A stretch of 62,985 nucleotides of DNA, counting the filler, from Klebsormidium nitens (Eukaryota > Plantae > Klebsormidiophyceae): the NCBI GenBank assembly GCA_000708835.1. It is 7 parts of 7 records of this genome, joined end to end, with 100 filler letters (N's around TTAATTAATTAA, not from the genome) between each part and the next. Parts side by side here need not be neighbours in the genome. Positions count along the whole stretch, not along the records: positions 52,053 to 60,486 come from DF238247.1; 6 more parts are not named here. One strand, 5' to 3'. A program made the translations under genes and the position numbers. Below the pieces are notes generated by a model, which was not told the DNA's origin, made no database searches, and worked only from the letters and a program-made list of their open reading frames with translations. This document shows positions 1 to 62,985 of this stretch, piece by piece (position 1 is the stretch's first letter; every line of letters starts with the position of its first letter).

Positions 1-1
1 T

Positions 2-256
2 TGGGTCTGTAAGGTCGTTCATGGGGGTCGCACATTTTTGCGACGCCTAATTGATGCTCAATGGAGCATACAGCGCCCACATCATCATACACGTGTGTCC
101 GCTAGCATACGATTAGACCTGGAATGGTGGGCGCAGTTTTTGCCGCAATTTAACGGTCAAACGGAATTGATTCCCAGCAAACCGCTTTCCTTTGATGATT
201 TCTCAACAGACGCTTCGTCAAGTTATGGGTACGGGGCATTTCTCCAAGCCTATTAG
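2..256 (+). mobile_element. DIRS/Ngaro-type (tyrosine recombinase) retrotransposon RT thumb-RNase H fragment, truncated
   Basis: Frame 2 reads WVCKVVHGGRTFLRRL...IRLDLEWWAQFLPQFNG...FSTDASSSYGYGAFL*. The GRxFLRRL / DLxWW..FL..FNG / TDAS..G.G motif series is typical of DIRS-class RT-RNH. Stop at 254-256. Confidence 0.7.
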
Positions 257-995
257 GCGTTGGTGAGAGTGGTAGAATCTGACGGCCCAGGGGAAGCCTC
301 CGGAATTTTCTCCACCGTCCGATGGCTCCCCCTGACAACATTGATTTTGACTCTGAAAACACTCGCGGGCCGGATTTTGGACCAGGTTAGACCTCGGTTA
401 CACAGCAACCCGTAACGATTTCACTCGCGCCGCACTCGGCGGAATCTCAAACCCGATTCTACCTACCGGGCACAGACCCCCCAGACTTTAAACGTTTAAG
501 GCTGATTTTGGCGGTTTTTCGACTTTCAACTTCGGTTCCGAATTTGCGCTTTCCGAATGCCAAATCCGATATTCTGACTTTCCGAATGCAGATATTAAAG
601 TTATTCATGTATTCGGAATCATTGCCGGAGAGTACGGATTGGCAAGATCACTGCGCAGAAACCCTTCTTTCAGTCGATCACGCTGGTCACTTAAATGTGT
701 GATGTCACTGCTCAACATTCGGTGGACATCTGTGTCCGAATGTGCACATCAATTTCAGCAGCGCAGGTTGCACAAATCCGTTCCCTAGCTCCGATTCAGC
801 TGCGTTGAAGCGCAGTGGTTCTTGTTTGCGAGTAGCTATGGGCTAACCATGAGCACCCTTGTCAGCCTACTGATATGAATCTGAAGCAGAACATGGATAC
901 CTACTAAATATCATGTAGCTTTCCAAGCTCTGACAAATTAATCAATCCAAGTGTCTTTCTGGGCTGTCTTTGGACTGGTTGACAGTGCAGACAAG

Positions 996-1225
996 ATGGC
1001 GACGCAGATTGTCGTTTTGAAAAGAAAAAAGAAGCAGAAGCGGAGGGAAGAGGAGGCCAGGCTTGCCACCAAGCAGGGCGAAGCTGCCCCCGAGCTCCCC
1101 TCATTCAGCAACGGCAGGAGGCCTCCAGCGGCACGCCCACCAGCAGGCCTAGTGTCAGACACCTCGGATGCAGAGTTCCCCTATGGACAGCTGGGCTTGG
1201 AGGATGGCCTTGACGCTGTGGAAGA
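996..1225 (+). CDS. PKD2: PKD2-like exon 1 (cytoplasmic N-terminus)
   Basis: MATQIVVLKRKKKQ...DAVE; donor GA|GTGAGC, phase 2, matches exon 2. An AG at 989-990 means an upstream exon is possible. Confidence 0.65.
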
Positions 1226-4200
1226 GTGAGCCATGTCAAGCGTCACAATCTTAGTATGTTGCCTTTGCAGCTTACTTTTTGGATGCTTGGAGCAGGGAGC
1301 CTGCTTACATACCGGGCGGCATTTGGGCGCTCCTGTCTTCAGGACCATTGGGGACAGGAGTTTTGCGGCCCAGGTTGGGGTGCTGGGCTTAGTGGAAGAA
1401 GAGAGAGAGCAGGTTTTCAGCCCGATGGTGAGGGTTGTAACAGGGGCATGAGAAACCTGGATCCAGCACAAGAGACTGTCGTTGCCGGAGGTGCTGGTAT
1501 CAACATGAAGTTACGCCCTTAAACTTCCTGCGTTTTTGTCTTCTGCGTCTTTTTCTGAAGTATGAACGTGGTGTTAACCCTGGATTTCTAGACCGTCGGT
1601 CAAAGGGTGGTAAGGGTTCATCATGAGGAAGGGAGCCTTGACCTGGCAGCTTTTGAGGTTGAGAGGAATGTGACACAATGTCTGAGTGATCAATCTTGTA
1701 AGTAGCAGACGCTTGTGGCGGTTTTTTGTGTGGTTGTGGCTTCCTCTGTGGGGCCTCTTTAGCGAGGCTACACAAGAGAGGGGAATGCGGTTATTGTCCA
1801 TGACTGCCATTGCATCGGCCTCCTAGCTGGTGCACCAAAAGACTTAGCTCGTCTGCTCTTAGCTTTGGCCTTGCCTCTCCAGGGGCAAAGAATTGATTGC
1901 TTGGTTAACACAGAGCTTTTGTGTAAAACCTTCTGGGTGACCCATTAATGCAAGTATCTGCTGAGCCTTGGAGATATACTCACACAATGTGCACAATTCT
2001 GTTCTGAGCCTTCTGTCATCTGAGCGCTTCGATTCCACTGCGCACCGGAGCAACAAGTCGGTGTGTGGCCAGTGGTGATAAGCACCCTTGGGATCCCGCG
2101 CACCCAGGTAGATGTGCCAACGCTGAAAGCAGAAGAATAAAGGTCATTTGGCTTACACGAACGCAGTGAGGAGGGAACGAGAAACAAATCTCCAATATCA
2201 AACCCCCATTTGAGGGTTGGCAGTGCCATGAAAGGCGTGAGTCTTTGATGGCCAAGTGTTTACAGTTTCAAGCCCAGTCCAGAAGGCCACTCCCTTTCAA
2301 CCCCACTTACAAGCTTCTCTTTACAAGCTTTTTTCTGAAGCAAGAAACTTGGAAAGAATGATCTGCAAACGCTGCATTAATGTGCACTGGCAGAGCTTCT
2401 GTCTTGTGTAACTGACCTCAATTGAGCTCCCCTCCTTTATGCTCGCAGACAGGATCGATCAGTTGTCTCAAGCGTCTATGACATCATCAAGGAGGCCAAA
2501 CAGCGGCAGACGCACTATTGCAACCTGCTGTCCTTCCTCGTCTTTACGGCCCTGTACATGACTGTCCTGTACATGCAACAGAACAGTGCGCTCGTGTACC
2601 AACTGACGAAGGCCAGCTCTGCAATTTTACCAGAGGTGCGAAACCCTGCTGGCTCATTCTCAAACGGCCTTCATGTTTTGTAACCCTGCAGTCTTGCTTC
2701 CTGTCACACTTTCTGCGTAGGGATTATTGAAGCGCGAGGTGTTGAGATATTACATAGTAAAAGGTCACCTTCTGCGCAATAGCGCTAGACCGTTGATCGG
2801 GCTGGTATCTAGATTGGTGTCGGGTGGGCTGGTTTTGCACTCATGATTGCTTGATGTGGACACGACTGCAGGAATGATGTTGGGTAGTCCCTTCAGTTTA
2901 TGCCAGCGCAGTCAGAGTGAGGGTTTTGAAACTCTCAGTTGCTCTACTTAATGCCTTGAATGGCAGATTCGACCTGATGGACTCTTGCGTCAGAAACAAG
3001 AGAGCTATGGAACAGGAAACGAGCGTCTCTGCTATTGGAGTCTTGGGCAACTATACAATGGGCATCCTCCTGTTCAGCAGCACAGATTTGAGACGCAGGC
3101 TATGTCTAGTGTCTGGGATGCATGAAAGGGGTGGATGAAGGGAAAGACTTGGATGAGCAGACCATGTTGCTGGCGGTATTTCTGAAGGGAATGGTTCTCG
3201 GTGTTCGTTTTGGAATCAGTTTGAAGGCAAAGTGACGAGGGTGGGATACCGAGTTTGTTCACGGACCAGACAGTAAAGTAGAGACTACTGGTCAGCACCT
3301 GATTAGTTGCAGCAAATAAAGACATCGGGTGAGATTGGCAACCAATGAGTCCTTGGCACCAGTGCAGCAAACACACAACTTGCAAGCCCCGCAGCCCAGA
3401 AGAAGTGTCAAGACCCCGATTTAGCTGAAACGTCTGATGTACCTGGTTCCTCTTCAGGGCAGCAGCTTCACGTATGCCAACGACTTCTACGCATACATCA
3501 ACGACACGTTTGTCACCACCATCTGGGCGGACCCAGTGTGCGGCGATGGAGTCTGCGACCGCCCAATTGAATTTAATGGATTTGGGCGTTTTGGGTGTAC
3601 CCCCGACTGCGGATCGATGGAAACTGTGCCGGTGACAGTCTCGTTTGAGACCGATTTCAAGACCGCGCGGGATCAGGCCGACGCGGACTGGAACATGTGC
3701 ATGACGTCTCCGGACCACCTGTGCTGGTAAGCTGCCTTTTGTATGGAAATATATGGGGACGGAACTGGTTAACATCGGATTGTTGTGGCAGTCGTTGACC
3801 ATGCATGTAAAAGCAGGAGGTTTGAAAAACAGAAGGGCGTTTGCAGCGGAGCTTCGGTGAGCGGTCGACCGTTTGCAGTGTTCAAGGCGGTCGAGGTGTC
3901 AAAGCAAGCAGAGAGAGGTCCGATCCTGTAGAGCCTGGTCAATGTATCAGGGTGAAGTTGCCTGCCCGATTTTGTGTTTCCGTAATCCATCCAAGGAGCT
4001 GGGAAGAGGTACACTAAAGCACACCAACAGCACATAATGAGGGCTTAGCGGCTTGCTTTGATGCGGTAAACCAAGCATTCGCAGCTCACCAGAACTTGCT
4101 CGCAATCTCTGGATTTGCAGACACCTTCGTACTAATTCCATGCCAAACAGCAGTCCTTTCTAGTTGAGCCGACTCCCCAATAACATCAGGGAATGCGGCA

Positions 4201-7200
4201 TGGATCCTCTCCCGCAGGTTTGACACCAACCAGAAGTTTGCCGACCGGTCAGGGGCGTACGAGACGACCTTGAACCTCCCCAATGGCACTTGGGAGGTCC
4301 GCCTGACGGCCCCGGGTAACGGTGTGTCAGGAAAGGCGACCACACAAATTGTTGACCCGCTTGGCGCAGCTCAAGATATCAAGTTGTCGAGCTGGGGCAC
4401 CTGTAAGCCGGACGCGGAGTCGGACCTGGTCCGCTGCCGCTCGGTAAGTCGAAATTGTACAAAACGGGTCCACATTTTGGTGTCCTCCTAGGCTTTCCAA
4501 GTCTTGCTGACGCATTTCATTGTTGGTTGCAAGCTGGTTTCTGCACTTGGGCGCTCTGATCGAATCTGAAACATCAAGTGAAGGTCAATTTACTACAGAA
4601 GAGTTCATAATGGATCAAACCTTTTTTGGGAATCGAAGCGGGCGGAGCATGATGGCGCGCTGCGGTCGTTCATATTGGGGCTCCAATGCGCAAAGTGGGC
4701 GTCTCCGACTGTCGGAACTCTTCGTCCTTGTGCCTGCCTCCAGCCTTTTGAGCGCACAGCAGCTAAGCATGCCCTCAAGCTTTGAAGGTGCTAATCCAAC
4801 GAAAGAGCAGGCTGAACGACGTCCCCCTTCGAGTTCCGCCTTCTTCAGATCGTCTCCTACTTCCAACTGCAGATCTGCGCAAAGAGCGTCGGTTGTGCTG
4901 TGGACGCCTGTTCGAATGTCGAGGACCGCTCCTTGGCGGGCCTCTTCGTTGACTGCACTGGGCTCTGCAACGCAAACGTCACGGCCTTGGACCCTTACCA
5001 GAACCTAAATTGTCTCCAAGTGAGAAGCGCAACTTTTTACCCCTCCCTTAAACCCTTCGCAATATTGGTTACGCCCCGACTTGTCAAGGGTGCCTCCTTT
5101 ACGTCGCCGCATCTCTCGGACGAAGCACCGAGTCTTTTAAGACTGTTGCCAGTCTAAGTGTTTGGTCGCTCGACATCCAGACTTGTCTTGGAATTTGGAA
5201 GCGCCGTCGTTTTGTTGATCAAGGCGCCATGCAGCTTCTCCAAAAATTGCAGACGCATTTTGATACCTTCCTTTCCCAAGTCTTCCGCGGCACAATATCT
5301 CCTTCATTTTGATGCATGCCAAAGTCGCAAATGTTGCCTAGCTTCGCATTTAGTGTTTGTTCAGACAAGGTTGTCGACAATTGTTTGTCTCCTAGCCAGC
5401 TCTCACTACTGTATTCCCATTTGTTCCCACGAGTGAATGCTGATGGAGAGCTCGTGCTCGTCTGTATCCAGATCGTGTCCCTTGCCAACAGCAGCAATCA
5501 CGACTCTTTTCTCAGGACCAGCGGCAATACTTGCACTCGTAAGTTTCGGCCACAGTATCCTTACAAGCAATGCACTTTATTCTAAATGCAATTAACTCCA
5601 ATCTTGAGCGGACGCACCCATGAGAAAGCTTAGAGAGTACGACGTGTTATGCTCCTTGGCTTGACCCTAGTTACCAGACAGATCAAGATTCGAGAATTTC
5701 TTACTGTAGTCAGGTCGAACTTCGAGCGTCCCTCTCTTAGGAACGGTGCTTTGTTCTATGCGCATGCCTGTTTTGCTGCTTGAGGCTCTAATACCTGAGT
5801 CGCATCTCCGTCTCGAAGTAAATCTGCATCAGAGGCCGATCTTTCTCTTGCATCTTTTGGCCTCTGCAGTCGCTGGGTTGCGCGTCTCGGAAGCATACCG
5901 ACTAGGTTTGAAAAAGGCCTTTGCAATGGGAGGCTCAGCCTCGAAGTTCCGAAGCGCCTGGCTTGGTAAGCTGATGTTCCACACAATAAGAAGCTTGCTG
6001 TAAAGGTCGAACAATGATCCGGATCATGGCAAATATCACTGAAACACCTCCGGTTCTCCTGGCAGTCGACCCCATCTACGTCGCCGCAAATCTTGACCAG
6101 GCGGCCGTGCTTCCTGCGCACTCACAAGCGCCCGTCAAGGGCACCGACCTCACAGGAGGCCGTCGCCGCCTCACGACTTCCGGCCGGCGCCTATCCCAGG
6201 CCGGAAACGGAACCGAGCTCTATTGGCAGCAGTTTGGCGACGGGGACATCCAACGCTTCCGCAATTTGGCCACGGCCCTGTCGAGAGCCCTCAATACTTG
6301 GATTATTGACTCGTGCCTGGCTAAGTATTATATGCCCCCCGCCACAACCGGGCCTAAGATGCTCGGCTTCTTCTGCGCCTACTTTGGGGGCCCTGCTACG
6401 CTGCCGGGGTGCTCCTACACGGACCTGGTGACCAACACGACGCTGACGTCTGCTGACGTGGATGCTCTGCATGTGAGGATTGTGTGGTTAGATGCTGACA
6501 AAAGTTTCTTGATGTTGCCATGATGCGGGCTTGGCACCCAAATCCCAGGGTTTTTGGAAAGCATGGCTTTGCACTGCAAGATTTCCCTCAGGTCCTCATA
6601 AATCTGTCAAACCGTTCGTCTGCTTGTGCTTCACGTCTTTCAAAAGAATTGCCTTCATTGCTTGTTCTTGACTCCCGTGAGAGCCTTGTCAAAAGGTCTC
6701 AGGATCGTCCATGCTGTTTACAATTTCAGTCGTCTGATTGAGAGTCGAAGCCGGAGTCACGACTGGGACCAGCAGACTCTGTCTCACCTTTAGACACTCT
6801 CATGTCCAGGACAAGCCTTGGTTTCGGCTTGAATGCTGGGGAGCTAAATCAAGTTGAGAAATAATTGATTTTCGATTGACACCCTCTCAATTTGTGCCTT
6901 CTTCCTGAAAGTCTCCCAAAGCCTTTTTTCTTTCGCAAAAATTTTCGAACGTGTGCAGGCTGTTCTGGAAAGAAGATATGGCGTGGGCAGTCCCTACAAC
7001 ATCTCTCAGCCAGAGCAGATCCGCTTCCTTGCGATCCTGGTAAACGCTCTCTACGAAACCATTGGGTTCACGTTGAGCGACGCGGACCTCGTCAACGTTG
7101 GGAATCACCTGCACGAGACGGACGCTCAGATTATTCAGCTGGAAGTCAACAACTGCAATCGTGGTGAGCGCGCGTTTTGGCTCAGTCTAGGTTGCATCCT

Positions 7201-10200
7201 CTGTCTCCTGAACGAGGACCAGATGTGTTGCATACCTGAATTGGAGGTAGGTGCTGCTGGATTGTTGTAACACCGAAAATGTCTGACCCGCGTTTCAATC
7301 TTGCGTAAGGTTCATTTTACAGCCTCGTCTTAGCTGAAGACTCAGTTTCCCATGTTTAGATCGATCCTTTGTGTGCAGCAATACGCTCTCTACTTAAGGC
7401 TGAAAGGACGGCTGCTAAGACGGCTGCCGCATGGGCAAGTCATTGGGGACTCCAGCTTTGCACACTTTCTTGTTATCTTTCGAAGCACAGAAGGCCACTA
7501 GACTGAGGGCAGCAAATGTGTTTGTTCGTTGCAGTCAACGTTGTGCTGCCATGGAAGCTGGACGTGCACTATGTCACAAACATCACCGCGGGTGATTCCA
7601 TCCAGTTTGTCTGGGCCGACGCTTTGCCACACGCTGTCCAAGGCAAGCTGTATGCCTTTCCCATGTATTCGTCTCCAAATGCACTGCAGGTCAGAACGAA
7701 GATACTTATCCAGTTGCTGCAAGGTTGGTATGCTCTCAGGTTGCAGTCAAAAAGCAGCGTACAGACCTTCTTTATGGCCCTGCATGCTTGATAGCAGTCC
7801 CCAGGGTTTGCTCCCGCAGTGACTTCCACCCTGATTGCCAGAGTGCTTCGTTGAGATAAGATCCAGCTAAAGGAAGGTGTGATAAAGCTGATGTATCCCC
7901 ACTCAGAACCTCTTCCGATCTCGAGGGACGTATCAAGGGCTGTATCCAAAGCTTAATCCTTGCACTCTGCGAATATCTCTAGTCTTGCTGAAGCCTCGCT
8001 TTCTGCAGGCCTGAACATGCAAGACTCTGCAGACATCTTCAACGGATTCGGAACTGGCCGTCGTATCATCTCGACTGACAGCATATGCAGCCCCGAAACT
8101 GTTGGAGCTGGAGAGAACGGCAGCTTCTTGTCGGACCCTGTGCCATGCATTGTTCGGTCTAACAACGTTCTCAAAGCAGGCGAGGGGATATCTGGAAGGG
8201 ACCTAGCTCAGACGGCATTTGTGTACAGCTTGTTCAACTTACGCTTGATAGTCTACATGGTCAGAGCAGCTCGAACTCGAGCAGTCAGATGTCAACTTGA
8301 GAGCTACTGACAGCCTGAATGATACCACTCTCATGGGTTTCCTCTCCTCGATGAGGCAGACGGGGGGTGATTTATTGCTTTTGTGATGCTTTATGGGACT
8401 CGATAAAAGGACCTGTAACTGCGCTTCGACCTGCGATCAGATTGACGTCCACTATCACTCCTCAGACCCTCTCATGGTGACATCCAAGTGGCTTCAAATA
8501 TACCACATACAATTCACCATTGGATTTGATTGTCGGACTCTGGTTGAAAGGTGCTGACCCCTCTTCAAGTTGCTTCCGCTCTCTCTTCAACAGGACACGA
8601 GCCTGAGGTTGTGTCATGCATATTCACCTCCAAGGGAAGATCTGTCTTTCCATTTGAGCATCGAACTCCCGTAATCTTTGTCTCTTGCAGCTCAAACGGC
8701 GACATCAGCCTTTTCTGTCGCGCAAGTATTCACGGAGCCTGGTGTATACCAGTACCAGGACGCCCGCTACGGATCTTCGATGTCTGGAACGGTGTACGTG
8801 ACGCCAGCGGACGGCGGTCTTCCTCGTAAGTAGCTCGGATTTGCAGGGACGCAACCTTCAGTCGGATCGCATGTCCGTGCCAGTAATCGGTTCCACATTT
8901 GCAATATCCAAATGGTAGTGGCGCTAATCTTTCGTAGCTCGCTTTGACTACAGCCCGCTCGAATCTTGACAGCTTATGAGAAGTATAACAGGTCTTGCCA
9001 TGCAAAATAAGGGCGACGACGTCAGTGTTTGTTTAGCAGCTCCTGTGACTGGGTTCAAGCCCGGTCTGCGTTGCTTTCAGGCACTTCCACTCGCATGGCT
9101 GCAAGCTTCTTCTGCTCCGATCGCTCCCCAAGTATCTGCGCCTGTAAATCAGAAAGCGACAGGAATTGAGCAAGAAACCTTTAGTCCTAAAGATTATCTG
9201 ACGGTTCGAACAACAACGCAGGCACGGTGACACCTGAGGACCAGCGCGAGTGCGCGCCCGGGTGTGCTGTCCGCTTGCTGAACAACGGTCGCTGTGGCGC
9301 CAGCCGCGGCTGCAATTCTGTGGTTTGCGCTTTCGACGGCGGGGACTGCTCCTGCCCGGATCCTGCGACCGTGCTGGCGACCACCTCCACTGGAAGCGGA
9401 ACCAACAATCTGTGCAAGTGTCCCCCCGGACAGATCAGGAGCGACGCCGGCGGTGCGTCTGCCTTCTCCGCCTCCTCAATGTGATTTTATGACAAGAATC
9501 AAGTGCGGGATCGAAAAGGATCGGATACGGCTAAATGTCCGACAAAACGCTCACGCTGCAAAAGTCGTTCCCTCTCAAGATGTTGCCTTTCGAGGAAGCA
9601 ATCCTACCTAACTTCCAGTCCATCTACTCTCTGACCGTAGAGTTTACGTATACAACGGCAAGTCAAGATATCATACACGCCTCCATTACCGTGATGCTTC
9701 GAGAGCTCAGTCTGTGCAACTTGAGGCATTCCCAAGGTTCCAGACAGTCTTCTACGGATTTGCGCAAAGACTTTTGCTTCTTCGGTTTAACCTTTCTCAC
9801 TCAGTTCGCGCAGTTTAAGCGCCCTTTTCATACCCTGCAGAGTGCTGCCAAGCGGAAGCGATCGGCCAGGATTTCCATGCGACCTTTGAAGTTGCTATTC
9901 TGAACGACCGGGAGTCTCCCTTCGACCCCAGCAACTCCACAAGGACCCGCTACGCGACCAATCACAACAGGTGCACAATGATCCCGGCTTCCTCCCTGTA
10001 CTCAGGTGCCCTGTTTCTTTTCCGCTCAACGAACTCAAAAGGCTCCTGGCCTTTTTTGGGCTGAACGAAAGCTTCTACAATCTTGCAGTTCGTCCCCATG
10101 AATGTAACTTGGGAAGGTCGCTTCTCCTCAGTGACACCTTTGTCTCATTTGAAAGTGGAAGCCTCAGGCAATATCTTTCTTCTACCTTGTTTGATTCGAA

Positions 10201-13200
10201 TGCAAAGTGCTCTCAATAATGTCTGCAGGATAATTGGCGGCCTATACATGAGGCAGAAACGATTCGGAGGAGAGCTGTGCAATGACAAACGGTAAACTCT
10301 TCACTAGATCCTGATTCGACTTTTGCCCTTCTTTCGCTATCGCGATAAGTTCAAGGAGACTTCTAAGCAATTCTTCGTTCCCAGCGCCTGATTGTTCGCA
10401 TTAGATCTACTCGGTATCAAGATCAATTAGATGTACACAGACCAATTTTGGCCCCTGATTCGCGCTCCTCGGTAAAAAGGTATCTCCGCTTGTCCAACCT
10501 CAACCGACAAGATGTCTCGAAAAGCCTGCCGAGCCATGACCGCTTCATGCTCATTCGAGTTGCTCTGACTTTCCAAAACCTTTCTATCCTCAAGAAATCT
10601 CGCATCAATTGAATTCCACCACATTCCTTGATCCTGTTTCGTTGCGCCGTCCCTAGTTGTCGACTCCTGAATACAGCTACCGTGAATGTCGTCCTTCTTT
10701 TGACCCCTGCTTGAACGCCGTCTTCCCTCCGCATAACCTCCCACCTCTGAAGTCAAATACTGCCGGACACGCTCCTCTTCCGCAACCACGTTCGGCCTCT
10801 TCGATTTGCCTGAACAACACCCTCCTTCCCGGCCACACACTTTTCTCGCCCCTCCCTAGAATATCTCCCGTTTCATTTGATGTTCCAAGCCCCGTCGGGT
10901 CCAAATGAAGACTCCCTCACCATATTCTACTCTCGTTGGACCCTACCTGACCCGCCCCCCATGTACCACTTTTCGACGCAGATTCCTGAGCCTCTTCCAA
11001 TACTGCACCAAAGGCGAGAGCATTGCGCCCTTCGGCGTGGACCCAGTCTTCGTGCCGCTGTCATCCCTCTTCAACCCAAGTCAGGTCGCCAAAATTGGTG
11101 ACTACTACACCCCGGAAGAGGTCACCGCCCTCGGGGTTCCCATGGGCTTTTACAGCGAGGACTCTGGGTCAGGCGACCCGGGCTTCCCTGTGGTCTTCGA
11201 CATCAACCTAGACCAAGCCGGGGCGCAGGCCCGGTTGCAAATGCTGGTAGACGGGCTGTTCCTGGATAACGCCACCGATACCCTTCTGTTGCACTTGGTC
11301 ACCTACAATGGTGAGCTGGCACACTAGCAGGAGACGCACTCGCTGTAGTAGTTCTGAAAGTCTGCCGACTCGGACCCGTCTAAGGCTCTGTCGCTCATCT
11401 CGGTGTTCGACTGTTTACTCGAGCGCTCTGCTTTTTGCATGCCTTCCAAACTTGTACCTTTGTGGTCCTCTTTGTGGTACGGGCTGCCAACTTCTCAATC
11501 TCCTCTTGCACAAGGCTGCCGGTGTTTCTGTGAAGGAGGTATTCCCCTATACGGTACAATCTGCCATGCAAACCAACATTCATTGCTCCGACCCTCTTAT
11601 CCAATGGGTCATGATGCTCTGTCAAGCGCTAGCAGCATCGGATCCTTCTCAGCTTTCTTCCAAGAGAGGCTCGAGCAGAGCAAGGTCCAAAAAGAGATCA
11701 CTCTCTGATTGACATACTTTTCAGAGTTCTGCGAAACTCATCTGTCTTCCACTCCCCCAAGAGAGCCATTGCATGTGGTCTCCCCCCTGATTCACCTGCA
11801 CCCCAACAGGCACCAGCCGCTGAATCCTAGAATCTCTCCTTCTGTACTGGTGTCCCGCCTCTTGCGACAACAAGACCTTAGACCCCTCCTCACTCCGTCC
11901 CGTCTTCCAGGCGACAGCCACTTCTTCGTAAGCACGGAGGTCCGGCTGACCTTCCAGCGCGCGGGCAAGATTGCGGTCAACACCAACATCAACGGAGTAA
12001 ACGTGCAGGTCAGGCCCCATTCTCAGGTCCGCTTAATGAGCCCGGTTAATGAGCCCCGTACAAATTGGGAACCGGGAGGACGGACTGACCCGAAAGCCAA
12101 GAAACAAGGCCACCCGCTCCTTACCCTCACCCGGTAACCGATACCTCCAGATTAACCCGAAGCGGTCCCCGGGCACTGACCCATCTCAACCTGGGTGTAT
12201 CTCAACCCAATATCGGTACTACTGACGTGCAGCCCTACCGGCGGCCGGTTGACTACTTCCTGGCGTGCCTGGAGATTATCGTGGCGTGCTCCATCTTTTT
12301 TGGGGCCTACAAGGAGATTCTGGAAGCGATAACGATTCGGCGCAAGAAGGGCACCTTCTGGCCCTACTTTGCGAAGGCGTGGAACTACATCGACCTGGCA
12401 TCGCTCACGCTGCTCGTGACGGCCGTCGTTATGAGGTGAGCCTTGTCTTTCCGCGCTTGGGTGCCAGTGCATTACCACGCTTCGGGAGATTTGTTGCCGC
12501 GCGTATGTCGAGCTTGGCAGAACTCTGTGCTAGTTGCGCGTCCCCTGTGTATCTTTTGTGTGTCTCTGAATTGAGAGATTGGCTGACTCTGACGTATCCC
12601 GATGATGCACTTTGGGATGCTTTCTTCAAACCAGCAACGTTCTGTTTGATGCGCTGACTCTAGCGTATCTCGATGATGCACTTTGGGATTTTCCTTGAAA
12701 CCAGCGACGTTCAGAGTGATGCAAAAGCAAATCAGGAATCCCCGTAGCGTCTCTTGGGAGCAGCCGGTCCAAATCGTGCCACGGAGTGCTGTTGCAACGA
12801 ATTGAGACGTTCAGGATTTTGGACGCGGATAGCCTGCTCGATTTCCCGTCTGTCACCTTCATCACGCCGGCATGCGTGGTGCTTCTCCGTTCTTTGCCAT
12901 CGCATATATCGTTTTTCTCGTTTGTGCGATGTTCCTGTTAATCACGCGCAGTTCTGCTCAGCGAACAACTTTCTGAGTTCCGGCACATCGTTCTGCGATC
13001 TTCGCAGTAGGCTGTGATCAGAACAGCCCTTTGCCGACTTTTATCGCCAACGAATTTCCTCCTCTTTTCTTTCTCGACGAACCTTCCGCATCCCTTCTGT
13101 CCTCACAAAGTCACGTTCGTCGAAGATTTGGCGCCAACATCCCGTGGGCACGCGCGCTCACGAAGTCTATGAGCGCCTGAGGCGCACCTCTAGCATTATT

Positions 13201-16200
13201 GATTTTTGTAGCAAGGGCCATTTGACGTCATCAGTTGTCTGATTCTCGTTTGCAGAGTCATCTTCGTGGCATCTCTGGCGCCCACGTTCCACGCGCGCGC
13301 GCGCTACGAGATCTACGAGAGCCTGACGCAGACGGCGCGCTTCTTCCAGCTCAAGAAGGACGGCTCCGAGCTGCACGACTTCACGCTTCTCCTCGAGAAG
13401 GTCCACTACCTCATCTCGTACGACGCCGTATACGCGGGCATCAACGGGATCAAGTGAGCGGCGATTTACATGGAGCCTGTTGATTGTTGAGGCGTTGGCA
13501 ATGATCCATTCGAGACGTCAGATCAGCGCTTTCCTTGTTTCCGCATGCAGCACCTTCCTCAAGGTCCTGCGCTGTCCTGAAGCACATACCCACCTTCTCA
13601 TGAGCTCTAAACTTCTTTGTTTTGCTGCCAACAGAGCCGCCTATGGAAACCTCTCCCCGTTTCCCACATCATCTCTTGAAACCCCCACATCCTGAGGTTT
13701 GCACTCGTCAGTATCTGAGTGTAAACAAGAAAGGCCAAGCAATCACACCCTATATCAGCTGTGCACCTCGTATCGCTTCCATAATCCTGCGCATCGTGAA
13801 GAACAGATTCACCTAGTCTCCAGCTCCAAAACCTCCATTTTAACTGTCAATGGAGCCGTGAAACAGGCTGTTGCCCCGTTCCCTGCAGCATCTTCTTCAC
13901 GATCCTACGTATCCTGAAGCAAATACTTACCTATTCTCGAGCTTCAAACCTCTCGTTCTAACTGTTAACGGAGCCGTCAAACAAGCTCTCTCTCCAATAC
14001 CTGCAGCATCTTCTTCATGATCCTGCGCATCCTGAAGCACATGCACTTCCAGCCGCGCATGGGCGTGCTGACGCGCACGCTGGTGGAGGCGGGGCCCGAC
14101 ATCCTTAACTTCTTCATCCTGTGGACCATCGTCTTCGTGGGCTACTCCTTCATGGGCCACCTCGTCTTCGGACGCTCTGTCGACTTCGTGAGCGTCCGCC
14201 CGCTGCTCTACGTCCGAGAAAGATTCAATTCTTCTGAAATGGGTGCCGTGCGTTGAAATCCCTCGAAGGTCTGCTCCTCATCGGAGGCCATATCGACTTC
14301 GTGAGCGTCTGCTCGTTTTTTTGGGTCCGGAGAAGGCGTCCAGTGCTTCGTCCTGTGTCGGGAATGTCAATGATTGAGGGTCTGGAGACGTTTATCTCTG
14401 CTCTGCAAAACCCGGCTCCTATATTAAAGGAACGCAGAGCATCCCTTGAGTATACTCTCCTCATTGGACGCTCCATCAATACCCGGACCATCCACCCGTT
14501 TGTTTGCGTCTGCAGAGATGCTTCCGGTGGTTCTATAGGGTGTCTTGTCTTTGGACGGAAAGGATCAGAGGGTCCGAAGACGTCTTTTTCTGGCCTGCTA
14601 ACCCTGCTGCTGTCTAGAAAATTGCAGAGCATCCTTGGTCATAGTATCCGCATCCGCGCTCGTCGCGGCCGCAGGCTTCTTGTCTCCGAGCTTTTTTTTA
14701 GCCACTATTTGTAAGTGCAGAGGTTGTTTGCAAAAACTTCCAAATTCAGTCAGCTCTTCCCTCACTTTTGCTAGAAATCAAAAGACCTTGACGGTTCCGT
14801 TTGCAAATCTTTCAACTCTGAGCCCTCCCGCTTTCTCCATCGCAGTTCCGCAGCTTGGGATGGTCCATCACATCCTGTTTCCTCTTGATCCTCGGAGACA
14901 CATCGGTAGGTCGCCCTTCATAGAAGCTACCACCACTTCTGCGCTCTTTGCGTGATGCAAAAACGTGTTGGGTTGGCACAAGCAGGAATCCAATCCGCTC
15001 AATGATGTTGAAGTCTTTCCGGATGTCCCTTCTTCCGGCACTGTCATGTTGAGCACTGCCGGTAACCTTGCAGCTAGCCGAGTGTCGCCCTTGTGTTTTC
15101 CTGGACATTTGACAGGCGGCCGGTATCATTGGTGCATCGATCCGACCTGACAAACTGCTTCGTTAATATGCAGTTTGAATACGATCTGATGACGCTTCAA
15201 GGTTGGGAGTTTGGTGCCGGCCAGTTCTTCTTCTGGACCTTCAATTGGTTCATCGTCTTCATTATTATGAACTTCCTGTGAGTACCCTTCACTTAAATCC
15301 TTCTTCTTTTCCCTGACCCTTGATGTCTTGTTGCTTTTGTTGAGATGTGCAATTTCAAAGTCGCTCCAATCAGCGCTCTGAACCTCGGAAGATCAACATC
15401 TCTTTCTCGTTCCGCTCTCCTGATCCCGTTTCGTCTCCTGATTTGTGCTTGGTTATTCCGAGAGCGCCAGCACATGTCAGCCATGAGGGACTCTTCTCGT
15501 CGTCGCTTCGCGTTGGTCCTTAGGCATATGAATTTTTAAGCTTTGGATAGACAGAACCTGTGAAACGCTCAGTAGTGAAGCACGTGGAGGACACGTGGCA
15601 AGTGGACTGGCTGCACTAGCTCCTTCGTCGATTCAGCAAACACTTTACAGTCACTAAAATCACGCTGAAAAGGCGCTGACATTTTGCCATTTTTGTCTGC
15701 AGGATTGCTATCGCAGTCGACGCCTTTGTGGATGTCAAGGTCAGTGCGTCAGTCTGTTTCCAACAATGCGGTGCTAGAAGGGTTACAGCTGGGAAACCTT
15801 TGACGTCGCTGAATCTGGTACAGAACAACTGGATGGTTGACATCTGCTGTTGTTTGCAGTCTGACGCATTTTATCGTTGATCACGGACCAGACAGATTGA
15901 CCACGACGCGCTATGATTTAATACAACGCCGGTCCCGAATTGGTTGCCCCGCCTCATGCAGCACGGCTTCTGCTTCCACTGGTCTCTTTAAGTCCTGAGA
16001 TTGTGTCACATGCACGTGCTTTTTGCTAACCTTTTAAAATGAGGGTCGGAGGACCGGTCCCCCGTGAAGCCGAAGCTCACGGTGTGGCCGTCGCCCACAA
16101 AAGCAGGAGGTCACAACACTCTGCCACGACATATAGCTAATTGTGCTGGTCTTTCTTTCGCCAGTTTGCCTTTTGGGGGGACGCGCTCTGATGCAGACAC

Positions 16201-19200
16201 TCCTGAAAGAATGGCACTGATGAGAAACCGGGGGGCTGGTCGTGTTTGCAGGAGAAGACCGAGAGCGCCCCAACGATGCCGGAAGAACTGGCCGAGTACG
16301 CGTACTGGTACGTTCAGTCGATCGTCAAGAAGCGGCTCTCGCAGAAGAAGTTGCTCAAGCAGCTCAAGGTCTGGCGGCAGAAGGCGCGCCTCACGACCAA
16401 AGCCGGCGACAGAAAGGTGAGCGGCCGGCCTGGTGCGGTCCCCCCGACAGGGGAACCTTGTTTCTCCGGGACTGTGACAGTCAGGAAACAACAACCGCTG
16501 TTCATATGTTGACAGTTTTCGCTACTTTGAGCGACACTGTTTGCTGCTCTCAGTCAGGTCTGCAACGGCCATACCTTGTCTGAAGTGAAAACCCTCTGGT
16601 GGTTAATCCAACATCGGCTCGTTGCTCCATGGTTACGTCTGTTTTTATTTGGGACATATTGTTTGCCGCTGGTCAACTTCCGGACACTGGGAAGAGAAGG
16701 TAGCGCTTCCAGGTCTGTCGCTCTTCGCATGCTGCCCACTTACAAGGAGAGAATCTTCATAAGAGCCCGAGTTTCTTTTGTTGCCTGAAATGTTCGTCAC
16801 CTTCCGGACGTCCTTCCGCTGTTTCAAGTGCAGGACACTCCTCAAGAACAAAAGCCACTCACGTCCTGTATAATTGAAGTTCCTGCTGGTCACTCCGGTC
16901 TCAAAAGCCAACAACCTGTTCAGCATTACCTTTGGTGCAAATGCAAGGATTTTGACACTGACAAGAGGCTCCAATACCGTCAGCCGATCTGGCGTCAAAG
17001 CCTCACCAACTGCTTGCAGGGTATGGACGTTGACACTCACGACGAGGAGGAGGCAAAGGACGAGAGCGAGCTGGTGCTCAAGCTAGGCGGCAAGAACATC
17101 GACGGCGAGTCGCTCCAGAGCATCTTCGAGAGACGGTGCCAGGTGACGGTGCTTGACTGGTTCGAAACTCGAATTTTCTCTTGAAAGCCGTAGTCAGAAG
17201 CAGTTCAGTCCTTCTTGGGGCTGACCTCACACAGAACCGATACAAAGAAAGATTGCGTGTCCGCTCTGTAAGCATCCAAGGTGCCCAGATGAAGAGCTTA
17301 TTGGGGTGTGAGGCAACCGCCCGTCGCGGCTTTCCTATCCAGCTACACGTTTTTGTAACGTGTGATTAGACACAATTACGGGTTTCGCAGTCCACCTGAT
17401 GCGGTTGGTGTAGAAGAACCAAAACGAGGCCTGAGCTTCGCTCCTTGGTGGGCCGATTCCTCCTAAACCTTCCTTGCTTTTGCCCAACCCTTCCTTTCCC
17501 GGTGCTAGGAGAATTAGACTCGAAAGTCAAGCGTCCGGTCTTGGCAGGACCAAGACTACCCGTCTGATACTCCTCCTCAAACTTGGGAAAGCTTATTCTG
17601 CCCTCAAAACCAAACTGTGCTTTGGCAGGACCACGACGACCCGGCAGGCCGGCCGGAGCGAATCGCAAGGCAGATTCTGGTCGAGTACGGGGACCACGTG
17701 AAGAAGCAGGTCAAGCATGCCAAGAAGCCCAAGAAGAACGCGGGGCTTTTGGAACTTACGGTGAGGGCCGCATAACGCCGCTTCTCACTTAAAGGTTTCC
17801 TTTGTGGTCAAAGAGAGTAAACCTAAAAAGGTGTATGTTCAAGGGTTGGACTTTTCAGAGGATTCAGCCTCAGGGCTTTCGAGTGTCAGACAAGCCAGAA
17901 CAGATTTGCGGAACGTCTTGATCCGTGACGCTGCTGGGTGGAAGGGTCTTCCACAAGGATTGAGAGGAAACGATGATTCTTCAGGCACCCTGTAGTCTTG
18001 GGATTCTCACGGGCTGAAGCAAAAGTGACAATGCCGGGCCATGCGTTAGATGCAAGTGCGGATGGGCTGCCATGGTGACGGGAAGCCTGAACATGAGCGA
18101 AAAAAAACTCCAGATACGAAGGCTCTGCTGCGTTTTAGGGCTTAAGATCCCAGAAGGCATGGCAGAATTGAAGGAAGTAAAGCCCGACGAAAGGCAGCTC
18201 AGGGTACTTGAAGGTTCCTTGGTATTGGAGGCGGTATCAAATTGGGGATTGGTTCAGCAGTCTAGACGGGCAGAATGAGAGTCTAGACGGGCAAAATGAG
18301 AGTCCTTGAAGGCTTCGAAAATTTCCATCTAAACTTCAAGCTTGTCTCTTTCTGAGCTGGGTCCGTTTGCTGTACTCCCGTCTGCATCTTGGAACTCCGG
18401 AAATTTAAGCTAGTGCGATTGTCACGAAACGGGTTCCCGCTCTGCAAACAGGACGACGCTAACAACATGGCCGAGGACGTTTAATAGTCTTATACCTCGC
18501 TTTCATGACTGTCCCTCGGACATCCTCCTGCCTAACCCCGGTTCCTTCCGCAGTGTCAAACTGCGTGTGATTTGAGTTCATGTAGAAGTCGTTAGATTAT
18601 GCGATTCTGCAGAGCACTTGTCAGTCTGGATCGCCGTCCGCGAAGGAAACCGACCGTCGGAAAGGGCAAGGCTTCTGCAATATTGCGCAGGGAGGGAACG
18701 CTGCCGCTTTTGCAGACAGTCCTTCGTTTCAAACTGCAGTACTCCCTGCTTAGTCGCAGCTTTTCGGACAAGACGCCGTCAGCAGACTGTTGCTGCGGTC
18801 GTCTCAATTCAAAAGCTGTTCTGCAGACACCAAGGCGCTTGCGCATGAAGCAGACAGTGCGGTCTAGAAAGCTTCAACCATCTTACCATTGAATCAATCA
18901 AGAGGACTTACCTCTGATTTTTAAAACCGAACGGTACGGAACTCGCGGGATGACCGGTCCTTTTCGGACAGGGCGCCGTCCGCAACTTGGATCTGCGCAT
19001 GCGCCACATGGGGGACCGGTTGGATGCTATCCACAGCGACTTGGCCGCCGGGAGGCTCGGGCGGAGCGTCATTCCTGAGGGGCGCGAGGATAAAGACGAT
19101 GATGGCATGGATGACGGAGTCGGTGAGCCTCAGGAGTTTGGGGTTCCAAGGTTTCGGAGTCTCAGGTTTGTGCAGTGCAATTTCAGGTTTCTCAGGCTTC

Positions 19201-19664
19201 GGGGTTTTTGAAGTCCGGGTTAAGGCTCGGAAGTCACCGAGTTTGAAGCTTTTGGGAGTTAGGAACGAGGGCCGCGGGGAGAAGGAAAATAAAGACATGG
19301 ACGACCGAGGAGGCGGTGGGTATAGTTTTGAAGCTTCAGGATTCGGAAGTTTCAAGATTTTGGACATTCCGGATCCTGAAGGTCAGGGTTCTGACGATTT
19401 CGTAGGCTCGCGAGGAAAGGGACAAGAGCACGGAACGACGGACGGGTTATGTCTTCAATGGACAGTACTTCCTTCCTCGGTGCATTCTCGCTAAAAGTCT
19501 GACTTCCGTTATCAGGATCACAACCGATCACCTGTTTCAGATGAGGCTTCCAATTCAGCGATTGCTGATGCCAGACGACGTGTCGTGCAGAGGGTTCGGA
19601 CGGCACTGACTGCGATTACGCTGGCCCAACCACGCAAAGGAACCAGCTCTTCGAGAAGCAGTAG
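996..19664 (+). CDS. PKD2: Polycystin-2 (TRPP) cation channel, green-algal type with large extracellular S1-S2 region; 27 predicted exons, about 1476 aa
   Basis: Manual splicing: 996-1225, 2449-2635, 3458-3726, 4218-4443, 4873-5019, 5472-5538, 6066-6472, 6959-7163, 7535-7642, 8009-8179, 8691-8825, 9222-9452, 9841-9970, 10229-10291, 10982-11310, 11911-12008, 12233-12435, 13256-13453, 14007-14187, 14846-14905, 15174-15277, 15703-15739, 16252-16416, 17020-17142, 17629-17760, 18972-19122, 19591-19664. Total 4431 nt, all phases compatible, no internal stop. Motifs: S1 (HYCNLLSFLVFTALYMTVLYMQ), TOP domain (NRIIGGLYMRQKR, PFGVDPVF, LVTYN), S2/S3 (YFAKAWNYIDL), S4-S5 (LRILKHMHFQPRMGVLTRTL), pore (SITSCFLLILGD), S6 (FIIMNFLIAIAVDAF). 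Confidence 0.9.
2449..2635 (+). CDS. PKD2: PKD2-like exon 2 (S1 helix)
   Basis: CTCGCAG| QDRSVVSSVYDIIKEAKQRQTHYCNLLSFLVFTALYMTVLYMQQNS...LPE |GTGCGA. Confidence 0.88.
3458..3726 (+). CDS. PKD2: PKD2-like exon 3 (CGDGVC cysteine-rich repeat)
   Basis: CTTCAG| GSSFTY...IWADPVCGDGVCDRPIEFNGFGRFGCTPDCG...HLC TG|GTAAGC. Confidence 0.88.
4218..4443 (+). CDS. PKD2: PKD2-like exon 4
   Basis: CCCGCAG|G FDTNQKF...LPNGTWEVRL...WGTCKP...RCRS |GTAAGT. Confidence 0.85.
4873..5019 (+). CDS. PKD2: PKD2-like exon 5 (Cys-rich)
   Basis: CTGCAG| ICAKSVGCAVDAC...NLNCLQ |GTGAGA. Confidence 0.8.
5472..5538 (+). CDS. PKD2: PKD2-like exon 6
   Basis: ATCCAG| IVSLANSSNHDSFLRTSGNTCT C|GTAAGT; phase fits both neighbours. 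Confidence 0.72.
6066..6472 (+). CDS. PKD2: PKD2-like exon 7 (contains RRRL and RRLS motifs)
   Basis: TGGCAG|TC DPIYVAANL...GGRRRLTTSGRRLSQ...DVDALH |GTGAGG. Confidence 0.82.
6959..7163 (+). CDS. PKD2: PKD2-like exon 8
   Basis: GTGCAG| AVLERRYG...LEVNNCNR G|GTGAGC. Confidence 0.8.
7535..7642 (+). CDS. PKD2: PKD2-like exon 9 (cupredoxin-like N-half), GC donor
   Basis: TTGCAG|TC NVVLPWK...ITAGDSIQFVWADALPHAVQ G|GCAAGC. The GC donor gives the phase 1 needed by exon 10; the GT at 7690 does not. Confidence 0.72.
8009..8179 (+). CDS. PKD2: PKD2-like exon 10, GC donor
   Basis: TTCTGCAG|GC LNMQDSADIF...GRRIISTDSICSP...VLKA G|GCGAGG. Confidence 0.72.
8691..8825 (+). CDS. PKD2: PKD2-like exon 11 (cupredoxin-like C-half)
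   Basis: CTTGCAG|CT QTATSAFSVAQVFTEPGVYQYQDARYGSSMSGTVYVTPADGGLP C|GTAAGT. Confidence 0.8.
9222..9452 (+). CDS. PKD2: PKD2-like exon 12 (Lin12/Notch repeat, LNR)
   Basis: ACGCAG|GC TVTPEDQRECAPGCAVRLLNNGRCGASRGCNSVVCAFDGGDCSC...DAG G|GTGCGT. Confidence 0.87.
9841..9970 (+). CDS. PKD2: PKD2-like exon 13
   Basis: CCTGCAG|AG CCQAEAIG...TRYATNHN AG|GTGCAC. Confidence 0.82.
10229..10291 (+). CDS. PKD2: PKD2-like exon 14 (TOP domain)
   Basis: TCTGCAG|G IIGGLYMRQKRFGGELCNDK CG|GTAAAC. Confidence 0.85.
10982..11310 (+). CDS. PKD2: PKD2-like exon 15 (TOP domain)
   Basis: ACGCAG|A FLSLFQYC...PFGVDPVF...LVDGLFLDNATDTLLLHLVTYN G|GTGAGC. Confidence 0.9.
11911..12008 (+). CDS. PKD2: PKD2-like exon 16
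   Basis: TTCCAG|GC DSHFFVSTEVRLTFQRAGKIAVNTNINGVNVQ |GTCAGG. Confidence 0.87.
12233..12435 (+). CDS. PKD2: PKD2-like exon 17 (S2-S3)
   Basis: GTGCAG| PYRRPVDYFLACLEII...YFAKAWNYIDLASL...VVM AG|GTGAGC. Confidence 0.9.
12583..12722 (+). repeat. Intronic tandem duplication, about 71-bp unit x2
   Basis: CTGACTCT..CGTATC.CGATGATGCACTTTGGGAT...AAACCAGC.ACGTTC begins at 12583 and again at 12654. Confidence 0.85.
13256..13453 (+). CDS. PKD2: PKD2-like exon 18 (S3-S4 linker)
   Basis: TTGCAG|A VIFVASLAPTF...YAGINGI AA|GTGAGC. Confidence 0.88.
13500..14050 (+). repeat. Degenerate tandem copies (period about 110-118 bp) of the exon-19 acceptor junction
   Basis: GCAG|CATCTTCTTCA.GATCCT.CG.ATCCTGAAGCA-like junctions at 13550, about 13660, about 13770 and 13888, plus the real one at 14006. 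Confidence 0.7.
14007..14187 (+). CDS. PKD2: PKD2-like exon 19 (S4-S5)
   Basis: CCTGCAG|C IFFMILRILKHMHFQPRMGVLTRTL...GHLVFGRSVDF |GTGAGC. Confidence 0.9.
14846..14905 (+). CDS. PKD2: PKD2-like exon 20 (pore helix and filter)
   Basis: ATCGCAG| FRSLGWSITSCFLLILGDTS |GTAGGT. Confidence 0.88.
15174..15277 (+). CDS. PKD2: PKD2-like exon 21 (S6)
   Basis: ATGCAG| FEYDLM...FFFWTFNWFIVFIIMNF CT|GTGAGT. Confidence 0.88.
15703..15739 (+). CDS. PKD2: PKD2-like exon 22 (end of S6)
   Basis: TCTGCAG|G IAIAVDAFVDVK |GTCAGT. Confidence 0.87.
16252..16416 (+). CDS. PKD2: PKD2-like exon 23 (C-terminal tail)
   Basis: TTTGCAG| EKTESAPTMPEEL...KAGDRK |GTGAGC. Confidence 0.85.
17020..17142 (+). CDS. PKD2: PKD2-like exon 24
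   Basis: TTGCAG| GMDVDTHDEEE...IFERRCQ |GTGACG. Confidence 0.78.
17629..17760 (+). CDS. PKD2: PKD2-like exon 25
   Basis: TGGCAG| DHDDPAGRPERIARQIL...GLLELT |GTGAGG. Confidence 0.78.
18972..19122 (+). CDS. PKD2: PKD2-like exon 26 (possible coiled coil)
   Basis: GGACAG| GAVRNLDLRMRHMGDRLDAIHSDL...DDGV G|GTGAGC. Confidence 0.72.
19591..19664 (+). CDS. PKD2: PKD2-like putative last exon 27
   Basis: GTGCAG|AG GSDGTDC...LFEKQ TAG TAA; phase 1 fits exon 26. Other endings are possible (read-through to the stop at 19211). Confidence 0.5.
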
Positions 19665-20123
19665 TAACTTAAAGGTCGGTCAAGGTTTGAGGAAAAAGGA
19701 GCAAGTCTGACACGGCAATATGTACAGGTATCAAGCAAAGTGCTCTGAGCGTTGGAGTCTCCGTGCCGGGATTTTTTAACAAGATTTTGTAAGATATAAA
19801 GTGACAGGATATTACAAGCTGGAAAGAGTTGAATCGATACGGCGAGTAGCTCATACTATCTATGAGGGGGCGGACGGTGACTCTATTGGCAAGTGACCAG
19901 CTACGAGTAAGATGGTAGGCAAGCAGGCCTGCCCGTTTTGCCCCGTCGAAGTCTCATAAGTATAAACCTGCTGAGCAAATGTATAGCCGAAAAGCTTACC
20001 TTTTGCGTCTTAAAGGGTCATAGAGGCGAGCGCGCAGCGGCTGATTGCAGCATTGTCACGCTGTGTGGCCTCGTTGCCGTGACGGCTCGGATACACGTGG
20101 CAATTGTGCCTCATGCTAGTTGT

Positions 20124-20224
20124 ANNNNNNNNNNNNNNNNNNNNNNNNNNNNNNNNNNNNNNNNNNNNTTAATTAATTAANNNNNNNNNNNNNNNNNNNN
20201 NNNNNNNNNNNNNNNNNNNNNNNN
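20124..20224. other. Assembly gap with artificial six-frame stop linker TTAATTAATTAA (also at 32692, 41850, 49825, 51997, 60531)
   Basis: Identical 12-mer centred in about 100 bp of N padding each time; not biological sequence. Confidence 0.95.
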
Positions 20225-20699
20225 TTGAGAACTATTTGTAGTCAACTGCATACCACGGAAACACAGGAACACATGGTTTCAAATGCTGGCAACTCCATTG
20301 CCTCTATATGAGCTGATTCAAGCATTTCGATTCTGGCAGGACTTTTATTATTTTGCTTCCTAAACGGCCACAACCTGTACTTTGAAACACTGTTCGTCCC
20401 TGAGTAAACCGCGATCGAAAGGTACTCAAGAACTTTCGAACAATGTTTGTATCCAATATCTTTACAATTAGGCACGACCTTCAGCACTTTTACTTGCTTC
20501 TGGTTCTTATGTGCCTAAGATAATCTGTACATTGCACCCCGTTGCCGTTATAAGGAAAAGTTTAGTCACCCAAGTTTTAATCTACTTTGCAGTGAGTATT
20601 TTGTGGCAGATGATGAGCACTTTGAACCGCTCAGCCCTCCAGGCGCTCTGAAAAGCTGTTAGGTTGTCTTCGGATTTGTCATAATGCAGAATTGGGGCT

Positions 20700-22665
20700 T
20701 TTTCACCACCTCCTCTTCCCGCATCGTAAGGACAACCCAGTCCGACTCACCGGACGACTTTCACGAACGCCGTCTGTGCCTCATCGAGTGAGGGTTTCCC
20801 AAAGATTGTCGGCCACTCACTCTTTGACCTGCACGTTGCCTCGTTTTCGCCCGCTCTTCCTCCGTCTCCTCTCAACCTCTGCGACCGCCTTACCCGCCCG
20901 ATCCACCCCTCTTTTTTTCTGGCCCCCTTTGCTGTGCCTTTGCCCGGCGTTCTTTTTCTTCTTCTTCTTTCGCTCGTTTCGTAAACCGACGCAAAAAAAT
21001 TCTAGCCTTGCTTGTCTTCGCTCCCTATCCGCTTCCGCCTCCGATCTGCTTCCGCTCGACGCGCTTCGCGCTAATCTTTCTCGGCATTTCGTCTCCGCTC
21101 TTCTTCCGCCCTCTTTCTCCGCCCGACGCGCTGCTCGCTTTTCTTTCTCCGCCAGCCTCCGATCTTCTTCCGCCTTCCACCTCTGATCTTCCTCCGCCCG
21201 GCGCGCTTCTTGCTTCTCCACCTTCCGCCTTCGCTTTTCCTCCGCAAGTTCTCTCGCTTTTTCTTCCGCCTTCAGCTTCCGTTCTTCTTCTGCCCTCCCC
21301 CGCTTCTGCACTTCTTTCCCTCTCGACGCTTTTTCTTCTCCCACCCGATGTGTGCTTCGTTCATTCGACTTGTCTCGCCGTCCCCCGGGCCCTTCGAATC
21401 CCCCTGTGCCGCCCGCACACGAACCNNNNNNNNNNNNNNNNNNNNNNNNNNNNNNNNNNNNNNNNNNNNNNNNNNNNNNNNNNNNNNNNNNNNNNNNNNN
21501 NNNNNNNNNNNNNNNNNNNNNNNNNNNNNNNNNNNNNNNNNNNNNNNNNNNNNNNNNNNNNNNNNNNNNNNNNNNNNNNNNNNNNNNNNNNNNNNNNNNN
21601 NNNNNNNNNNNNNNNNNNNNNNNNNNNNNNNNNNNNNNNNNNNNNNNNNNNNNNNNNNNNNNNNNNNNNNNNNNNNNNNNNNNNNNNNNNNNNNNNNNNN
21701 NNNNNNNNNNNNNNNNNNNNNNNNNNNNNNNNNNNNNNNNNNNNNNNNNNNNNNNNNNNNNNNNNNNNNNNNNNNNNNNNNNNNNNNNNNNNNNNNNNNN
21801 NNNNNNNNNNNNNNNNNNNNNNNNNNNNNNNNNNNNNNNNNNNNNNNNNNNNNNNNNNNNNNNNNNNNNNNNNNNNNNNNNNNNNNNNNNNNNNNNNNNN
21901 NNNNNNNNNNNNNNNNNNNNNNNNNNNNNNNNNAGGTGCGCCCGTCAATCTCTTGGACATCGTTGTCCACCTCTTCAGCATGCGCCCCCCACTCTGGATC
22001 GACCCCCCCCTCGCCTCGCGACCCCCCCGCTGCATCGCGCCCCGCGACATCACCCAAATCCCCGGCGGCCCACCCTACAGTCCATTCTCGTGCTTGATCC
22101 GCGCCGAGGATTACGATGAGCATCGTCTTTCTCTCCCTCCAGCCACGCCGTCCCCCGAAACAGGTTATTCGCCTTGGACCCGTCCCCCAGGTCGCCTTGC
22201 CCCTAGTCTGAATCGAGCAGCTGCAGAGTGATGCCGCGCTCAGGATGCCACTCTCAATCGATCTCCCAGTCGAGGGCAGGACTGTCACCCGGAGGGTCCG
22301 TTCCCTCCGGGTTGTTGATCAGCTTCCACAGATGCCCCAGTCCCTTAATGCACCACCGCACTGCGTCTTAAAGCACCGGGAGTAGCGACGAGGCAGAGCG
22401 CAATGTCTCGGATAGACCGCAACTCCCACAAGAGCTCTTGGAAGGCGCGGGGTCGGCAGAAGTAGGGGGGGCCGGTGGCAACCACCCAGGGATGGGCAGA
22501 TACTTCCCCGCTGGTCTTATCGGCCGCAATCTCGACGGTGGCCGCGCTGAACTCCGCAATGAGCTCCGTGGAGACTGCTGCAATAGCCTCCACCGTCCTA
22601 ATGACTTGGACGATGTGAGCGATAGCAGGACTGCAAGTGGGACCGATAACAGGCTCATGATTCAA
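20700..22665 (-). other. Possible decayed gene of unknown function (K/E/R-rich low-complexity frame plus short protein-like frames), split by a gap
   Basis: ORF 20817-21344 is K/E/R-rich, ORF 22345-22665 is protein-like, and a GTGAGT donor lies near 20750 on the minus strand. No family recognised. Confidence 0.2.
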
Positions 22666-22699
22666 AGAAGTCAGGGTTTAATCAAAACCTGATTTTGCT

Positions 22700-23900
22700 G
22701 ACAACACATCATGTGCTACCACGTGGCAAGGAACTAGACGGTTTGAAAAAACAAAGAGCTTTAGAGCTCGGCCGACCACCCGATTCTGTCCACCTTAATC
22801 ACTCCCTGGTCCCTCCAATCCTTTATAAAGACAGAGGAATGTTGGAAACAGAAGCAAAACGTGTGAAGGACCCTAACAGAAATTCCGTGAAAACTACCAA
22901 ATTCCAGCCTCCTCGGACCTTTCTCTGTTCTGTGTATTATTGAGGTACACATCCTTCCTCGACCTATTTCTGTAATAGCCCTTGTTCTGGCACATTGAAT
23001 GAACAATGCCCAAATGAATCCGGCCAACTCACCCCTAACTGTGAAGCGCTCCCACTCAGGCTGCAATGCTTTTCGTTGCCATGAGTTCCCTTTCAAGGAA
23101 GGATGCGGGTCCGCTCTTCCTCCTCTTGTTTCTAGCCATCGCGGCAAAGAAAAGGGGAAGCAACTTAGAGCTCCAGACCAGTTCTTTTAAAGACGAATCC
23201 TTTTGCCTGACAACAAGTGCTTTCAGAAAAGCCCCAACAAGCTCTGACATTTCAAATTCCCTGAGGTAACTGCCACGCCAAAGACATTCACCTTGCATTA
23301 AGGCTTTTGGGTGTCTGCTTCCCAGCGGAAGTCGGAATTTGTGCTCGACAGCCACTCGCAAATTGAAACTCTGGGTAGGCGGTTGCTTCCGTCAAAGGCA
23401 CAGAAATACCTTTTCCACCGCTATTCATTACACCTGACAAGAAAATGCACAGGCTGAAGCACCAGAGCGTCCCCTTCTGCATTGACCCCTTGTAAAGAAC
23501 ACCATTTGAAAGCATGTGTTGCCACCCACCTCACACACGCGCAAGCACAAGTTGAGCACTTGCTATCGGTTGCTGACGATGCAATCTGAGCTGCACCGCA
23601 AGTTGGCAAGTGCTTTAGAAGCTGGTAACACGCAAGTTTGAGGAATGCATCACTCTTTACTTCTTCGCTTCCGCACCCTTTGAGACAGACAGCACCCTTG
23701 GTAAAGAGCAACGCAAAAAGGGCAGCACTCGTTTGTTTATCCCAGAAGCCAATGGCGAAAGCGCCCACCGGTTTTGACCAAAGTGCTTTCAAATGGTAGG
23801 TGCTTGATAAACAAGTCTGTGCTCGCAAGAACCTTTGCCCCCCCAGCCTTTTCCTAGGATGCCGGTATGCACCCGCAATTAACTGCACCTGACCAAACAT
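22700..23900 (-). mobile_element. Highly decayed copia-like RT/RNase H relic
   Basis: FIKDWRDQGVIKVDRIG resembles the copia RNH C-terminus (FIRDxVxxGxIxV); ISVPLTEATAY resembles SVALSTxEAEY. Many stops. Confidence 0.3.
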
Positions 23901-25669
23901 GAAACTTCAAACCCTAAACTGCTGGAGCACCAGAGAAACTAGGACAAACCCCCTGATCCTGCAGAAGATTGTCTCCTCCATGCAAAAATGCACAAACAAC
24001 CATTCAAAAGAAGACACTTTGTAGCTCGGAAAGCGAAGGGGATCTACGTGGTCGACCGGGCGTAGACAGACAAGTATTTCCTCTTCAGTGTTTCCGCCAG
24101 AGACGGCGGAACTGTGGCAACCCGTGTGGGACACGCAGCGTATAAAATCTGGCAAAGATGGTGCAAGGAAACCTTGTGGAGGGTGTCGAAGTAAGGCCGA
24201 GTGCGTCAAAACCACGGTGTGTGAGCCCAGCATCATGAAAGAGCAAACGCGGCAACCCTTTCTAGAGTCGGAGTCATGAGCTTGGAGCCTTTTCAGCTAG
24301 TCCACAGGGACGTTCGCAGCCCGATGCCGGTTGCCCAAATGAAAGCAACCCGTACTTTGCCACGTTTTTGGACGACTACAGCAAGCTCTTTGTCGTAATT
24401 CCCATGAAGCAAAAGGGCGAGGTGCCCAAGGTGACTGAGCACGTGATCAACCGATTTGAGTTGCAATCGGGGAAGAAGCTCAGATCGGTGCGGACGGATC
24501 GGGGGAAGGATTACGTCCTTTGCCCCTTAAGGACGCCTTCGGGGGCAAAGGGACGGAAGACGAGAAAACCGCCTCCCACACGGCCGAGCAAAACGGGACG
24601 GCAGAGCGACTCAATCAGCAGTTGGAGGAGAAGGTCAGAGCGATGCTCGAGGACTCAGGGTCAAAGAGTTGTGGGCGGAGGCCACAGTGACGGCCAACTA
24701 TACTCGGAATCGGACCCTTCTGAGCGCGCACGGGATGACCCCGTGGGAAGCGTCCTACGGCACGAAGCCGAAAGTGGGGCACATACGGATGTTGGGTCAA
24801 GGGCGATTGCGCACGTTCCAAAGCAACGGAGACGGAAGTTGGATCCGGTCAGCGAGCGAGGAGTGTTCGTGGGGTATGAGCCGGACTCCAAGGCGTACCG
24901 GGTGCTTCGGAAGTGACGAGAAGCTCATCATCCGCCGGGACGTCATTTTGACGAGGGAGCGAACGAAGAAGGGGTTGTCAAACTTAGCTCTGAACTCAAG
25001 GAGGATTCGCACACGGCGGAAAAAGATAGCGCACAAGATCTGGTAGTGGTCAAAAAGGGTTCCTATCGGATTTGGCGCGCATGAACCCTCTGAGCAAGTT
25101 AGCACGCCAAATCCAAGAACCAGCCAATTCGGAGCGGTTTCGGAACTTGAGCGCCAAGCTGAGGCAGAGCCGAAAGAGATGGATGTGGACCTAGGGACTC
25201 AACCACCGGCTGCCCAAAGGTACCCACCAGCGCTAGGCGGGCATCGGAGGAGTGGTACTGCTCCAACTTGGTGGCTTACACTAAAGCGGGGGAGCATTTC
25301 AAGGGGACGATTGAGCAACCAAAAGCCCCAGAGTGATCATGATGCCGTAGGGGAAAAAGAGAGTGACCTCTGACGGAAATCCATGGACAAGGAGATGCGT
25401 TCTTTGTTGGAGAAAGGGACGTGAGAGACTGTCAAAACACCGGAAGGGGTCAAGCCGGTTCCTATGAAGTGGGTTTACGAGATCAAGCGGGACACTCCCG
25501 GCAATGTGGAGCGGTACAAGTTCCGGCTGGTGGTGAAAGGCTACCTGCGGAAACAAAGGATTGATTGACTTCGACGAGGTCTACGCCCCGTGCGCAAGCA
25601 CACCCTGCGTTGCTGCTGGTGGTCACAGAGCGCCACTTGGAGCTGCATCGGCAGAACGTCTAAGAGAAG

Positions 25670-26040
25670 TGATAATGGGTTAGGCGGCCAAATTGTTGGT
25701 TTAGGCCGTGGTTACTAGTTAGTAAGCTAGGCTAGTAGAGCCGTACGATGTTAGGTTCTTACTTGATGTGAGCCGTTTGATGGGTTCTTTTGCTAGTAAA
25801 AGTGAGGCTTGAGCTAGACTATATGACTTGAGCTAATATGAAAAGAACCCGACTCATACTAAGAGATGCTCGTTGAGAAAAGAGCGCTTCCTTTGTGAAC
25901 GCGCTTGTGGAAAAGGGTGGTTAGACCCTAGGTTGTTGCAAGCACGTGTGTATGATTTAAACAGTGTTGAGTTTGATGCGCTACCACTTGGGCGACACTG
26001 GCGCCGGTGTAGTCCAAGTGGTAGCGCGTTAAACTTAACA
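25670..26040 (+). mobile_element. Solo-LTR-like insert inside copia element 1
   Basis: TGATAA...TTAACA termini, interrupts pol. Shares AGCTAGGCTAGT and GCGCTT..TGTGA..CGCTT motifs with the LTR at 31003-31506. No clean target-site duplication. Confidence 0.55.
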
Positions 26041-26232
26041 AAATGCGTAGACCGAAGCGGTCGAAGCACATTGACGTAATTCATGACTTTGCACTGGAGC
26101 GCATGGCACGCAAGGAGGTCGGAGGTCGGGTCCGCGTTCTGTAGGACGGAGGACTTGAAGGCGGACATTTTGACCTAGGTTGGGAAGTTCAAGAAGTGCA
26201 AGAGCGTGTCAAGTCATTGGTGGGGGGGAGAG

Positions 26233-26592
26233 TGTTGAGATCCAATAGCGTAGGCGCATGGTATCCAAGTCCCCATACTGGAGGTTTAGAAGCACAAATT
26301 GGAGATTGCAATTGTAAAACGTTAGCGGTTGATCGACGGTGATTTTTAGGTTGGGTCTCGACTTCTTACAGCCGAATGATATATTATGGTGACCGTCGAT
26401 ATAAAGTAGGTTCGATAGTAGCCGTCGATGTACGGTTCAGAGTGCAAATTTCGGACTTACATAGTGACGCTCTACTGAGCCTACTAGGCTAGTATTGTAG
26501 ACCTATAGATATTTCACGACTCAAAACACTCCGTATAAATTGTGTGAACTCGTTAGATTCAATATTATTTCCAACAACGCTGTGTTTCAACA
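26233..26592 (+). repeat. LTR (family B), 3' LTR of copia element 1
   Basis: Starts TGTTGAGA right after the PPT and ends GTTTCAACA. Homologous to 61019-61183 on the minus strand. Confidence 0.8.
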
Positions 26593-26745
26593 ACATTCAT
26601 CTTCGCAATCCGCTCCGCCCCTGGCGGGCCGCGACAAGGATATCGTCCAACCACACAATGAGGTAAACCTGCTCCCCGTCCATTACTCACGAAATGGCGC
26701 TGCGTCCGCCAAAGACGCCACGAACTCAAATTTCCCGAGCTCCTC

Positions 26746-27154
26746 TGTTGGACGCGCGCGCGCACGGCCGTGTTGGGAATTAATGATCGAATGATCAAGT
26801 TCACACAATACATATTGAGTGTTCGGAGTCTAGCGGCGCTAAAGCTATGCAGTCTGTGTGCTATGCTAGACTCACTCAAGTAGAGTCACACTCCTAGTCT
26901 AGGTCTCCACTGATAGCCTAGTAGGCTTAGTTGACCGCGGATAAGCAAGTCCGAAGATCTCGCGCAAGTCTGAATATCTACGGCTATCATCGAACCTACT
27001 CATTACGGCGGTTATCACAATAAGTCATTCGGGTGTAACGCTATAAACCGCGCGCATTTAATCGCCAACCGCTAATTAGTAATTACCGGTTATCGTCGAA
27101 CTCCCGTCGACGTCACCCAAGAGATTCCGCACACTAAATGCCCGAATCTCAAAA
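26746..27154 (-). repeat. LTR (family C, related to B), 3' LTR of copia element 2
   Basis: Follows PPT GTGGGGGGAG (27155-27164, minus strand); starts TTTTGAGATT and ends TCCAACA. Internal similarity to LTR B (TAGGTTCGAT..TAGCCGT.GAT, AGCCTACTAGGCTA, ATTGTGTGAACT). Confidence 0.7.
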
Positions 27155-30100
27155 CTCCCCCACACACTTACGACTTGCGCAATTCCTATCTCGCTCTTGC
27201 ACTTCTTGAACTTTCCCGGTACTAACGCCTTGGTCATGATGTCCGCCTTCATGTCCTCCGTCCCGCAGTACGCGAACGCGACCTCCTTGCGTGCCACACG
27301 CTCCCGTGCAAAGTGATGAATCACGTCAATGTGCTTCGACCGCTGTGAAGCAATCGGGTGCTTGAGGAGCCGTATTGCCCCTTGGTTGTCGCAGTAGATC
27401 AAGACCTCCTCAAAGTCCAACTCCAGGTCTCCCCCGACTTTGCGAAACCGCAGTGCCTTCTTCACCGCTTGCGATGCGCTCATGTACTCCGCCTCTACCG
27501 TCGAGGCCGCCACCGTTGGCTGCAGGCTACTCGACCAGCTTACCGCCCCCCCATACATCAGGAAAACGTACCCCGTGTGGACCGCTTTGTGTCCACGTCA
27601 CCCGCGTAATCCGCGTCGCAATAAGCGATAAGACTCTCTCCACTCCCCCCAAAGTTTACCCCGTCCTCTGCCGTACCCGCTAGGTAGCGCACAACTCCAA
27701 GAGCCGCCCGCCACTGCTCCTTCGTCGGCCCCGGCCCCGCCATAAAGCGCGCAAGCGCGCCCACTGCCTGTGCAATGTCGGGCCGAGTGCACACACTCAA
27801 GTACAACGGGCTCCCCACGCACTCACTATAGAGAAACCGCTTTGTGTCGAGGGGTTCACCTTCTTTGGTTAATTTGTCCCCCGTTCCGAGAGGACCGAGC
27901 GCGCCCGAGCACTCGCTAGTCCGTACCGTCCGACAAGCTCTCCCTTCAGCTTATTCTGTCTACCTTCAAGATGCGCGCCTCCCTATCGCGTGTCAGCTCC
28001 ATGCCGAGGAGGTATTTCGCCTCCCCCAGGTCGCGCACGTCGAACTTCTCCCCAAAATGCGCCTTTACTTTGCCAATGCGGTCCGCCCCCCGGGCCGCCA
28101 CTAGAATGTCGTCCACCCACACCACTAGGTAGACCCGCTCCCCGGCTACTATTTCCGTAAAGAGTGCCGCGTCCGCCGTTGACTCAAAGTTCCCGAGCTC
28201 CTCCTTCAGGCGCATGTGCCATGCACGCGGCGCCTGGCGCAAACCACAGGGTGCGCTTGACGTGGCAGACCATGTTGGGCCCGCCTTGCTCGTATCCTTG
28301 CGGCTGCTGCATGTAGATCTCCTCCTCCAGCTCCCCATTGAGGAACGCTATCTTGACGTCCAGCTGGTTGTAGCTCCAAGTCGCGCTCCGCAAGCAATGC
28401 ACGCAATGTGGTGTGCTTCCTCACCGGGGCGTAGACTTCCTCAAAGTCAATTCCCTGCTTCTGCAGGTACCTTTTCGCCACCAGCCGGGACTTCCAATGT
28501 ACCGCTCCACATTTCCGAGAGCGTCCCGCTTTATCTTGTAAACCCACTTCATGGGAACCGGCTTGACCCCTTCCGGTTTTTCGACGAGCTCCCAGGTCCC
28601 GTTCTCTAGCATAGACCGCATCTCCTCGTCCATTGAGTTCTGCCATAGTTCACTTTCTTCTCCTACGGCTTCTTGATAGGTTTGCAGTTCCGGTGCTCCC
28701 CCGTCCCTTTGGGGTGCTCCCCCGCCTTTGGTTCCGCCGCTAAGTTAGCGCGGTACCACTCCCCCGGTGCGCGTCTTTCGCGCGCGGGGTACCTCTGGGC
28801 AGCCGGTGTTTGCATCCCGAGATCCTCCTCAGTCTCTTTCGCTGTGCCTTGGTCTCGCGCACAGTTTCAAACTTGCCCTCATTTTGGCCCGTTTGTGAAA
28901 GCGCGCGCGTGGCCGCGTCGCCCTTGCGCAGAGATTCAACTTTTGGCCCCTCATGGGCCTCCGTGTGAACCTGTGCGCCGGACCCTCCGCCGTCTGGGAA
29001 CCGTCCGTGGGGTCGGAGCCAAGCTCAACAAGCCCATCTTCCCCGATCTGCTCGTCAAAGATGACGTCCCGGGAGATGATTAACTTCCCGTCATGGTCCT
29101 AGAGCAACCTGTACGCCTTCGAATCCGGCTCGTACCCACGAACACACATCGCTCGCTCACCGGATCTAGCTTACGCCTCCGCTGTTTGGGAACGTGGCGG
29201 AACGCTCGGGCCCCAAAAACCCTCATATGCCCGACATTCGGTTTTCACCGAAGAAAACTTCCCAGGGAGTCCTCCCATGGGCGCTTACGGGCGTTTGGTT
29301 CCGGGTGTAGTTGGCCGTCACCACGGCTTCCGCCCACAGTTCTTTGGCCAACCCCGAGTCCTCAAGCATTGCCTAGGTCTTCTCCTCCAGATCCCGATTA
29401 AGCCGTTCCGCCGACCCATTCTGCTCGGCGGTATAGGGGGCGGTTTTCTCGTGTACCGTCCCCTTGCCCCCGAAAACGTCTTCAAGGGCCTTGTTGACGT
29501 ACTTCTTGCCCCGGTCTGTCCGCACCGACTTAAGCTGCTTTCTCGATTGCAACTCCAACCGGTTAATCACGTGCTCGGTGACCTTGGCCACCTCGCTCTT
29601 TTGCTTCATGGGGACTACAACCGAGAGTTTGCTGTAGTCGTCCAGGAACATGGCAAAGTACCGGCTTCCCCCTATAGAGGCTACCGGCATTGGCCCGCAG
29701 ACGTCCATATGGACTAGCTCAAGAGGTTCCGTGCTCACTGGGTCGGATTCCGGGAAGGGGAGCCTAGTTTGCTTCCCATAATGCAGGGCTCACACACCGA
29801 AATTATAGGCGCTCTAAACGCACTCGGTTTCACCCCGACCCCTTCTACGAGGTCGCGCTGCACCATTTTCGCCAAGGTTTTGTACCCGGCGTGCCCCAAC
29901 CGTTGGTGCCACAACTCCGCCGTTTCCGGCTTCTTCACAAGGAAAGACGTGCCCCTCTCAGCCCCTTTACTACATAAACCCCCTCTGCTTTCCGAGCGAC
30001 AAGGACTACCTCCCGGTCAACCTCAAGCTCACGGTTGCCGTTTTCTTTGAACAGCACTGACGCAACCTCGGTGGCCTTGCTCACCGAGATCAAACTTGCC

Positions 30101-31002
30101 GCCACCCCCGGGACATATATCACGTTCTGCAGAGTGACTAGACTTTCTCCGGTCGCTGTCGCATACCGCAACTCTACCAAGCCGCTCCCTCTGCCGATAG
30201 GGTTCCCTTGTTCCCGAACGTGAATTCTCGGCCACTCCCCTCAAACATTTCGAGGGTCTCAAATAGGCTCTTGTCCCCGGTTAGGTGTTGGGAGCTACCC
30301 GAATCGACGAGCCACTCGTCGGTCGACACTCCCTCAATGACGCTGAAAGCCACACCCTTGGGAGGTTTCCCCCCTTTCTTCAGCTCCGGCTTGTGCTCCC
30401 GCCTATCCGGCTTGCTGCACTTCCGAGCAATGTGAACAAACTCCCCGCAATTATAGGTCTTGGGCCCTTTGCCCCGGCTCTTATCCTTGCCGTGGACCTT
30501 CTCCTTCCCTTTCCGCCTGGCCACATAGGCCACTCCGGAGTCCGACTCACCGCCGCCCTTCTCTTTGGGCGACTTCTCAAATCCCTGCTCATGAACCAAG
30601 AGCTTCGGCAGAACCGCATCCACCGAGCTAATGGCGCTTTCCGAAGCCTCTAGGATTGTTCTCAGGGTACTGAACGTCTTGGGCAAATCCCGCAAGCACG
30701 CTCCATGCCAACTCATCCGGCTTTATCTCAAAACCGGTGGCGACCAAGTCCCTATACAAGTCCTTTGCCCGACCCACATACATGGTCACGGGCTCACCCG
30801 ACTTCATCTTGAGAGAATGCAGCTCTTGCCTGAGTTGCATCTTCTTTGCATTGGTTTTGCTCTTGTAAGTCTTCTCAAGGAGATCCCACGCCTCCTTTGC
30901 GGTTTTGCACTCCTCAATCGACCCCAAATGGTGGTCCTCAACGTTTAGCCCGATGATGGACAACGCTTTCTTTGATTGAGCAGGGTGCGGCGCTACGGGA
31001 TT
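27155..31002 (-). mobile_element. Ty1/copia element 2 internal region (gag fragment, protease, integrase, RT, RNase H), frameshifted
   Basis: gag TAKEAWDLLEKTYKSK..LRQELHSLKM; protease WLVDSGSSQHLT; ETAELWHQRLGH; integrase LVHMDVCGP..FLDDYSK..RTDRGKKY..EQNGSAERLNR; RT KWVYKIKRD..LDVKIAFLNGELEEEIYMQQP..VWVDDILV; RNH CDADYAGDVDTKRST..STVEAEY..SKHIDVIHHF. Confidence 0.95.
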
Positions 31003-31506
31003 TGTTGAAACTCATGGTAGGGAGTCGTATAGTATAGTTGAGGTACTCGTCATCGGGTCTTATCCTGTCGCCCGGCACCCATGCTCATCACTCATTGATG
31101 GCAACCATGCATCCTAAGAGGAACACACGAAGCGCCTCACAAGCGGCTTCCTTCTCTCCACAAACTTCTCTTAGAATGATGTATCACATTGATGGTTTCC
31201 ACCACCATATGTCTTACGGGTCTCTCCCGTTCGACTCGGCTCACTAGCCTACTAGGCTCACTAGCCTAAGTCACACACTACTAAGCTCACTAGCCTAGCT
31301 CACAGTCACACTCAATCTTAGCCTTCGATATACTCATCTACGGCTAACACTGACGGCCGCTCTCAATCGCCTAACCTCCAAACCGCCTAACGGTTAAACC
31401 GTCCAACCGCCGTACACGCACGTGGGCGTTCACTAGTCTAAATCTCAACTCGAGCCGAACTCTAACACACAGTAATTCGGCTGACTATAATCACCGAATC
31501 TTAACA
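31003..31506 (-). repeat. LTR (family A), 3' LTR of the Gag-protease-only element, abutting the gag of element 2
   Basis: TGTTAA...TTCAACA, 504 bp, preceded by PPT GAGTGGGAG (31507-31515). Closely similar to 61184-61655. Confidence 0.85.
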
Positions 31507-32647
31507 CTCCCACTCAGACGAATTACGTTAAGCCTCTAACTCGTCATGCTCCTTTTGCGGGCTGTCTTCTTCGCCTTTGGCTCCCGCGGCTTCCGTTGCT
31601 GCTCCCACATTTGCCCGATACCACTCTTCGGGCTCCCGTCGCACTCTCGCGGAATATTTCCCAACTCCTGGGACTCCACTGCAGGCTTTTCCTTTGCCTG
31701 TTCCACATCGGCGGACTTGCTCTCTACCGCCGTCTCTGGGCTCTCCTGCCCTTTCCGATCTCCTCGGACTCCTCCACAACTTCGCGCATCGTTTCCACAA
31801 TCAGCCCACTTTGGCCTTTTTTTGAACTGTGCCCGCGACACGGCCGCGGTCCGTCGCGGGCGCGTGCGCGTCCCCCTCGCGCGCCGTTTCAAACTTCGCC
31901 CCTTTTTCGACCATTTTTGGATTTGTGCGCGGCCCTTCGTCCTCCCCCGCAGAAGTTCCCCTCTCTCGTTCGACGCCCCCATCCTCGTCGTTCGACTCGT
32001 CTAGGTCGACCTCCACGACCTTCACCGTCTTTTTCACCACGCGTTCCGCTCTTACCGGCCTCTTTGCCGTGGCGCACACCCGATTCCCCTTGACCAAACC
32101 CCTCGCAATGTCCCACGGTCTCAATGTCCCATAGCCTCCACGTTTGACTGCCTCCATACGGACCACGCCGTCCGTCTCGATCTGCGCGGTTCTCCCCTCG
32201 AGCACCACTCGTGCTCCCGCGTCGGTCGCCCTTGTCAGAGCGAACAAATTCACCTGTGCCCTCGGAGCGTGCCGGACCTCCCTCAAGGTTACCGTACTCA
32301 CACCGCTCGGGGTCTTACACTTAAGCTTTACTTCTCCAATGCCCATTGCAATCAAAGACTCACCACAGATCCCCACGATCTTCTCGTCACGCACAAGCTC
32401 TCTGTAGCTCGTGAACTGGCTCCGATCGGCCGTGACATGCTGGGTGCTGCCCTAGTCGACAATCCACACCCCTTTGCGCACATCCCCGTCAACCCACGCC
32501 GAAAGGCTACTCCGTTTGCATCCCCCGCAAACTCTCTCTCCTCTGCGCGGCCACTTGCGCGCGCACTCTGCCTACACACTACCTCTGTGTGGCCCTCTTG
32601 CCGCACTTGCGGCACTCCGCATCGCGCAATCTGCACTCTGCCTTCAT
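31003..32647 (-). mobile_element. Non-autonomous copia derivative: Zn knuckle and protease, then a charged tail, PPT and LTR, with no integrase, RT or RNH
   Basis: Decayed CCHC knuckle (..CG..GH....C), WIVD*GSTQHVT, MGIGEVKLKC..VTLREVRHAPRAQVNLFAL. Only about 0.6 kb of K/E/R-rich frames before the PPT. The 5' end is lost in the gap. Confidence 0.75.
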
Positions 32648-32747
32648 NNNNNNNNNNNNNNNNNNNNNNNNNNNNNNNNNNNNNNNNNNNNTTAATTAAT
32701 TAANNNNNNNNNNNNNNNNNNNNNNNNNNNNNNNNNNNNNNNNNNNN

Positions 32748-32995
32748 GGTTGAGGGCCTGGTTGATGCCTCAACCAGACGTCAACCAGGCCCCAACCAGG
32801 CCCTGGTTGTGGTGGGATATACCAGGGTCTGGTTGGCGGCCAACCAGGCGCCTGGTTGACGGCCTGGTTGACCGCCAACCAGACCCCGGTTGATGGCCAA
32901 CCGGGCACGGTTGGCACCTTGGTTGATGATAAATCTTGTTCGGTTGATAGAATGGATGATAGCAGACCAGGGGTGGTTGACTATACGGTTGAAAC
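32748..32995. repeat. GGTTGA/TCAACC (CTGGTTG/CAACCAG) motif-rich tract at the contig start
   Basis: More than 15 copies of GGTTG or CAACC in both orientations within about 250 bp, next to a gap. Confidence 0.8.
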
Positions 32996-35900
32996 CAAAC
33001 TAGAGACTGGGAGAAAGGCTCTCAGATTCTGCTACATGAAAACTGCCGTTTGGTCCTCTACTCTTGTGCTTCAAATCCCGGGAAGCCCCTGCAGTCCTAT
33101 GTTGAAAAAGCTCTAGATTAATTGAAAGGGCATGGAAACATGCCTTAGTGTCTATCCCAGAAGCAAGAATCACTGAGAGCACAACGAAGAGTAAAGGAGT
33201 GCGACAACATACCTGGAATGCGTGCGGTCTTCGTTCGGCGCATTGCACAGCCGGCTCCTGCCAGTCGACCGGCTCCACCGCCGGTAGCTCGTGACGGGGT
33301 GAAAGACGGAGGGACATGACGAAGTTCCGCTGCGCCAAGAAAAGTCAAGCGAAGGGTCACAAGAGGTCACCAGAAAACGCATGGGCGCGGTCAAATGACC
33401 AGGCCTCATTGGATGGTCCCTCTCAAGAACAGAGAACGGGGACCGGACGGACAGGGACGCCTTCTAGAACTGGTCTGTTCCGATTAGTGTCAGAGTGTAA
33501 GAACTGAAGATAGATAGAGGTATCTAGTTACCAGCTCTCGAGACTGGATACACCAACTTGAAAGCAGCCTTCCGTCGTCGACACTCTGAGAGGGGTTGCT
33601 AACAAGCCGGGACTCACATCCGCGCAAGTAGAACCAGTTGTGGAACAGTCAGATTCGATCAAAGACAGACGCTCAGCCGCTTACAGACAAATCGACATCG
33701 AGAATACCATCCAACGGAATCACGGGCATACACGCTCATAACGCAACGCTTCTGCTGACACTGTTCTCACCATATGTTGAAAGGTCTCCGGCGGCAGTGG
33801 CAGCGGCAATTGTTAGAAGTCCGGTGCGTAAGGCAGCCGGGCATGCAAAGGGAGGTATAATCACCTCAGAAGCAGTTTGGGAAAGATGCATTATGAGATG
33901 CGTACAGAAGACTCTGCCTTTTTGAAAGCAGCTGAAGAGGTTTTCCATGCCGAGAACTGAGATTGAGTTTCGGTCTTTAGAATCAGGTTGAGACTCGCAG
34001 ACGAGCACAAATAACCTGCGTTTTTGCTCAAGGAGCTACGGTGTAGTCGCAGCGAGTGTGGTTATTAGACCGTCCTTCCCACTACCACTTTCTAAAGTGG
34101 ACTCTGACAGTTAATTTCCGTGATTGTGATCTGAAGATGAGCTACAGTGAACTAGCAATGGCAGCTGAATAGTAAGAGGTGTAACTTCTGCCTCAAGTTC
34201 TGGCATCCTACGTGGAGCTGAAGCGACAGAGGTCTCATCCTTAGCTCAGCCAGGCTGCCAATCAAGTAGCATGGTGTCTTGATTTTCTTTTGGTGAAGCT
34301 AACAACTCCGCCTGAAAGGACGACAGATCGTTGCTGGCGTTCTGTCGTCAGAAAGGAATTTACGCAGCCGGAGGCAACGTCAAGCGGACCACCTGTAAAA
34401 GCCAACACCTTTGATAAGCTTGGACGCCTATGTAGCTTTGTTTTTATTTCTTAGCCAATCGAGTTAGAAGGAGACATATTTCGTCATGTTTTGGGAAAGG
34501 CGAGCTAATTCTGTCCAAGGATCAGGAACTGCAAGACCTGTGCAAATAGATGGGGTTGGATGTCATCAGGACAGAAATTGGCCGAGCAGTGAGCCAGAAC
34601 TGCCAGACTATGAAAAGTGCCAGATTTAAAGTGTCCCAATCTGGCGCTGCCAGGCAAGCTAAAGCCTCTTTAGATTATCTTTGATCTGCAGATATGAGGC
34701 GCTTCCTGCAATATGGAATAGGGTAGAATAGAAGCTGACTGACAGCATTCCAGTACAACTTGAAGGCACATCCAACGTGAACATGAAAAGAGGACCTGAC
34801 AACGCTGATTGGTGTTGAAAATGTTTTCTGTCCTATCATCCTTTGCTTCATGTTCTCTCATTCTTTGCCTTCTAAGATCCTTGCACTTTTTCAGTGATCA
34901 GCAACCATCTCTCTTAAACCTGTGAAAGAGTGCCGTCCATGTCAACTTGACTCAGTTGGTGTTCTGTGCATAACTCAGAATCCGACAACCAAGATGCAAA
35001 GTTGTCAGAAAATGAAAATTCTGAGGGACGCGGTGTGAAGTTCGTTTTGACTACTTCAACTAATGATTCTGAATGAGTTAGCAAAGCGCGCGCGGTGCCT
35101 GCATGGCTCATGATACGAAGCAAGCTCAAGCATTTCTCACCCAAGCAGCTTAGAGTGCATAACTTAGAAATCTAGTCAATGTTGAAGCAAGCAATGCTTG
35201 CAGCTCACCTTTCTTGGGACGTCTGCTCCTTGGAAGCTCTCGACCTGCTGACACGACAAAGTGTTCTGCCATGAACAGCCTTGACATCTTTGCTTTGATC
35301 ACGCTCCCCTTGGTATTGGTGTTCAAGCCTGGAGTTTAGATGCACCCAAAAGATCGCCTTGGAAGGAGCTGAAGCCAAGGGGAAGTCAAGACCTCGACGC
35401 CTGAGCATCCAGAAGCGAGGGTCTCAGCTGTATCATATGAAAATTGAATAATTGAAGTGGTCAAGATGCCGCTCAGCAGCTGCAATCACCGTTTCAGCTG
35501 ATGATTTGTTGATCACTGGCTGTTGCAGTCTCCAAACTGCTCCAAACCCTAAACCTGGCCTCGAGTTTTTTCGAACTACCTGATAACAGCAGCGTTACAG
35601 CGCCGAAGCCGGGAAGGCCGGCTCGCTCGACAGGCGCTGCTTAAAGAAGGGTGTAACGCATGTAGCAAAAATAATCAGCAGATTTCATCCAGAACTGAAC
35701 CCGGATGCTGGGACAACTTCTGAGCTGACAACGTTTCTGCTTTTGAAAGTTGAGCTTGAGCTCCGAGGAGCTGTGTGCAGCAGTGCTCCCGAAAGTCGCT
35801 GACACAGAGAGTTTCTTCAAAGATCAAGACTGAATACATATAAACTTGAGGAATTCTTGAAAGTTTCGAGGGCGTGCACACCGTTTGCATCAACCTATGC

Positions 35901-37292
35901 AGAAGGACTAACAGAATGACAGCAGCTGATGCATCTTGACCCTGGCATCCCCACAATTGGCAACTTTGGCTGACGGCTGACGGTTGACATGAGCGCTCTG
36001 CCCTGGACTACAAGTTACACCTGTTACACATGCTTCTCTGAGCTGCTACGTTAATTTTGGTGAGCCGGTGCAAGGCCTCGTTCATCAGTGGAGCGCTGGC
36101 AATGATGCTCCATGCTCGCCGACTTCACCCAGTGGTCAGTTTTCAGCATCGCCAGCGCTAGCGGCAGTGCCTGCTGATCAGGTGGTGGTAGATGAAGTTG
36201 CAAGAGTCAGAGTCTCTTATTATGTAAGTTCTCCTCTCTGTGCAAACTCTGAAAAGGACTCTTGTTCTAGTCTGTGGCTTTGCCTTGAGCCTTGCTTTGG
36301 AGGTAGCTCTGGAACATTTGGATAGGACATCCAATATCGCTGAGAATGTTGGTTGTGCAATATGCAAGGGAATATCTTCAAACAATCCTGATTGGCTGTT
36401 CTGGTAGGAATCTGGCCATATAGAGAGCATGACCGCTGGACCTGGTCACCTTTCAATTGCAGGAAAAGCCTTTGCCCGGAAGACGATGCAAGTCAGTATC
36501 CAGCAAGGTCCTGCTGTGGTGAATCAAAGGCTGCATGGCCTCAGAACTGGTATTTAGTTCTGCCATGTACTTGACGTTGTGCTCATTTCGTTTTCAACCC
36601 GTTGTATTCAGCAACAGCTTTGTTCGTGGAAGAGAAGAGGTTCGCTGCAATGATCCCTCCTGGAGACTGCTATCTTTTAGGAGTCTCGAGTTTGTCTTTT
36701 GATTTATGATGCTGCTTTGATTGACCTTTATTAGATCCCTACTACCCCAGAATGTTCTGGTGCTCTTTGGTCANNNNNNNNNNNNNNNNNNNNNNNNNNN
36801 NNNNNNNNNNNNNNNNNNNNNNNNNNNNNNNNNNNNNNNNNNNNNNNNNNNNNNNNNNNNNNNNNNNNNNNNNNNNNNNNNNNNNNNNNNNNNNNNNNNN
36901 NNNNNNNNNNNNNNNNNNNNNNNNNNNNNNNNNNNNNNNNNNNNNNNNNNNNNNNNNNNNNNNNNNNNNNNNNNNNNNNNNNNNNNNNNNNNNNNNNNNN
37001 NNNNNNNNNNNNNNNNNNNNNNNNNNNNNNNNNNNNNNNNNNNNNNNNNNNNNNNNNNNNNNNNNNNNNNNNNNNNNNNNNNNNNNNNNNNNNNNNNNNN
37101 NNNNNNNNNNNNNNNNNNNNNNNNNNNNNNNNNNNNNNNNNNNNNNNNNNNNNNNNNNNNNNNNNNNNNNNNNNNNNNNNNNNNNNNNNNNNNNNNNNNN
37201 NNNNNNNNNNNNNNNNNNNNNNNNNNTTTCCTTCCTCAATCATGATCAGGTGCCATACTGTTCTGCACGCCACCTTGCATGGTTGGGCTTCC

Positions 37293-37673
37293 TCATGCCA
37301 ACCTAGGGCGCTTCGCCTGCACTTGCGTGTCCGACACTTGTGATTTAGAATCTTTTTCTTGAAGCAGGAACTCCTTCTCACTGGAACTCCTTCTCACTGC
37401 GCCCGCGCCGATCAGGTTCTTCAACGTTGTACTCATGGGGCGCTCCTGCGCGTCTTCACGTCCAGTGACAAGCTGGACGGGCGCCGTCGCAAAATATTGA
37501 TCCAACGTGGAGCCGTTCGACGACAAGCTCAGGTGCGCGCAAAGAACGAGTGCGTCGTCTAGATCGTCAAAAATGCTTTCCTCTTTGCCTCCCGCTTCCG
37601 TGGCTTTCGGTGGCGATGAGCCAGTTTGGCAGGGGTACTTATTCCAGATCCCTAAGAACTGAGCTTTGACCAT
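37293..37673 (-). pseudogene. Possible hAT-transposase C-terminal fragment
   Basis: VKAQFLGIWNKY..SIFDDLD..STLDQYFATAP resembles the segment before the hAT dimerisation domain, but the PLxWW motif is missing. Confidence 0.25.
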
Positions 37674-38072
37674 TTATTGTTGTGATAGCACACTGCTCTC
37701 AACTTGATTTTTGGGCGATCATGCCAAAGTAAAGCATCCGAACGTCATTTAACCCGCCGTTCGTCTTTTGGTGTCCGTGCTTTTGTCCTAAATCTTTCAC
37801 AGAGGCCTTGAAGTGTTTCCACTGATGCTCGGAGAGTGGGAAACATTCCGAGCAGTTGATCTTCACCCCTCTGGCACGTGAAACTTAAACAAAAAATGAG
37901 AAATAGAAAGCGCGCCCTTCGCAGGTGGCCCCGTCCTTTCACCACTCTGTCCTTCAAGGTGTGGAAGTCACCACCAGATTGTGCGCCTCATCTTCTGCAT
38001 CCGCCGTCACGTCAGCAGCCACGTCACCTAGCAGCCACGTCACCTGACACGCCAGCGACTGGTGAGGTGTTG

Positions 38073-40107
38073 ATGTTAAACGACTTCTTCCTGTCGCTGG
38101 CCACTCAAAACGTGGACATCTTCCGGCTGGAGCGCGCAAGAGGGGGCACTGCCGTGCACAAGGTGGGCGCGCTTTTGTGTTACGCCGCGCAAGCGGTCGG
38201 TTACGTCATATTTGTGTCCCGGCGCCATATTTTCTGTTTCGGCAGGGGCCCGCAGGACCACGACGGGCAGTCCTCTGCAAACCGGATTACACAACCCATC
38301 TCGCGACCTCTCGCCTTTCCCTTCTCTTCTTATTTGAACTTGCTATGTTGTCAAAGCCCCCTTGGGAGGATGCCCACGATGCACAGGTGAAGAAGGGTGC
38401 CGTTTCAAACGTGACTACAAAAGCGAGATGTGTACACGGTGTGTTTCCCGAACTGCCAGGTGGACATCTCTCATGCAGTCGAGCGGCGGGTGGGCAGCTT
38501 GCAACACCGGCCACAGCAGGATCAGAACCATTCTAAGCCTCACGTACTTTGGAAAGACATGAATGGCCTGCTTCCTGCAGATTGGGACTATGGCAAGCGA
38601 TGGCTGCAGCAGGACCCATCAGAATCACGGAGATACGGAGAAAGTGAGCACCAGTTTTGTCGTTTCTTGTTTCCGGGCTCAAATTAATGGGTGAAATTAA
38701 CAATATATAGCAACAGAAGACCGCATTGCTATTCAACAAAAAGATGCAACAGTGTCAACAACATCAGAGCGCACGAAGAGCTATTGTGACGAGAGGAGAG
38801 AGTCCTTCCATCTCTGTCTCCTCATTTGCCGTTTTCCAAACCTCAAAGACGTCTTGATCTTATCCTGAGCTTGGCACTTTCATGATGCACGGTCAGCCGT
38901 TGGGGCCTAAGGCTGTCGCACTTGCACGATTCGTTCTTAAAATGTGCTGCCGCTACTCGCCTGTTAGGGAGCGATTGAAGCAAGTGTTGTTTGTACTCCT
39001 TGCGCTCGTCTCATCGTGCTTTAAAGCTTTCAACTGCTGTCCTTCTGCGAACATAGAGTCCGAGTCCCAAGATCTTCTTTTCCCAGTCGGATGCCTTTTC
39101 GAGCGAGCTCTCTTTTTACGTGCTTCCATGTGTATGGCAAGGCAATGCGGACGTCATAAACCTTTAACCCCTCGCAGTCGCGACCCACACCGCCATTAAC
39201 TCCTTCCAGGCGGTTGCGCCCTTTTACCGCTGCAATCACGAGCAACGACCACGACGGCCGCCGTCAGTGTGACGTCAGCAAGACCGGGCGGCCGGCCGCA
39301 CGAGAGAACGCTCAAGTTCGACATGCACAACGCCGCTAAGGACCTCGTAAGCCGTCCTCCTTGACGAAGCTCTGACTTCCTCTTCGCATGTCCCGTTGAT
39401 TTCGCTTCTATCTCGCAAGCACGTTCCATATACTAGGATCTGATCGCTTCCTGTTTTGTGTAATTCAGTCTTGGCAGTGGAAGGCAGGGTGTGGAATCCG
39501 AAAAGCCCGACTGGACCTCGTTTTTCCCCCAACCCCCTTGACAAGCAACAGTGGAAACTCAGCAGTAGAAACCCACTCTCGTCAAACCTAGCAAGCACTT
39601 TAAAAGGTTTCCGCTTTTCCGAGGCAGGGGACCTGGGCTCTGTGGCTTTTGTCGAATGCTGCCTCGACGCATTCCTCTCTTTGGGCCCTACAGAAGGCTT
39701 CTTCTAACAGCGTCGCTCGCAATTTCTCCCAATGGGCTTTGGAAGTTCTTTGCCTCTTCAAGACCTTGCAGCCCTTCACAAAACCCCGAGGGACCCGCAT
39801 ACAACATTGACATTCTAGACCTTCCACTCCTGACAATCGCAACACGCAGACTACTACGACAAGATCCTAAATCTTCCAGATTGACCTGCAGATGGTTGAG
39901 GACGCGCGCGCGCTCGTCCTGACGGACAGTACCCTCCAGCCGATGTCCTGCGCGAGCGGCTCTTCCCGGTGGTCGCAGACGTCCGGCTGCGCTTCTTCTG
40001 AAGCTGACACATCGTACCCGGGAGTGGGTCCTGCCCGCGGCGCTGCGCTAGGGGCCCACCTGGCGGCTGTTCGACCTCCGGTTCGGGTACCGAGGTGCGC
40101 CGGCCAG
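38073..40107 (+). pseudogene. DDX11: DDX11/CHL1 (XPD-family) helicase internal gene fragment with introns, decayed
   Basis: 38073-38162 LNDFFLSLATQNVDIFRLER..HK|GT; 39241-39346 SNDHDGR..TLKFDMHNAAKDL|GT; 39892-40107 AG|MVEDARALVLTDSTLQPM, then frameshift to LRERLFP..RFF*S*HIVP..GP..LFDLRF|GT. The order matches DDX11 (NDFLF..NINLFK; DGR..LK..LN..F; ARAV.LAGGT.QP; FSCGHVIP; GP..F.F.F). Confidence 0.75.
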
Positions 40108-41639
40108 GTGAGAAATGGTCTCGCCTTTTTGTCTGGACATGTCGCCTTTGAGCGCACGATCGGACGACATTATTCAGGTCGAACACTCGACGTGTCTCAA
40201 CACAGATTCGGAGCGACATGAAACAGTCACGGAAACTGGCAGTCAGTCGCCGACCAATCACAGCTTGCCACGTCAGCACTCAAAGGTAGATGGAGCAGCT
40301 TTTTCCACCGCCAAAAGAACGGCCCTTCGAGTGGGCGCCACGTCAGCATGTTTTGAACAAGTCTTCTCCTTCTTCCGTAACCCCAAGAGACTTCAAAGCA
40401 TCCCACGTTGCTCGAGCTTTTCTCCCACCTCTATTTACAGTAGAAGCCGCACTTTTCTCACACACGCGTCTAAGCAACTCGGCCTTTTGGAAGTAAGGCA
40501 GCAATCTGGGATTCAGTCGCGGACGGACTGCTCTTGAATTCATGTTTTGCATCGATGAACTTAACCGACTCTGGCTTTCTCTTGTCTATTCTGCAGTACT
40601 CGCAAAGGTCGGTGCACTAGTACTGGTCAGCGGGAGGTTGGATCCACAGAGCGTGCGACCTCCACGGGGCAGCGAAAGCTCGGCCGGGAACAGAACACTA
40701 AGGTGAGGATGCTCCCGATCCGTATTGGATGATGGAGGAGCGAACGTGAATAACATCAGACGACTGGAAATCTCGCACTTCGTCTCCACATATCTCCACT
40801 TTTACAACTTTCATCAGGGTCCGGAGCTGAAGCTTGAGAGATGTTCGGAGAAGGGAAACGTCAGAAACAAACGTCAGCGTTTGGTCATCCGATTGCATTC
40901 TCCGTTTTAATTCTGCATAACACGCACGGGCGAAGAAGCAACGAGTGCACGTTCGGAAGCCGTCTCGAACCTCACTGGTACCCCGCCGTAAGTCTTGCTG
41001 CGAATGCTTGGGCGCTTCCTCTGCGATCAGAACGGCTCGGGTAGAATCTAACGTGTGTTCCTTCTTGTTTCTTTTGGCAGGTTGTACTTATACAAAACGC
41101 GTCAGCGGCCTCGGGCTAAAGTAGGACAGTAGGGATAAAATAGGAGCGTTGGTGGAGCGAGACGCTACTGGTAGTTGTCTACAAACAGACTTCTGTACTG
41201 GGCACTTGTGTTGTATCTTGGAAGCAGCTCCTCTTCAAGGCTTCAGAAGTTCAATGCCTGAGCGTTCAGCATTTTCATGTTGCGATCCTGATCGTTGTCA
41301 TGCGTGAATTCCGTCTTCCTGGTTGGACAACGCATGAAGTCCTTTTCTCGCACCTGCTAAAACGGTTTCCGCACTTCCTGGCAGTCTATCTTACCAAGGT
41401 TGAAGCGCTGACTGGCAAGGCTTTTTGGAGACACGATTTTCATATTCTGCGCTTCGTCTGGTTCCAGGAAGGCTGCAGCTTGTATTGGTATTGCTGGACT
41501 TGCCTGGTTCGAGTGCTTCTTGAGCAATTCCCTGACTTTCTTGAGCTTGACTCCCGTTTCTTGGTAAGAAACATACAACCTGGTGACGGTGCATACTGCC
41601 CGGTTGATCTGGCGAGATATTTTTAACGATCGTACACGT

Positions 41640-41805
41640 TTCCCTGTTGACCTAGACCAGTTCGTAACCAGGCGTCAACCACGCGCTACCCGTTCTCTGG
41701 TTGACCGTCAACCGGGCCTGCCCTTGTCGGCGGTCAACCGTGCTCTGGTCGAGGATTCCGTCAACCAGACATGCCCCGGTTGACGATCAACCGGTCGTGG
41801 TTGAC
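41640..41805. repeat. GGTTGAC/GTCAACC motif-rich tract at the contig end
   Basis: About 10 copies of GGTTGAC or GTCAACC in both orientations, next to a gap; same core motif as 32748-32995. Confidence 0.8.
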
Positions 41806-41905
41806 NNNNNNNNNNNNNNNNNNNNNNNNNNNNNNNNNNNNNNNNNNNNTTAATTAATTAANNNNNNNNNNNNNNNNNNNNNNNNNNNNNNNNNNNNNNN
41901 NNNNN

Positions 41906-43084
41906 GTTCCTTGAACTTCAATGGGACCCTCCCTACAAAATCTCTCATCTTAGGGTCTAACCTGGTTGCCAACCCTGGAGCTGCCATCACCTGCAGCTTT
42001 AGCAACTGAGCCATGTGCTTGACTCCGAGCATGCCTCGCGGATCGTACTCTACTTGCCACCCCTCGTAAATGCGCGCCCGCTTCTCGGTAACCGGATCCA
42101 CCGACGTTTCCCGGCCCGCCTGGGAGAGCGAAATTCGAAGCCCCATCTTCTTGAAGATGTGGTTCAAAGCGTGCGTTACCGCTTTCCGGTCCCTGACGTC
42201 GACCAATGTGCGCTTAGCTCGAGTATCGAACAGATGTACACAACTGTCGTACTCTTTGAAATACTTCGTAACCAGGAGCTTCGGTGCCAATGTCTCGAGA
42301 GGTTCTGAGATGTGCTCATGGTCGAGCGGATGTGCCAGACCAAGCGTGGAGAGTATCTCTCTTGTGATGTGGACCTCGACTGGTCGATAGCTAGCCCTTC
42401 CTATATCCGTGATGTCCCACTGATGGAAACGATCAATCACTTGCAGCAGAAATGTGAGAGACTCTAGGGGCTTTGCACCATACACGTCAAGGAACTCCTC
42501 GCTAAGGCGACGGATCGTGTAGAAGCGGAGAAGTTTGAACCTGTCCATCTTTGCAACATCACCGTCCTGATGCGTCCGCTTCTGAAGCAACCGCTCAATT
42601 CGTTGAAATTCTTGGCTCGAGATGTCGGTTGCTTCGAGCAACCGTTGCTTCGAGCAACCGTTGCTTCAGAAAGCCCGTCGGACGCGTCTCCACCTGCGTG
42701 CCATCGCCAACCTTCTCGGTCTTGTCAAATCGCAGCTGTAACAATCCTCTCACGATATGACCCTCGCTCTTGAGCAACTCCGTGAACACTTCATAGAAGT
42801 GTGATTGACCGTTGATGGTTTCAGCGTCATTGTGCGCGAGTAACTTTGCAATTGGATCTTCAGGTGGGACGTACTCGAGTAGACCCCCCTCTCCCCTCTG
42901 CGTGACTCGGGAATACAACGCCCTGCCTCGTCGCTGGCCCAACGATTGAATTGGTAGACCTCCTCTACGCTTTTCCGTCGAGTGCTGGTTACCCGCTTGT
43001 GTCCCATACCAGTCAGAAACTTGAAAGGGGGCTCAGGAGTCTCTGTAGAAAACGTATGATCAAGGTCATGGCTCAATTGAAGCA
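41906..43084 (-). pseudogene. C-terminal exon of the helicase, two frameshifts, runs into the gap
   Basis: CTCTTAG|TG LQLSH..; shift at a G run near 42885; KLLAHNDAE..F; 16-bp duplication at 42629-42660; LLEATDIS..LGLAHPLD..ALNHIFKKMGLRI. Confidence 0.75.
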
Positions 43085-43235
43085 CTAAGAGGACGCAGCT
43101 CGAGACATCGTTCTCAGACCCCTAGAAGTCTCACTATGCATGTATCCAAAGCCCGCAGAAGCCAGGCGATTAGTCTCGGAGCGAAATCCGGGCAGCTCGA
43201 GCTCGAGTTCAAAAGCGGATGCAAGACCACACGGG

Positions 43236-43885
43236 GCTTGTCCAGCTTTTGCAGAATTAAGGCATATATAATTGTGCAAAATGTGGACAGACGGGTGTCG
43301 TTCATTTAGGGCTAGATTTTGCTAGTAAAAAAAGCATCCTCGTTGAGTCACCTGAGCCTCCAGTTGTCTCAGTGAAGCCCGTTGTCTGTACGACGGTGCT
43401 GTCAGCATGACCGTCAACAGGTTGCGTCACAATGGAGCAAGGGCAAGAAATTCGTTGTTGGTCGGCCTCATCTGCACGGTGCATTGCCCGGGGTAAGATT
43501 TAACTCCAACACAATGATTTGTTGTTTACGTTTTGCAAATAAAAAGGCATACTCAACACAGAGCTTGTCTAGGTTCTGCAAGATCAAATGCATAAGCAGA
43601 GACCTGGTGCCGGATGCCAACGTCCAGCTTTTGCAGAATCAATGCATATATGATTGTGCAGAACGTGGACAGCTCTCGCGTCGTATGCCAACGTCCAGTT
43701 TTTGCAGAACGTGGACAGCTCTGGTGCCGAATGCCAACATCACGTGGCTTGTCCAGCTTTTGCAGAATCAAGGCATATATGATTGTTGCAATTCGTGGAC
43801 AGCTCTGGCACCGGATGCCAACCTCACATGACTTGTCCAGCTTTTGCAGAAACAAGGCTATACAAAATTGCAAAACCTGGACACC
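43236..43885. repeat. Intronic palindromic module copies (TGTCCAGCTTTTGCA..AAGGCATATA..TGCAGAACGTGGACA)
   Basis: One copy at 43236-43290 and about five full or collapsed copies at 43560-43885. Confidence 0.85.
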
Positions 43886-44325
43886 TCTAGTGCACTGGAA
43901 CGAGCAAGCATCCCTGTTCGTTCTCTAATAAGCTCATTGGCTACAATACAAAATACCTTTTTGGCAGACTTTCCCATGGAAGCCGAAACAAAGCTTGCAA
44001 TGCTAGCAGTGTCCACTCCGCTGCATGCTCTAGTGTTGGCCATGGGTGCTCCTGTGACAATGCAATCGGATTAGAGGTGAATGAAGCTTGGAAATTCGAT
44101 ATTGTGTTAAGTATACTGGGTCTTCGACCTTTCGAAAGGATTCGAGATGATCGTTTTTGTTGAAAGGCTCAGATCGCAATGGAGGCAGTATAGACTTGCG
44201 AGATCTACCATTCACGTTGCAAAAAGTATCCAGCAAGTGTTAGCCATCCGAAAATAATTAGACACTGGGCTGCAAACAATATTCAATAGGCTTCAGTAAC
44301 ATCTAAGATCTGGTTGGAACCGTAC

Positions 44326-45371
44326 CTGCGGAGTCCTGGCCGTTGGTTGTCACTGTGCACCTGGAGGGGGCCTCCTCCACAGGCAGAGTAATACCTTGCT
44401 GCACAAAGCACAGGACTGAGGGGTTTCCGAGCTTGCGGACGCGGCTCTTCATTTGGTCCAGACCCCTTGGCGTAGTGCTTCCCTTGCATATGTAGATGAA
44501 TGCCCGGGCAAACCAGGGTCTGTTGAAGTCGACCGCAGGCTCGACGGTAGGGCTCAGCATGACTAGGCGCTTCGTCCATTGCTCGTTCACCTGCTCGAGA
44601 CCCTTCTTCACCGGACCGCATGAGTCCCGCGTGATTCTTAAGATTTCGGCCCCGGACAGCACCTTCCGGACAGCACGACTCTCTCCAACAAATCGACCTC
44701 GTTCGAGGACATCGAGTACACGATGCAGTTCTTTCCTTTCCGTAGCGATTCGAGCAACGTATTCTGCCAATACTCATGCCCTTCCTTCCTGTTGACGAAC
44801 ACAAATTCCAGCGGCCTTTGCGGGAGAGATCCGTTGATCACTACAGGTCCGCACTTGATCCCGTTCATCGTGAAAAAGTCGAAGGTCCGTTGGCCCAGAT
44901 GACCATCGAGCGCAATGACTTTCGTTGCTCGCAGCAAAATCTCCACCAGCAGATTGACAGTAGAGTGCCTGCCAGTGTTTCGAAAGGTCGAAGCAGACAG
45001 GTGGAAGAGAATGGACTCGATCTCATCGAAAATGACCAGATCGAAAGGCTCGAAAAACCTCCCCGCTGCAACGAGGCCCGGCAAGCTGTCGAACTGGCAG
45101 ATGACGTCCGGATGGCGTTTGCGGTCCGTAAGAGCCTCCACGAAATGCCCCTGCTCGTTGAAGCGGCCCGGCGTGCTCTTCAGATCGTTGTAACTAGTGG
45201 GAGTACTCCGGATTCTTCCTCTGAGCGTCGCTTGCTTGAGTCTGCCGGTATGTCACCATAAGCTTTGTCTTCGGCCTGGGCTCCTCGGAGGAAAGCTGCC
45301 TGACCATGGTGGATTTGCCGGTGTCCATGGGGCTGCGGATGAGTAGAGCTTGGAAGTCTCCACCTTGAAAC
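44326..45371 (-). pseudogene. SF2 UL9-like helicase core exon, two frameshifts
   Basis: TTTTTGCAG|G FQGG..IRSPMDTGKST..DEIES..QMKSRVR..DSA G|GTACGG; 4-bp insertion near 45193 and 14-bp duplication at 44652-44676. Confidence 0.85.
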
Positions 45372-45843
45372 CTGCAAAAACGAAATGTCCGCAGAAGATC
45401 CAAGAAAGAGTCCAAGCTTTTGGGAATGTGACACTTTGTCTATGTTCTGCAAGAGTAGTTAATACATATGAATGTATGCAAAAGCCAGACGGAGCTGAAG
45501 AGCTATGATATGCATTGCGTCTCAGTGATTGCATTGCATCGATACGTTGAACCGCAACACAAGCTTTAGAAGATGCACGAGGGGCAAGCTGTTATGCAAT
45601 CTGCTTTGCAATCGAAACAGACCTTGGAAGCTCGGAAAAATTTAGGCGATCAGCTTTGTCTATGTTCTGCAGATTTCTAGCATATCCGGATATTGAACCA
45701 AATGAGGTGACAACAAAAAATCATGACATTAACTCGCTGAATTTAAGTCGTTTGCTTCCAGCATGCTCGATTCGAAAGTGTAACAGGCTTTACTTGGTCT
45801 CAAGAACTTCGAAGAGAGACGTAAGCCAAACACCGCCACTTAC

Positions 45844-46379
45844 TTGTTGACCTGGCTGTTGAAGACAATGGTGTTCGTCATTTGCTTGACCCCAGCTTGG
45901 ATCAAGTGCAGGTCCGTTGGACCCGCGACTAGAGGATCCCTGCTCAGATATCGCATGTTGATTTCCACGGCTCCCGCTTTCCAAGTTTCCGCATCCGCGT
46001 ACAGGAGCCCTAAGTAGTGGGCAGCCTGTTCTTTGCACGTCAGCCCGGTTGCGGGGTCGACTCTCTCGCTCGAGCACTTGGCAAAGACCGCGTTTTCTTG
46101 CTCGTTCACGATGCAAAGGATGTCGCGCTGCCCGGAATGTATGTGCCCCGCATAGCATGGCTCACCATCCCGATCCGTCCAGCTGAAATTGAGCTGGTTG
46201 CTCAAGCCTCGCTTGAAAGCGGTCGGGTGCAGACCTTGCAAAAGCTTGAGGCAGCGCTGGGTGTTGTATGCGTTGGCAAAGTGGGGATTGAGGTAGGCCA
46301 TGTCCGCTGACTTTTTGAGAAGTCTGCACTCCTTGACAGCGTCGGGCGCAATGATTGGAACCCGGATGAAAACAACCTG
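45844..46379 (-). CDS. Zn-finger/linker exon of the primase-helicase
   Basis: TTTTGCAG| QVVFIRVP..DGEPCYAGHIH..FAKCSSERVD..QVN AA|GTAAGT. Confidence 0.75.
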
Positions 46380-46438
46380 CTGCAAAACCGTATATAGCAT
46401 TAGAAACCCTGGCTGGGATTGCTCTGTGACCACATGGC

Positions 46439-47025
46439 TTGTCTAGATTTTGCGGAGTCATAGGCATATACAAGACGTACAGAACCTGGACACTCTGGCA
46501 CTGGATGCCGATCTCGTCCAGGTTTTGCAGATTGAAGGCATATACAAACATACAGAACCTGGACAGCTCCAGTGCGAAGGACACCTTTAGTGCGGAGCTG
46601 ACGTGTCTAGCTTTTGCAGAAGCTGGACGCTCTGGCACCGGATGCAGATTTAGTCCAGGTTTTGCAGATCAAAGGCATACACAAATCGCGCAGGATGTGG
46701 ACAGCTCCAGTGCGAATCGTGCAGAACCTGGACAACTCTAGTGCAGAGGACGCTCGTACACTGACGTGTCTAGCTTTGCAGAACCTGACACTCTGGCATC
46801 GGATGCCAACCCTGTCCAGGTTTTGCAGATTGAAGGCATATACAAACGCGCAGAATCTGGACACCTCGAGGGACGATCGTACCCTAATGTGTTCAGGTTT
46901 TGCAGATTGAAGGCATATACAAAACGTGCAGAACCTGGACACCCCTGGTGCCGGAAGCGAACCGCACGGCCCTTGTCTAGCTTTTGCAGAATCAAGGCTT
47001 ATACAAAGCGTGCAGAATCTGGACA
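46439..47025. repeat. Intronic array of ~52-bp palindromic modules separated by 22-38 bp spacers
   Basis: About 8 copies, 2 of them collapsed. Consensus TGTCCAGGTTTTGCA-GATTGAAGGCATATACAAACG-TGCAGAACCTGGACA, with 15-bp inverted arms. Confidence 0.9.
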
Positions 47026-47139
47026 GGATCTGTAAACGACAAAGCAGCCCGGTAGACAACAGCCGTAATGTGCTACAATTCAGTCATGCGTGTTAAGTTG
47101 TCGTCGGTGTTGTTCCATGAAGACTCTTGATAATCTTAC

Positions 47140-48018
47140 ATCGTCCAGCCAAGTGATGACTGAGTCGGCAATAGGTTTGTGCGGGTCCAGAGGCAGCAAC
47201 GGACACTGAGGGGCGGATGGTTTGGAACACCAAGGCAATCTGATGCCCCAATTCTGGGTGTACACACCCTGGTCAATCAGCTCCGCCAAGTGTGGCGGGA
47301 GGACTTCAGCAAGCCTGCGTGCGAGCTGCCCTGCTCCTTGCGGATCCACTGTGTGTGCAAGATTTGAGCGGAAGACCAGCTGCGGGGTGTGCGTCGAAAT
47401 GATGAGATGCAAGCTGAACTTGCCGCCCGGGCCGTAGTCGCAGGGAACCCAGTTGAAGGCCCCCTCGACAAGCTTCACGTCGTAGTCCTCCGCAAACACC
47501 CGCATAATTGCGTCCTGAAATTGTGCAATGACGCTTTCCAGAGTCTCTCCCTCCGGCAGACCGCCATCTCCGTCCATGTCCAGGTATGGTTTGCACGGCC
47601 TCCCCTCTACCAAAACTTCCTCTCCATGAGGCTGCGTCCGAAAATATTCAATTGCCGTGGGCCAATCCGGGTAGGAGCCGAAACTCCTGTACCCTCTACC
47701 CTCAGACAGGTGACGGATCTCAACCTTGTGATCCAGCAGAGCAGCAAAGCGCTTGCTGAACCCCTGTGGCCCGTTCTTGGAGTCTTTGCAGCTAAGCCCG
47801 GAGATGCTGGACATCTTTGAGAAAAAAAAGGTGCCCAGCATCATCTGGCGGACGGTCTGAACGGTGCCGTTCTCAACGGTCTCACTATGGACAATCGTGC
47901 TGTTGGGAGGGAGAGGTCGAATGGGTTGCTCGCTGCTGGGGACACTTGAGGTGGGGTTCTCGTGATTGGAAGGATTTGCAGGGGCAGCTGCCGTCTTGTC
48001 GGGCAGCAACGTGGAAGG
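47140..48018 (-). CDS. AEP primase exon of the primase-helicase
   Basis: GATGTAG| ...RSFGSYPDW..EVLVEGRPCKPYLDMD..KFSLH..IDQGVY..WLDD |GTAAGA; uninterrupted frame. Confidence 0.85.
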
Positions 48019-48382
48019 CTACATCAAGAAAAGAGAAGCGCACAAGCTTTAGATATGTGCCAGTGAATCGACGTCACGAATGATATTTAGATATCTTTGC
48101 ACCGAATCGGTTTCAGACATTGAGATGCAAGCTCGACATCTCCTGGCATCTGCTTTCTTCCGACATACATTGATAAGCGGCAAGATAGGCAAAGCGTCAC
48201 ACTTGATCATTGGTGAAATGCTGTGGTTTGCTGCACGGAAAGATGCTGGCCAGTTTGGAACAATAAACCAGCATGAGGAACTGAGTAAGTAAGGACCTGA
48301 CTCTGTCACAGTTAGTACGTTTGACAAGAATTTTCTCAAGCTGTTTCGTCTGAACTCTCAGAGTGTAGAACTCGGCGCATCC

Positions 48383-49336
48383 TTAGTGGTACATGATGAG
48401 GATCAGTACAAAATGGCCTTGTGTCTGCTGTGCAGCGAGCAATCTGCATTCCTGCGATTGTCTACGAAGGATAGTCAGAGAAGTCGGCATTTTTTGCGTC
48501 CCTGGTGCTGAGCCTACCTCTGCATCAGCATCAAGATCGGCAGCTTTCCGTAGGGTTCCCTCAGTTTTGCGCGCTGTTTTCTTTTGTGCAAGCTCTGCAG
48601 TGTCGCTGCCCTCGTCATCGTTGCGGGACGCAAAAATTCGTCTGGCCTTCAAGCAATTCGGCCGCGTCAATCTGCACAAGTCGACAAGTGGATCAAAATC
48701 TGCGTGGCTAAAGGCGGGATCGATGTTCGCTTCAAGGCAACTTAAAAACAAGGTCCAACTGATTGCATTGCTGAAGTATCTCGGACTGTTGATGCCTAGC
48801 TTTCACATGAAAGGCGACAGCAATTTGAAAACAATTTGCAAGATAATCACGTGATTCAATCGATTGACTGCGCGGGGCAATTCCTCCGTTGTCGTGTGCG
48901 GTCAACACAATGTATCGGGCCGGATGCAGCGGCGGCAGAATGCTGCCAACAAAGGATATATTCTGTCACTGTTGAGCATGTGCCATGCGCGGTCAGTTGC
49001 ACGATGCTTTCAATCAGTGCTGAGCTACTACAATTCAACAAGAATATGCTGGAAAAAATGTTTAGACTGACCTGTTCATCCCTTGCATTGTCAAGCGCAG
49101 CGTAGAACATTGTGGACTGCCAACAATCGTCTGAGTCACCGTCATCGAGGTCGGAAGTCCGCAAGAGAGGTAGCAGAGTCGCTGCCATCCACCGACCTGT
49201 CGTACTCGACCCCCTCCAAGCTTTCGCCATCATTCGCCTCTGATGCGCTATCTGGCTCTGACTCGATGTTCCGGTCTACAATTGCTTCCAATGACTCCGA
49301 GTCCGAGCCCAAGTTGCGGTCTAGACTGGTCGCCAT
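48383..49336 (-). other. Probable upstream (5') exons of the primase-helicase gene, acidic low complexity
   Basis: MATSLDRNLGSDSES.. (49336), ..DEQ|GTCAGT donor, and TTTTTAAG| acceptor at 48741/48740. Phase to the AEP exon not resolved. Confidence 0.3.
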
Positions 49337-49664
49337 GGTTGGGTTGGTTGCTGCTTGGGCGGGCGAGCCGGCTTCTATTGAAAGCTATGGCCCTGAGCAC
49401 ACTGTCGCTGTATTTAGAATCGGGCTTTTGCTCGCAAGTCTGCGCTGGTCGGCGCGTCACTAGGCCCGGAGTCCGGAGTAGGCGGCCTGCTGCTTGTTGT
49501 GAGGGTATGGAAGCTGGAAATGAAGATTTGCGACTCGAAATTCGGAATTTATAGGGTGCAGTCTGCCGCCCGGTCAGGACTTTGTCGACTCCCGAAGGCC
49601 TGAGAAGCGTCCACGTATCGTAAGAACGTCCACGTGTCGCAATAAGACGATTGTACTTACCGAA

Positions 49665-49757
49665 CTCTCACCAGGATATAATACGTAAGTTAACGTGCGG
49701 GCAGGTTTTTGGCGGGATTTCTTGGCCCTCTCACCAGAATATAATACGTAATTCAAC
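49665..49757 (+). repeat. Direct repeat CTCTCACCAG(G/A)ATATAATACGTAA(G/T)T x2, spacing 63 bp, next to a gap
   Basis: Copies start at about 49665 and 49728. Confidence 0.8.
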
Positions 49758-52260
49758 GAGGGGCCGGACTTGTCCCTCCANNNNNNNNNNNNNNNNNNNN
49801 NNNNNNNNNNNNNNNNNNNNNNNNTTAATTAATTAANNNNNNNNNNNNNNNNNNNNNNNNNNNNNNNNNNNNNNNNNNNNTTTGGAAGTTGAAGGTAGTG
49901 CAGGACTGCTTTACACCTTGGAGCAGCATATAGTGAAGTTCTCACGACAGTCAGATGTGTGCAGTAGCTTTCAAGCGTGCCTGCATTGAGCAGAGTGCTG
50001 GAGCTTTCTGGTTCTGGGGTGGACGCCGTGGTTCGCACCTCAGTCAGAGGGCTTTCATATATCAGAGCAACATTCTTTTGACATAAAACCTGTGCAATTG
50101 CATTTGCGCATGCCTGCAATCTGGCAGAGTGCTGGAGCTTTCTGGTGAATGGTGGATGCAGTGTTTCACACCACCCCTCCAGTATGCCGGTGCCTGTTTG
50201 GAGCATGTCCCTCTGCTTCTCGGGTTGTTTCACCTGTCAGGCCAGAATGAGATCACACCATCCCGGAGCTAGGTGGTTGGTATGGAAGTTGATCATCACA
50301 GCCTCTGATTGCAACAAGGCATTGCTCGACGAGTTTAGGTCAGTCTTGGTGTTCTCGCAACAAGTTGCATTTGAAGGTCTTGTCAGGGTGGAAAAGAGGA
50401 TGTTCAACGTCATCAGTTAAATTATGTTGCAAGCTTTATGCCAGCATTTTTCTATTGCTTGGGCTGGGGCAAGCTTGAATGCTTGCTCACCTGAGATTCA
50501 CCAAGAATTGCAACCACAATAATCATGACAAATGGACAGGAACACTCTGTCAGGATGGCTGCTGCATATCCAGGAAGTTCGTGTATATCTGAGTATGCCA
50601 TCGCTGTCAATCGTCAAGGCAGACACTCCAAAGTATCTGAGTTGCCTGAGACTCTCGTCTGTCATTCTTTAAACAGATCAGAAAGGAACCAGAGGCGCCC
50701 TGTGAGGATCTGGGGCCTAGACTGCTGCCTGCTGCTCCTCTTCAAAGATTATGATGGTCGGCAGACCCTGCCAAATCGCACAGCATGGGGAAGGCTGGCA
50801 GCCATTTTTGTGTGAACATGCATCCGCTAACCCCCTTCTCTCCTTGTCCCAGCTGCTGCAAGAGGGGGAGGGACCGAGGGCGCGGGCGCTTCAGGGGACG
50901 TTGAAATGCCGGATGTTGACTATGGGAGAGGTGAGTGTCCTTGCCTGGGGCGTCAGTCTTGGAAATGCAGGGCTGGTATGTGCGGTTGCTGAAGCGTCTG
51001 CTCAGCTATTCAGTTTTCAAGTGTACCTTCTTCTTCTGAGCATCAATATGCCCTTTCCCTCATCAGTCGGCAATTTTTCTGATCGCTTTCAAGGACGTTG
51101 ACTGTTTGTTTATGGGCTGGCAGATTTGCACAAGGTAAACTTGCGCCTGGCAGACTTGCCCGCCCAACATGAGCTGTATCATTGGATTGTATGCTGATCC
51201 TACTTTTGGTTTGGCTGTTTCAAAAGCATGCTCATAAGCCTTGGGGAAATAAGCTCTCGGGACCTGTTGCTGCTCACAATTTTGAAGCACCCTTTGCAGG
51301 ATATATGGGCTTTCTTAAGAGCCAGTTGCATTTGGAAGCCTCTGTAGGTATCTAATAGGTTTTGCACTGCAGACATCCATCTGAACCTGTAATGAGAGCA
51401 GGGACCTTGGTCCTCTCGAGCAACTCTTAATCCGCTGTCAGAACATTATTAAGCTTATTGAGCTTAATTGCCTGGCATGACCAAATTCTGCACCAGGTGG
51501 CGTCCAGAAATTTAAAGCAAAGGGATGTTAGGCAGTGCAGCTGCCGTTGACAAAAGCAGCATGGAGAGCGAGCTCCGGAACTCTGCCTGATCTACTCCCC
51601 TTTCTGGTGCAGCTGCTGGAACGAGGCAGACTGGTGCAGCTGCAGGCCCGTCCCAAGACACGATCATGCATGACACAACGCGGGGAGAATACAGACGTGA
51701 GTTGTGCTAAGCAAGTCTTCTGGCTCATTTGCAGTGTGGCTGTGCTATCTATTTGCCTCTCGCCTGTTGCCCTTGCGATTCAGCTGGTGACATGGGTGCC
51801 ACAAGTTTCTCTCTAGATATTTTCAGGGAGACTGCTCGCTTCAAAAAAGAATTGAAGGCACTGCGGAGATAAGAAGCCTTTTTTTCTCTTGACCCCTGCC
51901 AGCTCAGGTCTGCTTGCGTCCTTGGGCGACACATCAAACAGGGTCCACAAATNNNNNNNNNNNNNNNNNNNNNNNNNNNNNNNNNNNNNNNNNNNNTTAA
52001 TTAATTAANNNNNNNNNNNNNNNNNNNNNNNNNNNNNNNNNNNNNNNNNNNNGTCGTGAAATTTAGATTTTAGCGTCCGCTCGAAGACGATCGCCTCATC
52101 GCCGTCGCAAATGGTGGAGTACACCTTGCCGTTATCGCTGGTGATCTCCACCATTGGCATCTCCTTGGAGTGCGCCGTTGGATTGCGGGGCAACTCGGAG
52201 TCCGAATGCGTCCTCGATGGCGAGGCACCACCGGTACGAGCTCCGCCATGTTCTCCGGAT

Positions 52261-53037
52261 CCTGCTTGGCACAGCACCAAAGTTAGCTTAACATAACAGC
52301 TAGGCACAAGGTAAACCGGTAAATGTTTCCGTAATTCTGGTAGCATCCGCGTGCTAGCTAGTTTCAACAATTTAAGATTGATAAACTAGGAACCGGTATC
52401 AAGCCCAACATCCTTTTCTTCCTTCGGAATACAAAGTTTGGTCTTGCGAGATTTCTCGTTTTAATCAACCAACCAAAACTAGAATATACATTCAAAACAT
52501 ATCTCCATTTTAACCCTTAAAACAATAACGGACGAAGTCGAATCGTTCAGTTAATATAGCCAAGGACCTTTTGCGAAACAAATAATGGAGTAGAATGATT
52601 CAAGATGACAATGAGCAATACGGAGCTCTTTAAAACAGAAGCAAGAAGATCCTGCGGTACACAGCGCCAATAATAGCTTAACATAGTTGCTACGAATGAG
52701 GTAAAAAGGTAAATGTCTCCTTAATCCTGGTAGCATCCTCGTGCTTGTTAGTTTCAACAAGTGAATGCTGATAAAGTTGGAACTGGATTCAAGCCCATCA
52801 CCCTTTTCCTCCTTCGAATTGAACAGCTTGATAAAGCGAGATTTCTCATTTGAATCAACCAAAAAAAACTAGAATCTACATTCAAAACTTTTCTCCATTT
52901 CATCTCTTAAAGCAATAACGGACAAAGTCGAATCGTTCCTTATAGCCAAGGACCTTTTACGAAACAATTAAAGGAGTAAAAAGAATCAAGATGACAATGA
53001 GCAATACGGAGCCCTTTAAAACGGAAGCAAGAAGTGC
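52261..53037. repeat. AT-rich tandem duplication, about 390-bp unit x2
   Basis: CCTG..CACAGC.CCAA..AGCTTAACATA..CTGGTAGCATCC.CGTGCT..AAAACTAGAAT..GTCGAATCGTTC..CAAGATGACAATGAGCAATACGGAGC present twice. Confidence 0.85.
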
Positions 53038-53361
53038 ATTTTTGCTACCCGGAATCGTGATAACAAACTGAAACGAAAACAAATACCCCCTGAACAATAA
53101 ACAATAAGTTTTCGATTCAAAGTAGGTGTTAATGTGTTCATTCACCTGAACGCTGGTCGTGATCGGCCTGCTAAGATGCCTGCTTCCCTTCCCCGGAAAG
53201 CCGACTTCCAACTGTCAGTCCTTGCCGTGGCGGCTTGAACGCGGTGAGAGCTGCACACAATTCGGGCAAAGAATAGTTCAGTAACTACTAGTACGTGACT
53301 TACTGTAGGGGGCTCATCTTTACCATATGAATCTGTAGTTTGAAGCACCGTCTATCTCGTA

Positions 53362-56300
53362 GCATCGCATGTAGCATGCAATGCTTCGTCAAAAGTTCCG
53401 ATCCAAGCTGTCTGACAGCAACTTCGCAGGTGGTCACACTTAACAGCAGCTCTTTGAGCACAGTATCGTAGGCGACATGCGATGCTGCAACTTATCTGAT
53501 GCCATTGCGTGCTGACGTCAGCACACGTGCGGAAACTGCCGAGAAGCGCCCCGATCGTCGAACCTACAAACCTACGAATGAGCGAGATGGGCGACGAGGG
53601 TTTGTGACATTCGCGGAATCCCATGATCGCAGCAGCAAGCACGAGCACCCCTGCGTGGCTGCTCGAATGTGATTGGACGCGCGAACATCCTAAGATGCTC
53701 CGATTGGCTGGTAAGGATGTGCCTATCCTTTTGCGCCATTCTGATTGGTCATGTTCGCTTGAAACACGTGCATGCGCCAACTTGCATGTCAGTAAAATAA
53801 TGTAGTAATATATGGTTAGAAAATACGCAACCTGAAGATCATTAGTCAAGCACCCGACTGGATTTTGCGGCTGCCGGTGGAAACAACAAATGTATGAAAA
53901 TCATATAAGCCGCGAGGCAGCCGTAAAGTGTGACGCTAAAGCAGTCACAGATAACAAATTGATCTCGCAAAAGTTGCTCCACTTTAGCGTCACATTTAGC
54001 GTCCTGCTTCAAAGGTTTCAGAAAAGCGTCATTTGTCCTTTTTCCCAACTTTTGAAGTTGGTTTTCAGGGCGCCGCCGGAGAATACGGCCGTTTCAGCAA
54101 AGTATCGTTTATGAAAACGATGCTTTCTTGTGGGCTGCTAGCAAATGCCTAGATGCGAGCTCAGGTCCGCTTTCAGTGCATCAGAGATAAAAGCATCGCA
54201 CCCGGCATGTGACGCCTTTGTCTGAAACCTCTGTGCAGAGCTGGCTTCGAAGGTTAGTGCCGCATCCTGCCTAGGACGATTCTCTCTTGCTGTCGTTCGT
54301 GAGCTTCTTAAAGTTTCTTAGAACGTCGCATGCAGGGTGCGACGCTCGCAGGCGATCGTTCATCTGGGGTTTAGCTAAGCTAGTGTCACCTGCTGCCTGC
54401 GACGCCTGTGGTTGTATGGCCTCTCGGAGTGGGATTGTAATTAGGATCACTCGCTCAAAAAAAACAGATCAGGACTCTCAGAATACCACAGCAGAGAGTG
54501 AGACAGTCTCGACACGTACTTCACCGTTTGGAAAGAACCTGCAAAGCGGCCCAGGGCCAAGAAGTTCTATCCCGGATAGTGTTTTGAATAACCGAAGCGA
54601 ACCGAGTATGGGGCGTGCAAAGAAGCCAAAGCCGGAAGCTGCACAGGTTGACCCTGAGGACTTGCCGCTAGGAACGAGGAAGCCCAGGTCCAAGCTGAAG
54701 CGGGGGGATAGAGGCAACGAAGAAGCGGAATCCGCTCATGCGGAAGGCGGGAAAGGAGTCTCCGAAGTTAACCCTGCTGCAATGCCCTCGGTGGTGGCAG
54801 AAGCGGAGTCAAATTTCGAGGGTGGGGTAGGCGTGCAACGAGCGGAGGCGGCTGCCGCAGAAGGCGGTTCTGGTGACCGCGCGGCCGCCGGAATCGCCGC
54901 CGAAGATCAGCCGGTTGGCCTGGAGGTTTCGGAAAGTGGAGCGGGCGCGCGGCTCGAAGTCGCGAGCGCGCCGACGGAAGTGGGCCCGGGCGGGGCGGCC
55001 GGTGACGTGTCGGGGGTAAACCTTGGAAAAACCGCGACTACAAACCCGCCCGCGGTCAGTGAGCTGTCGGCCTTAGGTGCGGTAAGGGGCGCGACCCAAA
55101 AGGCGCACGACCCTGAGTTAGGGAAGAAGGAAGACAAGGGGGAGGCGGAGGGAACCGGAGAAGGGGTAACCAAGGAACCGCCTGAGGTTCAGGTGGAGGG
55201 GCTGCAAGGGCGGTCAAGCCTTGAAGGGGTTGAGTCCTCCGCGGTTGATATTGAGAAGAAGAGAAGCGAGGTTAGCGCAGCGCAAGAGAAGAAGAGTGGG
55301 GAAGTTTCAGCAGAGATGAGCGAAGAGGAGGGTAAGGGTACCGAGCATGACAAGGCACCACCCAAAGAGACACCTCTTGCTAAGCCCACAGAGAAGGGGG
55401 GTGCAAAGAATACGAGAAAGTCAGGGAAGGGGGATGCAACAGGCACGTCAGAGCCGGGTGATGGAGGGGAGAAGGAGGCACCAACTGGGGCGGTGGGCTC
55501 GGGAGATTTCTTCGGACCGTCAGGGAAGATCAACCCTGAGAGGATGGAGTACATCAGGAAGCTGGCTCAGGAATTCAAGGAGGGGAAGGGGGGTGAAGAG
55601 GCATAGGGCCTGAATGCTGAAGAGGTAGGTTTGATAGATTGGATAATATTTTGGAAGACTTGTTGGGTTGCTTGATTGTAGAAGCGTCGCAAACTGCATG
55701 AGATGCTGTGGACTTACTGTGGTTCTCTACCTCATCTGATACTTGAGATGGGGACTGCAAAGGGGTACAAAGGGATGGTCTTTGTCTGAACGTCGCATGC
55801 TGCCTGTGACGCTCTTGATTGTTGAGGTTGTCATGTCCTTCTTATACTTTCAGATATAGTCTGCATACTGGCTGTTTGTAGTCGGAAGCACCGCATGCTG
55901 CCTGTGATACCATTGGCCACTGAGGTTCTCGTGTTTTTGTGATATTTTGGAAAAGGGTTTCCTTAGGGTTATTGCCAGCATGAACTGTGCGTTCGTCAGT
56001 GCTTTAAAATTCATCATTCTTCTTTTCTGTGTTCTTCCAGCGTCGCATCCTGCCTGTGATACTAGGATACATTGTTGGCATGACTTGCTGGCGTTTGTAA
56101 GGAATCTGTAGCTGTTCACGCCCGTTTCAGAGCTAGCTGGTTTAAAAACAGACACCTGGTACAGAACAGGTTGCTGGCAGTCCATGTCCAGTGTCATGTT
56201 CATCAAGCCTCTGAGTTATCCTTTGCTAGTCCTCTTGCGAGAGTATCGCCTCCAGCATGTGATGCTATATTTCTTTTCCCGAAATATTTACTGTTCTGAT

Positions 56301-57929
56301 TGGTTCAATGCGCGCACCTAACTGCGTTTCTTAACCCTTGCAGTTCCGCAAGCTCACCGACCTGGTAAGCGTGCATCAGGTCGCGCGCCGTATGACGTCT
56401 CTGATGGAAGCAACCGCCGCCTATCCAAAGGACTGGGATGGGAGGGGCAAGCTGCACTTCGACATCCCGATGTGCATGCTGCAAAACGGGAACGACGCAG
56501 AGAAGTTCGGTGTAGTGCACCCTGAGGTAGACGACAACGGACGGCCCAAAACGGTGCGGATCACGGAAAGGATGACAACGCCTGCGCAGGTCAGGACGGG
56601 GGAGAGGATCTGGGTAGAGGGCCACATCAAGGAGAGGGGGGACGTGACGGCAGTGATCAGACCGTTTGGGAAAGACGTTCTGATCACCGAAGAAGACAAG
56701 GCGGCGATGTCTGTCGAAGACCGGGCGGATCTAGAGAAGTTTGAGAAGACGGTCGAGCAGATGTGCAAGAGCGAGGACGCGGGAGTGAAGGTGAAGGGGG
56801 AGTGTCTGAAGGCGAACGTGGTGGGGAGGTGGCTGTTCCTTGTGGATGGGAACTCGAGGTGAGCACACTTGTGAAATAATGTAGTGGTCAACGCCCGATA
56901 TGCTAAAGTTGCATGTCCTTTGTTTTTTGACTGCATTCACTGATTACATTGCCTCAAATTATAGAAAGGAAGCTTAACAAGGTCCGAGGTAAAGTTAGCC
57001 AGGTATTCTATCCTGAATGTTGTTGGTTGCGAATCTTTCTTTGCCATACGTTCTGACAATAAAACCAGCGACTCGGCAGGGCTGACTCCGTTGCTTCGTA
57101 CCAAAGGTCATCGGGCTGTACGCTGTGCTAAATATGCTACACAATTAGTCGTTGATTTGATTCCATTACTCTTCAGGCTGGAGGGATACAAACGGGGTCG
57201 TACCAAGGACAAGGCTGACACGGGAAAGACTACTAAGGACATCTTCTTCCAAACGTTCTTGGTCGGCCTCACCGCTGACAACATGGACGACGTCGCGGCT
57301 ATGTCCCGGCAGATAAACGACAACAACATCGAGTTCAACTCCAAGAAGACTGTGGCGCAGGAGGTTTATGCCTGCTACCAAATGAACGACAAGTCCGAAG
57401 AAGAGATGGAGAAGATCGTCAGCGGAGCGGTGAGTTTACTGAGAGTGTCGCAGGCAGAATGCGATGCTTTGCTTCTTCAACCTTTGGAATTTTATCTCAG
57501 AGAGTGTCGCAGGCAGGATGCGATGCTTTGCTTCTTCAACCTTTGGAATTCTATCTCAGAGAGTGTCGCAGGCAGGATGCGATGTTTTGCTTCTTCAACC
57601 TTTCGAATTTTTATATCAGAGAGTGTCGCAGGCAGGATGCAATGCTGTGCTTCTTCAACCTTTGGGACTTCAATAACGTTAGGAGATAGATAGCCTGTAG
57701 ACGGTTGCACAATTTAAAGCATATCCCCTGTCTCCTGGAGTGTCGCAGGCAGGCTGTGACGCCTAGTTGTTTTCCTCCTCTGAGTTCCCATAGGGTAAAC
57801 AGAGAGAAGCCTTGTAGGACGGATGTTCTGTATGCGCGGAATTGTTCTTATTTTTGGGTCTGTCTCTTTGTCGTGGTTTATTTTCCTGTACTTGATTGCT
57901 GTCAAGGTGTCACATGCTGAGTGTGATAC
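53362..57929. promoter_or_regulatory. Dispersed spaced palindrome G(C/T)(G/A)TC(G/A)CA-N7-TG(C/T)GA(C/T)(G/A)C, at least 15 copies; putative protein-binding sites
   Basis: Copies start at 53362, 54193, 54323, 54383, 55684, 55790, 55888, 56040, 56243, 57445 (plus 3 tandem copies to about 57650), 57740 and 57907. The spacer is 7 nt in each. The regulatory role is inferred. Confidence 0.6.
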
Positions 57930-58830
57930 ATATTTGCCGATGCAGATGCTCACGTTGTACGGCGAACACACTGGGAAGTGGACTAAGCTGCGAGCAGAGC
58001 TCAAAGAGCAAGGGGTGAACTACCCCGGGCTTGTGTTTGCTGTGGGTCTGAAGCCCAGCCTCGGGTGGGGACCCAACTCGCTTTTTATTTTTCTTGCTGT
58101 TACTTTCCGTGGAGTTCCGCGGAGTTCGGGATCCCGGTGCCAGTGAATAATGAGCTCGCAAGTATAATTCTTTTGTCTACTCTTGTTTGATGTACGGAGT
58201 GTCATGGAAAAACTGTTGTGATTTGTCCTTCTGAAGGAAAGAATGTTATGTCAAATCTGACGTGTAGACGCGATTGAAAAGACTTCTTACTATTTCTTGG
58301 TGCTCTACAGCCTGCTGCTCATGGACAAGTCGACCTTGAGCCTCCCTGCGGAGAAAGTCGGCGAACTCGGGTCCGCCCGGTCTGTGTGGGCGTTGAAGAG
58401 GGTGCACTGCGCCAACCTGTCAAAGGAGAAGCGCGGGTTCTGGGAGCCCATCTGGCAAAGATGGGTCATGCTTGAGCAGCCTGAGCTCGTTGTGCCAGAC
58501 ATCGACGTCCCGGGACGTTCTGTCGATGAAGCACCTGCCCGTCTCCTGGGATGCAGTCGTCGTGCTCCTTTGCGAACTCGACGGAGAGTCCTTCAAGCAC
58601 ATCATCGGCCTGGACCGCTCCCGATCCAATCTGAAGTCCTGGGTGAAGTGGATGGGTATTTTGTTCGCGGTGTGCGAGGCTGTCGTCACCCAGCTCATGG
58701 ACTTCGGGTTCTACGAGAAGCCGAAGACGAGAAAGAGGGGGACTCGCCTGCATTGGTTAAGGACTACCTCCACTTCGCCGGAGCGTACGATCCGTACTGT
58801 CACGCCAGATTGGCTCCTTGCCATAGCGTG
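54608..58830 (+). pseudogene. Spliced ParB/Srx-like domain protein with a long acidic low-complexity N-terminus; decayed and 3'-truncated
   Basis: Exons 54608-55624 (in-frame TAG at 55604), 56344-56858, 57177-57429, 57946 to about 58014, and about 58311-58830 (two frameshifts). ParB-like motifs: PAQVR..HIKERGDVTAVIRP (cf. PxQPR..SIKExG..P..VRP) and FLVDGNSR|LEGY (cf. IIDGxxR), then SRQINDNN. Confidence 0.6.
57440..57670 (+). repeat. About 59-60 bp tandem repeat x4 directly after a donor site, each unit with the N7 palindrome
   Basis: GAGAGTGTCGCAGGCAG(A/G)ATGC(G/A)ATG.T.TGCTTCTTCAACCTTT x4. Confidence 0.9.
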
Positions 58831-59051
58831 TCCTGAGCGTGCGCGCGCGCGCATCGCGCCGCCGCCGCCACAGGCTCATAGCCTATGCACGGCCATAGCC
58901 TATTCATGTTGGACCCTTCGTTTATTGAGGTCCATGCATTTTGGCCCCTTTGCATTATTCGCATTTAATGCATGGCGCAACCCTTGACCCCCTCAAGGGG
59001 GATACCTTTCGACTTCGCATGCTCCTTCGACNNNNNNNNNNNNNNNNNNNN

Positions 59052-60486
59052 ACGGAGCAGCCCCCTGCAACGCCGAAGTACACAAGTCAGAGGCCAGGGT
59101 ACGTACACCCCCCTGAACTTATACACCTGGGTTGCATGGCGGTGATTTTGCGAGCATTGTGTGAATTTGAAGTGGTTTCGAGTCTTGCTTTGACTTCTTG
59201 ACTCACGGATTTGGAGTATATTGGGTGGGTTTTGGGTTTGACTCATCAGCTGGATTTGGAGTGGACTAGCTAGTGTACACTGTGAGTCTTGGATAGGAGC
59301 CAAAGCTATAGCCTAGTATAGGTTCGGCCTTGCGGCCGAGAACGAAAGTGCGGGCCCAGGGCCCAAGGGTGCAGAGAAGGGGCAGCCCTTTCGGGACTGC
59401 CCCTGTGTGGCATTGCCTTGTCTAGCTTGGTAGACCTCTGTCCAGCATTGAATTGCCTTGCATTGTTAAGCATTGTGAAGCACTGCCTAGCATTGTTGCG
59501 CATTGGCTGCCTCTGCTTTGAAATTCGTATCTGGCATTATCGATAGCAAAGGCTGAGGGTGTTGCGTTGTAAGTAGACCGCATTCAGGCCGGGTGTCGTG
59601 CATCAGGATTTTTAGAGCTGCTCAGCATAGAGCGCAGCAGAGTTTCGTTGCTGGCCGGCTGAGTTGGGTTGCGCCACAGAAGGCGCAGCTGGTTTTTGCT
59701 GCTGGCAGCTTGGTTTGAGTTGCGCCACCGCGGGCGCAGCTGGTTGACGTTGTTGGCAGCCTGATTTAGGTGGCGCCACAGGCGGCGCAGCTGTTTTGCT
59801 TGCTTACAGGCTGATTTGGAGTTGCGTCGCAGAGGGCGCAGCTGAAGTGTGTCGCTGACAGGTTGTTTTAGAGTNNNNNNNNNNNNNNNNNNNNCATCAA
59901 GCACGGACGACCGCCCGGGCGCCACGTCCCGGTCCCACGGAGCAGCCCCCTGCAACGCCGAAGTACACAAGTCAGAGGCCAGGGTACGTACACCCCCCTG
60001 AACTTATACACCTGGGTTGCATGGCGGTGATTTTGCGAGCATTGTGTGAATTTGAAGTGGTTTCGAGTCTTGCTTTGACTTCTTGACTCACGGATTTGGA
60101 GTATATTGGGTGGGTTTTGGGTTTGACTCATCAGCTGGATTTGGAGTGGACTAGCTAGTGTACACTGTGAGTCTTGGATAGGAGCCAAAGCTATAGCCTA
60201 GTATAGGTTCGGCCTTGCGGCCGAGAAGGAAAGTGCGGGCCCAGGGCCCAAGGGTGCAGAGAAGGGGCAGCCCTTTCGGGACTGCCCCTGTGTGGCATTG
60301 CATTGTCTAGCTTGGTAGAGCTCTGTCCAGCATTGAATTGCCTTGCATTGTTAAGCATTGTGAAGCACTGCCTAGCATTGTTGCGCATTGGCTGCCTCTG
60401 CTTTGAAATTCGTATCTGGCATTATCGATAGCAAAGGCTGAGGGTGTTGCGCTGTAAGTAGACCGCATTCAGGCCGGGTGTCGTGC
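59052..60486. repeat. 885-bp-period duplication (550 bp aligned) with an internal ~54-bp minisatellite at 59620-59870
   Basis: 59052-59601 matches 59937-60486; I saw 4 substitutions. Both copies are bounded by gaps. Confidence 0.9.
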
Positions 60487-61018
60487 NNNNNNNNNNNNNN
60501 NNNNNNNNNNNNNNNNNNNNNNNNNNNNNNTTAATTAATTAANNNNNNNNNNNNNNNNNNNNNNNNNNNNNNNNNNNNNNNNNNNNTAACCACCGCCGTT
60601 TCGCTAACTCGCGGTCAACGAAATCCTGTCGAGAACGAGGTTAGGCTTAACCAGTCGTAATCGTTACAGTTAGCCAATTGAAGGTTTGCTTATCCTTTCT
60701 CTCTTTCTTGGGACCAAAGGCGGAAAATTTCCTTTTAGGCTTTCCCTGCCATCTGATCCCCGTTAGAGGGTTATCAAATGTCACTTGGCTCAAAGAGCAC
60801 CCGTGATAGCAGATCGCGGGCCTCCGTTGCCTTTATTGACAAGAGAGAACGATAGGCTGATTTGCACCGCTCTTGATGGAACGTGCTTCCTGTCTTGCGG
60901 ACTCCGCGAATTGCCTACTCAACAACTACAAGTGAAAGAGACCCCTTGTTTACCAACGTCGTTGCAATAGATGAGCACCTTTGGCAGATCCTTCCTCCAC
61001 AGCGCTGTGGCCTACACA

Positions 61019-61690
61019 TGTTGAAACACAGCGTTGTTGAAAGAGATATTGAATCAGTCAAGTACCGAATTGTATAGGGTGTTTCAAGTCATGGCCTATC
61101 TCAAAAACTACTTTACTAGCCTACTGTAGTAGGCTCAGGGGAGCGTCACTATGTAAGTCCAAAATTTTACTCTATACTGTTTATATTGAAACTCACGGTA
61201 GAGAGTCGTAGTGTCGTTGAGTTACTCGTCCTCGGGTCTTATCGTGTTGCCCGGCGCCCATGCTCATCACTCATTGATGGCAGCCATGCATCTTAAGAGG
61301 AACACACGGAGCGCCTCACAAGCGGCTTCCTTCTCTCCACAAATTTCTCTTAGAATGATGTATCACAATAGCGTTTGTCACCACTATTGTCTCACGGGTC
61401 TCTCCCGACCCACTAGGCTGACTAGCCTACTAGACTTACTAGCCTAGCTCACTGTCACCCTCAATCCTAGCCCTCGATATCCTCATCTACGGCTTACACT
61501 GACGGCCGCTCTCAACCGCCTAACCTCCAAACCGCCTAACGGATTAACCGTCTAACCGCCGTGCACGCACGGCGGCGCTCACTAGTCCAAACCCTACACG
61601 GGTCGAACCCTAATCACATAGTAATTCGGCTGACCATAATCACGGAATTCTAACACTTTATCAACGGCAATTATTGAACCTATATGCACA
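61019..61690 (-). repeat. Family B LTR remnant of copia element 3, split by a solo LTR
   Basis: 61019-61183 and 61656-61690 align collinearly with LTR 26233-26592 (TAGGTTC.ATA.T.GCCGT.GAT | ..AAATTT.GGACTTACATAGTGACGCTC..ACGCTGTGTTTCAACA). Confidence 0.75.
61184..61655 (-). mobile_element. Solo LTR (family A) with near-perfect 5-bp target-site duplication
   Basis: TGTTAG...TTCAATA; flanks GTTTA (61179-61183) and CTTTA (61656-61660); homologous to 31003-31506. Confidence 0.8.
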
Positions 61691-62985
61691 TCTTGAAATT
61701 CCCTGGTGCCAACGCCTTGGTCATGATGTCCGCCTTCACGTCCTCCGTTTTGCAATACGCGAACGCGACCTTCTTGCGTGCCACACGCTCCCATGCAAAG
61801 TGATGAATTTCGTCAAAGTGCTTCGACCGGTATGAAGCAATTGGGTGCTTGAGGAGCCGTATTGCCCCTTGGTAGTCGCAGTAGATCTGGACCGTCCCGA
61901 GGTCCAACTCAAGATCTTCCCCAAGCTTGCAGAACCACAACGCCTCCTTCACCGCTTTCGCTGCTCTCATGTTTTCCGCCTCGAGGCCGCCACCGTTGGC
62001 TGCAGCCTGCTCGACCAGCTCACCGCCCCCCCATATATCCGGAAGCGTATCCCGTTGTGGACCGCTTCGTGTCCACGTCACCCGCGTAATCGCGTTGCAA
62101 TAAGCGATCAGAGTCTCTCCGCTCCCCCGAAAGGTTACCCCGTCATTCGATATACCCGCTAGGTAGCGCACAACTCGAAGCGCCGCCCGCCAATGCTCCT
62201 CCGTCAGCCCCGCCATATGGCGCGCAAGCGCGCCCAATGCTTGTGCAATGTCGGGCCGAGTGCACACACTCATGTGCAACAGGCTCCCCACGCACTTACT
62301 GGAGGGAAACCGCTTTGTGTCGAGGCGTTCACCCTCTTTGGTTAATCTGTTCCCCATTCCGGAAGGGACCGAGCGCGCCCAAGCGCTCGCTAGTCCGTAT
62401 CGTCCGACAAGCTCTCCCGTCAGCTTTTTTTGCGTTGGCTTCAAGGGTGCGCGCCTCCCTATCGCGCGTCAGCTCCATCCCGAGGGAGTACTTTGCCTCC
62501 CCCAAGTCGCGCACATCGAACTTCTCTCCCAATGCGCCTTTACTTTGGCAAACTCAAAATCTCGAGCTCCTCCTTCAGGCGCACGTGCCATGCACGCGGC
62601 GCCTGGTGCAAATCGTACAGGGTGCGCTTGAGGTGGCAGACCATGTTGGCCCGCCTTGCTTGTAACCTTGTGGCTGCTGCATGTGGATCTCCTCCTTCAG
62701 CTCCCCATTGAGGATTGCCGTCTTGACGTCTAGCTGGTGCAGCTCGAAGTCGCGCTCCGCGACCACCACCAATAATGCACGCAATGTGGTGTGCTTGCTC
62801 ACCAGGGCGAAGACTTCCTCGAAGTCGATTCCCTGCTTTTGCAGGTACTCTTTCGGCAACAACCGGGACTTGTACCGCTCCACATTTCCCAGAGCGTCCC
62901 GCTTTATTTTGTAAATCCACGTCATGGGAACCCCCTTCCGGTTTTTCGCCGAGCTCCCAGGTCCCGTTCTCCAACAAAGACCGCA
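61680..62985 (-). mobile_element. Ty1/copia element 3 RT-RNase H, decayed, runs off the window
   Basis: WIYKIKRDALGNVERYKSRL..QGIDFEEVF..HQLDVKTAILNGELKEEIHMQQP; VCTRPDIAQA; YCDYQGAI..SKHFDEIHHF..KADIMTKAL. Internal deletion; PPT missing. Confidence 0.92.

Follow-up and report, generated by a model that had tools for sequence, protein, structure and literature searches.

A decayed primase-helicase gene of Klebsormidium nitens has relatives in large DNA elements, likely moved by a KDZ-type transposase

What is a virus-type primase-helicase gene, split by introns and broken by frameshifts, doing in the genome of the alga Klebsormidium nitens? The window that we analysed (62,985 nt in all, filler included; seven parts of records of GCA_000708835.1 joined end to end) carries such a gene. 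The original prediction, made from the sequence, saw in it a virus-type replication module that had become part of a nucleus-adapted mobile replicon, either a self-replicating transposon or an endogenised virus. We arrived at the following reading, to which we assign a probability of about 0.6: this is a decayed AEP-UL9 gene, with relatives in large DNA elements, for whose movement a KDZ-type transposase is likely responsible, and which a captured viral module likely amplifies outside the chromosome.

Structure and decay of the gene

Positions 41906-49780 of the window are the whole of a single 7.9-kb contig (G000:C491, further referred to as C491), with the gene on the minus strand. GT-AG junctions of compatible phase are at 48518/48018, 47140/46379, 45844/45371 and 44326/43042; the original count of four exons rises to six, as there are two short exons at the 5′-end. 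Exon 1 (49072-49336; ATG at 49336, donor at 49071) codes for an acidic leader and exon 2 (48518-48671) for a basic linker. They are followed by the AEP/PrimPol catalytic domain in exon 3 (47140-48018; motifs YLDMD, SLH and D..VY..N...R..W.SK), a Cys/His-rich domain in exon 4 (45844-46379) that is conserved in metagenomic relatives and probably binds zinc, a UL9-type SF2 helicase in exon 5 (44326-45371) and a C-terminal region in exon 6 (41906-43042), where the reading frame, still open, reaches the contig edge at 41906. Repeat units of ∼50-110 nt, specific to the subfamily, are present in intron 3 (46380-47139) and recur in intron 5 (43043-44325); both introns are absent from the paralogue C1511, which aligns continuously over their sites. 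Upstream of the ATG, the left subterminal region (49337-49780) has a 36-nt direct repeat (49665 and 49728). The public gene model P0014 has identical junctions around exons 3 and 4, uses an earlier donor in exon 1 (49196) and stops at a frameshift.

The helicase exon matches Pfam Herpes_ori_bp with E-value 5e-5 (22 bits, cut-off 20), and its relatives do so with E-values down to 2e-18 and up to 66 bits. The primase exon of C491 taken alone had no Pfam match; however, a profile built from 35 family sequences and compared with PDB found human PrimPol (E-value 3e-15) as well as UL9 (E-value 1e-35), the latter match spanning the helicase core. The AEP primase, the Cys/His segment and the full UL9-family helicase were all correctly recognised in the original reading.

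So were the several frameshifts: in comparison with sister copies, C491 has four frameshifting indels, two in exon 5 (near 45190 and 44667) and two in exon 6 (near 42909 and 42628). In primase motif III, a Trp replaces the Arg that is conserved across the family. Given the four frameshifts, the C491 copy is best seen as dead. Elsewhere in the window, apart from this gene, there are frames at 24266-32646 and 61683-62468, which resemble Ty1/copia integrase, protease and RNase H.

Copies, selection and transcripts

A single-copy orthologue, or the lack of any AEP or UL9 profile match, had been named in advance as results that would speak against a mobile replicon; neither occurred. The search for further copies produced 39 genome matches for the helicase exon and 42 for the primase exon, together on 38 contigs (about 40 copies), all these counts being lower bounds. 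A more divergent third group of replicases is also present (C1675, C1489). In a quick primase tree (no bootstrap; matches of 120-160 residues or more) the genome's copies form two clades with support 100 and 99; C491 is in clade I, together with C1804, C1102, C906, C1511 and C1427. The tree gives the two replicase clades no firm joint placement, so we name no donor.

The dN/dS ratios were 0.11-0.21 for the primase (14 of 14 pairs; 0.11-0.19 for exon 3 of C491 against its sisters), 0.16-0.17 for the helicase (both pairs) and, for the recombinase described below, 0.06-0.13 in four of five pairs, the fifth being saturated. As judged by these ratios, the AEP-UL9 family is under purifying selection.

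Splicing was seen in the paralogue C1804, whose CT..AC joints appear in three putative RNA runs, each of a different study, and are absent from the contigs of a DNA run. The four 5′ joints were present in all three of the putative RNA runs; the joint equivalent to intron 4 of C491 was present in two of the three and in none of the DNA-run contigs. The ‘RNA’ status of these runs is a software guess, and relatives of C1804 are the source of most of the matching contigs. At positions 1-1336 of C1804, its recombinase end, the putative RNA runs gave no cover. For C491 itself, one such run gave 15 partial contigs, none of them 95% alike, and is uninformative on the expression of this copy. Very deep putative RNA contigs, coming from some relative of C1804, were also observed over the replicase (L292:2005-6346). 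Over positions 41906-49780 of the window, all bins are covered by contigs of run X6 that have a strong C>T/G>A excess, which might indicate a bisulfite library over methylated DNA.

Related sequences are found elsewhere as well: JGI proteins match at 57-65%, and a run labelled as a different organism covers 29 of 30 bins of the C491 stretch. An Atlas look-alike cluster in which Mucoromycota predominate (0.94) suggests that the replicase family extends beyond this alga.

Neighbours of the gene

Gene neighbourhoods were mapped for 25 AEP-UL9 copies. The order of genes is replicase, tyrosine recombinase, a second primase-SF3 helicase and a convergent KDZ-type gene. The recombinase gene (∼350 aa) was downstream on the same contig in 17 of the 25 copies, and next after it comes the second replicase, with a PrimPol part and a D5/DUF5906 helicase. 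The KDZ-type gene, downstream and convergent, was found for 10 copies; for 12 of the remaining 15 the contig stops first, while C1414, C1134 and C1217 have space for it and none in the stretch inspected.

The recombinase profile had no match among PDB sequences, and its identity came from a fold search instead: the model (pLDDT 86.5) was matched by Foldseek to Cre with probability 1.0 and TM 0.57, and the catalytic residues R-K-R-Y are retained. Its best structural matches are proteins of algal giant viruses. It is also homologous to proteins on IMG/VR virophage contigs that carry a UL9-type helicase too; Sputnik-type capsids were present at three of the five such loci scanned.

The transposase-like genes fall into two lineages, KDZ-A and KDZ-B. 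KDZ-B comes just below the Pfam cut-offs both for KDZ (E-value 1e-5, 25.8 bits versus 26.6) and for CxC4 (E-value 7.5e-6). KDZ-A is linked to the KDZ-B core by tblastn (E-value 3e-7); the top ten of its Atlas neighbours belong throughout to the KDZ clan, with scores of 0.87 or less, and four of eight sequences have a weak CxC4 match. KDZ-A had no match to Pfam KDZ, three clear KDZ copies went unmatched by a KDZ-A profile, and AlphaFold gave no usable model (pLDDT 36). Apart from these elements, the genome has five clear matches to KDZ transposases (G000:C1331, C1524, C935, C1310 and C989).

Several other genes travel along. Between the exons of KDZ-A, on the opposite strand, there is a conserved gene of ∼310 aa (L070:9211-10000; L049/L077, i.e. 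C1102:29211-30143 and C906:2903-3694) with no Pfam match, reminiscent of the C-terminal domain of XPA. The left arm carries variable cargo, with frames of STAND/AAA NTPases and of fungal-type kinases (L287:5775-6377, L055:3356-4354, L297:2833-3717), and HIRAN genes are recurrent beside the helicase. Upstream of the sister copy C1121 is a piggyBac-like transposase gene (L032:6000-8201; PF13843, E-value 3.5e-52) inserted in the left arm of this sister element; we considered it as the mobiliser and rejected it, since a single copy has it, and since it begins at TTAA and is located internal to the left end.

Element ends and target-site duplications

Elements with KDZ-A genes are bounded by CAGTTGGCGCG on the left and by CGCGCCGCCCC on the right; just inside these termini is an inverted repeat, imperfect and ∼26 bp long. 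A search with the pattern of ends gave 57 matches, its control none. Comparison of the flanks (33 left, 26 distinct right) revealed 11 pairs with exact direct repeats of 8-9 bp abutting the ends; in the 38 controls with slid flanks, there was at most 1 pair. Five of the 11 pairs span an AEP-UL9 gene. The pairs connect separate contigs by inference and give element sizes of 26-35 kb: 32.6 kb for C1804 with C1660 (the recombinase gene is at both contig ends), ∼34 kb for C1216 with C1361, and 26 kb or more for C1616 with C985. Ends on the same contig share a duplication only in the 5.1-kb element of C1642; the left and right ends present together on C1809, C1102 and C1675 share none, which calls for an explanation by misjoins, nesting or recombination. 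On C1675 a right end abuts a left end with zero spacer (L290, C1675:151312-151322); this direct join, at C1675:151317, may represent a circle junction or else an element inserted into the end of another, and, as a single case, it was excluded from support. In C1102 the repeat arrays are inverted between the two arms. An earlier reading of the gene as a telomere-linked helicase was dropped after the ends with duplications were found.

Many elements have no AEP-UL9 gene, or have an alternative replicase in its slot, indicating that this gene is dispensable for jumping.

The window's gene belongs with the KDZ-B elements, an assignment made through its sisters because the C491 contig stops before any neighbour. 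Its 92% sister C397 has the recombinase and a primase-helicase downstream, and related recombinase copies continue into KDZ-B. Elements of this subfamily have sharp ends of their own, of the same design as in KDZ-A (CAACTAACCA... on the left and ...GTTGGTGCCCCC on the right); by homology to C1026, the left end of the C491 element (CAACTAAC...) is predicted ∼130 bp past the end of the contig. The flank alignment proposed originally thus yielded duplications for KDZ-A and, in a partial sample (8 left ends, 6 distinct right ones), none for KDZ-B. The leader encoded by exon 1 of C491 is found in C482, C1447 and C1600 as well, but there it stands before another gene, of PrimPol-D5 type and rich in introns; hence, the slot accepts alternative replicases.

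Duplications of 8-9 bp with random sequence speak for a DDE enzyme and against a recombinase. Variable duplications of this size suggest KDZ-type integration; Zisupton and Dileera are described as having 8 bp duplications (PMC12730594).

One could imagine that the copies are a domesticated host gene family that spread passively by duplication; host-like introns and one spliced subfamily seen in putative RNA runs would fit. We consider this highly improbable, as the copies share element ends with different flanks and target-site duplications, many of them are broken, and their position relative to the transposase and recombinase genes is fixed.

Virus hallmark genes

Searches of the whole genome gave eight matches to NCLDV capsids and seven to A32, all outside the element contigs: the overlap with the 38 replicase contigs and the 89 recombinase contigs was zero. 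The giant-virus major capsid genes are on G000:C1136, C1594, C1111, C794, C1004, C1101 and C1257, and six of the seven A32-like matches are on further contigs. No linked NCLDV core genes were present in the elements. Twelve proteins of virophage-type contigs had no match in 21 element regions, and ATG frames of at least 300 aa in eight element stretches all coincided with known genes, on the same strand or the opposite one. Among the ORFs scanned in element regions, none had a Pfam match to a protein-primed PolB or a retroviral-type integrase. Capsid, penton and packaging ATPase went undetected in the elements with a profile set that included no PLV-specific capsid and with PF21915 applied to less than the whole genome; a very divergent or heavily spliced capsid may be inside. 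The original remark that the window has no capsid, PolB or integrase gene holds for the stretch, but only because the contig ends there.

Viral contigs scanned with a single protein yielded no relative, and a profile scan found distant relatives only (22-36% identity). The nearest relatives found were metagenomic AEP-UL9 fusions and virophage helicases, not proteins of herpesviruses or ASFV.

The elements could also be endogenous virophages or Polinton-like viruses (PLVs), integrated by the recombinase, with divergent capsids that we missed and with KDZ transposons as recurrent neighbours. The virophage contigs combining the same recombinase with a UL9-type helicase would agree with this, as would the element size and the end module of recombinase and primase-helicase, which fit PLVs (10.1101/2023.10.16.562556). 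We nevertheless regard it as improbable in view of the capsid and A32 searches, the unmatched virophage-type proteins, the fully accounted long frames and the duplications typical for a DDE enzyme. Between the two originally offered alternatives, the transposon is favoured over the endogenised virus, by the ends, the 8-9 bp duplications, the KDZ-type transposase and the lack of any capsid or packaging-ATPase match. The nucleus-adapted mobile element with a virus-type replicase is supported by multiple copies and introns; its self-replication we infer.

Comparison with known systems

The algal elements resemble the KDZ transposons Zisupton, Dileera and Kyakuja in having a putative SWIM/CxC4/KDZ-type protein and short inverted ends. 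They differ in size (26-35 kb), in duplications of either 8 or 9 bp, in the outermost 5-7 bases being unequal between the two ends, in transposases below Pfam's cut-off, and in cargo (a viral replication module in place of TET/JBP). Tlr1 elements and transpovirons are likewise capsid-less and have virus-type helicase genes, but theirs is an SF1 helicase fusion; neither is known to have a KDZ transposase or an AEP-UL9 fusion. The algal protein matches both herpesvirus UL9 and human PrimPol by profile and, unlike them, fuses the two through a Cys/His linker.

With virophages and PLVs the elements share a homologous recombinase beside a UL9-type or SF3 primase-helicase near an end (10.1101/2023.10.16.562556). 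They differ by having no detected capsid, penton or packaging ATPase; they have, in addition, introns of the spliceosomal type, a second replicase, target-site duplications and a transposase of DDE type. As a fusion of a transposase with viral genes, the closest precedent is Teratorn, the piggyBac-herpesvirus fusion of fish, also a DDE transposon joined to viral replication genes. According to PMC6431247, Teratorn retains a whole herpesvirus with DNA polymerase, capsid and packaging genes, whereas the algal elements have only a small replication module and a KDZ-type transposase. In the literature searched (listings and opening parts of abstracts, outside subscription papers and repeat databases) we found no description of these elements; the parts are known, and their combination was not found there.

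A possible mode of propagation

A viral replicase, target-site duplications and no detectable capsid together make it likely that the elements not only jump but also replicate their DNA themselves. The sustained selection on two replicases and the recombinase argues that these genes served the element, and their simplest role would be amplification of the excised DNA. The KDZ-type transposase would cut at the short inverted ends and insert the element through a staggered cut. Once the DNA is excised, the UL9-type helicase would open it at element-specific repeat arrays; those in the arms of C1102 and in introns 3 and 5 of C491 are candidate origins, which the helicase may bind. The AEP would then prime the opened DNA, extension being left to a host polymerase or to the polymerase activity of PrimPol. 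The dimers that result would be resolved by the recombinase, which would thus have no part in integration; dimer resolution is a role proposed for such end modules in 10.1101/2023.10.16.562556. Extrachromosomal amplification of this kind is what the gene content predicts.

The module may have a different use in the KDZ transposons: they might behave as transpoviron-like satellite replicons that work during giant-virus infection only, or the module might help in repair and fork restart at a very large element. Giant-virus capsid and A32 genes on other contigs of the genome, a recombinase structurally closest to algal giant-virus proteins, and replicases that are interchangeable behind one leader are in line with such uses. 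We think them unlikely, since for one subfamily spliced transcripts are present in putative RNA runs of an ordinary kind, from three studies, and since the spliceosomal introns imply nuclear transcription.

Returning to amplification of the excised element, one could speculate further, and at less than even odds, that a new class of self-amplifying transposons is present here: a KDZ cut-and-paste chassis with a permanently captured virophage-type replicon and swappable primase-helicases behind a spliced leader, propagating as free nuclear DNA without PolB or capsid. If so, small DNA viruses and transposons would have in these elements a living intermediate, one that had kept the viral replication module, lost the capsid, gained introns and come to use a DDE transposase. 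They would offer 30-kb cut-and-paste elements a route to gain in copy number, would provide a little-studied group of transposases with defined ends, and would make it possible to test, in an alga related to land plants, how genes of viruses turn into genes of the nucleus.

Follow-up and report, generated by a model that had tools for sequence, protein, structure and literature searches.

Bacterial and plasmid ParB proteins nucleate on parS sites near their own gene, as in the ParB/Spo0J, KorB-OB and Noc-NBS systems. In algae, accessory proteins that combine ParB-like and DNA methyltransferase domains have been described in giant transposons, including Sola1-1_Ec32 of Ectocarpus and elements of green and red algae; it was suggested that the ParB-like proteins bind and mark their own element, and no cognate repeated DNA site was reported for them (PMC12477816). 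Other counterparts are found among repeats, namely the short organelle palindromes of Volvox carteri (PMC2670323), and MITEs and foldback elements.

The locus studied here lies on an 8.4-kb piece of the Klebsormidium nitens genome (DF238247.1) within the window, i.e., the whole stretch of 62,985 nucleotides. It resembles the ParB-parS systems in that a palindromic site is repeated near and inside a gene whose product displays a ParB-like motif spacing followed by a helical region, and in that the structural neighbours of one family member (P0020) are ParB_N and HTH_ParB clusters. Unlike these systems, the algal gene is eukaryotic and spliced, and its product has neither a PF02195 profile match nor the GERRxR and ENLQR CTP-binding boxes, with an insertion of ~55 residues dividing its core; further, Pfam found no ParA or ATPase partner in any ORF of the piece, the site spans 25 bp rather than the 13-16 bp of parS-type sites, its copies are CpG-decayed, and the site-protein pairing is a candidate only. 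With the ParB-like proteins of giant transposons it shares a putative prokaryote-like ParB domain in an alga and a gene suspected to be element-borne, whereas a methyltransferase domain is missing here and in the 939-residue relative P0020, and the piece contains neither a transposase nor element ends. Like the Volvox palindromes, the repeats are short, degenerate, present in both orientations and exclusively intergenic or intronic, but the gene that they surround is of nuclear type and has GT-AG introns, each unit has 25 nt and a 7-nt centre instead of ~50 nt and a TTTA/TAAA loop, and all copies in the piece cluster at a single locus (PMC2670323). MITEs and foldback elements are likewise palindromic units dispersed through non-coding DNA; the present unit, however, is too short (25-29 nt) and lacks target-site duplications and internal sequence.

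A 25-base palindrome in the non-coding DNA of one gene

Scanning the 8.4-kb piece with the degenerate 23-mer GYRTCRCA-N7-TGYGAYRC retrieved 6 exact copies, and 16 when up to one mismatch was allowed (Table 1); tolerating 2 or 3 mismatches added no further copies, the chance level in 100 dinucleotide-preserving shuffles being 0.0 at up to one mismatch and 0.76 at up to three. The TCRCA/TGYGA core pair was found in 9 cases, always with a 7-base spacer, and was absent from the piece at spacers of 0-6 or 8-14 bases, in agreement with the constant spacer claimed by the initial annotation. Exact half-sites numbered 25 against 2.0 expected, with 22 of them inside full palindromes. The spacer sequence, previously described as variable, instead displays a conserved centre, GCWG, with C at position 11 and G at position 13 in 15/16 copies each, and G at position 10 in 12/16; the repeat unit is therefore one continuous palindrome of 25 bases, read contiguously as A-GYRTCGCA-KGCWGSM-TGYGAYRC-T. 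As for the two orientations reported earlier, these hold for the asymmetric spacer (8 copies in each direction) but not for the rest of the palindrome.

All copies are located between 53362 and 57929, 5 of them upstream of the ATG (54608), 5 in intron 1 and 6 in intron 3, the exons, intron 2 and the parts of the scanned piece that precede 53362 or follow 57929 being free of copies. These counts bear out the original report of at least 15 spaced palindromes restricted to non-coding DNA (4 or more, 5 and 6 in the same three regions), as well as its best copy, CGTCGCA-TGCAGGG-TGCGACG at 54324-54344, and its four tandem copies in intron 3, which correspond to a 59-bp tandem array with one palindrome per unit. 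Within the piece, the copies are confined to 2.5 kb of the gene's non-coding DNA, leaving 3.4 kb of other non-coding sequence with 0 copies; if copies were free to fall anywhere in this non-coding DNA, the probability that all would land in the motif-bearing parts is 1e-6 for 16 copies, or 3e-5 for 12 independent units.

Table 1. Coordinates of the exons and of the palindrome copies, as positions of the window.
Feature	Position	Strand	Details
Exon 1	54608..55624	+	low-complexity G/E/A/K-rich N-terminal region; no Pfam family
Exon 2	56344..56858	+	conserved family core TERMTTPAQVR, GHIKERGDVTAVIRPFG, ~55-residue helical insertion, WLFLVDGNS-R
Exon 3	57177..57429	+	(R)LEGYKRG...INDNNIEFNS...EEEMEKIVSGA; conserved in P0021 and P0022 (64-69% identity)
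Exon 4	57946..58064	+	3' end uncertain; putative phase-compatible donor GG/GTGGGG
Last exon(s)	58311..58836	+	two overlapping long ORFs; frame changes near 58500 and near 58735
Copy 1, upstream	53362..53384		GCATCGCA-TGTAGCA-TGCAATGC; 1 mismatch
Copy 2, upstream	53463..53485		1 mismatch; forms inverted pair with copy 1
Wide inverted repeat	53926..53997		two orphan half-sites in reversed order, TGTGACGC ... GCGTCACA
Copy 3, upstream	54193..54215		exact
Copy 4, upstream	54323..54345		best arms, ACGTCGCA-TGCAGGG-TGCGACGC
Copy 5, upstream	54383..54405		1 mismatch; ~200 nt 5' of ATG
Copy 6, intron 1	55684..55706		degenerate 23-mer scan
Copy 7, intron 1	55790..55812		core-pair and 23-mer scans; flank common to copy 8
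Copy 8, intron 1	55888..55910		degenerate 23-mer scan
Copy 9, intron 1	56040..56062		exact
Copy 10, intron 1	56243..56265		degenerate 23-mer scan
Tandem array, intron 3	57441..57665		59-bp unit x3.8; 1 palindrome per unit, starts 57445, 57504, 57563, 57623
Copy 15, intron 3	57740..57762		exact
Copy 16, intron 3	57907..57929		exact; ends 16 nt 5' of exon 4

Flanking sequence is shared only by the four tandem copies and by the pair 55790/55888, the latter being a local duplication of ~100 bp. For all other pairs the flank similarity is at chance level, while the mean identity among the motifs is 18.5/25, and thus the retention or placement of the motif did not depend on the sequence around it. 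A search for recurrent direct repeats flanking the copies (half-lengths of 11-18, duplication lengths of 2-8) detected none at any boundary, and cut-and-paste insertion of the palindrome copies was ruled out, as no boundary displays a target-site duplication. Since the 12 flank contexts are mutually unrelated and target-site duplications are lacking, the 25-mer constitutes a discrete unit. In the tally from the copy matrix, CpG transitions account for 39/47 arm deviations from GCGTCGCA/TGCGACGC, and the Y/R-degenerate arms are CpG-decayed forms of this pair; the inner right-arm CpG is altered in 9/16 copies (TGTGA in 7), and the copies give an impression of decay rather than of maintenance.

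The spliced gene and its protein family

At identities of 30-95%, all fragments of the family share the exon 2 acceptor as well as the split that follows DGNS-R, confirming the spliced structure proposed for this gene. An in-frame TAG is present at 55604-55606, 6 codons 5' of the best exon 1 donor (AG/GTAGGT, 55624/55625), and is either a lesion or a sign that another donor is in use; exon 2 ends in phase 2 at the donor AG/GTGAGC, and the frame changes in the last exon(s) reflect either decay or assembly indels. With this TAG and these frame changes, the gene copy may be broken or decaying. Lys/Arg-rich stretches of exon 1 suggest a possible nuclear localisation of the product.

Exon 2 retrieved 10 matches among 1.84 billion proteins, the sole named, full-length member being a 939-residue K. 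nitens hypothetical protein (P0020), and the fragments P0014, P0016 and P0018 being frameshifted; judged by its sequences, the family is real, very small and intron-bearing. A methyltransferase domain had been suggested for a fuller paralogue, but a domain profile search found no DNA methyltransferase family in exons 1-5 or in P0020.

Regarding the fold, the residues quoted in the initial annotation (PAQVR, HIKERG, VIRP and FLVDGNSR/LEGYK) are all present, the PxQxR, G..ϕϕϕ and ϕϕϕDGxxR spacing is by eye compatible with a ParB core, and one arginine at DGNSR/DGNTR is invariant across the family. In the low-confidence ESM Atlas model of P0020, the structures nearest to residues 170-416 belong mostly to ParB_N/HTH_ParB and DndB clusters (TM 0.42-0.55), one ParB_N cluster reaching 0.92 by features. 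Searches of all exons, family fragments and P0020 against Pfam, PHROGs and NCBIfam yielded no ParB, Srx or DndB match with E values up to 1-10; PDB sequence and profile searches gave no match, and hhalign against phage P1 ParB returned a probability of 0.3. The CTPase signatures GERRxR (Box II, GERRxRA) and ENLQR (Box III) are absent, with FLVDGNSR/LEGYK and INDNNIEFNS in their places according to a by-eye correspondence. AlphaFold2 yielded unusable models both for exon 2 (pLDDT 44) and for P0020 with an alignment (pLDDT 46, confident for residues 250-300 only), and Foldseek and VIA structure searches were uninformative. The claim of a ParB-like protein is supported indirectly by structural neighbours and motif spacing, and finds no support in profile libraries, PDB searches, hhalign or the CTPase box. 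The conserved core probably adopts the fold of a ParB/Srx-type N-terminal domain, interrupted by a helical insertion of ~55 residues and followed by a helical DNA-binding region.

Intron read-through of homologues, which covered intron 3 over ~100 nt in P0021 and P0022 and, for some exon-2 ORFs, upstream extensions into intron 1, contained nothing that could encode the motif core, and the K. nitens locus carries palindromes at the equivalent places. A lack of the palindrome at homologous loci had been named beforehand as evidence against a ParB/parS-like module, and in the few intron stretches covered the motif is missing.

Possible binding sites, repeats and their interpretation

We tentatively favor the array as a cluster of duplex recognition sites for a dimeric protein, with the locus's own product as the leading candidate binder. 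The 16 copies in the upstream 1.2 kb and in introns 1 and 3 would act as identical double-stranded sites for a sequence-specific protein that binds as a dimer, with one TCGCA-containing arm for each monomer and arm centres ~12 bp apart, so that many dimers could load on the locus. The most economical candidate binder would be the ParB-like product itself, and its binding may let the locus mark or regulate itself, much as ParB nucleates on parS beside its gene, although without the CTPase signature.

Somewhat doubtful, the main alternative is that the 25-mer is a short palindromic repeat without a dedicated binding protein, its ParB-like neighbour being coincidental in a repeat-rich region. Such a selfish or structure-prone unit would spread when hairpins or cruciforms mediate its copying, or else through slippage or gene conversion, would survive only where harmless (introns and intergenic DNA), and would then undergo decay by CpG deamination. 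The conserved spacer centre points to the descent of all copies from one master sequence, the variation among copies is mostly CpG decay, and the motif is missing from the homologous intron stretches visible; a precedent exists in the Volvox organelle repeats, found in intergenic and intronic DNA only (PMC2670323). The array is partly a plain 59-bp minisatellite and one pair is the ~100-bp local duplication, 390-bp and 885-bp repeats flank the gene, and a downstream 51-bp minisatellite carries an unrelated palindrome, TGCGCC-N6-GGCGCA; a general tendency of the K. nitens genome to form repeats with palindromes may be all that is seen here. However, the unrelated flanks of the 12 units are hard to obtain from segmental duplication, target-site duplications are absent, 0 copies are present in the 3.4 kb of non-coding sequence remaining in the piece, and to our knowledge no mechanism disperses units of 25 nt through nuclear genomes. 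In addition, the known selfish palindromes are organellar, with ~50 nt and loops of 3-5 nt, and those in the Volvox nucleus are described as inert transfers (PMC2670323).

That the sites serve another factor appears unlikely. This factor would be a host transcription factor, with the copies forming a clustered enhancer or silencer of the gene, or else a protein, such as a transposase, from a larger mobile element with its ends outside the 8.4-kb piece. The evidence for discrete duplex sites applies equally here, the five upstream copies lie within 1.25 kb of the start codon, in regulator-binding territory, and ParB-like accessory genes are on record in giant algal transposons (PMC12477816). 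The frameshifted fragments P0014, P0016 and P0018, together with a Klebsormidium copy on a small scaffold, may indicate that the family is element-like and present in several copies. Against this reading, Pfam detected no transposase or any other domain in any ORF of the piece, and no terminal inverted repeats were found in it, the piece possibly being too short to include element ends; with target-site duplications also lacking, the mobile-element module initially suggested finds no backing in the piece. Subterminal transposase sites usually cluster at element ends, whereas this array is spread across 4.5 kb of the gene's introns, and the 25-mer resembles no plant or algal cis-element known to us. 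A role of the copies as pre-mRNA hairpins or small-RNA precursors is very improbable, for although every copy can fold (-3 to -15 kcal/mol) and 11/16 lie in introns of one transcript, five are upstream of the coding region, the best Rfam hit is a sub-threshold chance match (mir-1497, 24 bits where the gathering score is 80), and the antisense hairpins are as stable as the sense ones (sense more stable in 6/13 independent copies, p=0.49), an absence of strand bias that fits duplex recognition over an RNA element.

Returning to recognition by the locus's own product, its most specific form, which we consider quite unlikely, would be a first candidate eukaryotic ParB-parS-like pair, in which the product of an intron-containing selfish gene or mobile element of a streptophyte alga, a ParB/Srx-family protein without the CTPase box, nucleates on 25-bp palindromes in its own promoter and introns, thereby marking or regulating its own locus. 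The locus offers a concrete candidate pair, in which the 25-bp palindrome is defined and the protein belongs to a family of clonable size. If the protein does not bind, the array would represent a short palindromic repeat of the nucleus that spreads with neither flanks nor target-site duplications, which is itself poorly explained; if it does, the ParB-parS logic would extend to a spliced eukaryotic gene, providing a handle on element self-recognition.

Gene model and repetitive surroundings

The piece spanning positions 52053-60486 is an 8.4-kb fragment of a eukaryotic scaffold, with approximately 50% G+C, two N gaps and no sign of human origin, and contains a single multi-exon gene on the plus strand, with GT-AG introns and flanked by unrelated repeats (a direct repeat upstream; a duplicated unit and minisatellites downstream). 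No Pfam families were found in the remaining ORFs of the piece, including the one on the minus strand at its left edge. The strongest donor of exon 1 (AG/GTAGGT at 55624/55625) is in frame with exon 2; with this donor the exon 1 ORF contains an in-frame TAG at 55604-55606, and two frame changes are required within the last exon, features that may reflect decay, an alternative donor or an assembly error. Upstream, the G+C content increases around 53050, from 0.39 to 0.49, possibly marking a boundary; downstream, the 885-bp duplication is explained either by a satellite arranged in tandem or by an artefact of scaffolding.

Coordinates of the gene, the palindrome array and other repeats in the piece
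Feature	Position	Strand	Remarks
Start of an unrelated ORF or exon	52053-52163	-	MPMVEITSDNGKVYSTICDGDEAIVFERTLKSKFHD...; leaves the piece at its left edge
AT-rich direct repeat	52258-53034		~390 bp, 80-91% identity; immediately upstream of the motif-bearing region
Main palindrome, GYRTCRCA-N7-TGYGAYRC	53362-57929
Exon 1	54608-55624	+
Exon 2	56344-56858	+
Exon 3	57177-57429	+
Intron 3	57430-57945	+
Exon 4	57946 to ~58064	+
Last exon	~58311-58836	+
885-bp unit, two copies	59052-59351 and 59937-60236		100% identity across N gap; wider, ~59052-59560 vs 59937-60445
GCATTG-type short repeats	59410-59525 and 60295-60410		spacing mostly 10 bp
51-bp tandem repeat	59617-59869		~4-5 units; three carry another palindrome, TGCGCC-N6-GGCGCA; unit at 59823 carries an orphan GCGTCGCA half-site of the main palindrome

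A 25-bp palindrome in non-coding DNA

The initial annotation described a recurrent palindrome of fixed spacer length, present upstream of the gene and in introns 1 and 3 and absent from exons, and this description was borne out. We found 16 copies with at most one mismatch, compared with 0.0 in dinucleotide shuffles, and the core arms pair at a spacer of 7 only. The copies lie upstream (5), in intron 1 (5) and in intron 3 (6, four of them tandem, as described, in an array of 59-bp units), with 0 copies in the exons, in intron 2 or in the other 3.4 kb of non-coding DNA of the piece. Exact half-sites numbered 25, versus 2.0 expected, and 22 of these belong to full sites, thus half-sites almost never occur alone. 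Within intron 3, the first palindrome begins 15 nt past the donor and the last stops 16 nt short of the acceptor, a symmetry that is probably due to chance, since intron 1 shows none.

The spacer sequence, previously regarded as variable, proved otherwise: a position matrix gives a conserved and itself palindromic centre (K-G-C-W-G-S-M), with the A before the arms and the T after them likewise conserved, and the unit is therefore a single 25-bp palindrome, not two half-sites joined by a free linker. The Y/R positions allowed in the initial annotation coincide exactly with the CpG positions of GCGTCGCA/TGCGACGC, and changes from CpG to TpG or CpA account for 39 of the 47 deviations in the arms. 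The CpG observed/expected ratio was 0.58-0.64 in introns 1 and 3, which display an excess of TpG+CpA, 0.88-1.08 in exons 1-3, and 1.04 upstream. Given these CpG-type arm changes and the CpG depletion of introns 1 and 3, the copies are decaying in the manner of methylated DNA.

For 113 of the 120 copy pairs, the flanks were no more alike than expected by chance, against a mean identity of 18.5/25 for the motifs themselves; outside the tandem copies and one further pair, nothing beyond the 25-mer is common to the copies. No target-site duplication was found around them, and the hairpins of the sense strand were not more stable than those of the antisense strand. With unrelated flanks, no target-site duplication and no strand bias, the repeat constitutes a discrete unit of duplex DNA, symmetrical between the strands, which has either been conserved amid diverging surroundings or been placed without flanks. 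The ideas of a MITE and of sense-strand G·U pairing were dropped, as the copies lack target-site duplications and the hairpins are equally stable on both strands.

A spliced protein family and its probable relation to ParB

Exons were searched singly, and no significant Pfam family was detected in any of them. Exon 2 matched eight unnamed fragments (62-95% identity), and an exhaustive HMMER search retrieved only ten proteins among 1.84 billion. Nearly all exon 2 relatives start at a common acceptor and stop at FLVDGNSR, the edge of exon 2, and are ORF calls on unannotated eukaryotic contigs with shared intron positions; the phase 2 intron after DGNS-R and the exon 2 acceptor are kept across the fragments of both family alignments, A1 and A2 (P0001-P0019, 30-95% identity). 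Frameshifts occur in fragments P0014, P0016 and P0018, which is what one would expect of a multi-copy family in partial decay. The sole named, full-length member is P0020 ('hypothetical protein KFL_011670020, partial [Klebsormidium nitens]', 939 residues), in which no Pfam family was found. Exon 3 has two homologues (64-69% identity), and a word search with exon 3 and its read-through returned two exon-3 fragments and nothing else; a DUF5726 match on exon 3 (E=0.038), absent from both homologues, was taken as chance. No match was obtained in family-alignment scans of viral contigs and of metagenome contigs, nor by tblastn of P0020 against phages, and comparison of exons 3-5 with P0020 by hhalign and BLASTP gave nothing significant beyond exon 2.

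The protein had been proposed to be ParB-like, a claim that found no match in profile libraries or PDB sequence searches and is favoured by structural neighbours of P0020 and by a motif line-up. In the ESM Atlas, six of the ten listed neighbour clusters of P0020 residues 170-416 carry ParB_N, five of them also HTH_ParB (four as the majority annotation), and a seventh is DndB; TM values were 0.42-0.55, and one ParB_N cluster scored 0.92 by features. By eye, TTPAQVR, GHIKERGDVTAVIRPF, FLVDGNSR-LEGYK and INDNNIEFNS...SEEEMEKIV can be matched to ParB boxes I-III and to the point where the helix-turn-helix begins; the sequence lacks the GERRxR and ENLQR arginines. Comparison with P1 ParB by hhalign gave a probability of 0.3, the family alignment having an Neff of 1.4; for a ParB profile, the viral relatives of P1 ParB were all ~100% identical and the plasmid relatives all of type Ia. 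AlphaFold2 models reached pLDDT 44 and 46, being confident in the helical insertion only, thus the Foldseek searches made with them (pdb and VIA-wide), which returned only generic helical matches, are meaningless. A ParB/Srx-like fold is probable from the structural neighbours and the aligned motifs; a CTP-dependent clamp is unlikely.

The confidently modelled part (pLDDT above 90) is a helical hairpin of ~55 residues inserted between two core strands, at P0020 residues 250-300 (exon 2 residues ~115-165). To our knowledge, canonical ParB proteins lack an insertion of this kind there.

Possible roles of the array

As a proxy for homologous DNA, we checked the intron read-through parts of homologous ORFs for compatibility with the core of the motif. 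The read-through ORF of the window itself, used as control, recovered three copies. None of the intron-derived stretches of homologues (~100 nt of intron 3 at two loci, and upstream intron-1 extensions of some exon-2 ORFs) was compatible with the core, and the only three compatible homologue peptides (P0005, P0015, P0020) lie in conserved coding sequence; the read-through result speaks weakly against an array conserved in position.

When metagenome contigs were scanned for pairs of motif copies separated by 30-60 nt, 109 loci were obtained, for the most part hairpin-forming palindromic repeats whose spacers are different, many on GC-rich contigs. None encodes a family relative, few come near the extended consensus, and the loci were judged unrelated. 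Four metagenome contigs (L089, L097, L122 and L159, 64-65% G+C) carry a repeated hairpin, AACGTCGCACGCAAGGTGCGACGCT, whose arms match those of the best copy in the window but whose centre differs. This hairpin resembles bacterial REP-type repeats, and its similarity to the palindrome is most probably coincidental.

Our tentative preference is to read the array as clustered sites in duplex DNA that a dimeric protein would recognise; the leading candidate binder is the ParB-like product of the locus. A short palindromic repeat within a repeat-rich region, independent of any protein, is the main rival and only slightly less likely; it is favoured by the descent of all copies from a common source, their CpG decay, the minisatellite component of the array and the second palindrome-bearing minisatellite downstream. 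That the palindromes are sites of another factor is less probable. Resemblances to AuxRE and RY elements do not hold for most copies. An RNA role is very improbable, and an Rfam search gave no match above threshold.

ParB-like accessory proteins in algal transposons (PMC12477816) and selfish palindromes in algal organelles (PMC2670323) have already been described. The novelty of the present locus lies in combining a spliced family, invisible to Pfam and probably ParB-like, with a palindrome array that is dense and restricted to the locus, which together represent a testable candidate system.
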